From an uncultured delta proteobacterium (GTDB taxonomy: Bacteria > Desulfobacterota > RBG-13-43-22): a DNA stretch of 64,000 bases. The notes beneath the pieces are model-generated. The model saw only the letters and a list, made by a program, of their open reading frames with translations, was not told the origin of the DNA and did no database searches. Position numbers and translations under genes: made by a program. Location of the stretch: contig CAWJJC010000028.1 of assembly GCA_963843145.1 (NCBI GenBank), forward strand, positions 256,001 to 320,000, in the 5' to 3' direction. This document shows positions 1-64,000 of this stretch, piece after piece (positions within the stretch are counted from its first letter, which is position 1; each line of letters opens with the position of its first letter).

Positions 1-123
1 CGGGATGAACTGTCCCACGCTGATCAAGGCCAGGTAGATTAAATTTCCAACCACGGCCAAGCCCCATTTCCCTTTTAGGGCTTCCCGGGCCTGCTGCATC
101 AGATCTCGATTAGCGGTCAGCAT
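1..123 (-). CDS. DUF975-like integral membrane protein, N-terminal part (runs off window)
   Basis: Minus strand ATG at 123 with GGAGG RBS upstream; reads MLTANRDLMQQAREALKGKWGLAVVGNLIYL, resembling the N-terminus of DUF975 proteins. Confidence 0.6.
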   Translation of the reverse strand, partial: MLTANRDLMQQAREALKGKWGLAVVGNLIYLALISVGQFIP

Positions 124-331
124 GGTTCCCTCCACCTACCGTTTTAGTAGCGCCTTCTATTTATAAAGCATAACATAGGTTTAAGGAAAGTGTAAATAGC
201 TCAGAACACCAAGCGAGGTGTTCCCAAAAAGAAAAGTCTTTTGGGATCCTTAGCCTAATTGTTCTGAGTCCTGACTCCTGACCGCCGTAGTCCTTGCATC
301 TTTTTCCAAACTGCTTTAAATAAGAAACACG

Positions 332-3300
332 ATGAATGAAACCTTCTGGGAAAATGAGGTGGCCCGCTTAAGCCGGGCGGGTGATGCCTTGGAAAGGCTG
401 ATCCAAGCTATTGGCGGAGGGCAGCTCCCGGCGCGGTTGCGGGGCCTGCAAGGTTCGGCCGGGCCCTACGCTACCGCTCAAATCCGGTCCGGCAGTCAGC
501 GGCCGGTAATGGTGATCTGTCCCGACGCCCGGTCGGCTTCATCCTTCTACCAGGATCTCCTCTTTTTTACCCAGCGTCAACTCCTGGAGGGGGCTCACCT
601 GCTTTCCGATGCCCCGATCCTTTTCCCGGCCTACGAAAAGTCCGATTTTCGGGAATTTGTCCCCCAAACAGACCTGGCCGCCCAGCGACTGGGCTGTCTC
701 TACGCCCTGCTGACGCACCCGGGGCAGGCCCTGGGCGTGACCTCCCTGGAGGCCCTGCTGAGCCCGGTGATTCCCCGAGAGGTCCTTTCCGAAAATGTGG
801 ATTACCTGGCCAGAGGTGAAGAGGCGGATCGGGAAAAAGTCCTGGCGCAACTGGTCTTCTGGGGATACGCCTCAACGCCCCTGGTCGAGGAGCCGGGGGA
901 TTTCAGCGTCCGCGGGGGGATCCTGGACGTCTACCCGCCCCTTTATGCCAACCCGGTGCGGATCGAATTTTTCGGCGACCTGGTGGAGTCCATCCGGGAG
1001 TTCAACCCGGCCACCCAACGGTCCCTCCGGGACCTCCCGGAGCTGTACCTGCTGCCGATCAGCGAAGTGATCGTGGCGCCCGAAAGGCTGGCCAAGGCCC
1101 AAGCGCGGCTGGCCGCAGCCCAGGCCGCGGAGGCCCTATCGGAAAAAGAGGCCAACTGGCTGAGGCACCGTTTGGAAGAAGGCCTGCCGGCAGGCGGGGT
1201 CGAACGTTGGCTGGACTGGTTTTATGAGCCGGCCGGGACCGTCCACGATTATCTCCCGGCCAATACCCTCTGGATCTGGAACGGTTCCCTGTCCTTACAG
1301 CGAAGCTGGGAGACCCTCAGCGATGAACCCTGGGAAACGTTCTTTCGGAAATTTGCCGGCCGGGATTATTTGCTCCTGGAAGACCTGCCTTTGGAAGGCG
1401 GAGCCGAGGAGGAGGGCCGAATCTGGCATTTGCCGGCCGTTGAAAACCAGGATGTCCGGCAAATCATCCGGGGCCAGTCCACTTCCCGGGAATCGTGGGC
1501 TGAAATGTCCCGCTTGATCACGGGCTGGTTGGAATTGGGCCAGGAAATCTGGCTGGTGGTTTCCCAGGATCATCAGGCCCGCCGTCTCCGGGATATTCTT
1601 TCTTTTTACCAGATGAAGGCCCAGGTGATCTCCGAACAAAAGGTGAATTTCGGCCGCCAGGGGACGGGTCTGTACCTGGTCACCGGGAGGTTGTCCGCCG
1701 GGTTCCGCCTTCAGGTCCCGCCACTGGTGGTCATCACCGAAGAAGAGATCTTTGAGCTAAAAAAAGAGGTGCGAAGAAAAGGGCAGGCGGAAAACATCCA
1801 GGCCTATATCAGCTCCCTGGACGATCTCCAGGTAGGGGACCTGGTGGTGCATCGGGAACACGGTGTCGCCAGTTATCAGGGCCTACAGCGTTTCACGATC
1901 GACGGCCTGGAAGGAGAATTCCTTTTCCTTTCGTACGCCGAGGGGGATAAGCTCTATTTGCCGGTCGACCGGCTGCAGGGGATCCATAAATTTTTAGGAT
2001 TGGAAGGACAGGTCCCCCGGCTGGATCGTTTGGGGGGGCTCTCCTGGAACAAGGCCAAGTCCCGGGTCAAAAAGGCGGTGGAAAAAATCGCCCAGGAACT
2101 GCTCGACCTGTACGCCCGCCGGTCGCTGACCAAGGGCTTTGCCTTTTCTCCGCGGGACCAGTTATTCAAGGAATTCGAAGCCGGCTTTCCCTATGAGGAA
2201 ACCCCGGACCAGCTCCGAGCTATCGAGGACGTCCTCTCGGACATGGAGGCGGAAAAACCCATGGACCGCCTGGTCTGTGGGGACGTGGGGTACGGTAAGA
2301 CCGAAGTGGCCCTGCGGGCGGCCTTCAAGACCGCCATGGACGGCAAACAAGTGGCTTTCCTGGTCCCGACCACGGTTTTGGCCGAGCAGCACTATCAAAC
2401 CATGGTGCGACGCTTTGAGGGTTATCCCCTGGAAGTGAGGATTTTAAGTCGATTCAAATCCCCCAAGGAGCAGAAGGAGACCCTGGCGGATCTGGCCGCC
2501 GGGAAGGTCGATGTGGTGGTGGGCACGCACCGCCTGCTGCAAAAAGACCTTCAGTTCCGGGACCTGGGTTTAATCATCGTGGACGAAGAGCAGCGATTTG
2601 GGGTGACCCACAAGGAGCGGCTCAAGACCCTGCGAACGCAGGTGGATTCCCTGACCTTGACCGCCACCCCCATACCTCGGACCCTGCACCTCTCCCTCTC
2701 CGGGATCCGGGACCTGAGTACCATCGAAACCCCGCCCGAAGAACGACAGTCCATCCGGACCTACATCGTCCGCTTCGAAGAAGACAAGATCGTCGAGGCC
2801 GTGCAGCGGGAATTGCTCCGGGGCGGGCAGGTTTTCTTCGTCCATAACCGGGTCCACAACATCCAGGCCATGGCCTTTTACCTGCGAAAAATCCTCCCTC
2901 AGGCCCGTATCGGGGTGGCCCATGGACAATTGCCGGCCCATGAGCTGGAGCGGGTGATGCTGCAATTCGTCCATCGGGAGCTCGACCTGCTGGTCTGCAC
3001 CACCATTATTGAGTCCGGGTTGGACATCCCCAGCGCCAACACCATTATCATCAACCAGGCGGACCGACTGGGGCTGGCTCAGATGTATCAGCTCCGGGGG
3101 CGGGTGGGACGCTCTCGGGAGCGGGCCTATGCCTATCTGCTCATCTCCGGGGAAAGTACCCTCACCCGCGATGCCCAGAAGCGGCTGAAGGTCCTCATGG
3201 ACTTCAGTGAACTGGGGGCCGGTTTTAAAATCGCCCTCCACGACCTGCAGATCCGCGGGGGCGGCAACCTCCTGGGCACCAGCCAGTCCGGGCATATTGC

Positions 3301-3820
3301 CGCCGTGGGGTATGAATTTTATATCGAGATGCTGGAGCAGGCCATTAACGGGTTAAAGGGGGAAAAGATCGAGGCGGACTGGGAGCCCGAAGTCCGGGTT
3401 CGAGCGGCGGCCCTGATTCCGGAGTCCTATATCCCCGCTACCGGTCAACGGCTTTCCGTCTACAAGCGTCTGGGGTCCACCCCGGATGAAGATCGACTGA
3501 TGGAAATCGCCGGGGAATTAAAGGATCGTTTCGGTCCCATCCCCCCGGAGTTGGAAAATCTACTGAAGATCATTTCTCTCAAAATCAAAATGAAACCCCT
3601 GGGCATCCAGCGGCTGGAATTATTGGACCGGGAGATGGCCCTGGTCTTTTCACCCCAGGGGGACTGGAACCTCGACCGCCTGATCGAATTGGTTCACCAG
3701 GAACCCCGAACCTATCAGTTTAAAGGAGAGGGGAAGCTGCTTGTGGCCCTGGGGGAGGAACCCGATTTATTGGAGGCCGCCGGCCGGTTTCTGACGAGGC
3801 TTAAAATATTGGTCGATTAG
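332..3820 (+). CDS. mfd: Transcription-repair coupling factor
   Basis: 1162 aa; UvrB-homology region, CarD-like RID (GDLVVHREHG), SF2 motifs GDVGYGKT, DEEQRFG, TATPIPRT, QLRGRVGR, C-terminal TRCF domain. Confidence 0.98.
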   Translation: MNETFWENEVARLSRAGDALERLIQAIGGGQLPARLRGLQGSAGPYATAQIRSGSQRPVMVICPDARSASSFYQDLLFFTQRQLLEGAHLLSDAPILFPAYEKSDFREFVPQTDLAAQRLGCLYALLTHPGQALGVTSLEALLSPVIPREVLSENVDYLARGEEADREKVLAQLVFWGYASTPLVEEPGDFSVRGGILDVYPPLYANPVRIEFFGDLVESIREFNPATQRSLRDLPELYLLPISEVIVAPERLAKAQARLAAAQAAEALSEKEANWLRHRLEEGLPAGGVERWLDWFYEPAGTVHDYLPANTLWIWNGSLSLQRSWETLSDEPWETFFRKFAGRDYLLLEDLPLEGGAEEEGRIWHLPAVENQDVRQIIRGQSTSRESWAEMSRLITGWLELGQEIWLVVSQDHQARRLRDILSFYQMKAQVISEQKVNFGRQGTGLYLVTGRLSAGFRLQVPPLVVITEEEIFELKKEVRRKGQAENIQAYISSLDDLQVGDLVVHREHGVASYQGLQRFTIDGLEGEFLFLSYAEGDKLYLPVDRLQGIHKFLGLEGQVPRLDRLGGLSWNKAKSRVKKAVEKIAQELLDLYARRSLTKGFAFSPRDQLFKEFEAGFPYEETPDQLRAIEDVLSDMEAEKPMDRLVCGDVGYGKTEVALRAAFKTAMDGKQVAFLVPTTVLAEQHYQTMVRRFEGYPLEVRILSRFKSPKEQKETLADLAAGKVDVVVGTHRLLQKDLQFRDLGLIIVDEEQRFGVTHKERLKTLRTQVDSLTLTATPIPRTLHLSLSGIRDLSTIETPPEERQSIRTYIVRFEEDKIVEAVQRELLRGGQVFFVHNRVHNIQAMAFYLRKILPQARIGVAHGQLPAHELERVMLQFVHRELDLLVCTTIIESGLDIPSANTIIINQADRLGLAQMYQLRGRVGRSRERAYAYLLISGESTLTRDAQKRLKVLMDFSELGAGFKIALHDLQIRGGGNLLGTSQSGHIAAVGYEFYIEMLEQAINGLKGEKIEADWEPEVRVRAAALIPESYIPATGQRLSVYKRLGSTPDEDRLMEIAGELKDRFGPIPPELENLLKIISLKIKMKPLGIQRLELLDREMALVFSPQGDWNLDRLIELVHQEPRTYQFKGEGKLLVALGEEPDLLEAAGRFLTRLKILVD

Positions 3821-3863
3821 TGGGTCGGAGCGGATCCGGCTGGTCTCGATCAGACCCACTAAT

Positions 3864-5801
3864 TTATGTGGTGACCGGCAAGCGCAGCATGACCGTGGTC
3901 CCGTTTCCTTTTTTCCCCTTGATCTCGACGGTTCCACCGACAATCAAAGCCCTTTCCCGCATCCCCACCAACCCCAGGGAATTGGACTGGGCGATCTCTT
4001 CGGCGGAAATTCCCAGCCCGTTGTCCCGGATCGTCAGGACCAGGCCCAGGGCGTCCCTCTTCAGCAAAGCCTCAATCCGGGACGCCCCTGAATGGCGGAC
4101 AACGTTGGTCAGGGATTCCTGAAATATACGGAAAGCGGCTATCGAGAGGGCGGGGTTTAGATCAAGCTGCCGAACGCTTGACCGGAAACGGCAGGTGATC
4201 CCGGTTTTTTTGGCAAACTCCCCGGCCTGCCATTCCAAGGCAGCGACCAGACCGAAATCATCCAGGATCCGGGGCCGCAGTTCGCTGGAAATCCGCCGGA
4301 CGGTTTGCACGGTTTGATCGATCAATTGGCCCATGGCTTGAGCCTTCGCTCTCAGTCCCGTCTGGTCCGGATTGGAATGACGGAGGATCCAGGAGAGATC
4401 CATCTTGAGACCGGTCAGGAGCTGACCCAGGTCATCATGAATTTCCCGGGATATGTTGGCCCGCTCCTCTTCCCGTACCGATTCAAGATGGGCGGAAAGA
4501 GCCCGCAGCCTTTCTTTGGATTTTTTTAAAGCCTCTTCGGACTGCTTGCGCTGAGTGATATCCAACGCATACCCGATCGTACCGGCTACCTTTCCCTCAT
4601 CATTGTAGTACACCAGCTTATCCACGTGGCTCCAGCCAATCTTCCCTGACGGTTTTTGGTGGGTCTCAATGATGCCGAGTTCAGGCGTTTCGGAGTCCAG
4701 AATTCTCCGGTCGGCACTGATGGATTGGTCTGCAATATTAGCGGGAAAGAGGTCGTGATCCCTCTTGCCCAGAATGTCGTCCTCGGCCAGGCCCAGTATC
4801 CGGCAGGCCGCCTTGTTCACGGCCACGTACCTCCCCTCCCAGTCTTTTTGCCAGATCATGGCCGGGACCGTATTGAGAATGAGTTGGAGTTGTTTTTGGC
4901 TCTTCAACAGGGCTTCCTCGGCACGTTTTTGCTCCGTGATGTCAGTGACAATGGCAATATGACAAGTTGGGCCTTTAACATCCAGAACGCGTGCGGACAA
5001 TAGGCCGTTATGTATATCCCCATTTTTGTGTCGGAATCGGAATTCAAGTCCAAGGACTTCCCCGGTCTCTTTTAAGGCGGCAGCAAAAGGATCACGGTCT
5101 TTCTGATCGATCCAAAGAGCCAGATCGCCCGGAAGGGGGGATCGCCCGACAAGTTCCTTCTTGGAATATCCTGTCACTTTGGTGAAACTATCGTTGACGT
5201 CAAGATAGACCCCATCGAAGGTCCGAGAGATAGCTATCGCGTCAGGGCTGGTTTTAAAGATCTTTGAGAATCTCTCCTCGCTCTCACGCAGTGCCTTGTC
5301 AGCTTTCTTGCGTTCGGTGATGTCAAACTCGATTCCATCCCAGCAAATCGATCCGTCAGCCAAGCGTCTGGGGTGAGACATAAACAGAGACCACCTGATC
5401 CCCCCCGTAGGATCCATCATTCTTACTTCGGACCTGAAAGGCGACAGGGTGCGATTGGCTTCCTCTTCTTCTCGGAAGAAACGAATCCGATCTTCCTCAT
5501 GGATCTGACCATAAATGCGACTTGAATCCGCTAATCCCTCTTCCGGTGTAATGCCGTAAAAGCGACGGACCGTGTCGCTCAAATAGGTAAAAACCGTGGT
5601 CCCGTCATTCTTCCGGATGACCTGATAAATCATCCCCGACAGGAGGTTGTTACTGATAGTCTGGATGGTTAATTCCCTGTCCGGCAGTGCATCCAGCGAT
5701 TGCCGGTTCCGGGATTCTAATTTTTCGAAGTCAGCAATCCTCCGGCGGAGCGCTTCCAATTCCTGAATGAGCTGCTCTTTGGTCTTTTTCTGATCGTTCA
5801 T
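3864..5801 (-). CDS. Multi-PAS sensor histidine kinase (HisKA_3/NarX-UhpB type)
   Basis: Three PAS/PAC repeats (DITERK..), EERANISREIHDDLGQ H-box, FRIFQESLTNV, DNGLG, GLVGMRERA. Confidence 0.93.
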   Translation of the reverse strand: MNDQKKTKEQLIQELEALRRRIADFEKLESRNRQSLDALPDRELTIQTISNNLLSGMIYQVIRKNDGTTVFTYLSDTVRRFYGITPEEGLADSSRIYGQIHEEDRIRFFREEEEANRTLSPFRSEVRMMDPTGGIRWSLFMSHPRRLADGSICWDGIEFDITERKKADKALRESEERFSKIFKTSPDAIAISRTFDGVYLDVNDSFTKVTGYSKKELVGRSPLPGDLALWIDQKDRDPFAAALKETGEVLGLEFRFRHKNGDIHNGLLSARVLDVKGPTCHIAIVTDITEQKRAEEALLKSQKQLQLILNTVPAMIWQKDWEGRYVAVNKAACRILGLAEDDILGKRDHDLFPANIADQSISADRRILDSETPELGIIETHQKPSGKIGWSHVDKLVYYNDEGKVAGTIGYALDITQRKQSEEALKKSKERLRALSAHLESVREEERANISREIHDDLGQLLTGLKMDLSWILRHSNPDQTGLRAKAQAMGQLIDQTVQTVRRISSELRPRILDDFGLVAALEWQAGEFAKKTGITCRFRSSVRQLDLNPALSIAAFRIFQESLTNVVRHSGASRIEALLKRDALGLVLTIRDNGLGISAEEIAQSNSLGLVGMRERALIVGGTVEIKGKKGNGTTVMLRLPVTT

Positions 5802-5805
5802 TGGT

Positions 5806-6759
5806 CTAACCGTCCATGCTGGGAAAATGCTTTTTCAGGCATTCAGGGCAGATGCCATGGCTGAAATCGGCTTGGGAATGCTTTTGGATATAAACCTCCA
5901 CCTGTTCCCAAAACCCTTTATCGTCTCTAATCTTTTTACAATAGGAACATAAAGGCAATATACCTCTTAATGTTTTGATCTCTTTTAATGCGTTTTGAAG
6001 TTCCTGGATGAGTTTTTCCTGTTCTGCTCCTGTTCGTTTGCGCTCGGTGATGTCCCGGCAGATACAGAATATCAGCTTCTGGCCGCGGTAAACTGCGCCA
6101 TTGGTACTGATCTCCATATCGCAGAGCGTGCCGTCTTTGCGACGGTGGCGTGTTTCGAAGTGATCGCCCGTCTCATCGACGGCTTCGATCATGCCCAGCA
6201 GTTGTTCCTTCGTAAATTGAGTGTCCCAATCCCAGATATAAAGCTGTTGGACTTCTTCCATAGAGTAACCCAGCATATGAGCATATTGTTGATTCGCCTC
6301 AAATACCTTGCCGTTTAGGTCGAGGACAACGATCCCGTCCCTTGATTGCTCGACCAGCATACGTCGCCGGGAGATTTCATCCTTAAGAAACTCTTCCGCC
6401 TCTTTGCGCTCGGTAATATCCTTAAGGTGTCCAATGACTCCCGCTGCCTGGCCATCAACCTCTTCAAGCCGAAACATAGAAACTTCAAACCATTCGCTAG
6501 GGCTCCGGGCGGATGGATAAGGGAAAACCAGCCTGTGCGGCTTTCCATTTTCAAGAGCCGTAATAGAGGGGCATTCCAAACAAGCCTCTTGCCTCTGCTG
6601 AAAAATTGTATAGCACTTCTTGCCGGCCAAGGGCATTTTAGAGGCGAACTTTATTTCCATCCAGCGATTGACCCGAACAATGGTAAGATCCCGATCCAGG
6701 ACGAAGATTCCGTCCTGGAGGGCATTAAGCACATTTTCTAATAAACGGTCTTGAGTCAT
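5806..6759 (-). CDS. PAS domain protein with C-terminal Cys-rich (CSYCKKIRD...SHGICPEC) domain
   Basis: Two PAS folds and the conserved LPLCSYCKKIRDDKGFW..FSHGICPEC tail. Confidence 0.85.
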   Translation of the reverse strand: MTQDRLLENVLNALQDGIFVLDRDLTIVRVNRWMEIKFASKMPLAGKKCYTIFQQRQEACLECPSITALENGKPHRLVFPYPSARSPSEWFEVSMFRLEEVDGQAAGVIGHLKDITERKEAEEFLKDEISRRRMLVEQSRDGIVVLDLNGKVFEANQQYAHMLGYSMEEVQQLYIWDWDTQFTKEQLLGMIEAVDETGDHFETRHRRKDGTLCDMEISTNGAVYRGQKLIFCICRDITERKRTGAEQEKLIQELQNALKEIKTLRGILPLCSYCKKIRDDKGFWEQVEVYIQKHSQADFSHGICPECLKKHFPSMDG

Positions 6760-6872
6760 TTTTAACTTCCTTACCTCGACCTTGTCCTGATCAGGACTTT
6801 ACCGGGTCATCATACCCGAAAATAAAAAGATACGCAATTTTGCCTGGGCACTCCTTCTGGCCTGAGCAAGGT

Positions 6873-7075
6873 CTATCCGTTCAACGAGAACGGCCGCCGG
6901 CCATATTTTTTGAGCAGCCCCCGGTCGATTTCTAATCCAAGTCCGGGTCGGGTAAAGGGCTGCAGCATCCCGTTGGCATCGGGCAGTATGGGGGCGGATG
7001 ATGCCTTCGCGGTACCGCGGTATCCAGGAAGGCTCTTCCAGGGGGTATTCCAGGGGCAGGACGTTGTCCGGTAGA
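6873..7075 (-). pseudogene. C-terminal remnant of a mandelate racemase/enolase-superfamily enzyme, frameshifted
   Basis: LPLEYPLEEPSWIPRYREGII in one frame continues as PILPDANGMLQPFTRPGLGLEIDRGLLKKYG in the next; PGLGLEID is the typical enolase-superfamily C-terminal motif; no N-terminus present. Confidence 0.55.
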
Positions 7076-7222
7076 GTTCGATCAACGAAATTTTCAAATA
7101 GATTCTCCTTGGCCCGCTTGTCTTTCAGCGCCTTTTATGACGATGGGGGCTGGCTGAATACTCAATGGGTTATCCCCCCTTCTGGTCTTCCATCAGTTTT
7201 GCGAAGGTTATCTGACCGCTAC

Positions 7223-8287
7223 TCATGACCGCCGTTTCAGCTCTTTGATATCCCGAAAACCGACAAGCTTATTCTTGTCTTCATCCCAGAGGCTCAGGAA
7301 GAGGGCGTCCAAGCTTCTACGGAGGGTAAGCCCCTTTACGTGCAATTCCTTCGTTTCAGCGTAGCACTTGGGAAGGTTGTAGTTGGGGATACGGGGACGC
7401 ACGTGATGGGCGTGATGGAATCCGATGTTTCCGGTGGCCCATTGAAGGATAGGAGGGAGCTTGTAGTAAGAGGCGCCCCTTAAGGAGGCCGTCAGATGGT
7501 TCCACTCTTTCTGGCGGACGAAATAGGTGCCCGGAAAATTATGCTGGAGATAGAAGATCCAAACACCAAAAGTCCCGGCAATGAGGGCGATCGGCATTTG
7601 AATAAGGAGGTATTCCCTGATGCCTATGGTGTACCAGGCCGTAATGACAATAGCGGCGATGGCCAGGTCTGTGAAGTATACGCTTCGTCGCCTTTTTAGA
7701 TCGTCATCGCGATGGGGAAACCGGTATAGTATGATAAAGGTATAAAAATAACCGAGACCGAACATGATGAAGGGATTCCGATATAAGCGGTACTTGATCC
7801 GCTGCGACAGTGAAGCCCCGAGATACTCATCTACAGTCATTATCCTTACCGCTCCGGGACCGCGGCGGTCAAGATTCGCAATGCTGGCATGATGAAGGGC
7901 GTGGTCATGCCTCCATTGCTCGAAGGGCGTAAAGGTTAGTATGCCGCAAACATAGGCCAAGAGGGTATTCGCTTTCTTGTTCCGGAAAAAGGAACCGTGG
8001 CCACAATCGTGGAAAAAGATAAAGATCCGGATATAGAAGGGAACGGCAATCAAAGCCAGCAGGAAAGTGGCCCAGTAGGAGACGCCCAGTCTGATGGTCA
8101 CCAATATCAGCGAGAGCAGTAAAAAGTAGGGTACAAACGTGCCGACCATTTGTTCAATCGCCAGCCCCAGATTGGGATTGTCGTAGCGGGACAGATTTTT
8201 GACCCATTCCGGGCTTTCTTCCGTCCTGTCAAATTTTCTTGGAGCAGCCGATTTATCGGATCTTAAATCGATTCCCTTCTGTTTCAT
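7223..8287 (-). CDS. Membrane fatty acid desaturase (Bacillus Des-like)
   Basis: Histidine boxes HDCGH, HALHH, HHAHH; hydrophobic segments; TGNIGFHH..PRIPNYNL motif. Confidence 0.9.
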   Translation of the reverse strand: MKQKGIDLRSDKSAAPRKFDRTEESPEWVKNLSRYDNPNLGLAIEQMVGTFVPYFLLLSLILVTIRLGVSYWATFLLALIAVPFYIRIFIFFHDCGHGSFFRNKKANTLLAYVCGILTFTPFEQWRHDHALHHASIANLDRRGPGAVRIMTVDEYLGASLSQRIKYRLYRNPFIMFGLGYFYTFIILYRFPHRDDDLKRRRSVYFTDLAIAAIVITAWYTIGIREYLLIQMPIALIAGTFGVWIFYLQHNFPGTYFVRQKEWNHLTASLRGASYYKLPPILQWATGNIGFHHAHHVRPRIPNYNLPKCYAETKELHVKGLTLRRSLDALFLSLWDEDKNKLVGFRDIKELKRRS

Positions 8288-8579
8288 CTGTCCTCACTCT
8301 TAAGAATCTCAAACATAGGTCAATTGTGGTCTCACGGCTACAAGTTGTCAAGCAGGGAACTTCTAAAAAAGTTCGATTTTCGTTATTTAAATCTAAGGCA
8401 GGGGCAGGCTTTACCGAAAGCTTTCGTTAATGCTGAGGAAGTTAGTGAACCCAGTGAACAACGTCCCTCTGCCCCTACCACAATCTTCAAGCAAATGCCG
8501 AAAACAGAGTTAATAAATACTTAGAAAATTTGGAGAGGTTTCCGGAAAGCCTAGTTCCCGACATAATAAATAAGTGAGG

Positions 8580-10160
8580 CTAAAAAAAAGGCAGAAGTCC
8601 CTTTCCTCGGAGCATTCTGATATCCGTCAAGGCTTCTTTCTCTGTTTGGTACGGTGCGGCTTCCACACGATACCAGGATTTACGGTGAGAAACTTTTTTA
8701 GGTTGGACGGCTATTCTTTTGCCCGGCAAGGCGAGGCCGTTTCTGAAGAGCGCTACCTGGCTAAGACTTGAAAAGGTTCCCAAGTGGATGCGGATTGTTT
8801 TGTCCGGCGCCTGCGCCAGTAACGCTTCTTCCTTTAATTCCGGAAGGTGTATCTCCTGGTTCACCAGAATGAGATCGGCGTTGGTAATGGAAGGATTGCG
8901 GGTTAAAATCAAATCGACCAGGGATTCATTGGATTTGCCGTAATACTGAAAGGCCAGTTTAGACAAGGTCTGCCCTTTGGTTACCTTTATCGTCCGGGAT
9001 ATCGACTTCCCGGACCTATAGTCACCCCCTTCCGGGGATTCCCCCCGGGTGGCGTTCTTATCGGTGTCAGGTGCGACCGTCAGGACCTCGTGTTTTTCCG
9101 TCGGCTCGGCCTTGGGGGACGGACTTAATTCGGCCGGAGGTTCCCTCCCTTCGGCGGATTTTTTGATTTCCCGCGGAATTTTCGATGGGATCATGCGGTT
9201 TGCCAAATCGGGGCCCGTCCAATACAGGAAAACGCCCACAGCCAGGCCCGCTAAAACGATCAGCCCATACCGGAAAGCCGGGATTGATAGTACCCGCCGG
9301 GAAGGCTCCTCCCCGGAAATCCTGCCCCGCATTTTTCTTTTGACGTCCGGACCCTCGAGGTTTCCGATTATCTCCCGGATGACCCCGACCTCAATCCTCT
9401 TTAGAGATTCGCTGTATCCGGCCAGGAAGGCGTTCTCACAGATGATGTTGATGACCCTGGGAATGCCGCGGGCATATTTGGCTATGAGGGACAGGGCTTG
9501 GGGGGAAAAAACGGCGGCGGAACTGCTCCCGGCAATTCTGAGCCGATGCTCTATATATCCCAATGATTCCTTTTCGGAAAGAGGACTGATTTTCACCCGC
9601 AGGACGGGAACCTTTGGGCGATATCGCATCAGGGCGTTATCCAGCAGGGTATCGAGCTCGGGCTGCCCGACCAGGACCAACTGGAAAACCTCCGGAATCC
9701 ATGACTCGCATTCGAAAAGGGAAAAAAGTTCTTTGATCACCTCCCCGGAAAGTTTCTGGGCTTCATCGATGAAGACGGCGAATATTTCCCCCCGCTCCTT
9801 CAATTCGCTCATGTAGGAAACAAGATGATTCTTTAGTCCGCCGATTCCACCTGTGATTCCCGTTTCGCCCAGTTCATTTAAAATTTCTTCCAGCAATTCC
9901 TTGAAGTTGTAGGTCGGGTGGAAAATCAGGGCGGTTTTTGTCTTTTCAAGGAGCCTTCCCAGGAGACCGTGAATTAAAATGGTTTTGCCGGTTCCAACCT
10001 CCCCGGTCAGGACGATCAGCCTTTTCCGGTTTTCTAAACCCCCCAGGACGGTCCCCAGGGCATCCCTGTGGCCGGGGGTGAGGAAAAGAAACTTTAGGTC
10101 CGGTGATAATTCAAAGGGTTTTTCAGAAAAATCGTAATAATCTAAATACATAGCTGGCAT
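8580..10160 (-). CDS. ExeA/GspA-like AAA ATPase with TM helix, LysM and SPOR-like domains
   Basis: MYLDYYDFSEKPF start, Walker A GEVGTGKT, IDEAQ, LVGQPEL, GIPRVIN; LysM VTKGQTLSKLA..YYG; C-terminal SPOR-like region. Confidence 0.88.
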   Translation of the reverse strand: MPAMYLDYYDFSEKPFELSPDLKFLFLTPGHRDALGTVLGGLENRKRLIVLTGEVGTGKTILIHGLLGRLLEKTKTALIFHPTYNFKELLEEILNELGETGITGGIGGLKNHLVSYMSELKERGEIFAVFIDEAQKLSGEVIKELFSLFECESWIPEVFQLVLVGQPELDTLLDNALMRYRPKVPVLRVKISPLSEKESLGYIEHRLRIAGSSSAAVFSPQALSLIAKYARGIPRVINIICENAFLAGYSESLKRIEVGVIREIIGNLEGPDVKRKMRGRISGEEPSRRVLSIPAFRYGLIVLAGLAVGVFLYWTGPDLANRMIPSKIPREIKKSAEGREPPAELSPSPKAEPTEKHEVLTVAPDTDKNATRGESPEGGDYRSGKSISRTIKVTKGQTLSKLAFQYYGKSNESLVDLILTRNPSITNADLILVNQEIHLPELKEEALLAQAPDKTIRIHLGTFSSLSQVALFRNGLALPGKRIAVQPKKVSHRKSWYRVEAAPYQTEKEALTDIRMLRGKGLLPFF

Positions 10161-10444
10161 CTGTCTCTTTTGGGGTACCCCACGATGAACTCACGATCAG
10201 TAATGAGATAATGGGGCTTTATCCGAAACCATTCCCCGTGAGTCGTCCGGAAAAGATGGCCTATTCTAACACATGGAAAAGGGGACATCACTTCATTCAG
10301 TTGTGATTTCCGTATCTATTCTTTTAATTGCCATAGCCATCTCTGGTCGTCCCACTCCCAACCTGGCGAGGGATCGCAGCCATAAGCACCCCAAGTAATT
10401 CTTGAATGAAGAAATTGCTTTCTACGGCCATTTGCCCGACCCCC

Positions 10445-10762
10445 TCAATGATTCAGAATCTGTTCCCGAAGCGCCTCGCTGAATTCTTTCAGATCGGAAT
10501 CTTGGATGAGTCCGCGGTGGTGCATGAGGAGAAGATACCACTGCATTTTCGAACGCGAATGACCGTCGAGGCAATCGGTCAAGACCTTGGCTTCTTCTTT
10601 TATCTTCTTCTTTGCATCCCAAAACCGCACGGTGTAGGTCTTACTTTCGTCTGCAAGAATGCCGATGATCTCCTTATTTTTCTTCAAGAGATAGCGCTCT
10701 CGCCACTCGGGGACGCGTTTTCGAAAAGTCTTCCAGTCAGATTCCAAAGGTCCTCTCTCCAT
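10445..10762 (-). CDS. Small hypothetical protein
   Basis: 105-aa ORF with GAGG RBS; protein-like composition (ESDWKTFRKRVPEWRERYL). Confidence 0.6.
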   Translation of the reverse strand: MERGPLESDWKTFRKRVPEWRERYLLKKNKEIIGILADESKTYTVRFWDAKKKIKEEAKVLTDCLDGHSRSKMQWYLLLMHHRGLIQDSDLKEFSEALREQILNH

Positions 10763-10833
10763 CTTTTCCTCTATATCTCACGATTGGAGATCGGCTGTGT
10801 ATATCGTGGCCGTTGATCGTGCGGTTCCAACCG

Positions 10834-10940
10834 TTTGGCCGGTTTAACCTTCTTTTCCAGGTCGCCTTCCCGGAGGATCATCATCCGCTGGGCCTGGGAG
10901 GAGCCGGCGCCGTGCAAGGACTCCACCAGGGCCGTGCCGC
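10834..10940 (-). repeat. 107-bp direct repeat of the 3' coding region of the 4-hydroxybutyryl-CoA dehydratase gene (11791-11897)
   Basis: Aligned by eye: about 5 mismatches over 107 nt, no gaps. Confidence 0.92.
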
Positions 10941-10942
10941 TT

Positions 10943-11473
10943 TTACTGTTTTTGGATGATCTCTTTCAAATCCGGATCAAGCAATTCCCAAAGGTGGAGG
11001 TGGCTTTCTACTAAACGGGCAATGTCGCCCAGGTCTTTAAATTTTTTGCTTTGTCTTCTTTCCGTATCTCGCCAGGCTTTGATTTTTCCGCGCAAGGTGT
11101 CGTTCAAAGACGCAACCCGCATGAGGATCCCGTGTATATCTGCTGGAACGGATCGACTCGGGAAATCTTTGTAGAAATCCTCCGTACTCAACTGAAGACC
11201 GACCTTTGAACTACCACGAAAATTGACTGACCAGGGAAAACGTTCCGCTTTGAATCCGGCTTCCTCGAGGAGTTTCGTTGCCAGGTCCACTTTTTCTGCC
11301 GCCACTACGAAATCAACATCTTGGGTGACCATGGCTTCAACCGCCCAATGATTAACAGCGATGCCGCCAATCGCACACCAGGAAAGATCTGCGCGCTCGA
11401 GACAATCAACCAGACGCATGACATCGTCTGTGCCGCCGGCTGTCTGCCAATCAAAAAATTGTTTTGGGGTCAT
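10943..11473 (-). CDS. Nucleotidyltransferase-fold protein (AbiEii-like)
   Basis: IGGIAV..TQDVDFVV (GG + DxD) and KFKDLGDI motifs. Confidence 0.75.
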   Translation of the reverse strand: MTPKQFFDWQTAGGTDDVMRLVDCLERADLSWCAIGGIAVNHWAVEAMVTQDVDFVVAAEKVDLATKLLEEAGFKAERFPWSVNFRGSSKVGLQLSTEDFYKDFPSRSVPADIHGILMRVASLNDTLRGKIKAWRDTERRQSKKFKDLGDIARLVESHLHLWELLDPDLKEIIQKQ

Positions 11474-11521
11474 GTGGCGATCCTTGGGACTCCAGGAAAG
11501 TTGTTCATTTTATTCAGTTAA

Positions 11522-11674
11522 TAACGGTCTCTTTATTATTTTTGCATATAATTTCTCGTCATCCCCGAATGTCTTTATCGGGGATCCAGTGTTTCCCGAG
11601 AAAAACCTGGATTCCCGCTCAAAAGCCCCGCGGGAATGACGCCCTACGATGTTGGTTCTATTTTGAGACCGTTA
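11522..11674. repeat. CGTC-tagged palindrome doublet (11557-11641) inside a short shell with 10-bp inverted ends
   Basis: CGTCATCCCCG..CGGGGATCCAG / CTGGATTCCCGC..GCGGGAATGACG; shell TAACGGTCTC (11522) / GAGACCGTTA (11665-11674). Confidence 0.8.
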
Positions 11675-11736
11675 ACAATATCTTCTCCTCGGCGCCTCGG
11701 AAAAGAAGGGGAGACGGGATGCTCTTCCCCTCTTTC

Positions 11737-13212
11737 TTAAGCGCGAACCTCCACCTTCTTGGCCCGGGTAGGCGGGATCCCGGCCAGGGCTTTGGCCAGT
11801 TTCACCTTCTTTTCCAGGTCGCCTTCCCGGAGGATCATCACCCGCTGGGCCTGGGGGGAGCCGGCGCCGTGCATGGACTCCACCAGGGCCGTGCCGCCGG
11901 TCATGGCCTCGATCAGGCGGCCGATCTTGATGCGGTCTTCAGTGGGGATATTGGCTACCCCGGAGAAGTATTTTTTCACCAGGTGGCCCACGTCTTCGCT
12001 GCGCAAGTCGTATTCGCTGGGCATGGTGGCCAGAAATCCGCCGGCCAGATCGGCGGCCAGGCGGGCCACTTCGAAATGGAAGCGGGTCACGTTCTGTTTG
12101 CAGACGTTGGCCAGCATGGTGTCCACCAGGAAGGCCCCGGAGGGTGTGGGTTTGCCTTCGGCCGAGCAGGCGATGGAGGAGCTGTAGAGGGTCTCGGAAA
12201 GGTGGATCATTTCGGTGATCTTGTCCTTGACATGGGAGGCCTTGGCCGTGCCCTGGATCTGGGTCAGATAGGCCACGGCGCCGGTCAGTACGTCGATCAG
12301 GCCGGTCTTGCAGGCCCCGTAATTGGCCCGGTGGTGGGCGGCGAAGCGGTAGACCAGCAAGCTGGTAAAATCCGTTTCGCCGTTCATAAAGACCCGCTCC
12401 CAGGGGACGAAGACATCTTCAAAGGCAATCACCGCTTCTCCCCCCACCGCGGCAAACGTGGGTTTCCCGGAATCCAGCCGTTCTTTCTTATCCCGCCGGT
12501 CGTCATTGGCCTGGCGGCCGAAAATCATGGTCACCCCCGGGGCATTGGCCGGGATCGCGCAGACCACGGCGTAGTCTTTGGACTTCTCATCCATGGCCGT
12601 GGTGGGCATGACCAGGATCTCGTGGGAGTTGACCCCGCCGGTCATGTGCAGCTTGGCGCCGCGGAGGACGATGCCATCGGCCCGCCGCTCCACGATATGG
12701 AGATACTGATCGGGATCGACCTGATCGGCCGGCCCTTTGGAGCGGTCGCCCTTGGGATCGGTCATGGCGCCGACCACCATCCGATTTTCGTCCTGGATGT
12801 AGATCAGCCATTTTTTGAATCGTTCAAGATAGTCGGTGCCGTATTTCTGGTCGATTTCAAAGGTCACGGAATAGACGGCATTGATCCCATCCAATCCCAC
12901 GCAACGTTGGAAACAGGTGCCGGTCTTTTGGCCCAGCACCCGGAGTAGCTTTACCTTTTTAATCAAGTCCTCCATATTCTGGTGTACATGGGTAAAGCGG
13001 CTGATGGTTTTTCCGGTCAGATGGGAAGTGGCCGTGGCCAGGTCCCTGTATTTCGGGTCGTTAGCCAGGGAATAGGTCATGGCCGCCGAGCGGACATGGG
13101 GCGCCGTAGCCGGGTGCTTGGTGACGTCCTTGATCCGTTTCCCTTTATAGTAAACGACGTGATTCAGTTCCCGAAGGCTTTTCAGATAGTCTTGCGCGGT
13201 TTTGATTTTCAT
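11737..13212 (-). CDS. abfD: 4-hydroxybutyryl-CoA dehydratase / vinylacetyl-CoA isomerase (HpaB/AbfD family)
   Basis: GTCFQRCVGLD Fe-S ligands, AMTDPKGDRS, HHRANYGACK, ESMHGAGSPQAQR. Confidence 0.85.
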   Translation of the reverse strand: MKIKTAQDYLKSLRELNHVVYYKGKRIKDVTKHPATAPHVRSAAMTYSLANDPKYRDLATATSHLTGKTISRFTHVHQNMEDLIKKVKLLRVLGQKTGTCFQRCVGLDGINAVYSVTFEIDQKYGTDYLERFKKWLIYIQDENRMVVGAMTDPKGDRSKGPADQVDPDQYLHIVERRADGIVLRGAKLHMTGGVNSHEILVMPTTAMDEKSKDYAVVCAIPANAPGVTMIFGRQANDDRRDKKERLDSGKPTFAAVGGEAVIAFEDVFVPWERVFMNGETDFTSLLVYRFAAHHRANYGACKTGLIDVLTGAVAYLTQIQGTAKASHVKDKITEMIHLSETLYSSSIACSAEGKPTPSGAFLVDTMLANVCKQNVTRFHFEVARLAADLAGGFLATMPSEYDLRSEDVGHLVKKYFSGVANIPTEDRIKIGRLIEAMTGGTALVESMHGAGSPQAQRVMILREGDLEKKVKLAKALAGIPPTRAKKVEVRA

Positions 13213-13371
13213 GGCTTATATCCTTTTCTGTTTTATTATCTCCAAGTTGTTCCTAACCTAAAAAAAACATAGGTTTTTTTGATCTAAAAAGCAAGTTTTT
13301 TGGGGGAATAGAACCAGGAGAAGGGGAGTTATAATTTTTCTTGACAACTTGACCAATAAATATCAATATCC

Positions 13372-13632
13372 ATGAATAGGAGAAAGAAAATAATGGAGAC
13401 CATAGCGATTGGTGAATTGAAAGCCAATTTTTCAGCCATTCTGGGGCGAGTCAAAAAAGGGGAAAGAATAGTCATCGGTTTTGGGAAGAAAAAGGAAAAG
13501 GTAGCGGTGCTAATGCCCTATGTGAACGGTAAACCCAAAAAAAGTCGAAAACTCGGATTGCTCAAAGGGAAGTCCGGTTACGCGATCAAAGAGGATTTTC
13601 AAATCAGGGACGAAGAACTCCTTTCTCTATGA
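13372..13632 (+). CDS. Phd/YefM-type antitoxin (start may be 13393)
   Basis: IGELKANFSAILGRVKKGERIVI; RKLGLLKGK; ATGA overlap with PIN gene. Confidence 0.85.
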   Translation: MNRRKKIMETIAIGELKANFSAILGRVKKGERIVIGFGKKKEKVAVLMPYVNGKPKKSRKLGLLKGKSGYAIKEDFQIRDEELLSL

Positions 13633-14027
13633 ATTATCTCATTGATACCCATACCTTTTTGTGGGCGGTCTTTGACCCTGACCGGCTGGGTAGTAAAGCC
13701 GGGACCATCCTTCAGGACCCGGATCACATTATCCATGTCAGCGCGGTTTCCTTTTGGGAAATTTCACTCAAATACGCGATTGGGAAGCTCGAACTGTTAA
13801 ATATTCTACCCGATCAATTTCCTGAGGTGGCCAAGCGGATGGAGTTTGAAACGCTCAACCTGACCCCTCAAGAGGCGGCCACTTTTTACAAACTCTCCAA
13901 AGCAGGGCACCAGGATCCCTTTGATCGAATGATTATCTGGCAGGCGATTCACCAAAAAATGGTTCTCATTTCCAAAGACAAGCAGTTTAAGCATTACAAA
14001 GAAATTGGGCTTAAGGTGGTCTGGTAA
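13629..14027 (+). CDS. PIN-domain VapC toxin
   Basis: YLIDTHTFLW, SAVSFWEI, HQDPFDRMI, LISKD. Confidence 0.92.
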   Translation: MNYLIDTHTFLWAVFDPDRLGSKAGTILQDPDHIIHVSAVSFWEISLKYAIGKLELLNILPDQFPEVAKRMEFETLNLTPQEAATFYKLSKAGHQDPFDRMIIWQAIHQKMVLISKDKQFKHYKEIGLKVVW

Positions 14028-14051
14028 GATTCCTTGACTCTACCCGTTTTC

Positions 14052-15806
14052 TTAGGCCCAGCCTCGCAACCGATAGTAATCTTTCAACATCACTTGTAAA
14101 TCTGCTTCTGTAATCACCTTGCCGCTTTCCGGCAGCGCTTCGAGGTGAAACCGTTTAGGCAGAAGGTCGTCGGCCGGGGTCCAGCCTTCCCGGACATTGA
14201 ATTGATGGGTCAACCCGATAACGTGGTTGGTCATTTTTTCAATGTCTTCCTTCCCCCAGGTAAGGCCGGTGGTCATGTGGATGATCCGGGACAGCTCCGG
14301 CCAGGGGTAGAGGTCGCGGTAGAAACGGCAGAGGATCAGGGTGTCGAACAGGCAGAGGCGGTCCTCGAAATCCAGGAATAATTCAGCCTTGCCTTCGACC
14401 TGATCCGGATCGATCATCTTGGTCAGTTCGGCTTTGTAAAAAGTGGCCCGCAGGTGGCAGGCGCCCCGGTCGGAGGTGGAATACCCCAGGCCCACGCCCT
14501 TGAGCACCCGCGGGTCATAGCCGGCCGGCTCCATCCCCTTGACGTGGATGGCGATGTCCTCCAGACCCCATTCCCGGGCCGCGTGCTTGATCCCCTCGGC
14601 CAGGACGGCGCCGATTCCCTGACGATAGACGATTTGCTTGAGCAAGTCCGCAATGGCCGGCACGTCTCCGTATTCCAGTTTGTCCGGGATCTTTCCCCGC
14701 CGGGAGGCCTCGATGGCCAGCCCGGCCAGGTTGCCGGCGGTGATGGTATCGATGCCCAGGCGGTCGCAGATGTCGTTGAGGTAAAGAATCTCCTCGATGC
14801 TCGGAATCAAGCATAGACCGCCGAAGGCGTAAATAGTCTCGTATTCGGGCCCTTCCAAGGTCATACCCTGGCGCGGGCCTTCCTTGACCTTGCTCATCCG
14901 GCCGCAGGCGATGAAGCAGCGGTTGCAGGCCCGGGGCTGGACTTCGCAGCGTTCGTGGAGGCTCTGGGCGCTAATGGCCTCCCAGCCTTCCATCCGGCCC
15001 TTGGACCAATATTGGGTGGGGAAAGCGTTCACGCTGTTAAGGACCGAGACCATCATGGGGGTGCCGAAGTTGCGGTAATTCTGGGCTCCCTTATCGTCTT
15101 TCCCTTTGGCCAGGATCTCCTGGGCAAAGGCCTTCACCTCGTCCGGAAAGGCCATTTCCCGTTTTTGCCGGCCGTAAAAACAAAGGCCTTTGATTTTTTT
15201 GGAACCCAGCACGGCGCCGGTCCCGGTCCGGCCGGCGGAACGCCAGTAGTCGTTTTCCACTACGGCGAAGCGGACCAAATTTTCTCCGGCCGGGCCGATG
15301 ACCAGGGCCGCTCCCCGCTCTTCCGGGGCGCCCATCCGCTTTTTGCCCAGGCGCTTCAGGATTTCATCCTCGGCCGCGTAGGTATCCATCCCCCAGAGGT
15401 CCTGGGCCGGGTGAAAGCGGACCATCTCATCGCTGATCTCCAGGAAGACGGGTTCTCGGGAGGCGCCGGTGATCAGGATGGCGTCGTACCCGGTGCGGCT
15501 GATGGATTCGGCGGCCTTGCCCCCGGAATAGGATTCAGCGTAAAAACCGGTCTGCGGGCTCTTGGTGAAAATCCCGTGGCGGCAGGAGCCATAAATCGGC
15601 GTGTCCGTTACCGGTCCCCCGGCGATGACCAAATGGTTCTCCGGGGCCAGGGGGTCGACACCCGGAGGGTTGTGGTCCAGTAATAAACGGGTGCCCAAGC
15701 CTTTCCCCCCCAGGACCTTTTCCAGTACCTGATCCGAAATTTCCTCCACCCGGAAATACCGCGTCCCCGCGTTGATTTTTAATAGGCGATTAAAAAAGCC
15801 TTTCAT
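14052..15806 (-). CDS. aor: Tungsten-containing aldehyde:ferredoxin oxidoreductase
   Basis: LGGKGLG, IGPAGENLV, AGRTGTGAVLGSK, CNRCFIAC, EGPEYET, HVKGME, RGACH. Confidence 0.93.
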   Translation of the reverse strand: MKGFFNRLLKINAGTRYFRVEEISDQVLEKVLGGKGLGTRLLLDHNPPGVDPLAPENHLVIAGGPVTDTPIYGSCRHGIFTKSPQTGFYAESYSGGKAAESISRTGYDAILITGASREPVFLEISDEMVRFHPAQDLWGMDTYAAEDEILKRLGKKRMGAPEERGAALVIGPAGENLVRFAVVENDYWRSAGRTGTGAVLGSKKIKGLCFYGRQKREMAFPDEVKAFAQEILAKGKDDKGAQNYRNFGTPMMVSVLNSVNAFPTQYWSKGRMEGWEAISAQSLHERCEVQPRACNRCFIACGRMSKVKEGPRQGMTLEGPEYETIYAFGGLCLIPSIEEILYLNDICDRLGIDTITAGNLAGLAIEASRRGKIPDKLEYGDVPAIADLLKQIVYRQGIGAVLAEGIKHAAREWGLEDIAIHVKGMEPAGYDPRVLKGVGLGYSTSDRGACHLRATFYKAELTKMIDPDQVEGKAELFLDFEDRLCLFDTLILCRFYRDLYPWPELSRIIHMTTGLTWGKEDIEKMTNHVIGLTHQFNVREGWTPADDLLPKRFHLEALPESGKVITEADLQVMLKDYYRLRGWA

Positions 15807-15838
15807 GGATAGGACCTCTTGAATTCTGAGATAGGGTT

Positions 15839-15881
15839 ATTTGAATTTGTTACGAATTTAGTGTTTCGAATTTCGGATTTG
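15839..15881 (-). repeat. Single arm of the 7-bp-periodic (AAATTCG/AAATCCG) repeat family
   Basis: Minus strand AAATCCGAAATTCGAAACACTAAATTCGTAACAAATTCAAAT matches arms at 27657-27725 and 28096-28160. Confidence 0.75.
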
Positions 15882-15887
15882 AATTAA

Positions 15888-17048
15888 TTACCAGGCTTCC
15901 TCATATATATGCCGCGCGTCTTCCAGGGCGATGCGCCGGGGATTGTTGGCCAGGAGCCGGGTCACTTTCATGACGCCTTCCGCCAAGGTCGGGATAGCCT
16001 CCTGGGGGATATTCAGGTCCCTGAGCCTCCGGGGGATATTCAGGTCTTCCATCAGGTCCTCGACGGCCTCCAGGGCTTCCAAGGCCGCTTCCTTGTCGGT
16101 CAACGGATCGGTATCGAGGCCCAGGGCCGAACCGATGTCGGCAAACTTGGGCAGGTTGCCCAGCAGGTTGAAGCGCATCACGTGAGGCAGCATGACCGAG
16201 TTGGCCAGTCCGTGGGCCAGGTGGAATTCTCCTCCGAGGGGATAGGCAAAGGCGTGCACCGCCGTCACCCCGGCGTTGGCAAAGGCGATCCCGGCCAGGA
16301 GACTGCCTTCCAGCATGCGGGAGCGGGCTTCCAGGTCTTCCCCCCGGGCATAGGCGGTGCGGATGTTGTCGTAGAGTAGTTCCATGGCCCGGAAGGCCAG
16401 GTGATCCGTCAGGTCGAAGGCGTTGACCGAGGTGTAGGCCTCGATGGCGTGGATCAGGGCGTCCAGACCGGTGAGGGCCGTGACCAGGGGCGGAAGCCCG
16501 ACCGTCAGTTGGGGGTCGAGCAGGGCTACTTCCGGGAAGAGATAGGGACTGACAATCCCTTTCTTTAATTTTTCCTTGGTATCGGAAAGGATGGCGATGG
16601 GGGTGACTTCGCTGCCGGTGCCGGCCGTGGTCGGGACCAAAATTAGCGGCAGGCCGGGGTTGGGGACCAGGTCGATCCCGAAGAGGGCGTCGATCGGGCC
16701 GGGGTTGGTCAGCAACACGGAGGTCACCTTGGCGATATCCAGGGAACTCCCGCCGCCGTAGCCGATGAGCAGGTCCGCAGCCTCCTGACGGGATTTTTCC
16801 GCACACTGCTCCACCACTTCGATCCGCGGGTCGGATTCCACCCCGTCGAAAAGGGCGAAGGGCAGTCCGGCCGCCTTTAAGGGATCGGTCAGGGAATCCA
16901 GCAACCCGGCTTGGATGATGCCCGGGTCGGTGACCACCAGAACTTTTTTCCCCTTGAGAAGCTGTACCTCCGCTCCGATTGTTTCAACGGCCCCGGGGCC
17001 GAAGACGATTCGTTTTGTGGTTCTAAACAAGGTAATGCGGTTTAGCAT
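15888..17048 (-). CDS. Iron-containing alcohol dehydrogenase
   Basis: GGGSSLD, PTTAGTGSEVT, DALIHAIEAY, HAFAYPLG..HLAHG. Confidence 0.95.
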   Translation of the reverse strand: MLNRITLFRTTKRIVFGPGAVETIGAEVQLLKGKKVLVVTDPGIIQAGLLDSLTDPLKAAGLPFALFDGVESDPRIEVVEQCAEKSRQEAADLLIGYGGGSSLDIAKVTSVLLTNPGPIDALFGIDLVPNPGLPLILVPTTAGTGSEVTPIAILSDTKEKLKKGIVSPYLFPEVALLDPQLTVGLPPLVTALTGLDALIHAIEAYTSVNAFDLTDHLAFRAMELLYDNIRTAYARGEDLEARSRMLEGSLLAGIAFANAGVTAVHAFAYPLGGEFHLAHGLANSVMLPHVMRFNLLGNLPKFADIGSALGLDTDPLTDKEAALEALEAVEDLMEDLNIPRRLRDLNIPQEAIPTLAEGVMKVTRLLANNPRRIALEDARHIYEEAW

Positions 17049-17070
17049 AGTAACCTCCTCTTGGAAAGAT

Positions 17071-17718
17071 CTAATCAGCCTGAAACACCACTCCCCGATC
17101 TATCTGGAAAATGTGGTTCAGCAAGCCGGCAGAATGTTGCAAATTGGACTCCGAAAGGATGACCGAAAGCCCCTCATGGATTAATCCCCCCACCACTTCC
17201 ACCAGCCGCTGAGATAGAGCCGGGGCCACGCCTTCAAAGGGCTCGTCCAACAGCAATAGCTTATGGCCGCACATTAACGCCCGGCCGAGGGCCACGAGTT
17301 TCTGTTGCCCGCCGGAGAGTTGAAGGGCCTTTCGCTTGGAGAAGACCTCTAATTCGGGTATCTCCTCGTAGATCTTCTTCAGACGCCGGGCCGCTTCCGG
17401 GTCCCGGCTGGCCCAGGCCGGGAGGAGGATATTTTCTTCTACGGTCAGTTCCGGTATCAAGTCCCGCTCTTCCGGCATATAACCGATTCCCAAACGAGTG
17501 CGGGCGTAGGCCGGGATGGCTCTTAAACTTACCCCGTCGAAATCAACCAGCCCGCTGCTGGCGGGGAGCAAACCCATGATACTGCGCATCAGGGTTGTTT
17601 TCCCGGCGCCGTTGCGGCCGATCAATCCCGCCACCGCCCCGGTCGGGAGCTCAAGCCCCACGCCCCGCAGGATCCTGACCGATTGGATGGAGACATTCAA
17701 ATCCCTAATTTTTAACAT
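17071..17718 (-). CDS. Liv-type ABC transporter ATP-binding protein (LivF-like)
   Basis: GRNGAGKT, LSGGQQK, LLLDEP; start at MLKIRDL. Confidence 0.9.
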   Translation of the reverse strand: MLKIRDLNVSIQSVRILRGVGLELPTGAVAGLIGRNGAGKTTLMRSIMGLLPASSGLVDFDGVSLRAIPAYARTRLGIGYMPEERDLIPELTVEENILLPAWASRDPEAARRLKKIYEEIPELEVFSKRKALQLSGGQQKLVALGRALMCGHKLLLLDEPFEGVAPALSQRLVEVVGGLIHEGLSVILSESNLQHSAGLLNHIFQIDRGVVFQAD

Positions 17719-18517
17719 GATCGGCGCTCCCTTTTTTCCCGGACGCCGGTTGTCCCCCGCCGATGACATACTGGCGCACTTCAGGGTCGGCTAAGACGTC
17801 CTCCGGGTTGCCGTCGGCCAGGACCCGGCCTTCGTAAAAGGCCAGGACGCTGTCGGCGTAGCGGCTGACGATGTCCATATCATGCTCGACAAAAAGGATG
17901 GTTACTCCTTCGGCCCGTAAGGCCTCCAGGATCATGTCCATAATACCGAATTTTTGATCGGCGTTGATGCCGCTGGTCGGTTCGTCCAACAGCAGGATTT
18001 GGGGTTTCCCCACCATGGACATGGCGATGTCTAATACCTTTCGAACCCCCCCGGCCAACACCCGAGCCGGTTTGTTCCGGTAATCGGCCAGGCCGAACCG
18101 CTCCAGCATCGCTTCGGCGGCCTCCAGGTCCGATCGTTTTCGGCCGGGTGAGGGGGCCGTCTTTCGCGAAAAAAAGGATTTTCGGGCCAGGCGAGCGACA
18201 ATTCCCAGCCCGACCAGCAGATTATCCAGCACCGAAAGGGAATCATATAACTGGGGAATTTGAAACGAACGGCAGACGCCCAGCCGGGTGATTTCGCGGG
18301 GCGGCAGGGGGGTGATGTCCAGCCCCCGGAAGTGGATCGTTCCGGAACTGGGCTTCAGATACCCGGTAATCATATTGATGAAGGTGGTCTTTCCGGCGCC
18401 GTTGGCCCCGATAAGGCCGACCACCGTGTCCTTGGTGATGCTGGCGGATATATCCACCGCCGCCGTCACGGCGCCGAAATTTTTGCAGAGGCCATGGGCC
18501 TCCAGGATGGCGTCCAT
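17705..18517 (-). CDS. Liv-type ABC transporter ATP-binding protein (LivG-like)
   Basis: GANGAGKT, RSFQIP, LLLDEPT, VEHDMD; start at MDAILEAH. Confidence 0.9.
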   Translation of the reverse strand: MDAILEAHGLCKNFGAVTAAVDISASITKDTVVGLIGANGAGKTTFINMITGYLKPSSGTIHFRGLDITPLPPREITRLGVCRSFQIPQLYDSLSVLDNLLVGLGIVARLARKSFFSRKTAPSPGRKRSDLEAAEAMLERFGLADYRNKPARVLAGGVRKVLDIAMSMVGKPQILLLDEPTSGINADQKFGIMDMILEALRAEGVTILFVEHDMDIVSRYADSVLAFYEGRVLADGNPEDVLADPEVRQYVIGGGQPASGKKGSADHVKN

Positions 18518-18518
18518 A

Positions 18519-19463
18519 TCACCCGCTCCTTTTGGCCGAGGTAAAAACGGACCAAAGCCCGGAGGGCAGGAAAAAGATAACCAGCAGCAGCGCCGTCCCC
18601 AGGACCATCTGCCAGGTGTTGGGGGAATACTCGTAGGCAAAGCTGCGGATGGCTTCAAAGATCAAAGAACCCAGAAAGGGGGCGGCCACGTGGCCCGTGC
18701 CGGCCAAAATGGCGATAAAGACAAACTCCCCGGAGTTGGTCCAGTAGGACATTTCCGGATCGATATGCCCGACGGTAATGGCCAGCAAGGCCCCGCCCAA
18801 GCCGGCCAGCGCGGCGGCGATGACGTATTTGACATGGATGGCGTTGCGCACCGAAGCCCCCATATACTCTACCCGGATCTCATTGTCCTTGATGGCCGGC
18901 GCCAGACGCCCCAGCGATGTTTTCAGATAGGCGTCCATGAGCAGGGCGACGATTACCAGGGAAACGAGCGACAGGGAGTAAACCCCATAGCGGGTCCAGG
19001 GAGTACCGGCCAAATGGAACCCGAACAGGGTGGGGATGGCCACATTAAAACCATCGGTGCTTCCCAGCGCCGAAGTTTTGACCAGCAATCCATAGAGGAT
19101 CATGGACAAGGCCAGGCTGAGCATGGCAAAGAAAATGCTGCGATAGTTGGCCAGGAGAAACCCCAGCAGGACGGCCACGATCCCGGCGACCAGGGCCCCG
19201 CTGAGTAATAAGAGGGAGCCATCGGTAATCCCGAAGGTGAGACCCAGCCACCCGGCCGTGTACCCGCCCAGACAATAATACAAGCCTTGGCCGAAGGATA
19301 CCAGGCCGGTCCGCAGTAACAGCATCAGCCCCAGGACTACGAATCCTTTGGCGGCCGAGATGGTGACTAAAAAAAGCAGCCAGCGGGGGAAGAAGTAGCC
19401 CGCGGGAAGCAGCACGATCAGGGCCAGGATCAGTCCCTTGGCGGTAAAATCGGTTTTTTTCAT
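18519..19463 (-). CDS. Liv-type ABC permease (LivM-like)
   Basis: GLVSFGQG, FFAMLSLA, hydrophobic profile. Confidence 0.9.
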   Translation of the reverse strand: MKKTDFTAKGLILALIVLLPAGYFFPRWLLFLVTISAAKGFVVLGLMLLLRTGLVSFGQGLYYCLGGYTAGWLGLTFGITDGSLLLLSGALVAGIVAVLLGFLLANYRSIFFAMLSLALSMILYGLLVKTSALGSTDGFNVAIPTLFGFHLAGTPWTRYGVYSLSLVSLVIVALLMDAYLKTSLGRLAPAIKDNEIRVEYMGASVRNAIHVKYVIAAALAGLGGALLAITVGHIDPEMSYWTNSGEFVFIAILAGTGHVAAPFLGSLIFEAIRSFAYEYSPNTWQMVLGTALLLVIFFLPSGLWSVFTSAKRSG

Positions 19464-20356
19464 ATCTTGCGGGCCTCCAGGCCTCCGAATAAGCCTTGCG
19501 GTCGGAAGATCAGCACCAGGGCCATGACCAGATAGATGCTGAAAAGTTCGAATTCGGGCAAATAGTGAACCGCCATGGAGCGCACCAGGCCCACGATCAA
19601 GGAACCCATGGCGGCGCCGGGCAGGCTGCCCAATCCGCCGATGACGACCACGGCAAAGGCCAGGACGATCACCTCGATGCCCATACCGGGGACTACGGAT
19701 ACCGTCGGGGCGGTAGAGGCCCCCCCGATGGCCGCCAGCATGGCCCCCACGGAAAAGGTTACCAGGTAATAGCGGTTGACGTTGATGCCCATGGCCAGGC
19801 TGACTTCCTGGCTGTGGATGACGGCCAAGAGCAGCTTGCCGTGCCTGGTTCTCTGCAGGGCCCAGGTCAGCCCGACCCCGACGACGACCGCCAAACCCAC
19901 CAGGGCGAGACTATAGACGGGATAGGTCAGGCCGGCCAATTCCACGCTCCCCAGCAAGCCGTAGGGCTCGGAGACAAAATAGGGATCGACCCCCCAGATC
20001 AGCTTGATGGCGTCTTCCAGAATAAGAAACAGGGCGAAGGTCACCAGGAGGAGCAGAACTTCATCCTTCCCGTACATGAAACGGAGGAAACCCCGTTCCA
20101 CCAGCGGCCCCATCACCAGTCCCACCGCCACGGCCGCCAGGGCCAGCATGGCGTAACTGCCCAGGGGCGGATAGCCCTGCCCGAGCCAGAAGCTGACGGC
20201 GGTTGCCGCCGTATAAGCCCCCAGGGCGTACAGACTGCCGTGGGCCATGTTCAGGATTTTCAAGACGCCATAAATCAGGGTCAGACCCGCGGCGATGTTG
20301 AACAACCAGGAGGCGTACATGATGCCGTCCACCAGAACGGCCAACCATTCACCCAT
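19460..20356 (-). CDS. Liv-type ABC permease (LivH-like)
   Basis: GLTLIYGVLKILNMAHG, VVVIGGLGS, RPQGLFG. Confidence 0.9.
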   Translation of the reverse strand: MGEWLAVLVDGIMYASWLFNIAAGLTLIYGVLKILNMAHGSLYALGAYTAATAVSFWLGQGYPPLGSYAMLALAAVAVGLVMGPLVERGFLRFMYGKDEVLLLLVTFALFLILEDAIKLIWGVDPYFVSEPYGLLGSVELAGLTYPVYSLALVGLAVVVGVGLTWALQRTRHGKLLLAVIHSQEVSLAMGINVNRYYLVTFSVGAMLAAIGGASTAPTVSVVPGMGIEVIVLAFAVVVIGGLGSLPGAAMGSLIVGLVRSMAVHYLPEFELFSIYLVMALVLIFRPQGLFGGLEARKI

Positions 20357-20415
20357 TTTATGCTCCCGGGATGACCGGGGCCTCGAGGGCCCCGGTCCGG
20401 ATTTGAATATTCAGG

Positions 20416-21726
20416 TTATTTCTTGGTTTTAAAACCGGATTTGATCCAGTCTTCACTTTTTACGCCTTCAGGGGGATTCACCTTCTCCGCCGGGTAGCGT
20501 TTGATGTTCACGATTTTCAACTGTCCTTTTTCATGTTTGACCGTGCCGTAGGCGGTTTCCTGAATGGCCTGGTGTCCTTTGCCCAGGGCCATATTCACTT
20601 TACCGCTCGGGGTCTCATAGACCAGGTTTTCCAGGGCGGCGATGATCTGATCCTGCGTGGGCGCCTTGCCTGCCGCGGACCCTTGCGCTTTTTCATAGGC
20701 GGCTTTCAGGCCCAGAACGGCCATGGCCATCTTATAAGCGGGATAGGTGGGCGGGGTGGCATACCGATCTTGATAGGCTTTGCGGAACCAGCGGTTCAGT
20801 TCGTTGTCGGGGGCAAATACCCCGTGCGGACCGCGCCCGCCGATGATGGCCCCATCAGGGATCTGGGTAGCCAAGCGGTACATGGCCGTTTCTCCGGCGG
20901 TCATGACCACCAGACTTTTCTTAAACAGTCCCCGCGGGGCCGCCTGAAGGACGAAGGCTTCCAGGTCGCCGCCCCAGAAACTGGTGTGGACCACGTCCGA
21001 ACCGCTGGAGAGCAGGGAAGAAATTTCGGCGCCGTACTGACCGGCATAAATCTTGGGCATCTGGGAAACGCCTACCTGCGCGCCGGGGAACAAGACTTTC
21101 ATGGATTCCTCAAAGTCCTTCCAGGAATCCAGACCCCAGGCATAATTCTGATTGATGCCGGAGAACTTTTTGACCTTGGGTTTTAAATCGCGCACATAAT
21201 AGGCCGCGGCCACATTATCCATGGTGGCATGGGCGCCGGTCCGAAAGACGTATTTATAGCTGGCATCCTCGAAGATACGGGGGGTGCCGGCGTCAAAAAT
21301 AACGGTCAGCCTTTTGAGTTCCTCGGCCACCGGGGCGATGGCGATGGCATCCCCGCTGGAGATATAGCCGATGACCATATCCACGTTCTGTCGCTGCACC
21401 AGATTACGCAGTTCCATCACCTGCTTGGTGGCTCCGCCGGCCTCATCGATGAACACCACCTCGACGGGCGCTCCTCCAAATCCCTTGGTGGCATAAGGCG
21501 CGGCTACTTTTCCACCGGCGTTCAAGGCCTCGATCAAGACCTCAGCCCCGTTCCGGGCCGGGACTCCGAAAGGACCGGCGGCGGCGCCCGAAAGAAAGGT
21601 AACGATCCCAATTTTTATCGGTTTTTCTTCGGCTGCCAGGGAAGAGAGGGTGTTTCCCAGGGAAAGGGTCAGGACTACGAAGGATACAAAAAGAATCAAC
21701 CTCCACCGTTTACTATTCCGCTTCAT
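20416..21726 (-). CDS. ABC substrate-binding protein (type I PBP, LivJ-like)
   Basis: Sec signal peptide, IKIGIVTFLSG, GYISSG, YVFRTG. Confidence 0.9.
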   Translation of the reverse strand: MKRNSKRWRLILFVSFVVLTLSLGNTLSSLAAEEKPIKIGIVTFLSGAAAGPFGVPARNGAEVLIEALNAGGKVAAPYATKGFGGAPVEVVFIDEAGGATKQVMELRNLVQRQNVDMVIGYISSGDAIAIAPVAEELKRLTVIFDAGTPRIFEDASYKYVFRTGAHATMDNVAAAYYVRDLKPKVKKFSGINQNYAWGLDSWKDFEESMKVLFPGAQVGVSQMPKIYAGQYGAEISSLLSSGSDVVHTSFWGGDLEAFVLQAAPRGLFKKSLVVMTAGETAMYRLATQIPDGAIIGGRGPHGVFAPDNELNRWFRKAYQDRYATPPTYPAYKMAMAVLGLKAAYEKAQGSAAGKAPTQDQIIAALENLVYETPSGKVNMALGKGHQAIQETAYGTVKHEKGQLKIVNIKRYPAEKVNPPEGVKSEDWIKSGFKTKK

Positions 21727-22105
21727 TGCTAACCTCCTTGGTTGGATATTAAATGCGAAGAAATCGGGTTGGTGGCCAACCGGTCACGATCCGGGGTTGG
21801 CTGAAAGGGCCGGCAAGATCAGAAGCCGCTATCTCCCCGTTTAAACCTTCTATGGTCGCGCTGTCGTTCCCCCCTTTCTTTTTTGGACTCCAAGGGCCCG
21901 GTAAAGCCCCAGAAGACAGGTCGAATTAGGCATTGTAGGTCTTTTAAAAAAGATTTGTTGGAAACGTAGATCCGGATTCGAAGTCCCGAGTACCTTTTGG
22001 AAAACTCCTGCGCCGGGAGCCGTCGGCCGTCCAGGCCCGATTTGTGGGTTAATCTTCCCCATCTGGCGGCCATCCCCCCCCCCAGGCGAACCATCGAATG
22101 ATATA

Positions 22106-22122
22106 ACCAAGAAATGTGCCAA
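22106..22122 (-). promoter_or_regulatory. Putative sigma-54 (-24/-12) promoter for the ABC-ADH-AOR operon
   Basis: Minus strand TTGGCAC-ATTTC-TTGGT; -24 box matches the consensus, -12 has GG instead of GC; adjacent to a sigma-54 activator gene. Confidence 0.5.
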
Positions 22123-22175
22123 AATAAAATGGTATAGATAATAAGCGGTTAGGATATTGATGCCGGATGAACCGG

Positions 22176-22283
22176 TGCAATAATGCAAAATTAAGTCGGA
22201 TTCGTGAGAATCTATAACTATTTTATAATATTATCAAATAGATCAATATATTGCATTTGTGCAAAGCAATTGCAATTATGCAA
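22176..22283. promoter_or_regulatory. Three TGCA-N4-TGCA palindromes, putative activator binding sites
   Basis: TGCAATAATGCA (22176-22187), TTGCATTTGTGCAA (22251-22264), TTGCAATTATGCAA (22270-22283). Confidence 0.6.
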
Positions 22284-22284
22284 T

Positions 22285-24042
22285 CTAGGAACGCATTAGT
22301 CCGTGTTGACGGACTTTCCGGGAAATGGTCGAAGGATTGACTCCGAAGGCCAGAGCGACTTGGGAAATCGTTTTATGTCGTTTCAGCGCCTCTTCAATCA
22401 ACCCTTTTTCAAATTCGCTGACCATTTCTTTCAGTCCACCCGGCGCCTCTCGATCGCGGTTCGGCGGTCGGCCTTCCTGGATAATGGCCGGCAGGTCCTC
22501 CGGCCCGAGGGTCTTTTTGTCGCTCATGACCACCAGTCTTTCGACGATGTTCATAAGCTCCCGGACATTGCCGGGAAAGGAATATTGTCCGAGTAATTCA
22601 TAAGCCCGGGGGGTCAAGGCCTTTTTGGCTTGATCGGGGCGGGTGAATTTCTTTAAGAAATGGTTGATTAAAGGAATGATATCATCCCGGCGCTCCCGCA
22701 GGGGCGGCAGATCCAACGGCAGGGTGCTGAGGCGGAAATAGAGGTCTTTCCTGAAATCTCCGCGCTGCACCAGGGAAAGCAAGTCCCGGTTGGTGGCGGC
22801 GATGATTCGAAAATCGATATGTTTAGGTTTGGTCCCGCCCAACCGGGTAATTTCCTTATCCTCCAGGACGGCCAGAATTTTCACCTGCAAATACAGGGGG
22901 AGGTCGGCAATTTCATCTAAAAATACCGTTCCGCCCTGCCCGATTTCGAAAAGTCCGGCCTTTCCTTCGGTGCGGGCGCCGGTGAAGGCGCCTTTTTCGT
23001 AGCCAAAGAGTTCGCTTTCCAGAAGGGTTTCGGGAATAGCGCCGCAGTTGATTTTTATAAAGCTTTTTCCTTTGCGCAGGCTGTTTTTATGGATGAAGCG
23101 GGCCAAGACGTCCTTTCCCACCCCGGATTCGCCGGTCAACAGGGCGGCCGAATCTACCCGGGCCATTTTGATCGCCTTTTGCATGACCAGCCGCATGGAC
23201 TCGCTTTTTATAAGCAGTTGCTGTCCCGCCTGGTTCAGGACCTGCTGTTCGATCAGCTCATCCTGATAGCGGCGCGTCAGTTGCTTGCTCTCTACCAATT
23301 CGTTTTTAAGTTGATTCAACTCCGTTAGATCGCGCACATTGGTCACCACCCGGGTAATCCGGTTCTGGGAGTCAAAAATAGGGTTTCCGGTGACGATGAC
23401 GACTTTGCCCCCCTTGATCTCCTGCATGATGGTCTGGGGACGGCGCTCGCGGATCACTTCCAGGGTGACCGAAGGATCGAATATGCCTTCGGACACCAGT
23501 TCACTGGTCTTTTTGCCGGTTAACTCCTCCTTTTTTAGACCGGTAATCCTTTCATAGGCCTGGTTGACCCGCAAGGTTTTGGCTTTCCCGTCGGTTATGT
23601 AAAGGCCATCATAGGAGGATTCGATGATGGCATCCAATTCTTCATTCAAGCGCTTGAAGGATTCCAGATCGGTGCTGACCTTTTCATACTCCGAGATATC
23701 CTGAAAGATGCTCATTACCCCGACTACCTTTCCTTCAAGGAAAATGGGAGTCCGATTGGCGATAAGGGTCGATCTTCCCAGATTGATCTTTTTGGCAATC
23801 TGAGGGACACCGGTCCGGATAATCTCTTTCATGTCCTGCCAGGCTTTGGGATTGATTTCCTTGATCGGATGGCCGGCCAGATCGTTCGTGGATATGCCCA
23901 GCAGTTTTCGGGCCGCCTGATTATAGACCTGGATGGAGCCCTGCTCATCGATGATCACCACCCCGTTGTAGGCCATATCGTAAAGGCTGCGGAGTTGACT
24001 CAGGTTCTCCTTCCAGAGGCTTTTTTTTGGTTTAGGACCCAT
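22285..24042 (-). CDS. PAS-PAS sigma-54-dependent transcriptional activator
   Basis: GESGVGKD, ESELFGYEKGAFTGA, FLDEI, FPGNVREL, C-terminal HTH. Confidence 0.95.
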   Translation of the reverse strand: MGPKPKKSLWKENLSQLRSLYDMAYNGVVIIDEQGSIQVYNQAARKLLGISTNDLAGHPIKEINPKAWQDMKEIIRTGVPQIAKKINLGRSTLIANRTPIFLEGKVVGVMSIFQDISEYEKVSTDLESFKRLNEELDAIIESSYDGLYITDGKAKTLRVNQAYERITGLKKEELTGKKTSELVSEGIFDPSVTLEVIRERRPQTIMQEIKGGKVVIVTGNPIFDSQNRITRVVTNVRDLTELNQLKNELVESKQLTRRYQDELIEQQVLNQAGQQLLIKSESMRLVMQKAIKMARVDSAALLTGESGVGKDVLARFIHKNSLRKGKSFIKINCGAIPETLLESELFGYEKGAFTGARTEGKAGLFEIGQGGTVFLDEIADLPLYLQVKILAVLEDKEITRLGGTKPKHIDFRIIAATNRDLLSLVQRGDFRKDLYFRLSTLPLDLPPLRERRDDIIPLINHFLKKFTRPDQAKKALTPRAYELLGQYSFPGNVRELMNIVERLVVMSDKKTLGPEDLPAIIQEGRPPNRDREAPGGLKEMVSEFEKGLIEEALKRHKTISQVALAFGVNPSTISRKVRQHGLMRS

Positions 24043-24276
24043 TGGACTACCTTCTAGAATCTTTTCTTGACAGGGACGAAAGGGGATTGATAATGATATA
24101 CAATTTTTAATAATTTATAACAAGCTGAAATTATTTCTCTACCGCCTTTCAGCCCGTCATCCTGGGGCATGAATTCCGTGGGAAAATCGTTGAGGTCGGG
24201 GAACGGGAAGACGGTGGGAGAGTAAGGGAGCGGGCCGCCGTTCATTGCTTGGTCTTACCGCGATTAGGAGAGAGAG

Positions 24277-26160
24277 ATGTTCAAGAAAAAGAAGGCCGCA
24301 GCGGATAAAAAAACGCCGTTGGATAAAAAGACTACCGAATTGCTGGGATTGATTTTTGAAAAAATGCCCCGCAGGATTGAACTTTTGCTTTTTACCAGCC
24401 CCGGTCGGAACGAGCCCTATAGCGCGGCGATTCGGGAGTTTTTCCGATCGGTCGGTGATTTGACCGACAAGATCGATTTCAGGGAATACGATTTGACCCA
24501 CGAACTGGCCGCCGTCCACGAGGCGCAGGAATCGCCTACCCTGGTGATAGACCCGAGCCATATGCGCCTCCGCTGGCTGGGGGCCCCTGTCGGCCAAGAG
24601 GCCGCGGCATTTTTGACGGGCCTGGTCATGATCGGTCACCGCAAGGCCAATCTGGAAACACAATCCCGGAAGATACTCAATAGTATAGAGGAACCTCGCC
24701 GGATAAAGATATTTGTCAGCCCGACCTGTCCTTATTGCCCCCAGCAGATCATGAACGCCCTCAAAGCGGCCGTGGAGCGCCCCGATCTCATTTCCCTGGA
24801 GATTATCGATGTCCCGGCCATGGCCGAATTAGCCGAAAAATACCAGGCCTTCAGTACGCCCACCGTTTATGCCAATGAAAAACGGATCGCCCGGGGGGCC
24901 CAATCCGAAGAACTGTTCATGGCCAGTCTGAAGAAGCTGGAAGAAGAGACCATCTTCATTCCGGACAACGAAGCCGAAGAGATCGAAGTGGATCTGGTGG
25001 TGGTCGGTGCCGGTCCGGCCGGCCTCTCGGCCGGGATCTATGCCGCCCGCAGCGGATTACGGGCGGTAGTCGTCGAAAAAGGTGTCCTGGGGGGACAGGT
25101 GGCCATGACCCCGATAGTCGAAAATTACCCCGGTATTCCTCAGATAGGCGGCAAGGCCCTGGTGGACATCATGGTCGTTCATGCCCTGGAGTATGCCAAC
25201 GTTTTTCCAGGGGAAGAGGTCATGGAAATTAAACCGGGCCAGCCCCTGGTGGTGACTACCAGCCGCCGACGCTTTCTGACCCGGGCCGTTTTGTTGGCCA
25301 GCGGCGCTGTGTATCGACGGTTGGGGGTCCCCGGCGAAGAGCGCTTGTTCGGGCGGGGGGTCAGCTATTGCAGTACCTGCGACGGACCGCTGTTCAAGAA
25401 GGGCAAGGCGCTCATGGTGGGCGGAGGGGACAGCGCCGTCACCGAGGCCTTGCATCTGCATCAGATCGGGGTCGAGGTAACCCTGGCCCACCGGCGGGAG
25501 ACCCTGCGGGCGCAGGCCCAACTGAAGGACAGCCTCAAGGCGGCCAAGATCCCGGTCCTTTTCAATACCGAAATTCAGGAGATCAGGGGTGAGGAGCGGG
25601 TCAAAGAGGTGGAGCTGGTCAATAACCTCAGCGGAACAAGGCAGGTGATGGCCGTGGACGCAGTCTTCGTGTCCATAGGCTATGCCCCGGCGGTGGAGTT
25701 GGCGCGTCGGACCGGAGTAGCCCTCACCGAGGACGGGTATATCAAAAAGGACTCCCGCCACCGCACCAACATCCCGGGGATTTATTCGGCCGGGGATGTG
25801 GAGGGCGGCTATAAACAGATCGTCATCGCCGCCGGTCAGGGATCCGAGGCCGCCTTAGCAATTTTCGAGGATTTGGTCAATCCCTATTGGGTTTCTAATC
25901 AGAATCGGGCAAGGGTCTCGAGGCCTGAGCGCGGGGGACACCACGTCAGGCTTGTAGACCCGGAAGCGGGGGGACAGAGGCAATGCTCGGAGACCCCCAG
26001 GCTAAGAAATCACCAGGTACCATCCACCAATTGGCGTTTTTCTTCCAGATATTCTTCCAGTTCATCCAACTTCAGGTGGAGAAAGTCCTGGATCGATAAT
26101 ATACTTATCCATGGGTCCCGGAAGGGTTTTCGACGGGGCGCTCTCTTAATTCCTTTTTGA
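24277..26160 (+). CDS. AhpF-like fusion: protein-disulfide oxidoreductase domain plus thioredoxin reductase (true end probably near 25900)
   Basis: CPYC thioredoxin site, GAGPAG, GVSYCSTCDG, GGGDSA, AGDV; similarity ends at NPYW and the remaining ~90 codons look like run-on. Confidence 0.85.
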   Translation: MFKKKKAAADKKTPLDKKTTELLGLIFEKMPRRIELLLFTSPGRNEPYSAAIREFFRSVGDLTDKIDFREYDLTHELAAVHEAQESPTLVIDPSHMRLRWLGAPVGQEAAAFLTGLVMIGHRKANLETQSRKILNSIEEPRRIKIFVSPTCPYCPQQIMNALKAAVERPDLISLEIIDVPAMAELAEKYQAFSTPTVYANEKRIARGAQSEELFMASLKKLEEETIFIPDNEAEEIEVDLVVVGAGPAGLSAGIYAARSGLRAVVVEKGVLGGQVAMTPIVENYPGIPQIGGKALVDIMVVHALEYANVFPGEEVMEIKPGQPLVVTTSRRRFLTRAVLLASGAVYRRLGVPGEERLFGRGVSYCSTCDGPLFKKGKALMVGGGDSAVTEALHLHQIGVEVTLAHRRETLRAQAQLKDSLKAAKIPVLFNTEIQEIRGEERVKEVELVNNLSGTRQVMAVDAVFVSIGYAPAVELARRTGVALTEDGYIKKDSRHRTNIPGIYSAGDVEGGYKQIVIAAGQGSEAALAIFEDLVNPYWVSNQNRARVSRPERGGHHVRLVDPEAGGQRQCSETPRLRNHQVPSTNWRFSSRYSSSSSNFRWRKSWIDNILIHGSRKGFRRGALLIPF

Positions 26161-27640
26161 TCACCTTGCCTCCGGGATTCCGGGGCAACTCCGGCAAGAA
26201 GAGCACCCGGGCCGGTACCTTGAAATCGGCCAGGTGCTGTCGGCAATATTCCAGGATCTCCTCGACCGTGGCTTCCGTCTCCGGCCGCAGGACAACGCAG
26301 GCCCGGACCACTTCCCCAAAGATGGGATGCGCTTCCGGAACCACCGCGGACTCCAGGACCTGGGGGTGGGAGTTCAGGACCGATTCCACCTCGATAGAGT
26401 AAATGTTTTCCCCTCCCCGGACGATCATATCCTTCATCCGATCCACGATAAAGACATAGCCTTCGTCATCGATGCGGGCCACATCGCCGGTGTGCAGCCA
26501 GCCTTCCTTCAGGGCCTTCTGCGTCGCCTCCGGTTGGTTAAAATAGCCTTTGACGATGTTGGGTCCTTTGATGAGTAATTCTCCCGGATCTCCCGGTTGG
26601 ACTTCGTTCCCCAAGACATCCATTGCTTTTATTTGGACCCCGGGAACCGGCAAACCCACCGAGGGGGCCTTGCGGATGGCGTCGCAGGCGGGCAGGACGG
26701 TGGTTAGCGAAGAGGATTCGGTCAGGCCGTAGGCGTTAAAAAGTTCCAGGCCCAATCTGTTTTTCAAGGCCAAAATGGTTTCCTTATCCATAGGGGCCCC
26801 GCCGTAGGCCGCCAGGCGCAGGGAGTGCAGATCCCTATCCGCCAGGGCTTCGTTGATCAGCATCAGGACATACATGGTGGGAACATTGAACAAAACGGTG
26901 ATCTGATGGCGTTCAATGGCCTGGATCATCTCGATCGTCTTGTAGGCCTTCAGGATCACGCAGGTTCCGCCCAGGTAGATAAAGGCCACCAACTGGCTGT
27001 TTAACCCGGTGACGTGAAAAAGAGGGACCACGATCAGGGTGATGTCCTTCTCGGTGTAGGTGAGCATGGCTCCGCAATTTCGGGCGTTGGTGAAGATATT
27101 ACGTTGGGTCATCATGGCCCCTTTGGGCAGGCCGGTGGTGCCGGAGGTGTACATGATGGTGGCTACGTCTTCGGGGTTCAAATCCGGAAAAATGGGTAAG
27201 TCCGAGGCTTCCAGGAGATCGTTAAAAAAAAGGGCCCCCGATTTTCGTTCCGTTCCGGCATAAATGAATTCCTTGACCCGCGATAAATCCGGTCGAATCG
27301 CCTGGGAAACATCCCAGAATTGGTAACCCACTACCAGAACCCCGGCTCCGCAGTCATTCAAGATATAAACCAGATCTTTCCCGGTCAAACGGTTATTAAG
27401 CGGCACGGCTATGGCCCCGATAGCGGCGCAGGCATAGTAGGACACGGCCATTTCAATGCAGTTCGGAAAGAGCAGGGCCACCCGGTCCCCTTTCCGGACT
27501 CCCAGCTTTTGCAGATGGTAGGCCAGAGATAACACCTGTCGTTGCAGTTCCCTATAAGTCAGGGCTTCCTCGTCGCAGAGCAGGGCGGGTTTGTTGGGGA
27601 GGCGATCGGCAGTGGCCTGAAGCATTTGGTAGATAAGCAT
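26105..27640 (-). CDS. AMP-binding acyl-CoA ligase
   Basis: YTSGTTGLPKG, AYGLTE, WLHTGD, DRMKDMIVRGGENIYS, PRNPGGKV. Confidence 0.93.
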   Translation of the reverse strand: MLIYQMLQATADRLPNKPALLCDEEALTYRELQRQVLSLAYHLQKLGVRKGDRVALLFPNCIEMAVSYYACAAIGAIAVPLNNRLTGKDLVYILNDCGAGVLVVGYQFWDVSQAIRPDLSRVKEFIYAGTERKSGALFFNDLLEASDLPIFPDLNPEDVATIMYTSGTTGLPKGAMMTQRNIFTNARNCGAMLTYTEKDITLIVVPLFHVTGLNSQLVAFIYLGGTCVILKAYKTIEMIQAIERHQITVLFNVPTMYVLMLINEALADRDLHSLRLAAYGGAPMDKETILALKNRLGLELFNAYGLTESSSLTTVLPACDAIRKAPSVGLPVPGVQIKAMDVLGNEVQPGDPGELLIKGPNIVKGYFNQPEATQKALKEGWLHTGDVARIDDEGYVFIVDRMKDMIVRGGENIYSIEVESVLNSHPQVLESAVVPEAHPIFGEVVRACVVLRPETEATVEEILEYCRQHLADFKVPARVLFLPELPRNPGGKVIKKELRERPVENPSGTHG

Positions 27641-27656
27641 AAAATCTCCACTTAAG

Positions 27657-28160
27657 CTAAATTCGAAACTCGAAATTCGAAATCCGAAACAAATTCAAAT
27701 GTTCGAAATCTCGAATGATCAAAACAGAAAATTCAAAAATCCACAGTCCAGGAATTATTCACATTTGCGGATGATGGAACCGAAAATGTTCATTAGTTCG
27801 GTTGTTTCATCGATCAGGTCTATTCGTTCTTTCTCTCGGTCTGGATTTTCATTGATTTCAATGAGCCTCAACCAATAGCGGCTTTCTTTGGCTTCTTTAC
27901 GACAGATTTTGACTCTCAAGATGAAGTCTTTTTTGCTCAAAGACTCATTGGCTTCAATATAATTTGCTCCGATGGATCCGGAGGATTTGATAAGTTGTTT
28001 TCCATCTTCGATATTGGCTAACGTTTTCGGTAGTTCTTTTACGAATTTCCGCACGCGCTTAGCGAAAAGAAAGGTTCGATCCTCGAGGTCGAATTGTTTT
28101 GAGTTTTGATATTCGGTCATTGTAATTTGTTTCGAATTTCGGGTTTCGAATTTCGAATTT
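27657..28160. mobile_element. Four-helix-bundle gene module bounded by ~65-bp inverted arms of 7-bp periodicity
   Basis: Left arm 27657-27725 AAATTCGAAACTCGAAATTCGAAATCCGAAACAAATTCAAATG..; right arm 28096-28160 is its approximate reverse complement. Confidence 0.7.
27755..28120 (-). CDS. Four-helix bundle protein (23S rRNA IVP / bAvd-like family)
   Basis: FDLEDRTFLFA, QLIKSSGSIGANYIEANE, SKKDF, KEAKESRYWL. Confidence 0.9.
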   Translation of the reverse strand: MTEYQNSKQFDLEDRTFLFAKRVRKFVKELPKTLANIEDGKQLIKSSGSIGANYIEANESLSKKDFILRVKICRKEAKESRYWLRLIEINENPDREKERIDLIDETTELMNIFGSIIRKCE

Positions 28161-28165
28161 TCGGC

Positions 28166-28930
28166 CTACCAGGCCGTCCACCCTCCATCCACAAAGATGG
28201 TCTGTCCGGTGATGAAATCCGAGGCCTTCGAGGCCAGGAAGATCACGGTCCCTTCCAGTTCTTCCGGTTGTCCCCAGCGGCCCATGGGAGTTCGCTCGTT
28301 GATAAAGCGGAACCTTTCCGGATCGTTCCGTAAGGCAGCCACCAGAGGGGTCTCAAAATACGTGGGTCCGATGGCGTTCACCTGGATGCCGTGCCGGGCC
28401 CATTCCAGGGCCATGACTTTGGTCATCTGAATCACCCCGCCCTTGCTGGAGGCGTAGGGCAACTGGTTTTCCAGGCCCACAGCCCCTAAGATGGAGGCCA
28501 TGTTGATGATCTTGCCTTTCCTTTGTTTGATCATGGCCGGGGCTACGGCCTGGGCCACCAGGAAATAGCCTTTCAGGTTGGTATCCAAAACCTGGTCCCA
28601 GTCGGCTTCGGTCAGCTCCAGCACCGGTTTGCGGATATTGACTCCGGCATTGTTGACCAGGATATCGATTCGGTCAAAGGCGGATAAGACTTCTTCCACC
28701 GCCTGGGTGACGCTGCGCTGATCCAGCACATCCAGGGGAAAGATCCGGGCCTGGACTCCATAGACCTGTGCCAGGGCACGCGTCTTTTCCAGGTCATCCA
28801 GATTCCGGGCGCAGAGGGCCAGATCGGCCCCGGCCTTGGCCAGTCCGACCGCCAGGGCCTGCCCCAGTCCTTTGGAGGCCCCGGTAACCAGGGCCACTTT
28901 TCCGGTCAAATCAAAAAGATCTAACGCCAT
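28166..28930 (-). CDS. SDR oxidoreductase (KduD/gluconate 5-dehydrogenase-like)
   Basis: TGASKGLG, NNAG, YASSK, VNAIGP, TPMGRWG; GGAGG RBS before ATG 28930. Confidence 0.9.
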   Translation of the reverse strand: MALDLFDLTGKVALVTGASKGLGQALAVGLAKAGADLALCARNLDDLEKTRALAQVYGVQARIFPLDVLDQRSVTQAVEEVLSAFDRIDILVNNAGVNIRKPVLELTEADWDQVLDTNLKGYFLVAQAVAPAMIKQRKGKIINMASILGAVGLENQLPYASSKGGVIQMTKVMALEWARHGIQVNAIGPTYFETPLVAALRNDPERFRFINERTPMGRWGQPEELEGTVIFLASKASDFITGQTIFVDGGWTAW

Positions 28931-29059
28931 GCTGCTTCTTACCTCCTTTTGTAGTAACCCCTCCTGTCCGAGGGGACACCCCGAAGCTTGAAAATAAAAG
29001 GAACATAAGCCACACTGACTGACATTAATAATTAGTCCTTTTGATGTTAGCTGCAATCG

Positions 29060-29318
29060 TGGGCACAACCAGGGACAGAGTCTATTGCGATTGAATGCTG
29101 CCTTCCGAGAACGTCCTGGAATAGCCTGATCGGGTCGATCACCGAGTGCATATCGATATCGACACGACGGTGGAGACTGTCTATGGGGCTATTGAAGGAG
29201 CCCGAAAAGGCCATAATACTCAACACCGGGGCGAGAAGGGACTGCGGCCGGTTTTACTTTTCTGTAGGAGACCCGTGAGTATCTGGCCGTGACTTTCCGT
29301 CGTGGGGAAACGATTTCC
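29060..29318 (+). pseudogene. IS1380-family transposase internal fragment
   Basis: HIDIDTTVETVYGAIEGARKGHNTQHRGEKGLRPVL..ETREYLA..RRGETIS across frameshifts. Confidence 0.7.
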
Positions 29319-29814
29319 TTCGAATTAGCTCGTTTTATTTTTTCCTTCTGTCTGTTGTTGCCGGAATGCGTTCGGCAAGTGATTATTGGGCGTATTCGGA
29401 ATTTTACAGTGGTACGGTTATCAAGGCCTGTGAACGCGTCACTATATTATATTATCTCGGCCAAAAGCACCCATCCGGACTATGACTCCCAGCCTTGGTA
29501 TTCCTCACGGCTCATCTGGATAAACGAGACAATACCTTTAACCAAAGTCGTACGGGTTTTATGAAATATCGTCCGCGCCGTCAGGCTAGTTTTTGTACGA
29601 ACGACTTGCTATCCAGAATGTTTCTGGTCCTGATAAACCAGGCTTCCCTATGTCCAGATCGGGGACATCTGAATCCATTGGGCTTTCGAAGACTCGCAGA
29701 TGCTCTGCGCAAGCTTCTTCGGTGGAAAATCCCTCTGAAAATAAAGGTTAATAATCAATTGTTAATTATTAATTATTGATGAATGCCCGAGTGGCGCCGG
29801 GTTCTATTTTCGTA

Positions 29815-30357
29815 CTAAAAAGAGGGAGGGTGGTTCACCCAGAGGACAACGGCCTCTTCGTTCCTTTTATTCAGAAATTCATGTTCGATGTGCGATTTCA
29901 GATAAAAACTGTCTCCGGCCGAAAGGAGATAGGTCTCTCCGGCGTAACGGAGTTCGAGATCGCCCTGGATGACGTACCCGAACTCTTCCCCTTCATGGTG
30001 ATAGCTCCCTCGGGAACCCCCGCCCGGGCTGATGAAAGCCATGCGGGCGTCCATTTTCTTGTTGCGGGGGTTGGGAATTAAGGTCTCGACCGTGGTCTTT
30101 GATTTGGGAAATTTAAAAATCTCCCGCTCTTTCTTTTTTAAGATGACTTTCTCCGCGTAATCGGTGCGGAAGAAGTCGATAATGGTGATATCCAGAGCGG
30201 TGGAAATTCTTTTGAGCGTCGAGATCGAAGGGTCGGCCTTGCCGCTTTCCAACTGGCAGATGTAGGCCGGGGTGCATTTGACTTTTTGAGCCAGTTCCTT
30301 CTGGGTCAACTTTCTTTGGCTCCGGAGTTTTTTTAATTTGGTGCTTAAATCGGGCAT
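29815..30357 (-). CDS. XRE-family HTH plus cupin transcriptional regulator (PuuR-like)
   Basis: LTQKELA..YICQLESGKADPS; HEGEEFGYV cupin. Confidence 0.9.
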   Translation of the reverse strand: MPDLSTKLKKLRSQRKLTQKELAQKVKCTPAYICQLESGKADPSISTLKRISTALDITIIDFFRTDYAEKVILKKKEREIFKFPKSKTTVETLIPNPRNKKMDARMAFISPGGGSRGSYHHEGEEFGYVIQGDLELRYAGETYLLSAGDSFYLKSHIEHEFLNKRNEEAVVLWVNHPPSF

Positions 30358-30553
30358 GGGTTTTTTTAGAAAAAATTAATAAATAATTAATCCGTTGTTT
30401 AAAGATCTTTGGAGGAAATCAGCCTAATCCATCGTCTAGTAGGGGCTTTGAATTTGCTTGACAGGATTTCCGCCCATTTGTTATTAGAATAAAATTAAAT
30501 CATAGTTAATTGTTTGATTGCAAGTAGAAAAAATTTCACCAAGGGGGGAAGCC

Positions 30554-31852
30554 ATGACTAAAGAACAGATGGATCGGCGGCATTTTCTTAAAATGGTGGG
30601 AAGCGGGGCTTTGGTGGCGGGGGCCGGCGCCTTGGGGTCCGGGGTGATGATCCCCACGGGCCTTTGGGCTCAGACACCTAAAATCAAGGGGCCCCTCAAG
30701 GTCGGCTATCAGGCGGTCTTGTCGGGGACCCTGGCCGGCTATGGGGAGTTCCACAAAATGGGCGCTCAGATGGCGGTGGAGGAAATCAACCAGAAGGGCG
30801 GCATCGCCGGCGTCAAGGTGGAAATGGAGTTTCGGGATTCCACCCTCAAACCGGACGACGCGATTAAAAATGCCCGTTACTTCGTCGACAGTTGGGGCGC
30901 CGATTATCTGGCGGGGATCGATTCCTCCGGGCAGGCCTTGGCCCTGGCCCCGTTGATGGATAAATTAGACCGGGTTCTAATGGTCACCCACGCGGCCACG
31001 GAAAAATTAACCGAGGAGTGGGTTTTTAAGAAAGGGATCAAACAGATTTTTCGGATAGTCACCCCCACTTATCAGGACGGCAACGCCGCGGCCTTCATCG
31101 CCAAGGACCTGCCGGCTATGAAATGGGCCACGGTCAGTCCCAAATACGAATATGGATTCACCTGCTGGAAGATGTTTCAGGAAACACTGAAAAAGCTCAA
31201 GCCGGGCGTTTCCTTTGTCGGTGAGTCCTGGGCGCCTTTTGGCACTACGGATTTCCGTTCCCATATCAACACCATCATGGACGCCAAACCGGACGGTCTG
31301 TATTCCACCGAGTGGGCCGGTGAATTGATCACCTTCGTGAAACAGGCCAAGCAGGCCGGTCTCTTTGAAAAAATCAAATACGTCATGTTTCCGGTAGGCG
31401 CGGCCATGGATGTCCTGGAAGGGTTGGGCCAGGAGATGCCGGACAATGTCTGGATCTCCGGTCGCTATTTCTTCCTCTACCCGAACAATAAAGGCAACAA
31501 CGACTGGGTGGCCGCTTTCCGCAAGCGCTGGAACCACTATCCGGCCTATGTATCCGAATCCGGGTATTCCGCGATTTATGCCTTCAAGGCGGCCGTGGAA
31601 AAGGCGGGCTCCAAGGAGACCAAGGCCCTGATCCAGGTCCTGGAGGGGATGGGACTGGACACCCCGGCCGGCCATCGGGTATTCCGTAAGGAAGATCACC
31701 AGGCCATGTATGACGTCCCCTGGGGAAAGACCAAGGGTGACCCGAAATACCCCTTTAAAATCATGGGCGAGCAGAAGCTCATTCCGGCCAAGGTCTGCTT
31801 CAATCGTCCTCCTTTCGAGGGAGCGGGGAGCGAACCGCCGTTCAGCAGTTAA
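30554..31852 (+). CDS. ABC substrate-binding protein with Tat signal
   Basis: DRRHFLK twin-arginine signal; type I PBP motifs (AVEEIN..GGI, GIDSSG). Confidence 0.9.
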   Translation: MTKEQMDRRHFLKMVGSGALVAGAGALGSGVMIPTGLWAQTPKIKGPLKVGYQAVLSGTLAGYGEFHKMGAQMAVEEINQKGGIAGVKVEMEFRDSTLKPDDAIKNARYFVDSWGADYLAGIDSSGQALALAPLMDKLDRVLMVTHAATEKLTEEWVFKKGIKQIFRIVTPTYQDGNAAAFIAKDLPAMKWATVSPKYEYGFTCWKMFQETLKKLKPGVSFVGESWAPFGTTDFRSHINTIMDAKPDGLYSTEWAGELITFVKQAKQAGLFEKIKYVMFPVGAAMDVLEGLGQEMPDNVWISGRYFFLYPNNKGNNDWVAAFRKRWNHYPAYVSESGYSAIYAFKAAVEKAGSKETKALIQVLEGMGLDTPAGHRVFRKEDHQAMYDVPWGKTKGDPKYPFKIMGEQKLIPAKVCFNRPPFEGAGSEPPFSS

Positions 31853-31928
31853 AAAACGGTTCAGGGGGCAGGAGGCCGGAGTCGCAGACAACCGGAACAT
31901 TGACCTTAGAAAATGACATGTTGGCTTC

Positions 31929-32065
31929 AAATCCGAAATTCGAAGCACGAAATCCGAAACAAGCACGAATTTTCAAAATCCAAATGATCCAAACAAATCG
32001 ATTCCGGGTTTGGAAATTTGGTCATTTGGATTTGTTTCGGATTTCGGATTTCGGATTTCGAGTTT
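31929..32065. repeat. Empty inverted-arm copy of the 7-bp-periodic repeat
   Basis: AAATCCGAAATTCGAAGCACGAAATCCGAAACAA ... TTTGTTTCGGATTTCGGATTTCGGATTTCGAGTTT. Confidence 0.85.
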
Positions 32066-32074
32066 AATAACTGT

Positions 32075-32944
32075 ATGCTTCAATCCCTCGTTCACGTTCT
32101 CTTGGCCGGTCTTTCCACCGGCATGTTCATCTGGCTGGTGGCCAGCGGCCTGACCTTGATTTTCGGGGTCCTGGGGGTGCTGAATTTTGCCCACGGCAGT
32201 TTCTACATGCTGGGAGCCTATTTCTGCTACACGGTTCTGAAATTGCTGGGAGCCAATTTCTGGCTGGGTCTTTTACTGGGCCCGCTGTGCGTCTGCGCGG
32301 TGGGCTTTATCGTGGAGCGGTTCTTCCTGCGTTACGTCTACCATCTGGCCCTTCCCTATCAACTCCTGCTCACCTTTGCCTTCGTCCTGATATTCGACAA
32401 CCTGGTTAAGATGATCTGGGGCGCCGGGTCCATCAGTTCTCCGGAATTGACCTCCCTGGGGGGGTCGGTGATGATCCTGGGGCGAAAATTTCCTATTTAC
32501 AATATCTTTATCATTATCGTCGGGCCGTTGGTGGCCCTGGGCCTTTGGGGGATGATTGAAAAGACCTGGTGGGGCCGAATCATCCGGGCCTCCTCGTCGG
32601 ATCGGGAGATGGCCTCGGCCATCGGTGTCCGGGTGCCGGCCCTGTTTACGTCCGTCTTTGTGTTCGGCACCTGGCTGGGATCCCTGGGCGGGGGATTGGC
32701 CGTACCCTATGTGGGTATCATGACCTCCGGTATGGGGGAAGCGATTATCATTGACGCCTTCATCGTGGCCGTGATCGGCGGCCTGGGCAGCCTGAAAGGG
32801 GCCTTCGCCGGGGCCTTGATCATCGGGGTGCTGACCGCCTTTGGAACCCGTTTTTTTCCAGCCTTCGATATGTTCCTGACGTTTATTTTGATGGCCGGTG
32901 TTTTGCTCTGGCGGCCCCAGGGTCTTTTTGGCGAGACCCGATAG
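32075..32944 (+). CDS. Liv-type ABC permease (LivH-like)
   Basis: GLTLIFGVLGVLNFAHG, VIGGLGS, RPQGLFG. Confidence 0.9.
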   Translation: MLQSLVHVLLAGLSTGMFIWLVASGLTLIFGVLGVLNFAHGSFYMLGAYFCYTVLKLLGANFWLGLLLGPLCVCAVGFIVERFFLRYVYHLALPYQLLLTFAFVLIFDNLVKMIWGAGSISSPELTSLGGSVMILGRKFPIYNIFIIIVGPLVALGLWGMIEKTWWGRIIRASSSDREMASAIGVRVPALFTSVFVFGTWLGSLGGGLAVPYVGIMTSGMGEAIIIDAFIVAVIGGLGSLKGAFAGALIIGVLTAFGTRFFPAFDMFLTFILMAGVLLWRPQGLFGETR

Positions 32945-32952
32945 ATTTTTTT

Positions 32953-33915
32953 ATGAAATTGAAAACCGGACAGATTTTAGGGATCGTCGCGCTGCTCCTA
33001 CTCCTGGTGGGCATCGGACTCTTTAGCGGACGATTCATGGTTTACCTGACCATGCGGGTCATGATTTTAGGGATCTTTGCCTTGGGCTATAATCTTCTTC
33101 TGGGCCGGACCGGGCTGCTCTCTTTCGGCCATGGCGCTTTTTACGCGGCCGGCGCCTACGGGTTGGGATTCTTTACGCTGCACCTGTCAGCCCATCCGCT
33201 GCTGGGCCTCCTGGCCGGCGTGCTGGTGGCCATGGCTTTGGCTCTGATCATCGGGTTTTTCTGCGTCCGCCACACCGAAATATACTTTGCCATGCTGACC
33301 CTGGCCTTCGGGATGATGGTCTTTTCCCTGATCTGGAATGCCCGGGATTTTACCGGGGGTGACGACGGCTTGGTGGGGATCATGCGGGACCCCATTTCCT
33401 TTTTCGGGTGGTTTAAAATCCCGATCAACAAGGATGCCCATTATTATTTCCTGGTGCTGGCGGTGTTCGCTCTGAGCGCCTGGGCGGTGCATCGAATTCG
33501 AAATTCTCCTTTCGGCCTGTCGTTGGCCGGCATCCGGGAAAACGCCAATCGCGCTGAGTTCGCCGGGCTTTCCGTCAAGAATTATCGTCTGGCCGTTTTC
33601 GTGATCAGCGGGGCTTTCGCCGGGTTGGCCGGGGCCTTGGAAACCCTGCTGGAAGGCAACGCCCGGCCCTTCATGGCCCACTGGAGTCACTCCGCCGAAC
33701 CCATCCTGGTCAGCCTCCTGGGCGGGCTGCCGACCTTTGCCGGTCCTTTGGTGGGAAGTGTGTTCTTTGTGGCCATGCGGGAGTTTATTCAGCGCTTCAC
33801 GGAGAACTGGATGCTCTGGTTCGGTTTGCTCCTGTTGGTTGTTATCATGGGTTTTCGAGGGGGCGTGGTCGGCGTCCTCCAACGATTATTCGGCGGTTCC
33901 CGGGCCGGGCATTGA
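32953..33915 (+). CDS. Liv-type ABC permease (LivM-like)
   Basis: GRTGLLSFGHG, YFAMLTLAFG, GGDDG. Confidence 0.9.
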   Translation: MKLKTGQILGIVALLLLLVGIGLFSGRFMVYLTMRVMILGIFALGYNLLLGRTGLLSFGHGAFYAAGAYGLGFFTLHLSAHPLLGLLAGVLVAMALALIIGFFCVRHTEIYFAMLTLAFGMMVFSLIWNARDFTGGDDGLVGIMRDPISFFGWFKIPINKDAHYYFLVLAVFALSAWAVHRIRNSPFGLSLAGIRENANRAEFAGLSVKNYRLAVFVISGAFAGLAGALETLLEGNARPFMAHWSHSAEPILVSLLGGLPTFAGPLVGSVFFVAMREFIQRFTENWMLWFGLLLLVVIMGFRGGVVGVLQRLFGGSRAGH

Positions 33916-33922
33916 GAGACGA

Positions 33923-34679
33923 ATGGGCGAGAAGCTGCTGCAGATAAAAAAGTTATCCAATTTTTTCGGCATGGTCTGCACCGCCAAGGAGCTGGATTTG
34001 GATATCGAGGCCGGCGTCTTGACTTCGATCATCGGTCCCAACGGGGCCGGGAAATCCACCCTGATTAACCTGGTTACCGGCAATCTGCCGGTGCAATCCG
34101 GGTCCCTTCTTTTCCAGGGGCGGGATATCACCCGCTTGCCGATCAATCAGCGGGTCCGGCTGGGGATCTGCCGGTCCTTTCAGATCGTCAATATCTTCCC
34201 GGAATTAACCGTCCTGGAAAATATCCTGATACCCACCTTGGCCCTGTCCGGCAGGACGCGGCGATTTTTTTCCGGCATCAGCCGTGAAACCGCAGGCCTA
34301 TGAACAGGTCGAGAACCTCTTGGGGAAAGTGGGCCTGAGCGCCGTAAAAAATTCTCCGGCCACGGCCTTGTCCCACGGGGACCAGCGCTTGCTGGAAGTG
34401 GGAGTGGCCCTGGCCGTCGGCCCCCGGCTGCTTTTTTTGGATGAACCGACGGCCGGCATGAATCCGGTCGAGCGGGTCCGGGTCCTGGAAAATATTCGCC
34501 AGCTTTCCCGCGAGGGCCAGACGACTTTCGTCCTGGTGGAACACGACATGGATATCGTTTTTTCTCTCTCGGAGCGGGTGGTGGTGCTGCACCGGGGGGA
34601 TATCCTGGGAGACGGAACGCCGGAGGAGATCAAGAATAACGCCCAGGTGAGGGAAGTATATTTGGGCGATTCGGTTTAA
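33923..34679 (+). CDS. LivG-like ABC ATPase with apparent frameshift near 34290
   Basis: GPNGAGKS..RSFQ in ORF ending 34303; LSHGDQR, LDEPTAG, VEHDMD in overlapping ORF 34284-34679. Confidence 0.8.
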
Positions 34680-34727
34680 TAGAAAAAAATAGACTTGAAT
34701 ACCGCTTTTTAGGCCATTGTCTTGGGG

Positions 34728-34816
34728 CGTCATACCGGACTTGATCCGGTATCCAGGGCATCCGGCGCTTATCCGAGGCTGGATTCCGGATCGCGCTTCG
34801 CTTGCCCGGAATGACG
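34728..34816. repeat. CGTC-tagged palindrome doublet
   Basis: CGTCATACCGGACTTGATCCGGTATCCAG ... CTGGATTCCGGA..CCGGAATGACG. Confidence 0.85.
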
Positions 34817-34886
34817 GTCAAAGGTGAGGTACTAATACATACTTTTGATCAGATGAATTGTTTTAAATTTCGAACTTGATATCGCC

Positions 34887-35588
34887 ATGCTCTTAGAAGT
34901 TTCCAACATCGATACCTACTACGGCACCAGCCATGTCCTCCAGGGCGTTTCCTTAGCGGTGGGCGAAGGAGAGGTCGTAGCCCTGCTGGGCCGCAACGGG
35001 GTGGGAAAGACCACCACGCTCCGGTCGATCATCGGGCTGACCCCGCCCAAAACCGGCTCGATCAAATTACTTGACCGGGAAATCTGCGGCCAGCCTGCCT
35101 ATACTATCGCTCGGCAGGGTGTGGGGTATATGCCCGATGACCTGCGCATTTTTCCCGACCTGACGACCGACGAAAACCTGGAAATCTCCCGCCGGCTGTC
35201 CAAGCGAACCGGCTATTGGAACCGGGAGCGGGTGATCGAGCTTTTCCCCAAGTTGGGGGACCTGGCCCGGTCAAAGGGAATCAATCTTTCCGGTGGGGAG
35301 AAAAAGATGCTCGGTATCGGCCGGGCCCTGATGGCCAATCCTCGGCTGATCTTGTTGGACGAACCATCCGAAGGCCTGGCGCCGCTGATCGTGGCCAACC
35401 TGGTGGAGGTTCTGGACAAGATCCACCAACAGGGGGTCACCATTCTGCTGGCCGATCAAAACCTCAAATTCTGCCGTAAAGTCTGCCACCGCGGCTACAT
35501 CATCGAAAAAGGGATGATCCAGTACGAAGGAAAGATGGAAGAAATCTGGAGTAACGAGGAAGTCATCCGCAAATACTTGGTCGTTTAG
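34887..35588 (+). CDS. LivF-like ABC ATPase
   Basis: GRNGVGKT, LSGGEKK, LLDEPSEGLAP. Confidence 0.92.
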   Translation: MLLEVSNIDTYYGTSHVLQGVSLAVGEGEVVALLGRNGVGKTTTLRSIIGLTPPKTGSIKLLDREICGQPAYTIARQGVGYMPDDLRIFPDLTTDENLEISRRLSKRTGYWNRERVIELFPKLGDLARSKGINLSGGEKKMLGIGRALMANPRLILLDEPSEGLAPLIVANLVEVLDKIHQQGVTILLADQNLKFCRKVCHRGYIIEKGMIQYEGKMEEIWSNEEVIRKYLVV

Positions 35589-35669
35589 ACCGCTTCTTAG
35601 ACAAACAAGCACTGAACACTTCTTAAAATAGTGCCGGACAGATGTGCCCCCCCAAAAAAAACCATAGTT

Positions 35670-35758
35670 CGTCATTGCGAGGAGAGTAGCGACGAAGCAA
35701 TCCCCGATATTCAGCAAGTTGCCGCTATGGGGATTGCTTCGCTTTGCTCGCAATGACA
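35670..35758. repeat. CGTC-tagged palindrome doublet, GTCATTGCGAG subfamily
   Basis: CGTCATTGCGAG..GAAGCAATCCCC ... GGGGATTGCTTCG..CTCGCAATGACA. Confidence 0.85.
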
Positions 35759-35805
35759 AACTGGGTCTTTGACGGGTCTGATTTAAAGGCCAGCTCAATA
35801 AAATA

Positions 35806-35842
35806 AAGAAAGGGGGGTTATAAAAAATAACCCCCCTTTCTT
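35806..35842. terminator. Putative bidirectional intrinsic terminator between convergent livF and csp
   Basis: Perfect 15-bp stem AAGAAAGGGGGGTTA / TAACCCCCCTTTCTT. Confidence 0.7.
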
Positions 35843-35860
35843 ATGGTTACTCAAAAATTA

Positions 35861-36064
35861 TTATAGGGCCTTTACATTGGTTGCCGAGGGGCCTTTTTGA
35901 CCCTGCTCAATATCAAAGCTTACCCGCTGGCCTTCGGACAGTGTCCGAAAACCCTGCATAGCGATGGCGGAATGGTGGATAAATACATCCTTTTCCTGAC
36001 CATCGACCTCGATAAAGCCGAAACCTTTACTCTCATTGAACCACTTTACGCTTCCTTCTGCCAT
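35861..36064 (-). CDS. cspA: Cold-shock protein
   Basis: [15 protein letters not shown] (RNP1), VFIHHS (RNP2); AAGGAGG RBS. Confidence 0.95.
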
Positions 36065-36408
36065 AGTCGTATCCTCCTTCTTAAGTATTTCTCAAGTTGG
36101 GATACGACCAAAAAAAAGGCATCTGGCTTAGAAGCTTCGATGCCTTGCGCTTTCGACTTTTCCACCAACTTCGACCGCCAGCTTATCCCTCAAGGGAAGT
36201 TGACGGATTTAATTCATATAAAATAACCCTTTATTTTCTACTTGTCAAGCTTTATTAATTATTATTTTCAAAGATTGTTTCCCTCTGGAAAACCCTTTCG
36301 CCGAGACTCCCCGGCCCTACCAGTCTGGGGAGTCCCCACCCAAAAGGGCGAAGCGTCGAATTTTATTGTTGCGCTAACCTGTTCGGTGTAGATAATCAAT
36401 AAAATACC

Positions 36409-37719
36409 ATGAGCGTTTCAATTGACATGAAAAAGCTGGCCGAGTTGGTCCGGGAACTGGAAGACCAGCTTTCGGCTTGCACCCGTTGCGGCATGTGCCA
36501 GACGGTCTGCCCGCTCTACCGGGAAACCGCCCGGGAGTCCAGTGTGGCCCGGGGGAAACTGGCCATCTTAGGCGGTCTGATGGAGGAGGCCTTCCAGGAG
36601 CCCCGGCGGTCGCTGGAACAGGTTTCGCGCTGTTTGCTCTGCGGGGCCTGCGAGGCCAACTGCCCAAGCGGGGTCCAAGTCCTGGACATTTTTTTAAAGG
36701 CCCGGGCCATCCTGGTTGAATACTTGGGGATGCCCCCGGCCAAAAGGGTGATGTTCCGGCGTTTCCTGGCCCGGCCGGAACGATTCAACCGCTGGTTATC
36801 CTGGGGGGCCAGTGTCCAGGGGCTGTTCATCAAGCCGGCCAATGAGCTGTTGGGCACTTCCTGCGCCCGGTTCACCTCCCCCTTGGCCGACCGTCATTTC
36901 AAGGCCCTGGCGGCTGTCCCTTTTCACCGGCAACCCTGGAAAGAAAATTCAAAATCCCGCCCTTCAGGGATCAAGGCGGCTTTTTTTTATGGCTGCCTCA
37001 TCGACAAGATTTATCCGGAGATCGGGCAGGCGGTGCTGAAAAGTCTGGATCATTTTCAAGTGGAGGTATTTTTGCCCGAAGGGCAGGGGTGCTGTGGGTT
37101 GCCGGCCTTGTCGGCCGGCGATCGGCAGACTTTCAACCAACTGGTCGTCTATAATCTGGATCGTCTGGCAGGTCAACCCGTGGATGTGCTGGTCACCGCC
37201 TGCCCCACCTGCGCGGCCACGATTAAAAAAATCTGGCCGCTGATGGCCCGGGAGCTGAACGCCGATCAGCGTGACCGGGTCCGGGACTGGGCGGAAAAAA
37301 CGGTGGATATCACCGATTTCCTGGTGAGGCAGATGGGCGTATCCCTTCCGGTCTCCCCGGAAAGCAATGAAGTCAAGCCCGGGATCACCTATCACGATCC
37401 CTGCCACCTTCGGAAATCCCTGGGGGTCTTCGCGCCGCCGCGAGCCATGCTGCAGGGGGATACCCGGTTCCGTTATCATGAGATGGCCGAGGCTGAGGCC
37501 TGTTGCGGCTGTGGGGGCAGCTTCACCTTGGACTATTATGAATTGTCTTCCGCGGTGGGGGCCAGAAAACGGGCCGCCATCCTGGCTTCCGGCGCGGAAG
37601 TGGTGGCCACCGCCTGCCCGGCCTGTATGCTGCAGCTCACCGACCTGCTTTCGAAAGGCGCTGATCCCGTCCGGGTCAAACATGTGATCGAACTTTTCGC
37701 GGAAAGATTGCCCGATTAA
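36409..37719 (+). CDS. GlcF-like Fe-S protein (2x4Fe-4S plus two CCG domains)
   Basis: CTRCGMCQTVCP, CLLCGACEANCP, CCG, YHDPCHL, CCGCGG, CPAC. Confidence 0.88.
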   Translation: MSVSIDMKKLAELVRELEDQLSACTRCGMCQTVCPLYRETARESSVARGKLAILGGLMEEAFQEPRRSLEQVSRCLLCGACEANCPSGVQVLDIFLKARAILVEYLGMPPAKRVMFRRFLARPERFNRWLSWGASVQGLFIKPANELLGTSCARFTSPLADRHFKALAAVPFHRQPWKENSKSRPSGIKAAFFYGCLIDKIYPEIGQAVLKSLDHFQVEVFLPEGQGCCGLPALSAGDRQTFNQLVVYNLDRLAGQPVDVLVTACPTCAATIKKIWPLMARELNADQRDRVRDWAEKTVDITDFLVRQMGVSLPVSPESNEVKPGITYHDPCHLRKSLGVFAPPRAMLQGDTRFRYHEMAEAEACCGCGGSFTLDYYELSSAVGARKRAAILASGAEVVATACPACMLQLTDLLSKGADPVRVKHVIELFAERLPD

Positions 37720-37720
37720 T

Positions 37721-37885
37721 ATGTAAATAATAACAGGCGCCACATTGGGCATTTGTTTTTGCCGTCATGCCGGACTCGATCCGGCATCCAGGTCCTTTGA
37801 GGCTTAACTGAGGTCTGGATCCCGGGTCGCGCTTCGCTTGTCCGGAATGACGAGCTGACTCGACCCGTTTAAAGCCTATTTACAT
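37721..37885. repeat. CGTC palindrome doublet (37763-37852) within shell with 9-bp inverted ends
   Basis: CGTCATGCCGGACTCGATCCGGCATCCAG..CTGGATCCCGG..CCGGAATGACG; ATGTAAATA / TATTTACAT. Confidence 0.8.
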
Positions 37886-37991
37886 GCTTCGCGGGTACTC
37901 GCCCCGAGCATGGGGGGTTAATGCGAAAATAGCCTCTTTGACCTGCAACCTGGCCAATAATCAATAATCAATTGACAATTATCAATGGTCT

Positions 37992-38063
37992 AAATTCGAA
38001 ATCCGAAACGTTTTTGTTTGGATCATTTGGGTTTTGGACCTTCGTGCTTCGAATTTCGAGTTT
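37992..38063. repeat. Internally deleted copy of the 7-bp-periodic repeat
   Basis: Nearly identical to the core of 59857-59992, with deletions between repeated units. Confidence 0.8.
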
Positions 38064-38072
38064 TCTAAGCGT

Positions 38073-39053
38073 CTAAGCGGGAGCGACCAACAGCAACGGT
38101 TCCGGTGCGGGGAAGGGAAGGGCGGAGGGAGGAAGATAGAGGGAATAGCGGCCGGGTTTTTTCAGGTCGAGTGGCTTTAAGCCCTCCAGGAATTTGTCCG
38201 TTTCCCGATTGCTGGTTCCCGGTTCGGAAAAGAAATTCTCGATCCATTGCCGCAAGGGACTGAGGTCCCCGGCCTGGGACCAGCGCCGATAACTCGCCAA
38301 GAACCCCTCGAAGGAGGGGAAACGCAGGGCGGGCAGGGGCAGGGAGGGCGATGGAGATTCGTCACCGGTTAAGGCGTAGTGCTCCCGCCGGACCCAGGGT
38401 TGGTTGGTTATCAAACGGACCGGCCCGGGAGCCAATTGGGCTCTCAGCTTTCTCCAGGCGGCCAGGGCCGGTGGGCAAACCATTTCCGCTTCAGTGGGGG
38501 TGACAAAGGGTTTTTCGGACGAGGCCCAGTCCAGGGAAAATTCAGGGCTCTGATCCATGATCCGGGCCAGAGCCAGTTCCTGTTCCCCGAAGTCACCCAA
38601 CGAGAGATCGATCTCCCATTCCTTGCTCAGCCAGTCATGGATAATACAGAGGAATAATTCTCCCGTCAGGGCCTGGCGAGTTTCTGTTTCCTCCCTGGGT
38701 TTTGCGGGTTGGCCCCTCAGCAGACCCAGTATTTCGTCCCGGCTTTCCAGATTTTCCCCGGGTTTCACCTGCCTGAGATATTCCAGGAAGCTGAAATCCG
38801 GGTTCTGGGCCGCGAAGGATTGGAACTCCCTCAACCCCCTGTCTTTTTGCCTGATTTCCTCCGGGGTTCGATCCGGCGTCAGGACCTGGATCAGGCCGCC
38901 CGTCAGCAGTTCCCGGTAAGGCTCAGGCCAAACCAAGCTATAGGGGTGAAGGAAGACCAGCGGCCCAAATAGCAGCAGCGACCAATAGGTGGCCTCCGGC
39001 TCCATTAAGGTGTAGGGGGTAACCAATACTTCTTGAATACGATTATTTTCCAT
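38073..39053 (-). CDS. Hypothetical protein
   Basis: 326-aa ORF with genome-like codon usage; no motif recognised. Confidence 0.65.
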   Translation of the reverse strand: MENNRIQEVLVTPYTLMEPEATYWSLLLFGPLVFLHPYSLVWPEPYRELLTGGLIQVLTPDRTPEEIRQKDRGLREFQSFAAQNPDFSFLEYLRQVKPGENLESRDEILGLLRGQPAKPREETETRQALTGELFLCIIHDWLSKEWEIDLSLGDFGEQELALARIMDQSPEFSLDWASSEKPFVTPTEAEMVCPPALAAWRKLRAQLAPGPVRLITNQPWVRREHYALTGDESPSPSLPLPALRFPSFEGFLASYRRWSQAGDLSPLRQWIENFFSEPGTSNRETDKFLEGLKPLDLKKPGRYSLYLPPSALPFPAPEPLLLVAPA

Positions 39054-39270
39054 GAGGGCAATGTATTAAAAGCGGGTCTCCTTGTCAATTGATAACCTCG
39101 CCCTCAATAGAATCCCCGTCAATATTCTATTCCAAAATTAATACGAAAATAGCTTTTAACTCCGGATATCCCCCACACCCCCGCCCTCTCCCACGTGGGG
39201 GAGTGGGAGCCCTAAGGAACGGCCCGAGCCCTTTTACTTCCCCTCCCCGACGCGGGAGGGGATTGAGGGG

Positions 39271-39687
39271 CATACGCGCTAACTTCAGAGGCGAGGGCTT
39301 CTATGTTGTCATTCCGGCGAAAGCCGGAATCCAGGGAGGCACCACTGGATAAACACCCTGCGGTATACGTTCTGGCAAGCCAAAGAAATGGGACCCTGTA
39401 TGTTGGTGTAACATCAGACCTTGTTAAAAGGATTTGGGAACATAAGAACAACCTAGTCGAAGGGTTTACCAAACGCTACGGAGTCCATCGACTGGTTTGG
39501 TATGAACTGCACGAGAGCATGGAATCCGCTATTAATCGGGAGAGGCAGATAAAAGAATGGAAACGAAAATGGAAACTGGAATTAATTGAAGGTATGAATC
39601 GAAATTGCGGGGATTTGTAGTATATTTTAGTCCGAACTGGATTCCGGCTTTCGCCGGAATGACAATATATCTAAGTTAGCGCTTATG
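39271..39687. mobile_element. 417-bp non-autonomous TIR element carrying a GIY-YIG cassette, 11-bp target duplication
   Basis: TIR CATACGCGCTAACTT / AAGTTAGCGCTTATG (14/15 match); GGATTGAGGGG at 39260-39270 and 39688-39698. Confidence 0.85.
39303..39620 (+). CDS. Small GIY-YIG nuclease, possibly decaying (likely start CTG 39345 after GGAGG)
   Basis: AVYVLAS..GTLYVGVTSDLVKRIWEHK..AINRERQIKEWKRKWK; C-terminus looks degenerate with an early TAG. Confidence 0.88.
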   Translation: MLSFRRKPESREAPLDKHPAVYVLASQRNGTLYVGVTSDLVKRIWEHKNNLVEGFTKRYGVHRLVWYELHESMESAINRERQIKEWKRKWKLELIEGMNRNCGDL

Positions 39688-39769
39688 GGATTGAGGGGTG
39701 GGGGAATTGGGAATTTTCATCGTTCGCGGCTTCCCCCAGGGACGTGGAGGTTTTGTCGGAAATAATTTC

Positions 39770-39798
39770 TTGACTCTTTTGATTAAATAGCTTATCTT
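39770..39798 (+). promoter_or_regulatory. Sigma-70-like promoter of the cbiM operon
   Basis: TTGACT-17 nt-TATCTT. Confidence 0.55.
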
Positions 39799-39809
39799 AT
39801 AAGGCAATG

Positions 39810-39869
39810 CGGCCATGAAGGCCAGTAACAGTGGGAACTGTTATCGAAACTTCATGGCCGTTTTTTTTT
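39810..39869 (+). terminator. Leader hairpin with U9 tract (attenuator-like) upstream of cbiM
   Basis: CGGCCATGAAG / CTTCATGGCCG outer stem, inner TAACAGT / ACTGTTA stem, followed by 9 T. Confidence 0.7.
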
Positions 39870-39896
39870 GCTATGCACCGAGTCTAAGAGATTTTT

Positions 39897-40538
39897 ATGC
39901 ATATACCGGATGGTTTTTTAAGTAATTCCATTAACCTGACAACCTTTGGGCTCTCGGGGATCACTCTGGCCTGGTCCTTGAAAAAGGCCAAAGAAGAGAT
40001 CAGCGACCGGGAAATTCCGCTCATCGGTGTTACCGCGGCCTTTATTTTTGCGGCCCAGATGATTAATTTTCCGGTAGCCGGGGGAACCAGCGGCCATTTT
40101 TTGGGAGCGGCCCTGGCGGCCATTCTTCTGGGCCCGTGGATCAGTTTTATTATTATGTCCCTGGTGCTGGTGCTCCAATGTTTAGGCTTTGCCGATGGGG
40201 GGTTGACGGCCCTCGGTTCGAATCTATTGAATATGGGATTGATCGGCGGTATCGGGGTTTATTACCTTTTTCGCCTGGTTCTGGCCCTGACCTCCAAAAC
40301 CACCCGCGGCTTTCTATTGGCCGCGGCGGTCGCTTCCTGGTTTTCGGTGGTGCTGGCTTCCCTGGCCTGCGCGGTGGAATTGGCCCTGTCCGGTACCTCG
40401 CCGGCCAAGATTGTTATCCCCGCCATGGTTGGTTTTCACGCCTTAATCGGCATCGGGGAGGCGATCATTACCACCGCGATTTTGTCGGCGGTACTGGCGG
40501 CCCGTTCCGATTTGATCCGCACTTGGAGGACGGCTTGA
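39897..40538 (+). CDS. cbiM: Ni/Co ECF transporter S component CbiM/NikM
   Basis: MHIPDGFL N-terminal metal-binding motif, AAQMINF, GTSGH, ADGG. Confidence 0.93.
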   Translation: MHIPDGFLSNSINLTTFGLSGITLAWSLKKAKEEISDREIPLIGVTAAFIFAAQMINFPVAGGTSGHFLGAALAAILLGPWISFIIMSLVLVLQCLGFADGGLTALGSNLLNMGLIGGIGVYYLFRLVLALTSKTTRGFLLAAAVASWFSVVLASLACAVELALSGTSPAKIVIPAMVGFHALIGIGEAIITTAILSAVLAARSDLIRTWRTA

Positions 40539-41440
40539 GCAGAAAAGGGGGACCTTTCATTGGGTTGGGCCTGGCCTTTCTGGTCTTGGGTATGGGCTTT
40601 CCGGTCTTTCTGTTTGCCGGAACGGTCGGCCCCTTTGTCGCGGATTTTGCCGATACGCAGGAACCCGGCAAATTAGCCCTCCAAATCATCCCGGTTTTAG
40701 GTTTGAAACAGGGGGAATTTGACCAGGATGGGAAAATCCGGTATTTGCCCAGCGGCGACCGGGATACGTCCCTAGCCCTGAGTTTACTCCCTATCTATGG
40801 AATAGCCCAGGATCTCGAAATTGCCGGAGAGGTGCCGTTTATCTATAACTGGAAAAGCCAGTCGGGCCGCTCCGCGCAGGATGGAGGGGTGGGGGACATG
40901 GCCCTCAAAATGAAATATCGGCTCTCTGAGGGAGAAACAGATGGTTGGGCTCCTTCCGTCTCCACGATTGGCAGGGTCCGTTTCCCGACCGGGAAATATG
41001 AAAACCTTTCGCCGGATAAAATGGGGGCGGACGCCGCGGGAAGCGGCGCCTACCTCTTTACTCTGGGAATCAATATCGGAAAATGTACCGGCCAATGGCA
41101 GGTCACTGCCAACCTTTGGTACAATTGGCCCCTGGAAACCACGATCGACGGGGTCAAGACGAAGGAGGGGAATTTCTGGTTTTATGCCTTGAGTGGAGAA
41201 TACGCGGTTTCAAAGCACTGGTCGGTCCTATTGGAGTTTTATGGGCAGGAACAGGGGAAAACGGAAATTGACGGTCGGACGGTGGATCAATCGGAATCCC
41301 GGGTGCTGAATGTCCTACCCGGAATCGGATGGGACATCTCGGAGAAGATGTATATGATGGCGGGCTGTTCCTTCCCACTCTTGGGCAAAAACAGCAGCTT
41401 AACCATTATCCCGTCTCTTTTTTTCAATTACAATTTTTAA
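40535..41440 (+). CDS. Putative outer-membrane channel (MetA-pathway/CoxB-like beta-barrel)
   Basis: TTG start after GGAGG overlapping the cbiM stop; signal peptide, GVGDMALKMKY, FPTGKY, C-terminal YNF. Confidence 0.7.
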   Translation: MSRKGGPFIGLGLAFLVLGMGFPVFLFAGTVGPFVADFADTQEPGKLALQIIPVLGLKQGEFDQDGKIRYLPSGDRDTSLALSLLPIYGIAQDLEIAGEVPFIYNWKSQSGRSAQDGGVGDMALKMKYRLSEGETDGWAPSVSTIGRVRFPTGKYENLSPDKMGADAAGSGAYLFTLGINIGKCTGQWQVTANLWYNWPLETTIDGVKTKEGNFWFYALSGEYAVSKHWSVLLEFYGQEQGKTEIDGRTVDQSESRVLNVLPGIGWDISEKMYMMAGCSFPLLGKNSSLTIIPSLFFNYNF

Positions 41441-41469
41441 ATGCCGCACCCTCTATGGAAACGAACCGA

Positions 41470-41772
41470 ATGTCCCAAAAGAAAATCATCCTCGCCGGAA
41501 TTTTATTGGCCCTGGTGGTGGCCTGTTTTCTATCCCCCTGGGCTTCTTCCTGGCCGGATGGGCTGGAACGGGTGGCGGGGAACCTGGGTTTCCTGAAAAA
41601 AGCGGAAGTGCCCGGGGTCTCGGTCTGGGAGAGATCGCCGCTACCCGACTATAAAATTCCCGGGGTTCAAAGTGAACATTGGGCCACCGGTCTGGCCGGA
41701 CTGGTCGGGACCCTGGCCATCGCCGCTATCGGCTGGGGACTGGCCCGGCTATTAAAGAAAAGGGGATCGTGA
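41470..41772 (+). CDS. PDGLE-domain CbiN/NikN component
   Basis: ASSWPDGLERVA, PLPDY, two TM helices. Confidence 0.85.
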   Translation: MSQKKIILAGILLALVVACFLSPWASSWPDGLERVAGNLGFLKKAEVPGVSVWERSPLPDYKIPGVQSEHWATGLAGLVGTLAIAAIGWGLARLLKKRGS

Positions 41773-41778
41773 CCTCTC

Positions 41779-42549
41779 ATGGAACATAGTTTTTTAGACC
41801 GTTACAGCCACCTGGGCAGCGTCATCCACAACCTGGACGCCCGGACCAAGATCTTGTCTTTTCTCGGTCTAATCGGGCTGACGGTTTTGACGCCGCCCCA
41901 GTACTGGCCCATATTCCTGACCCATTTTACTCTAATGGCCCTGGTGCTGATTCTCTCCCGGGTGCCGGTGGGGTATGTGCTGACCCGTTCCCTGATTATC
42001 CTGCCTTTTGTATTGCTGACCGCTATCTTCCTGCCCTTTCTCCCGGGAGACCGTCCGGCCGGCGGAACCAGCCTGGGGATCGGGACCATGACTTTGACGG
42101 CTTCAGGCCTTCAGGTTTTCTGGAACATCTTCCTCAAGGGCTTCCTAGGCGTATTCGCCATTATCCTGCTTTCGGCCACCACCCCCTTCCCCAGGATTTT
42201 AGAGGCCTTGAGGAAATTCAGGATCCCGGCGATTTTTACCCTGCTTTTGGGGTTTATCTATCGCTATTTGTTTGTTCTTTTGGATGAAGTCCTGCGTATG
42301 AAGCAGGCCATAGAATCCCGGGGCTATCGGGGCCGGTGGATCTGGCAGGCCAAAGCGCTGGGCCGAATGTTGGGTCAATTGTTTCTGCACACTTATGAGC
42401 GCGGGGAGCGGGTCTACCTGGGGATGATGTCACGGGGCTTTCAGGGAGAAACCAGAACCCTGACCCCTTCCCGTCTGCGGCCGGGGGATTATCTTTTCCT
42501 GCTCCTGTTTCTGTCGGTGACCGCGCTTTCCCAGTTCCTCTTTCGATGA
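41779..42549 (+). CDS. cbiQ: ECF T component CbiQ
   Basis: IHNLDARTK, YRYLFVL, ESRG, ERGERVY..MMSRGF. Confidence 0.92.
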   Translation: MEHSFLDRYSHLGSVIHNLDARTKILSFLGLIGLTVLTPPQYWPIFLTHFTLMALVLILSRVPVGYVLTRSLIILPFVLLTAIFLPFLPGDRPAGGTSLGIGTMTLTASGLQVFWNIFLKGFLGVFAIILLSATTPFPRILEALRKFRIPAIFTLLLGFIYRYLFVLLDEVLRMKQAIESRGYRGRWIWQAKALGRMLGQLFLHTYERGERVYLGMMSRGFQGETRTLTPSRLRPGDYLFLLLFLSVTALSQFLFR

Positions 42550-43322
42550 ACGCCATAGAAATTCGCCATCTTTCTTTCACCTATCCGGATGGCCACCAAG
42601 CCCTAAAAGGAGTGAACCTGGCTGTGGAACGGGGGGAATGCCTGGGGTTGGTCGGTCCCAACGGGGCCGGCAAATCCACGCTGCTGCTGCATTTAAACGG
42701 CCTCATCCCCAGTCCCAACGGCTCGGTCCGAATTTTAGGGGAAGTCATCAGCAAACAGACGCTGCCCGGGGTGAGACAAAAGGTGGGAATGGTTTTTCAG
42801 AATCCGGACGACCAGCTTTTTTGCCCCACCCTGTTTGAGGATGTGGCCTTCGGACCTCTGAATAGCCAGGTCCCGGCCGAAGAGGTCCCCGGAAGAGTGG
42901 CCCAGGCCCTCAAAAAGGTGGGCTTGGAAGGGTTTGAGCAGCGTTCACCCCATCATATGAGTGTGGGTGAAAAGCGGAAGGCCTCGCTGGCGACGATCCT
43001 TTCCATGGACCCGGAGATCATCGTTCTGGATGAACCCTCTAGCAACCTGGATCCCCGTTCCCGCAAGGAACTGATCCGCCTGCTGGCCTCCTTTAGGCAA
43101 ACCCGGATCGTGGCCACCCACGATCTGGAAATGGTCCTGCAGCTTTGCGACCGGGTAGCCCTGATGGACCAGGGGGTGGTAGTGGCCCTGGGCCTGCCGG
43201 AGGAGGTGCTCAGCGACGAAGAACTGCTGAAGTCCCATGGGCTGGAACTTCCCGAGATCCTGCGCCTGGTCCCCGCGGAGAAACGACTGGCATTGGTTTC
43301 CCGTCTGAAGAATTTCTTCTGA
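42546..43322 (+). CDS. cbiO: ECF ATPase CbiO
   Basis: GPNGAGKS, FQNPDDQLF, LDEPSSNLDP, ATHD. Confidence 0.93.
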   Translation: MNAIEIRHLSFTYPDGHQALKGVNLAVERGECLGLVGPNGAGKSTLLLHLNGLIPSPNGSVRILGEVISKQTLPGVRQKVGMVFQNPDDQLFCPTLFEDVAFGPLNSQVPAEEVPGRVAQALKKVGLEGFEQRSPHHMSVGEKRKASLATILSMDPEIIVLDEPSSNLDPRSRKELIRLLASFRQTRIVATHDLEMVLQLCDRVALMDQGVVVALGLPEEVLSDEELLKSHGLELPEILRLVPAEKRLALVSRLKNFF

Positions 43323-43492
43323 ACCCCTTCCCGTTTTTTATAAGCGATCCGGAGAATGCCAAAGACGAGGTGAATTCCCCCGCCGGCGAGGTCAAAGGAA
43401 ACCGGGAAAAGAACCGATCAAAACTTTAAAAGTCGGTCTATTCCTGCTGAAGGCGGCCGGATGGGCCAGTTTTTATTTCAGTTTCAGAAAAC

Positions 43493-45790
43493 ATGCAGCT
43501 ATTCGATAATAAAAGATATTTCGCAGGTTGGCTTCATCGTATTTTCCTCCCGAAACCGTTCCTCTACCCGGATGCGACCAAGGACGGCCTGAATTATTGG
43601 CGGGAACGTCTGGTGCTCGCGGTGCTGGCCGCCGGAGGGGGAGTATCTCTGTTAGCCTTGGCACCCGCCATTTACCTGGCCCTGGCGGGGAAACTGTGGG
43701 TGCTTTTGATCGCCGACGTCTCCGCCTTTTTAATTGTAATCATTCTGCTGATTTCCCATCGTTTTGAGCTACGGGGCCCGGGCCATGGGAGTGCTGCTGA
43801 TTACATTTACAGTAGGTGTGGTTATCATTGGTCAGGTTGGATTTCTCAGCGCCGGCACGGCTTGGCTTTTTTGTTTTTCAGTTCTGGCCAGTGTGCTTTT
43901 TGGGCTAAGAGGCGCGCTGGCGGCGACCCTGCTGAACGCCGTCGCGATCGTCCTGCTGGCCTGGCTTGTCTATCCCGGGAAGCCGGGAGAGCGGGAGTTT
44001 CTGATGTCCTTCAGCCGGTTGATCACTGCGGGGGCCAATTTCATCTTTCTCAACGGGGTGGCGGCGATTTCAGTGGCCGCGCTGGTAAACGGGTTACTGG
44101 CGTTGAATCGGAAAACCGCTGCTGCAACGGCCGCCTTGAATGAGGAAAAGGCGGCCCTGCTGAAAGCCAGGGAAAGTCTGAAGGAGGAGATTGCGGTTCG
44201 GATGAAATCCGAGAAGGCCCTCCAGCAAAGTGAGCGCCAATACCGTCTGTTGGCTGAAAATATCAAGGATGTCATCTGGACCATGGACCTGAATTTCCGG
44301 TTTACTTATGTCAGCTCGGTGGTCGAAGCCATGCAAGGCTGGACACCGGAGGAGATGCTCGAATTAACCTTGGAGAACATCATGGCCACTTCTTCTCTGG
44401 AAACGGTTTTGGAGGTCTTCAACCGGGAATATGCTCTGGGGCAGCAGACAGGGGAACACAACCGTTCGGCCACAGTGGAACTCGAACTATTTCGGCAGGA
44501 CGGCTCCATGCTCTGGACCGAAGTCACCGCCTCTTTCATTCTTAACGAGGAGGGCTTGCCCGTGGGCATTCTCGGCGTCACCCGTGACATTTCCGAGCGA
44601 CGAAAGGCCCAGGAAGAAAAAGAAAAACCGCTGGAGAATTTAAATCAATTCGGAAAATGGAGGCTATCGGGAGACTGGCCGGCGGGGTGGCCCATGACCT
44701 TAACAATGTTCTTTCGGGCATCGTGAGCTATCCCGATCTGCTGCTGCTGGACCTTCCGCAGGACAGCCCGAACAGAGGACCTCTGGAGACCATTCAAGCG
44801 TCCGGCAAAAAGGCGGCCGCAATCGTGCAGGATCTATTGACGCTCGCCCGTCGAGGCGTGTCTGTGGCTAAAGTCCTCAATCTAAACGATATCATTCGGG
44901 AATATCTTACCAGCCCGGAATTTAAGCGTTGGGAATCATTCCACCCGCCGGTGGATCTTGATCGGCACCTCGACCCGGCGATAAGGACCATTAAGGGTTC
45001 GCCGATTCATCTGTCCAAAACGATCATGAATCTGGTGTCAAACGCCGTCGAAGCCATGCCAATTGGCGGGAAGATTGAGCTGGCCACCGGCAACAGCCCT
45101 CTGACGCGACCGGTCCCGGGTTATGCCGAGATCCGGGAAGGGGATTATGTGGTTGTACGAGTTTCGGATTCGGGCATCGGCATCTCCAAGGAAGATATTC
45201 ATAGGATATTTGAGCCCTTTTACACGAAAAAAAAGATGGGTCGCAGCGGAACGGGTCTGGGGATGGCCATCGTCTGGGGGACCGTGGAAGACCACCAGGG
45301 GTATATCGACGTACAGAGCACTCCAGGGAAAGGGACTACCGTTACCCTCTATCTGCCCGCCACCCACCTGGAACAAACCGGCAAAGGGAGTCCGAAAACG
45401 CCGGATCAATACCAAGGTCATGGCGAAACCGTGCTGGTGGTCGACGATGTTCGGGAACAAAGGGAAATCGCCACCCGTATCCTGAAACAACTGGGGTATG
45501 CGGTCAGCTCCGCGGCCAGCGGTGAGGAGGCGGTTGAGTGCATCCGTAAGGGGAAAATAGACCTGGTCATTCTGGATATGATCATGGAACCCGGGATCGA
45601 CGGTCTGGAAACCTATCGGAGAATGCTCCAATTCAACCCCCGGCAGAAGACAATCATCACCAGCGGTTTCTCCGAAACGGCCCGGGTGAAAAGCATGCAG
45701 CAACTGGGGGCCGGTACCTACCTCAAGAAACCCTATACGGTTGAAGCTATTGGAATGACTGTTAAATCCGAGTTTGAATCCAGGAGTTAA
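43493..45790 (+). CDS. Membrane PAS hybrid histidine kinase-receiver, split by two frameshifts (~43765, ~44650)
   Basis: TM region (43493/43764), PAS, then MEAIGRLAGGVAHDLNN, FEPFYTKK..GTGLG, receiver VLVVDD. Confidence 0.8.
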
Positions 45791-45824
45791 CTCGAATTCC
45801 CATATTTTCGAAGCAGGATTATCT

Positions 45825-47240
45825 TCAAGCCCTTCCCTGTGCAGTAAGGATTCCAATGTCCATTCGAGACCGGCCCCAGGATTCATTGCCCATATCCCGC
45901 ATCAGGCTCTTAAAAGCCTCCACGCATTCCGGGCATAGTTGCCGACCCTGTTCATCTTCTATGATTTCCATGGCCCGGTCATGGCTCAAGGCTCGTCGAT
46001 AGGGACGATCGCTGGTCAAGGCGTGGTAGGTATCGGCCACCGCCGTCATTCTGGCCCAGCGCAGTATCTGTTTCCCTTTAATCCCATCCGGATAGCCGCT
46101 GCCGTCAAAACGCTCATGGTGATGGAGGATGACCGGAAGCAGCGGTTTTATACTGGGAATCGAACCTAAAATGGAGGCGCCGATAACCGGATGTTTGCGG
46201 ATGACCGCGAATTCTTCCGCGCTGAGGCGGCCGGGTTTCAAAAGGATGTGGTCGGGAATCCCGATCTTGCCGATATCATGCAGCCTTCCGGAGATGCCCA
46301 GGGATTCGATTTCTTCCGGACCGGCATTCATATGGGCGGCCATCTTGGTCACCAGCAGGGCGACGGCCTCGGAATGCCCCCGGGTGTAGTGATCCCGGGC
46401 CTCGAGGGCCACGATCAGGCTGGTGATGCCGGCCAGCATCATTTTTTGTTCCAGATCCAGCCGCTCCCGTTCCTTGAGCAAAAGGAGAAAATGGTCCGAG
46501 ATCAGTTTCTCCACGGTGATGACCGCTTGTTCCAGATTAAAGGGCTTGACCAGGTAGCCCGCCGCGCCCCATTGCAGCAGTTGCCGCATGACGGCCCGAT
46601 CGTTATTGGAGCTCATGACGACAAAAGGAATGGTGCCCAGATCGGGGTCCCCGTGAAGTTTTCGGCAGAGGTCGAGCCCGTTCATCTGGGGCATATCGAG
46701 GTCGCTCAAGATCAGGTCCGGCCGGCGCTCGGCGATCCGTTTTAGGGCCTGTTTTCCGTCTTCCGCCTCCATGACCTGAAAACCCGCCTCTTCCAGAGCC
46801 TGGGTTACCCGTTGGCGGATATTCGGCGAATCGTCCACCACCAGGACCAGGCGGCTGCGGTGAAACTTGCTTTTCTCGAGGACCCTTTCGATAGTTTCGT
46901 TCAGCAGGGCCTGGGCCTCCGATTTGGAAACATAGGCGGCCGCCCCCACATTGAAGCCCTGTTCCACGTCCCGGTCCGTATCCAGGGAACTGAGGATGAT
47001 CACCGGAATACCCCGGGTGACGGGATCGTTTTTCAACTGGGCGCAGAGGCCGAACCCGTCCAGACGGGGCATTTCCACATCGGAGATGATCAGGTCGAAA
47101 CTCCCGGAAAAGGCCTTCTCCAGCCCCTCCCACCCGTCTTCCGCCTGGGTGACCCGGGCCCCGAATTTCTCCAGTTGCCGGCTTAGGGCCTTGCGGATGA
47201 TCGAGCTGTCATCGACGATGAGTATCTTGGGTAAATTCAT
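45825..47240 (-). CDS. REC-REC-HD-GYP cyclic-di-GMP phosphodiesterase
   Basis: Two receiver domains; YTRGHS, LHDIGKIG, HHERFDGSGYP. Confidence 0.92.
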   Translation of the reverse strand: MNLPKILIVDDSSIIRKALSRQLEKFGARVTQAEDGWEGLEKAFSGSFDLIISDVEMPRLDGFGLCAQLKNDPVTRGIPVIILSSLDTDRDVEQGFNVGAAAYVSKSEAQALLNETIERVLEKSKFHRSRLVLVVDDSPNIRQRVTQALEEAGFQVMEAEDGKQALKRIAERRPDLILSDLDMPQMNGLDLCRKLHGDPDLGTIPFVVMSSNNDRAVMRQLLQWGAAGYLVKPFNLEQAVITVEKLISDHFLLLLKERERLDLEQKMMLAGITSLIVALEARDHYTRGHSEAVALLVTKMAAHMNAGPEEIESLGISGRLHDIGKIGIPDHILLKPGRLSAEEFAVIRKHPVIGASILGSIPSIKPLLPVILHHHERFDGSGYPDGIKGKQILRWARMTAVADTYHALTSDRPYRRALSHDRAMEIIEDEQGRQLCPECVEAFKSLMRDMGNESWGRSRMDIGILTAQGRA

Positions 47241-47363
47241 GATCGGGGGTTTGACCGGGAACAGTCCTTTCCCCCGGAACAATCAAATAACGGCATCGAA
47301 TTATTTTCGGCAGATTGAAACGTTTCCTTTAACGTTGCCCGGATATTATAGCAGTCACATGAT

Positions 47364-47567
47364 TGAAAAAATCGCAAAAAGTCCCAAACTGTCATCCTGA
47401 GCCCCGCCGAAGGCGGGATAAACTCCGCGAAGGATCTCAGTTTTCGGCTCAGGGTAAACTCCGCGAATAATATTACAACCTATTGAAAAAACAATATTAT
47501 TCGTTCTGAATTATCGCGGGACGAAGAATTAAAAGCGCTCCCTGATGGGCCTTTTGCGAACAGATCA
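47364..47567. mobile_element. MITE-like shell (TGA-N5-TCGCAAAAAGTCC ends) containing a GTCATCCTGAG half-palindrome
   Basis: TGAAAAAATCGCAAAAAGTCC at 47364; inverted ends at 47547-47567 and 49738-49758; related ends at 54634, 54723 and 57683. Confidence 0.65.
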
Positions 47568-48065
47568 TAGCGGGGCGAGTTAAGACCGGATAGAGAATTT
47601 CGTTTCAGCCCGGCCGATATTAAGGAAATCCGATTGAACCTGCATAAATCTCAGGCGGAATTTTCTCTGATGATCGGGGTTAGCGTTTCCACGCTTCAGA
47701 ATTGGGAGCAGGGCCGGCGGGTTCCGGAAGGTCCCGCCCGGGCACTACTTAAAATCGCCGCCGAAAAACCAGGGGCGGTTATAGAGGCCTTGAGTGGTTA
47801 ATGGGGACTTTCTTCGGCCTGGCCTTATGCGTCGGAGGAAAATAGCAAATAATAATTCTCCGAATTCCTCAGCAGGGCAGGAATCCACCGACTTTTGATC
47901 ACCTCCCGGTCTCTTTTCGTTATGAAGGTTTTACGGGATTCGATTCCCCAGGCCGTCACGCTCTGCAAGGCCCCGGGGACGTTCGGGCGAACACTAACTA
48001 ATCGAGGCTTGCTTTTTTCTTAAGTCCTTTTTACAACCACCGGCGAGTATATTCAGAAACTACGT
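47542..48065. repeat. Copy 1 of ~520-bp direct repeat (copy 2 at 49733-50249)
   Basis: Near-identical HTH segment at constant offset 2191; more diverged 3' half. Confidence 0.93.
47571..47801 (+). pseudogene. 5'-truncated XRE/HigA-like HTH antitoxin, copy 1
   Basis: RGELRPDREF..SQAEFSLMIGVSVSTLQNWEQGRRVPEGPARALLKIA; no start, cut by the MITE end. Confidence 0.8.
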
Positions 48066-48188
48066 GCCCTTGTCTCTCATAGGATGTCCCCCTTTACTCG
48101 ATCCCAGACCTGGGAGCCGTACCCTGAAAAATGGAAAAGCAACCGGCCCCCGGCCTTGGCCCCTTTGACCAGCCATGTTAAGTATTTC

Positions 48189-48217
48189 TTGCGCTATTCG
48201 CGAATAGCGAATATAAT
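48189..48217 (+). promoter_or_regulatory. Promoter with 16-bp perfect palindromic operator; probably leaderless transcript
   Basis: TTGCGC-17-TATAAT; GCTATTCGCGAATAGC at 48193-48208; ATG 6 nt after the -10 box. Confidence 0.7.
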
Positions 48218-48223
48218 CCCACC

Positions 48224-48736
48224 ATGAACCTCAAACCCCAAGATATAATCATTCTCTTGAAGCTTATCGTGCTGGGTGAAGACCAGTGGTCTTATGCATC
48301 CCTGGCCAGCGATCTGTTCATGAGCACTTCAGAGGTCCATGCCGGTATAAAGCGCGCGGTTGTAGCTCGCCTGATGGATTCCCAAAGAGGACGCCCCCTG
48401 AAACAATCGCTGGAAGAATTCCTCATTCATGGCGTCAAATATGCGTTTGCCCCGGATCATGGCGGTCTGACCCGAGGCGTTCCTACCGGATATGCGGCGC
48501 CACCGCTCAATAACATGATTTCTCAACCAATGGACCCTCCCCCCGTATGGTCGGATCCGGAAGGTGATACGCGCGGGTATGAATTCTCGCCCTTGTATAA
48601 GTCTGTCCCGAAGGCCGCCTTAAAAGACAAAATACTTTATGAATTAATCGTTCTAGTTGATGCCATCCGAGACGGGAGAGCCCGCGAAAGAGAAATTGCC
48701 ATCAAAGAACTCAAAATGCGATTAGGATCACCATGA
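48224..48736 (+). CDS. HTH-containing protein, putative AbiEi-like antitoxin
   Basis: N-terminal HTH (WSYASLASDLFMSTSEVH), EFLIHGVKY, LVDAIRDGRARE; ATGA overlap with next gene. Confidence 0.7.
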   Translation: MNLKPQDIIILLKLIVLGEDQWSYASLASDLFMSTSEVHAGIKRAVVARLMDSQRGRPLKQSLEEFLIHGVKYAFAPDHGGLTRGVPTGYAAPPLNNMISQPMDPPPVWSDPEGDTRGYEFSPLYKSVPKAALKDKILYELIVLVDAIRDGRAREREIAIKELKMRLGSP

Positions 48737-49449
48737 TCAATAACCAAAACATCAATATCCGGATGATCATCCATGTGGCCAAACGCCTTGGTGTCTTGAG
48801 GGACAAGGTTGTTTTCGTCGGGGGTTGCGCCACGGGATTGTTTATTACAGATCCGGCCCTACCTGAAGTCCGGGCCACGCAGGATGTGGATGTCATTGTC
48901 GAGGTTGCCTCACGGGTGGAATATTACAGACTTGAAGAAGAACTTCGGAGCAGGGATTTCAAACAGGATATGAGTGAAAATGCGCCGGTCTGCCGTTGGC
49001 TGGTTGATACGATCACAGTGGATATCATGCCTACGCGGGAAGATATACTGGGGTTCTCCAACCGCTGGTATCTGCCCGCCATTAAGAATGCAAACCCTAT
49101 TGAAATCGAAAAAAAATTGACTATTCGACTCGTGACACCCCCCTATTTCCTGGCAACCAAAATTGAAGCCTTTGAGGGACGTAGCGGTGGAGATTATATG
49201 GCCAGTCACGACCTGGAAGACATCATCACGGTCCTGGATGGCCGTCCGGAAATCGTTTCGGAAATCAAAAGCTCATCCGATGACCTTAAGATTTTCTTAT
49301 CCGGTACATTTCGAATGCTTCTGGAAAAGGACGAATTCCTCGATGCCATTCCAGGGCATCTGCCACCCGATCGTGCAAGCCAGGCAAGATTGCCACGGCT
49401 CATGAGATGCATCGAGGAGATATCAAAGATTCATGATTCTGTGCGGTAA
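48733..49449 (+). CDS. Nucleotidyltransferase-fold protein, putative AbiEii-like toxin
   Basis: VFVGG..RATQDVD, FLATKIEAF..SHDLEDI. Confidence 0.75.
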   Translation: MINNQNINIRMIIHVAKRLGVLRDKVVFVGGCATGLFITDPALPEVRATQDVDVIVEVASRVEYYRLEEELRSRDFKQDMSENAPVCRWLVDTITVDIMPTREDILGFSNRWYLPAIKNANPIEIEKKLTIRLVTPPYFLATKIEAFEGRSGGDYMASHDLEDIITVLDGRPEIVSEIKSSSDDLKIFLSGTFRMLLEKDEFLDAIPGHLPPDRASQARLPRLMRCIEEISKIHDSVR

Positions 49450-49594
49450 AATTTGCATTGGGTATAGTGCGGGGTGCAGAGCGCAGCGTCTAAAAGACAT
49501 TTATCGGATACTAAACGCCTACCGCAAAGGAACCCCCGCCGGATGCCGGGCATTCTTTCTTTTGGTTCTATCTTCCATCTTATCCTCTCTATTC

Positions 49595-49679
49595 CCCGGA
49601 AGATGTCCCGCTGCTCATTGCCCCGGCAGGTAACGTGGTATACTGCTCCTGGGTACTGGACTCGTAAAGATCGGGCCAT
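49595..49679 (-). pseudogene. N-terminal fragment of REP-associated tyrosine (Y1/RAYT-like) transposase
   Basis: MARSLRVQYPGAVYHVTCRGNEQRDIFR, then similarity is lost. Confidence 0.75.
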
Positions 49680-49732
49680 GATGCCTTCTTAATAAATTGA
49701 AACCGTAATTGACCCCTTCTCCTTTTTTCTCT

Positions 49733-50249
49733 CTGACGGACTTTTTGCGAACAGATCACGGCGGGGCGAGTTAAGACCGGAGAGAGAATTTCGTTTCAGC
49801 CCGGCCGATATTAAGGAAATTCGATTGAACCTGCGTAAATCTCAGGGGGAATTTTCTCTGATGATCGGGGTTAGCGTTTCCACGCTTCAGAATTGGGAGC
49901 AGGGCCGGCGGGTCCCGGAAGGCCCCGCCCGGGCACTACTTAAAATCGCCGCCGAAAAACCAGGGGCGGTTATAGAGGCCTTGAGTGGTTAATGGGGACT
50001 TTCTTCGGCTTGGCCCTATTCGTCGGAGGAAAATAGCAGGTAATAATTCACCGAATTCCTCAGCAGGGCAGTCCATCGACCTTTGACCACAACCCGGTGT
50101 CATTTCCTTTTGAAGATCTAATGGGATTCGATTCCCCGGCTTGTGACGTAGTGCAAGACGCCGGGGACGTTCGGGCGAACACTAATCAAGGCTTGCTTTT
50201 TTCTTAAGCCCTTTTAACAACCATCGGCAAGTATATTCAGAAACTACGT
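49733..50249. repeat. Copy 2 of ~520-bp direct repeat (truncated HTH 49762-49992 plus degenerate RAYT N-terminus on minus strand)
   Basis: Matches 47542-48065; minus strand reads PNVPGVLHYVTSRGIE. Confidence 0.9.
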
Positions 50250-50307
50250 CCCGCATTACGTAATTTTAGAAAAAATGAACTAAATATAATCACTGACTTT
50301 TCTTAAA

Positions 50308-50397
50308 TCAGAACTTAAAAGTCAGCCGCGCCGGCCTGTGGCCTCCCGAACAAATCGAACCTCCTTTCACGGCGTCGGCTGGCCTAACTTGTTCGCA
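50308..50397 (-). other. Integron attC-like recombination site
   Basis: Minus strand GCGAAC-AAGTT-AGGCCAGCCGACGCCG ... CGGCGCGGCTGACTTT-TAA-GTTCTGA: AAC/GTT ends and paired L arms with a bulged A, just downstream of a small ORF. Confidence 0.65.
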
Positions 50398-50415
50398 TAA
50401 TCACACATGACGCCC

Positions 50416-50625
50416 TTACTGAGAGGCTTCTTTCCGCATCAATTGGTCAAACTTCTCCCAATCTATATGGAAACCATAAGTATGGCCTTTGGGTCTCCAC
50501 TCAATTGTGCCCCTGCTAATTCTAAGGGTACCGAGGATCGCTCCGTCGGAGTAGACATCGAAATCAGTGTCTTTGTTGAGAACATTTTTGGTTGGCATAG
50601 TCATGTAAATTTCGTGTTCTGGCAT
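50416..50625 (-). CDS. Small hypothetical protein (gene-cassette-like)
   Basis: 69 aa, strong AGGAGG RBS, followed by the attC-like site. Confidence 0.7.
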   Translation of the reverse strand: MPEHEIYMTMPTKNVLNKDTDFDVYSDGAILGTLRISRGTIEWRPKGHTYGFHIDWEKFDQLMRKEASQ

Positions 50626-50952
50626 GGTTTCCTCCTATTATTGCGTTATCTGCAAATTGTTCTAAAGGTTTTGTATAATTCCTCAACTCAAAGGATTTTG
50701 GGGATGCAAACGAAAACCATCTATCTCTGGATTGACGACCCGTGGATTACTGGTAAAACTAAGCCTAAAAAGGCGGAGCCGATGTGGACCCTGCCTTAGT
50801 TCGGCCCGCAGGTTTGCTCGTCTCCCTTCCGGAAAGTATGTGTTATTGAATTTTCCCAACTCCGTCCAACCCGTCTCTAACCTATCCCCGTTCCGCCCAT
50901 CACCCCGAAAGTAAATATTGGACCTTAAAAATCAAATACCCGAGGTATATAC

Positions 50953-51630
50953 CTATTTCCGTAATATTAGAGGAAGATAGAGGAATTTTTTGAGGAGAGG
51001 TGCTGCCAAAGTTTTAAAAGCTTGATCCCCCCCGTAGGTGTTCCCGGCGCTACTGGTAGTTGCGAGACGGTAATGGTAAGTGGTATTGGGAATGAGACCA
51101 TTGATAGGAGCTGAAGCATTCACATCATTCGTTCCGCTGCCAGCCGACTGGGTGAGGGTGTTGGACCCGTAAGAAGTACTCGTTCCCCATTGGAAATAAT
51201 AGCTCGTAGAAGTTCCGTTAGGATTTATCCTCCCATTTAATGCGGCCCCTGAGGTTGTTATCCCGCTTGCCGGATTGGTCGAGACCGTAGGGACCGTCAC
51301 TGTTCCCGAAGTCGTAAACGTCACGTCAAAACCGTTAGTCGTCCCGGCCGAGTTCACTCCCACAACCCGGTAGTGATAGGTCATATTCGGGTACAACCCC
51401 GTTATTCCCTTGCTCACCGCAGTATTGGTGTTCCCCGTTACCGGACTCTGATCCGCCGTCACCGTAGTCCTATAGGACGTTGTCAGACCATATTGGAAAG
51501 TCACTGCGGTGCTCCCATAATAGGCATTCACCATTCCGTTCAAGGTCGCCCCTGAGGTTGATATCCCGCTTGCCGGATTGGTCGTGGCTATGGGAGTCTG
51601 TACTGACATCGTGAAGAACGTAATTTCTTT
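50953..51630 (-). pseudogene. 3' remnant of a secreted FnIII-like repeat protein, 5' end cut by IS200
   Basis: Two repeats TNPASGI..SGA.LNG..YHYR; ends FLYLPLILRK; frame open up to the IS boundary, no signal peptide. Confidence 0.7.
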
Positions 51631-52277
51631 AAGGTAAACCCCCGGCTAGGCCGGGGGACTCCAAAAGTTTGACAATTCCGGGAATATAAGAAAGCCTCCC
51701 GACTGTGAACCGCTCAAAGTTTACAGAGAAGGAGGCTTCCAATGGAACACACCAGAAGTTTAAGCCATACCAAGTGGGAATGCAAATATCATATAGTCTG
51801 GATACCGAAATGTCGAAAAAAGACATTGTATGGTCATCTGCGCCAATATCTAGGGGAGTTGTTCAAAGAATTGGCTACCCAAAAGGAATGCGCCATTATC
51901 GAAGGGCACCTCTTGGCGGACCATGTGCATATTTTGATCTCGATACCCCCCAAATATGCGGTCGCCCAAGTCGTGGGGTATCTCAAGGGAAAGAGTGCGA
52001 TCCACATTGCCCGAGTTTATCTGGGACGAAAAAAGAACTTTGTTGGTCAACATTTTTGGGCCAGGGGATACTATGTTTCAACCGTGGGCAAAGATGAAGT
52101 AGCTACCCGAAATTATATTAAGAATCAAGAAAAAGAAGATCATCATCTGGACCAGATCGAACTGTTTCCGGAAGAAGATAAACCGACCACAGATAAACCA
52201 TCTTCAGATGGTGAATAAATAATCCGCTTTGAGCGGTTCACAATTTCAAGCCTCCGGCTTTGCCGGAGGTACTTGAC
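51630..52277 (+). mobile_element. IS200/IS605-family element (tnpA only)
   Basis: Terminal hairpins CCCCCGGCTAGGCCGGGGG (51639) and CCTCCGGCTTTGCCGGAGG (52251); 16-bp IR TGTGAACCGCTCAAAG / CTTTGAGCGGTTCACA; ends approximate. Confidence 0.88.
51742..52218 (+). CDS. tnpA: IS200 HUH/Y1 transposase
   Basis: CKYHIVWIPK, DHVH, HFWARGYYVSTVG, YIKNQ. Confidence 0.96.
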   Translation: MEHTRSLSHTKWECKYHIVWIPKCRKKTLYGHLRQYLGELFKELATQKECAIIEGHLLADHVHILISIPPKYAVAQVVGYLKGKSAIHIARVYLGRKKNFVGQHFWARGYYVSTVGKDEVATRNYIKNQEKEDHHLDQIELFPEEDKPTTDKPSSDGE

Positions 52278-52315
52278 TACTTGTTTTTACACCCCGGATT
52301 CAGACCGGTCAATAA

Positions 52316-52362
52316 TAAAAAAGGGGCTAACCCGTTACAATGGGGTTAACCCCTTGGTTTTT
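52316..52362 (-). terminator. Intrinsic terminator after tRNA-Pro
   Basis: AAGGGGCTAACCC..GGGTTAACCCCTT stem with T-tract on the minus strand. Confidence 0.65.
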
Positions 52363-52363
52363 C

Positions 52364-52440
52364 TGGTCGGGACGACTGGATTTGAACCAGCGGCCCCCTG
52401 AACCCCATTCAGGTGCGCTACCAGTCTGCGCCACGTCCCG
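52364..52440 (-). tRNA. tRNA-Pro (GGG)
   Basis: CGGGACGTGGCGCAGACTGGTAGCGCACCTGAATGGGGTTCAGGGGGCCGCTGGTTCAAATCCAGTCGTCCCGACCA; cloverleaf with encoded CCA. Confidence 0.97.
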
Positions 52441-52533
52441 ATAACCAAAGAAGTTAACACATTTTAATTTTTTCTGTCAAGTTTTTCTGAAAATGGTCCA
52501 ATTATTAATGTGTTGCCAAGACGACGAAAGATC

Positions 52534-52634
52534 CGTCATTGCGACCCCGGACTGGATTCGGGGGAAGTAATCCCGATCTTGGCAAGTGGCTGAATATTGG
52601 GGATTGCTTCGTCGTTTCACTCCTCGCAATGACA
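52534..52634. repeat. CGTC palindrome doublet, GTCATTGCGA subfamily
   Basis: CGTCATTGCGAC..GAAGTAATCCC ... GGGATTGCTTCG..CTCGCAATGACA. Confidence 0.8.
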
Positions 52635-52722
52635 GACTTTAGGGGCTTATGGCGAGTTAATCAATGAGGGGCTCCCCAAAGGTTCTAAAGGACTGGACCG
52701 GAAATCCCGGTAGGGCCGCATC

Positions 52723-54386
52723 CTATTGTTTCAGAACAATGGGGAAAAACAAGGAGGAAACACATCCCGGCGCCCGGAAGGCCCCAATCCGGGAATTCCA
52801 TTGCGATGGACTGGTGGCGCTATAATATTCTCCGGTGTACCAGAAGGTGCAGTTGTCCACCGGATCCACGGTCATAGCGCTGTAATCTCCCCAGCGGTTG
52901 TTTCCTGTTTGCACTCCGCCTCCGGCTACCAGGATGGCCTCGCTTCCCAGGACGCCCGGCGGGTCGGATTCCCGGCGGGTGGTATAACGCAGGTCCGGGA
53001 AGATAGTCGATCCGGAAACGCTATAGCCCAGGGCGATATTTCCGGAACCGTCCAGGGCGATGCTGCCCATAAAGCGGTGGAGGGTATCCGGGGCAAAGGT
53101 CCCTTCCTGGTACAGGAACCAATCCCCGGTGGTCCGACGCAGCTCAAACCAACGGATCCCGGCCTGGCCGCCGCCGGCATCCACCGTAAAATTTCCCACC
53201 AGGGCTTCGTGGGAGGTGAAACGGCGATAAGGCAGCCGCCACATGGGCCATTCGGAGACCGCGTCCACGAGCGATCCGGGGGGCTCTTGCGGGATGCAGT
53301 CTTGAATGAAGAATCCGCAGACCGTATATTTGAAATCGGCGATCGGCAGGATCAGCGGGGCTGAAAAGGTCGAGTTCGCGGTATTGACCCAGTCGGCATG
53401 GAAAAAGCGAAGTTCCAGGCGGTTGGTGGTGACCCCGTGAGCCGGGAAGTCTTTATTTTTGAAGGTATAAAAATGGCCCGGGGCATTGGCGGGTGGGGGA
53501 GTGGTCCCATCCACGGTGGCCGGCATCAAAAAGTTCGTTTCTCCGGTAAAGCGGATGAACTGGGCCGCTTGGCCCAGGAGCATCTTTTCGCGCTCCAGAG
53601 CATAGGCGCTGTAGGTCGTTTCGTTGGCGCTCACATAGTAGGCGTCGGGCCAGACTCCCAATTTGAAATAATCCGGGCCTTCCGGAAAGGTAAATTCATA
53701 AAGATGATAGGATGTCGGACAGGGTCCGAAGTTCGGGAGACGGCCACACACAACCCGAAGGGCGCGGTTAATCTGAACTGGGCCAGGACCCAGCGGTCAG
53801 CCAGGGAGTCGAAGACCACCACCGGATCTCCTTCATTCGCGGCGGCACACAGGCCTCCAGCCACGCTCCACAAATCTTTAAAAAGGGTGGGAGCCTTGAT
53901 CTGATTTCCCTTTTTGTCGTAGATGCTGAAGTAGGTGCCATTGGTCATCTGGAGATAGTGGCGGGGGCCCACCGCGCCTATCGGGTCCGGCGGGCTCACA
54001 TGGCCCGAGCTTCCAATCCCATCTACCGAAACCTGAGGAGGCGGGGTCGGCTGCAAAAGGAGAGAGGCCTTTTGCCGGACGAGATCATCCGCCGGGGCGG
54101 GTTGCGATAAGGAGCCGGTTAAATCCGGATGGGGATTGCGGCGAGGGGGCCGATTTTCCCCGAGGAGGGCGCCGATGCGATCGGGCAAATCCCGAACCGC
54201 CGGACTCAACGCCGGTTTTGACGAGACCCCCACCCAGGGCCCGGAAATTTGGGATCGGGTGATTTGATTTCCGGGAATAGTCTGGGCCTGGGAAAAACCG
54301 GATAGCGAGGCCAGGAGCAGGACTGAAACAAAGATTACCGGAAACCCGCCGTGCGTTTGACCTGTTTTGCCTGAAAAGAACTTCAT
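52723..54386 (-). CDS. Secreted hypothetical protein, frameshifted near 53715
   Basis: Signal peptide, PPDPIGAVGPRHY, GDPVVVFD..DRW, then DYFKLGVWPDAYY, GIRWFEL, RWGDYS; ends LFFPIVLKQ. Confidence 0.72.
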
Positions 54387-54633
54387 GGATCTTCACCAAT
54401 CATCCGCGGAGCGATGTCCATGATCAAACAGCTTACTCATTGTGTTGTTCCGTACTCGTACACTTACTCGTACACGCAAATCTTCCCTGCAATGACCTGA
54501 ACATCTTATTAGAATAAAGCAAGAGGAGGAAAGAATAAAGACGAAATACTTGATCTTGACAGGAAGGGCTTTGGCTTTTATAGTGATCCGGCAAATAATG
54601 TTGGCCCCATTATGAGACTGATAATATTAAACG

Positions 54634-54744
54634 TGATGGCTTTGCAAAAAGTCGTTTAAAGATCCTTTTTCGGTAGATTCAATTAGTTGAAAAATAACTG
54701 GACCCCGGTTTTCACCGGGGTGACGACTATTTGGGAGTCCATTA
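54634..54744. mobile_element. MITE-like shell containing a half CGTC palindrome (54698-54725)
   Basis: TGATGGCTTTGCAAAAAGTCGT / ACGACTATTTGGGAGTCCATTA; CTGGACCCCGGTTTTCACCGGGGTGACG. Confidence 0.6.
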
Positions 54745-54753
54745 CAGGCAGGA

Positions 54754-55789
54754 GTGCCGGAGAGTTTGAACCAGACCATATCCGCCCAGGACAATTTAAT
54801 AAAGGGTGTTTTAAACCAAGACCTGTGCAGCGCCTGCGGGGCCTGCGTCGGACTGTGCCCTTATTTTGCTTTTTTCCGGGGGCGGGTGGTGGTCGTGGAT
54901 CGTTGCAGTCTGGCCGAGGGGCGCTGCGGCGCCTATTGTCCGCAACTGAATCCCGGGGATTGGCTGAAGCAGGAGGGGCTGGGTCCGGTTCAGGAGCAGT
55001 GGATGGCCCGGGCCCAGACCAGGTCCCTGCAACGAAAGGGGCAGTACGGGGGCACGGTTACCACCCTGATCCAATTGGCGCTGGAATTGGGCTGGATCCA
55101 GGGTGCGCTTGTTAACCGGGACCGGAAAGAGGGGCGAGCCCGAAGGGCGGATCTGCCGGACCCGGGCCGAAGTCCTGGCCTGCGCCGGGTCCAAGTATAC
55201 CGGGGCCGGTACGCTATCGGCCCTCAAGCCGGCCCTCGAGGCCAATGAGGGGAAGCTCGGCGCGGTGGGCCTGCCCTGCCAGATTACGGCCCTGAACAAT
55301 ATTCACGGCTACCTCACCCGGCAAGGGAGACCTTTTTCGGAGGCGATCTTAAAGATCGGACTTTTTTGCACCTGGTCTCTGCCTTTGAAAAAACTGCAAG
55401 AAAAACTCCGGGAGCAGGGGATTCATGATCCGGTGGTTAAATACGACATTCCCCCGCCCCCGGCGGAGGAATTCCAGGTTTTCACCCGGAAAAAGACCTA
55501 TACCCTCCCTTTGACCGAGATCCGGCCCCTGGTTCCCCGGGGCTGCCTGGCCTGTGGGGATATGACCGCCGAGGGGGCGGATATTTCCGTCGGTTCGGCC
55601 GAGGGGGTGCCGGGCTGGAATACGGTCCTGATTCGCTCGGAAAGAGGACGGCAGCTCTTTAAAGAGGCCCAATCCAAAAATCTGCTTGAAGTCAAACCGC
55701 TGCCGGAAACAAATGAAGGCCATCTGCGGACGGCGGCCGGGTTGAAGAAATCCAGGGCCCGCGCGCTGAGGGAGGAAATCCTTGCCTGA
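54754..55789 (+). CDS. FrhB/FdhB-family flavoprotein with N-terminal ferredoxin, frameshifted near 55108
   Basis: CSACGACVGLCP, CGAYCP, QYGGTVT; then GSKY, VGLPCQ, IGLFCTW, CLACGDMTAEGADISVG. Confidence 0.8.
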
Positions 55790-57674
55790 AATCCCGGATC
55801 AACTGTTGATGGGCAATGAGGCCATCGCCCGGGGGGCCCTGGAGGCCGGGATCTCCTTCGCGGCCGGTTATCCCGGCAATCCCTCCTCCGAGATCATCGA
55901 GACCTTGGCCAGGGAAGTGAAAAACCACCGGCTCTACGTGGAGTGGTCCATCAACGAGAAGGTGGCTCTGGAAGCGGCGGCGGCCGCCTCCTTTGCCGGA
56001 TTGCGGGCCCTGGCCACCATGAAGCAGAACGGGGTCAACGTGGCCTCGGACTTCATCACCAACCTGACCCTCTCCGGGACCGGGGCCGGTCTGGTGCTGG
56101 TGACCTGCGACGACCCCTCGGGACTTTCCAGCACCAACGAGCAGGACGCCCGGTTCATTGCCCGACTGGCCGATCTGCCGCTCCTGGAGCCCTCCTCCCC
56201 CCAGGAGGCCCTGGAGATGACCCGCTTCGCCTTTGACCTGTCGGAATCCATCGGCAATCTGGTGGTCCTGCGCAGTGTTTCCCGCCTTTCGCACACCCGC
56301 CGGAATTGTCGCGTAGGGGAATTGCGGCGCCGGGACCCCCGGCCGGTGGTTGATCTGAATAAATTATTTCATACCTTTCCGGTAATGGCCAGGCACCAGG
56401 CCATGCATGACAAACTCCGGCGAGCGGCGGAGCTCGGGGAGCAGTCCTCCTTCAACCGCCACGAAGGGCCGGACCGCGCCGAACTGCTGATCGTCACCTG
56501 CGGTTCCGGTTGGGATTACAGCCGGGAGGCCGTGGAACTGCTGGGCCTCGGCGACCGGGTCGGGGTGGCCAAGGTGGGAATGACCTGGCCTTTGCCGGTC
56601 GGTTGGCTGAGGCCTTATCTGGAGCAGGCGGGTAAACTCCTGTTCATCGAGGAAGTGGACCCCTTCCTGGAAGCGGGGGTTAAGGAATGGGCGGCCCAGA
56701 TCGGCCCGGAAATCGGGACCCGGACGTTTTACGGTAAGGAGAGCGGCCATATTCCCCAGTGGGGGGAACAGACCCCGGACCGGGTGATCGAGGCCTTAAC
56801 GCAAATCCTCGGCCTGGACTATCAGCCCCGGGAACCCGGCTACCAGGAGAAAATTTCCAGACTGGTCCAGGAGATGGTGCCGCCCCGGGAATTCGGTTTC
56901 TGTCCCGGCTGCCCGCATCGGGCCACCTACTGGGCCGTCAAAAACGCCCTGCAGCTTGACGGACGCGACGGATTTGTGGCCGGGGACATCGGCTGTTACA
57001 CTATGGCTATCGGACCCACGGGCTTCAACCAGATTAAATCCGTTCATGCCATGGGCTCCGGCCTGGGATTACTTTCCGGGTACGGTCAGTTGGGTACCTT
57101 TGGGTTTACCCAACCGGTGATCTCGGTGGTCGGCGATTCGACCTTTTTTCACGCGGCCATTCCGGCCCTGATCAACCTGGTCCATAACCGGGCCAGGGCG
57201 CTTGTTCTGGTTCTGGACAACCGGGCCACGGCTATGACCGGGTTCCAACCCCATCCGGGCCTGGAGACCAATGTTCTGGGTCAGGCGGTACCTTCCATCC
57301 CGGTGGAAAACCTGTGCGCCTCCCTGGGTTTGCCGGTGACCATTTTGGATCCCTATGACCTGGAGGGGACCAGCGAACATATTTTTCAAGCCTTGCAGGA
57401 AACCGAGGGGGTGCGAGTCCTGATCCTGCGCCGTGCCTGCGCCCTGGTTCAGGGCCGGGAGGGGGGGTACTCGTTTCGGATGCGGGTCAATGCCGAGCGC
57501 TGTCTGGGAGACGCTTGCGGCTGCAACCGCTACTGCTCCCGCGTTTTTCGCTGCCCGGGATTAATCTGGGATGAAAAATCGGGCCGGGCCGGGATCGATG
57601 AGGTTATTTGCGTGGGCTGCGGGGTCTGTACCCAGGTCTGCCCCCAACAGGCGATCGAAAAAGAGGAGCGGTAG
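55782..57674 (+). CDS. iorA: Indolepyruvate:ferredoxin oxidoreductase alpha subunit
   Basis: LMGNEAIARGA, NEKVALE, MKQNG, FCPGCPHR, GDIGCY, GDSTFFH, C-terminal ferredoxin. Confidence 0.93.
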   Translation: MPEIPDQLLMGNEAIARGALEAGISFAAGYPGNPSSEIIETLAREVKNHRLYVEWSINEKVALEAAAAASFAGLRALATMKQNGVNVASDFITNLTLSGTGAGLVLVTCDDPSGLSSTNEQDARFIARLADLPLLEPSSPQEALEMTRFAFDLSESIGNLVVLRSVSRLSHTRRNCRVGELRRRDPRPVVDLNKLFHTFPVMARHQAMHDKLRRAAELGEQSSFNRHEGPDRAELLIVTCGSGWDYSREAVELLGLGDRVGVAKVGMTWPLPVGWLRPYLEQAGKLLFIEEVDPFLEAGVKEWAAQIGPEIGTRTFYGKESGHIPQWGEQTPDRVIEALTQILGLDYQPREPGYQEKISRLVQEMVPPREFGFCPGCPHRATYWAVKNALQLDGRDGFVAGDIGCYTMAIGPTGFNQIKSVHAMGSGLGLLSGYGQLGTFGFTQPVISVVGDSTFFHAAIPALINLVHNRARALVLVLDNRATAMTGFQPHPGLETNVLGQAVPSIPVENLCASLGLPVTILDPYDLEGTSEHIFQALQETEGVRVLILRRACALVQGREGGYSFRMRVNAERCLGDACGCNRYCSRVFRCPGLIWDEKSGRAGIDEVICVGCGVCTQVCPQQAIEKEER

Positions 57675-57708
57675 GTTTGACAGACTTTTTGCGAGGTCAT
57701 CAAGTTTC

Positions 57709-58329
57709 ATGATCCCGGATCTGTTCAAAGAACCGATCAATCTGATTATCACCGGAGTCGGGGGGCAGGGTAATGTGCTGGCCTCCCAGGTGCTGGGCCG
57801 GATGCTGATCCGTAAAGGGCTGCTGGTAACCATCGGGGAGACCTATGGGCTCTCCCAGCGGGGTGGGGCGGTTATGAGCCAGGTCCGAATTTCGGGTCGC
57901 AAGACCTACGGACCCATGATTCCCCAGGGTCAGGCCGATCTGGTCGCCGGTCTGGAACCCCTGGAGGTGCTCCGTACCTTGGGGCCTTACGGGCGTCCGG
58001 ATATCCAGGTTTTGACCAACGACCGCCCGATTTATCCGATCAACGTGCTCAGCGGGAGCTCGGTCTATCCGGGGACGGATAAAATCCATCAGACCCTGGA
58101 GGATCTGGCCCGAAAGGTCTGGTGGCTGCCGATTACCCGGGAGGCCCTGCAATTGGGCAACGCCATCTTGGCCAATATGGTCATGGTCGGCGCCCTGATC
58201 GGGACCGGTCTCTTGCCGCTGACGGCGGAAGACTTCACCCCTCTGGCCCAAAGTCTCTGGGATACCCAGCGCGCGGATTTGAATATCCGGGCCATAGAAA
58301 AAGGGGTTCAACTGGTTCGGAGCGTATGA
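57709..58329 (+). CDS. iorB: Indolepyruvate:ferredoxin oxidoreductase beta subunit
   Basis: ITGVGGQGNVLAS, ETYGLSQRGGAVMSQVR, NMVMVGA. Confidence 0.92.
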   Translation: MIPDLFKEPINLIITGVGGQGNVLASQVLGRMLIRKGLLVTIGETYGLSQRGGAVMSQVRISGRKTYGPMIPQGQADLVAGLEPLEVLRTLGPYGRPDIQVLTNDRPIYPINVLSGSSVYPGTDKIHQTLEDLARKVWWLPITREALQLGNAILANMVMVGALIGTGLLPLTAEDFTPLAQSLWDTQRADLNIRAIEKGVQLVRSV

Positions 58330-58568
58330 GCGAAAACACCTCCAGGGCGGGTTACGTGATCATCTACGGCCGGGACGGCTGACCGTTCACCCGAAAGGCC
58401 CTGGAGGCCTACCGACAAAAAGAAAGGGCCGTAGAATTTCATAATCCAGCGCTGGAAAAAGAGTTCCTGGAGGAATTCCTCCGGGTCTCGCCGGACCGAA
58501 AAATTCCGGTGATCGTGGAGGGGGATCAGGTGCGCATCGGTTTTGACGGCGCCTGAAAGCTGCGCTGA
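58326..58568 (+). CDS. Glutaredoxin-like selenoprotein (UXX-star-like) with UGA at 58380 and probably 58554
   Basis: MSENTSRAGYVIIYGRDG-U-PFTRKALE..KIPVIVEGDQVRIGFDGA-U-KLR*; ATGA overlap with iorB; hairpin 13-14 nt after each UGA. Confidence 0.8.
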
Positions 58569-58609
58569 TCCGGCCGGTTCGGGCCGCGACTGATTTTGAA
58601 TGAAGGCCA

Positions 58610-59830
58610 ATGAAGGGGAAGGTCGTGGAAGAAGAGAATACTAGTAATAATACCAAAAAAGCAGGGTCGAAAAAAAAGCCGGTTATTATTATGGCGGGTG
58701 TGGCGCTCTTGGCGGTTATCGGCGGGTACCTCTATTGGCGGTACTCCCAAACCCATATTTCTACCGATGACGCCTATGTGGCCGGGTCCATCTATTCCGT
58801 TAGTTTCCGGATACCGGGGACCGTGAGCAAGGTATGGGTTCATGACAATCAACTGGTGGAATCAGGGCAGGAGCTGGTGACCCTGGACCCCGCTGATTAT
58901 GAAGTGGCCTATAAACAGGCCCAGGCCACTCTGGAAAACCTCAAGGCCCGCTGGGCTTCCGCCCGGATGGCGGTCCCTCTGGAATCCGACCAGACCCGGG
59001 CCCGGGTGGATGAATCCAAGGCCGGGGTAGGGACCTCCGAAAAAAACGTGGACGAAGCCCGGCAACAACTCCGGCGGCTGCAAGAAGAAACGAAAACCCA
59101 GCAGGCCCTCCTGGACAAGGCTACCTGGGATCGGGACCGCTTCAGCAAACTCTTCCAGCAGAAGGCCGTCTCCCGGCAGCAATACGACGACGCCCAAACG
59201 CAGTATGAGGTGGCCTTTTCGCGTCACCAGGGGTCTTTGGCCGCCCAACAGGCCCTGCAAAATTCCATTGCCGGTCTGGGCGAACAGATCAAGCGGGCCC
59301 AGGCCCAGGTGGTCTTTGCGGAGACCGGCCGGCAGGGGGTCAAGATCAAGAAACAGCAACTGGAGGCTGCCAAGGCGGAATTATCTTTGGCCGAGGCCCG
59401 GCTCGATCAGGCCCGGTTACAATTGTCGTATACCCGGATCCTGGCCCCGGCTCGCGGCCACATAACCAAAAAAAATGTGGAAGTTGGAAATTTGGTCCAG
59501 GCCGGACAGCCTTTGATGGCCCTGGTCCCTCTGGAAGACCTTTGGGTGGTGGCCAATTACAAGGAAACCCAGCTAAAGCGGGTGAAGAAAGGTCAAGAGG
59601 TGACCATCAAGGTGGATACCTTCCCGGGCAAGAAAATCAAAGGCCGGGTCGAAAGTCTCATGGCCGGAACGGGATCGGCCTTTTCCCTGTTCCCGCCTGA
59701 AAATGCTACCGGAAACTTCGTTAAGATCGTTCAGCGCCTCCCGGTCAAAATCGTACTGGAAAAGAACCAGGAACTCCCACCTCTGCGGGTCGGCATGTCG
59801 GTGGAACCCACCATCTTAGTAAAAGAATAA
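58610..59830 (+). CDS. HlyD/EmrA-family membrane fusion protein
   Basis: STDDAYV, VVANYKETQL, FSLFPPENATGNFVKIVQRLPVKI. Confidence 0.93.
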   Translation: MKGKVVEEENTSNNTKKAGSKKKPVIIMAGVALLAVIGGYLYWRYSQTHISTDDAYVAGSIYSVSFRIPGTVSKVWVHDNQLVESGQELVTLDPADYEVAYKQAQATLENLKARWASARMAVPLESDQTRARVDESKAGVGTSEKNVDEARQQLRRLQEETKTQQALLDKATWDRDRFSKLFQQKAVSRQQYDDAQTQYEVAFSRHQGSLAAQQALQNSIAGLGEQIKRAQAQVVFAETGRQGVKIKKQQLEAAKAELSLAEARLDQARLQLSYTRILAPARGHITKKNVEVGNLVQAGQPLMALVPLEDLWVVANYKETQLKRVKKGQEVTIKVDTFPGKKIKGRVESLMAGTGSAFSLFPPENATGNFVKIVQRLPVKIVLEKNQELPPLRVGMSVEPTILVKE

Positions 59831-59856
59831 CCAAAAATATTTGAATTTTTGGTTAG

Positions 59857-59992
59857 AAATCCGAAATCCGAATTTCGAAACTCGAAACAAATTCAAATGC
59901 TCCAATATCAAAATCCGAAACGTTTTGTTTTGATCATTTGGATTTTGGACCTTCGTGCTTGTTTCGGATTTCGTGCTTCGAATTTCGAATTT
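59857..59992. repeat. Empty inverted-arm copy of the 7-bp-periodic repeat between emrA and emrB
   Basis: AAATCCGAAATCCGAATTTCGAAACTCGAAACAAATTCAAATG ... TTGTTTCGGATTTCGTGCTTCGAATTTCGAATTT. Confidence 0.85.
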
Positions 59993-60017
59993 AGGTGTAA
60001 CCTGTCTGAAGGTCGGA

Positions 60018-61583
60018 ATGAATAACCAATCCTCAACGGCGCCTGCTCCCCCGGTCAATAAATGGCTCATTACCGTCACGGTCATGCTGCCGACGATTAT
60101 CGAGATCCTGGATACCAGCGTAGCCAACGTGGCCCTGGGGCATATGCAGGGTAGCCTGAGCGCCGGGCTGGACGAGGTGACCTGGGTCCTGACCTCCTAT
60201 CTGGTCTCAAATGCCATCATTATTCCCATCACCGGGTGGCTGGCCAGCACCTTCGGCCGAAAAAACTACCTGATCTTTTCCCTGGGACTGTTTACCATCA
60301 GCTCTCTCTTGTGCGGGGCCGCCCCCAACCTGCAAACCCTGATACTCTTTCGGATACTCCAGGGGATCGGCGGCGGGGCCCTCCAGCCCCTGGCCCTGTC
60401 TATCCTCCTGGAGACCTTTCCGCCGAAAGAACACGGCATGGCCATGGCCGTCTATGGAGTCGGGGTGGTCTTCGGCCCGATCGTGGGGCCTTTGTTGGGG
60501 GGATACATTACCGACAACTTGAGCTGGCGCTGGATCTTTTACATCAACCTCCCTCTGGGCGGGCTGGCCATCCTGATGACTTATTTCTTTATCTTCGACC
60601 CGTCCTATATTCGCAAGATCCAGACTAAAATCGACTATTGGGGCTTGGCGCTGCTTACCCTGGGTTTGGGGGCCTTGCAGATTGTCCTGGATCGCGGGGA
60701 GCGAGAGGACTGGTTTGACTCCACTTTTATCATCAGCCTTTCGATTATGGCCGTCGTTTGCCTGGCCTTATTCGTTTGGGTGGAAATCCGTCAGCCTTCT
60801 CCGGTGGTCCGGCTGCAGATTTTTAAGAATCGTTCCTTCAGTGCCGGAAACCTCATTATGTTTTTGTGTTTTTTCGCTTTCTTCGGCAGCATCGTGCTGC
60901 TGCCCGTCTATCTGCAGAGCCTGATGGGCTATACGGCCTTTTTAGCCGGTTTGGTCCTCGGCCCCGGAGGTCTTTCAACCCTGGTGATGATGCCTATCGT
61001 GGGACGGATGATCGGGAAGGTCGATTCGCGACTCATCCTCGGGTTTGGTATGCTGGTCAACGCCTACGCCCTCTATCTCATGTCCTCCTTTTCCCTGAAT
61101 GCCGACTTCTGGACCATTATCTGGCCTCGAATCCTTCAGGGCGTGGGGATCAGTTGTTTCTTCGTCCCCCTGTCCACTCTGACCTTGTCCAGCATTTCTA
61201 AACCGGAGATGGGGAATGGCAGCGCTATTTTCAACCTCTTGCGAAACCTGGGGGGGAGCTTCGGGGTGGCTTTCATCACCACCATGCTTTCCCGCCGGAC
61301 TCAGTTTCACCAGCACCATCTGGCCGAGGGCTTTTCGATTTTCGATTTCAAGCTGCAGCAGGCGCTACCGAATATCCAGCAGTTTTTGCAGGGAGCCGGG
61401 ATCGAAGGGACCACGGCCCAGCAGGGATCCCTGGAAACCCTCTATCGGCTGCTGCAAAGGCAGGCGGCCATGTTGGGGTTCAATGATGTTTTTTGGCTGT
61501 TGAGTCTTTTTTTTCTCGGCCTGATTCCTTTTATTGTCCTCATCCGCCGAAGAAGGGATGCTATTGCCGGGATCGGCCACTAA
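60018..61583 (+). CDS. DHA2 MFS efflux permease (EmrB/QacA)
   Basis: LDTSVANVAL, WVLTSYL, WRWIFYINLP, RNLGGSFG. Confidence 0.93.
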   Translation: MNNQSSTAPAPPVNKWLITVTVMLPTIIEILDTSVANVALGHMQGSLSAGLDEVTWVLTSYLVSNAIIIPITGWLASTFGRKNYLIFSLGLFTISSLLCGAAPNLQTLILFRILQGIGGGALQPLALSILLETFPPKEHGMAMAVYGVGVVFGPIVGPLLGGYITDNLSWRWIFYINLPLGGLAILMTYFFIFDPSYIRKIQTKIDYWGLALLTLGLGALQIVLDRGEREDWFDSTFIISLSIMAVVCLALFVWVEIRQPSPVVRLQIFKNRSFSAGNLIMFLCFFAFFGSIVLLPVYLQSLMGYTAFLAGLVLGPGGLSTLVMMPIVGRMIGKVDSRLILGFGMLVNAYALYLMSSFSLNADFWTIIWPRILQGVGISCFFVPLSTLTLSSISKPEMGNGSAIFNLLRNLGGSFGVAFITTMLSRRTQFHQHHLAEGFSIFDFKLQQALPNIQQFLQGAGIEGTTAQQGSLETLYRLLQRQAAMLGFNDVFWLLSLFFLGLIPFIVLIRRRRDAIAGIGH

Positions 61584-61712
61584 GCCCGGGATAGCAGTTG
61601 ACAGGCCGAAAAAAAATGAGGTATGATATCAGCCAGATTCGGAAAAAATCAGCAACTCTGAGGAACTTAAACAAGCCAAAACCAACGCCGTCAACTTTAG
61701 AATGAGAAAAAA

Positions 61713-61988
61713 ATGGACCAGGGAGAAGAAAAAATCATTGATTTGGTTGAGGTGGTCAACGAGGGAAAACCTGTTTCTCCGGCGCCACCGGACCCCCCTT
61801 CCCTGCGGCCTGACCTCCAATTGACCCCTGAATGGGAAGAGAAAATCGCCGACCTGGTTCATCGGGAAGTGGAGCGCCAGGTTCAATTGACCGTTCAGGA
61901 GCGTCTGGATAGCCTGGTTCGGGAGGTATTAGCCCGGGAAGCGGAAAAAGCGCTGGCTCGGGAAATAGAAGCCTTAAAAAAGGCCTAA
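61713..61988 (+). CDS. Small protein upstream of valS (PopZ/DUF2497-like architecture)
   Basis: IIDLVEVV N-terminal segment, Pro-rich linker, C-terminal amphipathic helices LVREVLAREAEKALAREIEALK. Confidence 0.6.
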   Translation: MDQGEEKIIDLVEVVNEGKPVSPAPPDPPSLRPDLQLTPEWEEKIADLVHREVERQVQLTVQERLDSLVREVLAREAEKALAREIEALKKA

Positions 61989-62103
61989 ATAATTTCTTAA
62001 AGCCAACGACGAATAGGTTGAAGGGGGGTTAAGGTATTAATCCCCCTTTATTTTAGGGGACCAAAAAAAACAGCGGCCCTCACAGGTTTTCGGAGTGGAT
62101 TTC

Positions 62104-64000
62104 ATGGATAAATTTCAACTTCCTAAAGGATACGAGCCTCAAGCGGTGGAGGCGGAACTCTATGCCCAATGGGTCGAAAAGGGGCTATTTAAAGGGAAAG
62201 TGGACGACCCGGCCCCCTCCTTTACCATGGTCATTCCTCCGCCTAACGTGACGGGGACGCTGCATATGGGTCATGCCCTGAACACGACCCTGCAGGACAT
62301 CCTTTGGCGCTACTATAAGATGAAAGGTCGAAACGTCCTCTGGATTCCGGGAACGGACCATGCCGGCATCGCCACCCAAAACGTGGTGGAGCGCATGCTG
62401 GCCCAAGAGGGCCTCCGGCGTCAGGATCTGGGCCGGGAGAAGTTCGTGGAAAAGGTCTGGGAATGGCGGGCCAAATACGGGGGGCTGATCATCAACCAGC
62501 TCAAACGTCTGGGGGCTTCCTGCGACTGGAGCCGGGAGCGCTTTACTATGGACGAAGGCCTTTCCCGGGCGGTTCGAGAGGTCTTTGTTCGCCTGTACGG
62601 AGAGGGGCTCATTTACCGGGGGGATTACATCATCAACTGGTGTCCCCGTTGTCACACGGCCCTTTCCGACCTGGAAGTGGAACACGAGGGCCTGGAGGGC
62701 GGACTCTATTATATCCGTTACACCCTGGTGGAGGGCGAAGGGGGGGTCATCGTGGCCACCACCCGGCCGGAAACCATGCTGGGGGACACGGCGGTGGCCG
62801 TTCATCCCGAGGATCCCCGGTACCAGGGACTGGCCGGGAAAATGGTCCATCTGCCCCTGACCGGCCGGACGATTCCCATCATCGCCGATCCCTACGTGGA
62901 TCAAAATTTCGGCACCGGGGCCTTGAAAATCACCCCGGCCCACGACTTGAACGACTTTGAGATCGGCCGCCGTCACGACCTGCCCAGGATCAAAGTCATG
63001 GATGACGAGGGCCGCATGAATGAACAGGCCGGGGCCTACCGGGGGCTGGACCGTCTGGCCGCCCGACAGAAGGTCCTGGAGGATTTAAAGGGTTTGAACC
63101 TGTTGGAGAAGGTGGAGAAATACCAACACAACGTGGGCCATTGTTATCGTTGCAAGACCATGGTCGAACCCACCCTTTCCAAACAATGGTTTGTCCGGGT
63201 CGGGCCTTTGGCCCGCCGAGCCCTGGAGGCGGTACAAAAGGGCGAAACACAAATTTTTCCGGCGAATTGGGAAAAAACCTATTTTGAGTGGATGACCAAT
63301 ATCCGCGACTGGTGCATTTCCCGTCAGATCTGGTGGGGTCACCAGATTCCGGCCTGGTTCTGCCGGTCCTGCGGGGAGGTCACGGTGGCCCTGGAAGGGC
63401 CGGCGGCCTGCGCCTCCTGCGGATCGACCAACCTGGTTCAGGAAACGGATGTCCTGGACACCTGGTTCAGTTCGGCCCTCTGGCCTTTTTCCACTTTGGG
63501 CTGGCCGGAGCAAACCAGGGAGTTGGAGGTCTATTACCCCACCTCCGTCCTGGTGACCGGTTTCGATATCCTTTTTTTCTGGGTGGCCCGGATGATGATG
63601 ATGGGTCTGCACTTCATGGGGAAGGTCCCGTTCACCCACGTCTATATCCATGCCTTGGTCCGGGATGCCGAGGGCCAGAAGATGAGCAAGTCCAAGGGGA
63701 ACGTGATCGATCCCTTGACCGTTATGGATCAGTACGGGACCGATGCCTTTCGTTTTACCCTGGCCGCCCTGGCGGTTCAGGGCCGGGATATCAAGCTTTC
63801 CGAGGAGCGGATCGAGGGTTACCGCCATTTCGTCAATAAGATCTGGAACGCCGCCCGTTTTTGCGGCCCTCACCTGGAAGGGTTGGGGCCGGAAGACCTG
63901 CAATTCAGTGGGCCGCTGCCGACCGATGAAGTCAACCGCTGGATGATCAGTCGGGTGGGCCGAGTTATTCAGGCGCTGGAGGAGGGTATTGAAAAGTATC
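62104..64000 (+). CDS. valS: Valine--tRNA ligase, partial (runs off window)
   Basis: [38 protein letters not shown] all in one frame from ATG 62104. Confidence 0.97.

Follow-up and report, generated by a model that had tools for sequence, protein, structure and literature searches.

Inverted arrays of a seven-nucleotide motif around a four-helix-bundle gene inside a bacterial operon: a candidate mobile cassette of the intervening-sequence type

Introduction

The intervening sequences (IVSs) that carry an open reading frame within 23S rRNA genes of Leptospira, Coxiella burnetii and Xanthomonas are the described elements closest to the cassette reported here, with which they share the protein family, a size of about 430-500 nt, terminal inverted repeats around the ORF and heptamers just upstream of its start. 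Their ORF is prone to decay, as is the one studied here, and an old proposal holds that it serves mobility. In the Coxiella IVS, as passages of PMC4990558 describe it, terminal inverted repeats are accompanied by tandem GACAGAT heptamers before the start of the S23p gene and RNase III cleaves the transcript at the first repeat; in the authors' view S23p is probably not produced in vivo, and the Xanthomonas S23p is given as a homopentameric toroid. The same fold is found in bAvd, a four-helix bundle forming a pentameric barrel, which according to passages of bioRxiv 10.1101/2023.10.23.563531 binds a structured part of the RNA of its own element.

Tandem repeats of seven nucleotides have been described independently of this gene family. 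The GGGAATC heptamers of Xanthomonas are intergenic and often form convergent pairs, with 70 in Xcc and 75 in Xac (PMC4692102, in part), and a period of 7 nt is the commonest among intergenic tandem repeats of prokaryotes noted by SPADE; their function is given as unknown in passages of bioRxiv 10.1101/309039, and the prevalence of the period is called unexplained there and in PMC4692102. The passages of these two sources contain 0 mentions of S23p or four-helix-bundle genes. Together with the STRR of heterocystous cyanobacteria, these repeats resemble the arms described below in being tandem, intergenic and 7 nt long.

Two further kinds of system are relevant for comparison. Several transposons, among them Ac/Ds, En/Spm, Tn7 and Mu, carry subterminal arrays of repeats that are bound by their transposase. 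Ring proteins of the TRAP type recognise short repeats spaced along single-stranded RNA.

Results

In the window, i.e. the whole stretch of 64,000 nucleotides that was analysed, a gene on the minus strand (27755..28120) encodes a protein of 121 aa that exceeds the curated cut-offs of PF05635, 23S_rRNA_IVP (E 4.3e-13; 49.9 bits, cut-off 33.8), and TIGR02436, 'four helix bundle protein' (E 2e-20; 73 bits, cut-off 24), in profile searches, and is thereby a member of the S23p / IVS-protein / Avd-like family. It is enclosed by two host genes of the same strand, a short-chain dehydrogenase/reductase (SDR) upstream (28166..29068, minus; adh_short_C2, E 3.5e-68) and an AMP-binding acyl-CoA ligase downstream (26105..27640, minus; AMP-binding, E 2.3e-98). 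The listed start of the SDR ORF is probably too far upstream, as relatives align from about residue 40 on. The initial annotation had described a four-helix gene between approximately inverted arms of ~65 bp, the module filling the gap between the SDR stop and the ribosome-binding site of the ligase. Profiles and arm alignment agree with this description, and so do the flanks: the SDR stop codon (28166-28168) lies 5 nt beyond the 5' arm, and the GGAG ribosome-binding site of the ligase (ATG at 27640) stands directly outside the 3' arm. The proposed nature of an IVS-like unit fits the self-contained cassette seen inside this co-directional gene pair. As the annotation also held, no transposase or reverse transcriptase (RT) is encoded; the four-helix-bundle gene is the only ORF of the cassette, in which no known transposase, integrase or RT was found. 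A scan for promoters and terminators inside the cassette gave nothing convincing on the strand of the gene, with no promoter-like site upstream of it, and the ORF lacks a Shine-Dalgarno sequence. An Rfam search returned no family match, its sole hit being a viral sisRNA model far under the gathering score (E 0.42). In the 23S gene of the same genome (C22:352849-355871) no heptamer arrays, i.e. no IVS, were found.

By inspection of the sequence, inverted-repeat search and TRF, the 5' arm in coding orientation (28096..28160, minus) leads through the heptamers AAATTCG, AAATTCG, AAACCCG and AAATTCG to AAAC and an A-rich leader, and takes in the ATG with the initial ~8 codons. The 3' arm (27659..27725, minus) consists, on the coding strand, of an inner part, GTTTTGATCATT...TTTGAATTTGTTT, followed by four heptamers, and stops ~18 nt short of the ATG of the ligase. 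These limits, approximate as read from the sequence, are reached via AAACAAATT(C/A)(A/C)AATG...CAAAAC. The unit of both arms is AAATYCG, four per arm, TRF giving 4.4 copies in each. The annotated plan of about four heptamers followed by a conserved inner part is thus borne out, and the ATG of the gene (28118-28120) does lie inside the 5' arm. The arm cores (27659-27707 and 28112-28160) are 49 nt long, 84% complementary and separated by 404 nt, and the inner runs of 24 nt reach 92-96% complementarity. The inverted-repeat score of the flanks is 63, the 99th percentile of 2000 random genome positions of identical geometry being 25, and the motif TTCGAAATYCGAAA occurs 13 times in the window with up to one mismatch (0.12 expected; at most 2 in any of 100 shuffles). 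In the predicted fold of the cassette transcript (MFE -142.8 kcal/mol, z -3.78) the complementary termini pair into a long closing stem around the S23p ORF, as in elements of the IVS type.

The AlphaFold model of the protein (pLDDT 93; helices 13-28, 34-58, 63-86 and 93-120) is an up-down four-helix bundle, with 2rld (TM 0.72), 2gsc and Avd 4dwl as best structural matches in Foldseek and 8ub7 also among the matches. PDB 2rld matches the 121-aa protein with E 2.4e-12, and these solved relatives, 2rld and 2gsc, contain five chains each. The core residues of the family (Q, S, N and E on helix 2; E on helix 3) are present; Q42, S49, N53, E56 and E79 are invariant in A1, and Q42, S49, N53 and E79 in A2. 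Comparison of the present genome (G000) with G007 indicates purifying selection on the protein (pN 0.14 vs a saturated pS of 0.84).

The orthologous SDR-ligase junction is occupied by a cassette in G001, G002, G003, G005 and G007, beside G000. The ORF is intact in G000 and G007 only, and at the other four of the six occupied sites it is broken by internal deletion, 3' truncation or frameshifts. The junction of G015 is a 54-bp spacer without cassette between intact SDR and ligase genes. The presence/absence polymorphism that the initial annotation had suggested looking for at this locus thus exists, as an empty site and four decayed copies. From the distribution over these junctions it can be read that the cassette entered in the common ancestor of three genera and is decaying in most descendants, a fourth genus having the empty site.

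Most copies of the arms in this genome carry no gene. There are at least 69 gene-less hairpins with AAATYCG-type arms (family A), and the gene is present in only 1 of ~70. A uniform deletion derivative of ~137 bp accounts for 24 of them (134-139 bp, colinear, mean identity 83%), all with a common junction at which codon ~9 is fused to the 3' arm. Four gene-less features of this arm family, none of them assigned a strand, lie in the window: a 137-bp hairpin of this deletion type at 31929..32065, a site variably occupied in relatives; a 136-bp hairpin at 59857..59992; a shortened 72-bp hairpin at 37992..38063; and a solitary degenerate arm at 15853..15885, from motif search and TRF. The site at 59857..59992 has turned over in relatives, being empty in G005 and occupied by hairpins of two other heptamer families in G002 and G007, so that a single intergenic site holds three different families across G000, G002 and G007. 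For each of the four commonest array families (~136, 89, 54 and 20 arrays) this genome contains a four-helix-bundle cassette whose arms match. Hairpins of family C (CGAACAT) retain remnants of both the 5' and the 3' end of the four-helix-bundle gene that belongs to them, with 24 pairs of remnants in +/- orientation and 0 in -/+. Gene-less hairpins are orientation-neutral (16 sense vs 18 antisense). Deletion derivatives reduced to the arms have multiplied to dozens of copies. No target-site duplication was evident by eye in the flanks of 43 hairpins, whose ends are blurred by variable heptamers. In DNA contigs of four metagenome runs the depth over the arms is very high. Joints in these contigs that skip ~430 nt were rejected as excision at this locus, their sides being only 22-36 nt, and are taken to stem from gene-less hairpins at other places or of other organisms.

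The association of gene and arms is general. The initial annotation had proposed counting how often such arms accompany four-helix-bundle genes, and they do so far above chance: inverted flanks exceed the random 99th percentile at 10 of the 12 short four-helix-bundle genes of this genome (9/12 with period 7 on both flanks) and are found at 27 of 29 loci of a phylum sample (21/29 with period 7 on both flanks), the family, a very large one, being carried by 69 of the 121 genomes sampled in this phylum. Other periods are in the minority, 8 in 4/29 phylum-sample loci and 9 also in this genome. The subfamily of the window protein, with 61-77% identity and sharing its arms and layout, was collected as 80 loci from 26 named phyla, 78 of them scorable for inverted arms. 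These arms are present in 68/78, nearly all of AAAT(C/T)C(G/T)-type units in a fixed layout. The consensus of 73 subfamily loci is four heptamers followed by AAACAAATTCAA and ATGACCGAAAT..., as in the 5' arm of the window, and four is also the modal unit count (38/61 5' arms, 52/66 3' arms). The unit of gene plus arms is, on these alignments, present in at least 26 named phyla. Both neighbours are co-directional with the gene at 52/61 subfamily loci and 21/24 phylum-sample loci, and never are both opposite; as far as these loci tell, intact cassette genes are nearly always oriented like their neighbours.

The pattern of conservation points to the arms being functional sequence and more than a stem. 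Over 46 loci the heptamer core, AA and C(G/T), is 85-100% kept and matching between arms, with the choice of G or T agreeing between the two arms at 0.74-0.96, while agreement at the three spacer positions is limited to 24-57%. Identity between loci is 60% over the 44 nt preceding the ATG vs 33% at synonymous third positions (39 loci). Among the arm mismatches there is no sense-strand excess of G-U (53 G-U vs 72 A-C, and 194 of transversion type; arm alignments of 37/40 cassettes, 3 scoring below 30 having been dropped), a count that is not decisive against pairing. Since only the core is conserved, the spacers are mostly unpaired and G-U is not in excess, the arms look more like arrays of protein-binding recognition motifs than a simple RNA helix. 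The annotated long stem with the ORF looped out stands as a prediction for the window copy, but a stem is not what the subfamily conserves.

The heptamers also vary with the protein. Among 30 cassettes, heptamers are identical only where the proteins are at least 66% identical (4/435 pairs). Residue 118 is Arg in 29/38 CGAA-type vs 0/18 CTAA-type cassettes, uncorrected for phylogeny, and residue 111 is Asn in 24/38 vs 0/18; these residues are spaced as i and i+7 along helix 4 of the AlphaFold model. The association of residue 118 with G or T perhaps reflects 2-3 independent switches, and an independent-pairs test of residue 118 against the G of the motif, having no power on a poorly resolved tree, gave 1 pair on supported branches and 6 on all. 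T-type cassettes have two C-terminal signatures, and CGAA and CTAA units are mixed within the arms of 21/77 cassettes.

Discussion

We propose, on comparative evidence and with moderate confidence, that the locus holds a promoter-less, horizontally mobile cassette of the IVS type in an mRNA operon, whose arms present, in inverted arrays, a recognition motif that is probably read by the cassette's own protein. The cassette would be of the same kind as the ORF-bearing IVSs of 23S rRNA, its sole product being an S23p/Avd-family four-helix bundle whose solved relatives form pentameric rings. Each arm would consist of a motif with a period of 7 nt, here C-G-A-A plus three free bases, in four units, followed by the leader that bears the start codon. 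Expression would occur by read-through from the host operon, as suggested by the co-directional neighbours of intact cassettes, the neutral orientation of gene-less hairpins and the lack of a promoter-like site in the cassette. The arms would serve as cis-acting sites read in a subfamily-specific manner, most probably by the protein of the cassette, which may also act in trans on copies that lack the gene, in the way that transposases act on MITEs. RNase III probably cleaves the paired arms of the transcript as well, in the manner of rRNA IVSs; such a cut would separate the messages of the two host genes and limit the damage. Several observations weigh against the proposal: the residue 118 association reflects perhaps only 2-3 independent switches, CGAA and CTAA units are mixed in some arms, four units sit awkwardly with a pentamer, a minority of cassettes has period 8 or 9, target-site duplications were not seen by eye, and the authors on Coxiella doubt that S23p is made in vivo. 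The genome further encodes 11 Y1-transposase-like and several RT genes with the potential to act in trans, although none is close to a heptamer array.

The arms might instead act at the RNA level alone, as a double-stranded stem that RNase III cuts out of the operon transcript, with a protein that has an unrelated role or none and does not touch them. The window copy indeed folds with a long closing stem, RNase III removes rRNA IVSs of the same gene family at stems of this kind (PMC4990558, in part), and cassettes lie in sense orientation inside operons. We nevertheless consider this account unlikely: with a kept core and mismatched spacers, many of the stems would be 4-bp helices interrupted by 3x3 loops, the G-U excess is missing, the sequence and number of the heptamers are conserved far past the needs of pairing, and the multiplication of gene-less copies is left unexplained. 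In another reading, MITE- or REP-like hairpins are moved by an unrelated host transposase, e.g. of the Y1/IS200 type, and the gene has merely landed in one copy or is carried by it. The single gene among the family A hairpins, the uniformity and neutral orientation of the gene-less copies and the 11 Y1_Tnp hits of the genome, one within the window, speak for it. Against it, the same subfamily occurs with the same arms in fixed register, its ATG within the arm, at 68/78 loci from 26 named phyla, every abundant heptamer family has a cognate four-helix-bundle gene, and family C hairpins keep remnants of theirs. Furthermore, family arrays are absent from within 1.5 kb of every Y1 and RT gene, and each cassette is more than 19 kb from the nearest of these genes; the association of array and Y1 gene that characterises REP/RAYT systems is thus not seen, 0/11 Y1_Tnp hits having a main-family heptamer array within 1.5 kb. 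A passenger role for the gene is accordingly improbable in our judgement.

A role for the host is less probable still. The cassette could have been kept because its protein or hairpin regulates the SDR-ligase operon, e.g. through mRNA stability or translational coupling, and it does persist at the junction across three genera, with arms that abut the SDR stop and the ribosome-binding site of the ligase. However, the gene is broken at four of the six occupied sites, G015 does without the cassette with both host genes intact, and the same cassette lies between unrelated genes in many phyla, which makes domestication quite unlikely. The protein resembles Avd in fold and family, 4dwl and 8ub7 being among its structural matches, and might be taken for the bAvd accessory protein of a diversity-generating retroelement (DGR). 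This role has next to no chance at this locus and is refuted by gene content: it is flanked by an SDR gene and a ligase gene, with no RT, template or variable repeat alongside, the profile search found no RVT_1 hit on this contig, and none of the genome's 12 short four-helix-bundle genes has such a hit within 19 kb, the smallest distance from a cassette being 29.9 kb.

The proposed mobile cassette with self-read arms can be placed among the known systems. It lies between protein-coding genes of an operon and so departs from 23S rRNA IVSs in location, and it differs from them also in its dozens of gene-less derivatives and its spread across phyla; the GACAGAT unit of the Coxiella IVS flanks two cassettes of this genome as well, on contig C4. 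With transposon and MITE families it shares inverted ends that repeat a short motif several times, a master copy with the gene alongside uniform derivatives that have lost the interior but keep the same ends, and polymorphism in presence/absence and site turnover; terminal inverted repeats, many copies, empty sites and uniform non-autonomous derivatives are all found. A transposase of a known family is absent from the cassette, whose only product, in contrast to those families, is a helical bundle of 121 aa belonging to none of the known transposase, integrase or RT families. Compared with STRR and GGGAATC repeats, the arrays here are tied to one gene family, as arms or as footprints. bAvd has the fold of the cassette protein, yet identity in the structural alignment is only 16-17%, and the cassette lacks the RT partner, template and variable repeats of a DGR. 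The arm pattern, a conserved 3-4-nt core with free spacers and one repeat per subunit step, also recalls, purely by analogy, the targets of TRAP-type rings, which differ in fold. There are four units per arm vs five subunits, and a pentamer is not obviously fitted by four.

More tentatively, S23p/IVS proteins may be the sequence-reading part of an unrecognised class of mobile elements without transposase. In this extension, which we hold to be possible though doubtful, the pentameric ring would read the 4-nt cores, with Arg118 contacting the G of CGAA, and would drive or license the spread of gene-bearing and gene-less copies alike; rRNA IVSs, STRR, GGGAATC repeats and the general excess of heptamers would be products of one system. 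In a search of mainly open-access literature we found no paper that ties heptamer arrays to four-helix-bundle genes other than those in rRNA. If the extension is true, two published puzzles, the function of S23p/IVS proteins, standing since the 1990s, and the heptamer period, would receive one answer, and a protein reading a programmable 7-nt code would be of interest as a tool. Even if there is no such code, the cassettes are relevant to annotation, as they split operons, form long hairpins in mRNA and lie behind many small 'hypothetical' ORFs that are translations of arms. The present genome is a particularly clear example: it contains about a dozen cassettes with differing heptamers, each abundant family being traceable to one of them, and deletion derivatives are caught in it at several stages, with empty, occupied and replaced sites in its relatives.

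Architecture of the cassette

On the window's minus strand three consecutive ORFs encode, in order, a short-chain dehydrogenase (SDR; 28166-29068, adh_short_C2, E 3.5e-68), a protein of 121 aa (27755-28120) and an AMP-binding acyl-CoA ligase (26105-27640, AMP-binding, E 2.3e-98). The 121-aa ORF matches PF05635 (23S rRNA intervening sequence protein, E 4.3e-13) and TIGR02436 (four helix bundle protein, E 2e-20), both over the curated cut-offs, which bears out the initial annotation of a four-helix-bundle (4HB) gene within an operon. Among solved relatives 2rld, a five-chain entry, is closest in sequence (E 2.4e-12), and an AlphaFold model built on 51 sequences (pLDDT 93) shows four helices, the top structural matches being 2rld, 2gsc (Xanthomonas Xcc0516) and Avd of the Bordetella phage retroelement.

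The gene and the two arms enclosing it (27659-27707 and 28112-28160) form a discrete cassette with a G+C content of 37.5%, compared to 54.6% for the window. The approximately reverse-complementary heptamer arms of ~65 bp described initially are recovered as 49-nt stretches, 84% complementary, with 4.4 copies of AAATYCG in each; a conserved block continues inward from both, and the 4HB ATG, assigned to one arm in that description, is indeed found within the block on the 5' side. The arms are far above chance: the window contains their motif 13 times where 0.12 occurrences are expected, and the inverted-repeat score of the flanks is 63, the 99th percentile of 2000 random positions being 25.

Cassettes and gene-less hairpins in the genome and the phylum

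The source genome (G000), in which the window spans C28:256001-320000, contains 17 TIGR02436 matches, 12 of them short genes of ~125 aa. The arms co-occur with such genes above chance, as the initial annotation required: inverted flanks exceed the random 99th percentile in 10 of the 12, the others being one truncated gene and one further gene, and in 27 of 29 scorable loci of a phylum sample (best-scoring locus per genome, 30 genomes; control 99th percentile 23, n=520). Period 7 occupies both flanks in 9/12 and 21/29, respectively, and period 8 in 4/29; other periods than 7 are 9 at G000:C28:783068-783391 and 8 at the sampled loci L021, L022, L025 and L036. The family was found in 69 of 121 sampled genomes of the phylum. 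Inverted-flank scoring gave no arms for four long G000 proteins with partial TIGR02436 matches (ORFs of 200-240 aa at G000:C29:16758, C16:5217, C28:474993 and C27:146307). There the match is N-terminal and partial only (positions ~2-69), followed in at least one by a zinc-finger-like C-terminal stretch, and these ORFs are a different architecture of the same fold.

Heptamers vary by cassette, GGGGTAG-like, CGAGGAN, GACAGAT, CGAACAT, AATAATC-like, AATCCAC-like and AAGATGG being among them. The commonest tandem period in G000 that is not a multiple of three is 7, with 530 non-redundant arrays (192 for period 8, 183 for period 10), and the four largest heptamer families (~136, 89, 54 and 20 arrays) are exactly the arms of its own 4HB cassettes. 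Two cassettes 3 kb apart, G000:C4:3497-3817 and C4:6499-6819, share 92.5% protein identity and both have long arms of GACAGAT/GACGGAT heptamers.

A loose pattern of the window cassette's own heptamer (family A) retrieves 293 arrays in the 5.35-Mb genome, forming 82 inverted pairs, and only the window cassette's pair encloses a TIGR02436 match. Gene-less hairpins amount to 69 non-redundant pairs, with those at 31929-32065, 59857-59992 and 37992-38063 located in the window together with a solitary arm (15853-15885). Of the 69, 24 measure 134-139 bp, align colinearly with a mean identity of 83% and share one junction, in which the 5' arm, ATG and about nine codons included, is fused directly to the 3' arm. 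They are therefore amplified deletion derivatives, arisen by a single internal deletion of a cassette and subsequent multiplication of the short form, and relate to it as a MITE does to the element it derives from. In the CGAACAT family, hairpins keep recognisable 5' and 3' stubs of their own 4HB gene and occur in one polarity only (24 +/- pairs, 0 -/+ pairs).

A small palindrome, AACCAAAAAT, 8-10 nt, ATTTTTGGTT, adjoins hairpin 59857-59992 at 59830-59856 and, by eye in 43 flanks, abuts one end of roughly one third of family-A hairpins; it may belong to a longer composite element or mark a preferred target. Several long-loop hairpins of family A (e.g. G000:C10:118673-118912, C5:34644-34831 and C28:619091-619299) have G+C-rich loop inserts with short palindromes of their own (CCCCTCCC...GGGAGGGG), which look like nested insertions at the hairpin apex. 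At 37955-37972 and 29748-29777 lie arrays (CAATAAT, TTAATTA) from a second heptamer family, which match the arms of the cassette at G000:C6:118944; one of them directly adjoins a family-A hairpin.

Turnover in relatives and selection on the protein

Six relatives yielded the SDR-ligase junction. G007, from another genus, has the cassette intact, at 74% protein identity; the 4HB gene is frameshifted in G002 and G003 and 3'-truncated in G005, and an internal deletion in G001 leaves ~267 bp between shortened arms. In G015, of a fourth genus, SDR and ligase lie 54 bp apart. The presence/absence polymorphism expected of an inserted unit is thus observed, the site being empty in G015 and occupied or decayed in the other five. 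Replacement is seen elsewhere: the site of hairpin 59857-59992 bears the same hairpin in G001 and G003, a hairpin from another heptamer family in G002 and one from a third in G007, and is empty in G005, while the site of hairpin 31929-32065 is occupied in G002, G003 and G005, retains half an element in G001 and in G007 shows another family's hairpin adjoining a remnant arm.

Between G000 and G007 the 4HB gene has a pN of 0.14 and a saturated pS of 0.84, and the protein is therefore under purifying selection. The pS of the flanking genes (0.49 and 0.61) is below that of the cassette gene, which hints that the two cassettes (L001 and L004) are perhaps not strictly orthologous; a resident cassette may have been replaced by a related one via the arms.

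Conservation of the arms across phyla

With one genome scanned per species, at least 569 relatives of the 4HB protein were found. The best 80 of these, 61-77% identical, are distributed over 26 NCBI-named phyla, of which many are Patescibacteria candidate phyla, and inverted arms are present in 68 of 78 scorable loci, almost always with heptamers of AAAT(C/T)C(G/T) type. On these comparisons the whole gene-plus-arms unit has spread horizontally. The ATG-anchored consensus of 73 loci reads four heptamers, AAACAAATTCAA and ATGACCGAAAT..., with no Shine-Dalgarno sequence, four being the modal heptamer count in 5' arms (38/61) and 3' arms (52/66). Among 39 loci the 44 nt 5' of the ATG are 60% identical, against 33% at third codon positions of identical residues and 46% when the arm is shifted by one period, and thus the arm sequence is constrained in itself.

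What this constraint maintains was analysed in 46 loci with both arms placeable in register. The initial annotation held that the transcript folds into a long stem, and the arms of this copy are predicted to pair. A helix maintained by pairing alone does not stand as the conserved feature: the AA and C(G/T) positions are nearly invariant and match between arms at 0.85-1.0, whereas the middle three are variable and agree in just 24-57%, and therefore the stem in many copies would consist of short helices broken by 3x3 loops. The core G or T agrees between both arms of one cassette (0.74-0.96), and no excess of sense-strand G-U over A-C mismatches was found in 37 cassettes (53 vs 72). The conserved feature is a 4-nt core that recurs at 7-nt intervals and is inverted from one side to the other, a pattern that looks like that of binding-site arrays, unlike a helix kept by pairing alone. 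Transposon subterminal repeats are an example of such arrays, and ring proteins such as TRAP read spaced triplets.

Heptamer and protein were compared in 30 cassettes drawn from diverse subfamilies. Only the four pairs with proteins at least 66% identical share a heptamer exactly, and at 55-62% identity the heptamers already differ at 2-4 positions. Within the window protein's own subfamily, typed by core as CGAA (38), CTAA (18) or mixed (21), residue 118 is Arg in 29/38 CGAA and 0/18 CTAA cassettes (there Glu 9, Thr 6, Val 1, Gly 1 and one gap), and Glu or Thr in the three T-majority mixed cassettes; residue 111 is Asn in 24/38 and 0/18. Both residues lie on helix 4 of the model, seven apart. 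The Fisher p values, 2e-8 (118) and 4e-6 (111), are uncorrected and computed on rows that are kin, the CTAA cassettes have two C-terminal signatures only, and with a poorly resolved tree an independent-pairs test has no power; the association is a lead, not a demonstration.

Orientation and expression

The 4HB gene lies in sense orientation in operons: in the subfamily the upstream neighbour is co-directional in 65/69 scorable loci, the downstream one in 63/71, both in 52/61 and neither in 0, and in the phylum sample both are co-directional in 21/24. Gene-less family-A hairpins of tellable polarity show no orientation bias, with 16 sense, 18 antisense and 11 between convergent or divergent genes. 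A scan found no promoter-like site ahead of the 4HB gene on its own strand. Read most simply, insertion has no set orientation, and the gene persists intact only at sites transcribed by read-through from the host, which means that selection acts on the expressed protein.

Proposed mechanism and relation to known systems

The closest element described is the ORF-bearing 23S rRNA intervening sequence (IVS). In Coxiella, according to a section of PMC4990558, tandem GACAGAT heptamers, variable in number among strains, precede the S23p start, the same unit as in the G000 C4 cassette arms; that section also quotes an old idea that the S23p ORF served mobility. The window cassette lacks the defining feature of an IVS, a location in rRNA. 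A study of rRNA insertions in CPR bacteria has the 4HB family scattered over several rRNA sites. Intergenic heptamer repeats are described as over-represented and unexplained in portions of PMC4692102 and bioRxiv 10.1101/309039, the former counting 70-75 convergent heptamer pairs in Xanthomonas, and the searched text of both does not mention a four-helix-bundle gene. In the literature covered, a fraction of the whole, no account treating such cassettes as a class beyond rRNA was found, and a categorically new type of mobile element is a possibility.

With high confidence, we regard the cassette as a selfish mobile element and a relative of the rRNA IVS. Functionally it resembles a transposon-MITE system, but it lacks a known transposase. 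The window locus lacks the defining features of a diversity-generating retroelement (DGR), and those of the REP/RAYT system are also absent; genome-wide, no linkage of G000 reverse transcriptases or Y1 transposases to heptamer arrays or cassettes was found. An ORF of 169 aa at 51772-52128 (+) strongly matches Y1_Tnp (IS200/RAYT-like, E 5e-37), with no heptamer array within 1.5 kb.

We propose that the arms of the window copy, which pair in the predicted fold of the operon transcript, would probably be cut by RNase III, separating the SDR message from the ligase message; such cleavage of IVS has been shown for Coxiella, Leptospira and Salmonella, as reported in part of PMC4990558. About as likely as not, the arms form binding arrays that are specific to each subfamily and serve the cassette's own pentameric protein, which would act in trans on gene-less hairpins. 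Candidates for the DNA step would be insertion into the tip of a palindrome already present, recombination in which resident hairpins take part through their arms, or a host enzyme that the 4HB protein recruits.

In X5, a metagenome run from sediment, summed contig depth compared over 27590-27787 and 28085-28183 was 1200-3350 on the arms and 10-90 on the flanking genes; family-A arms are extremely abundant in that sample, presumably across many organisms.
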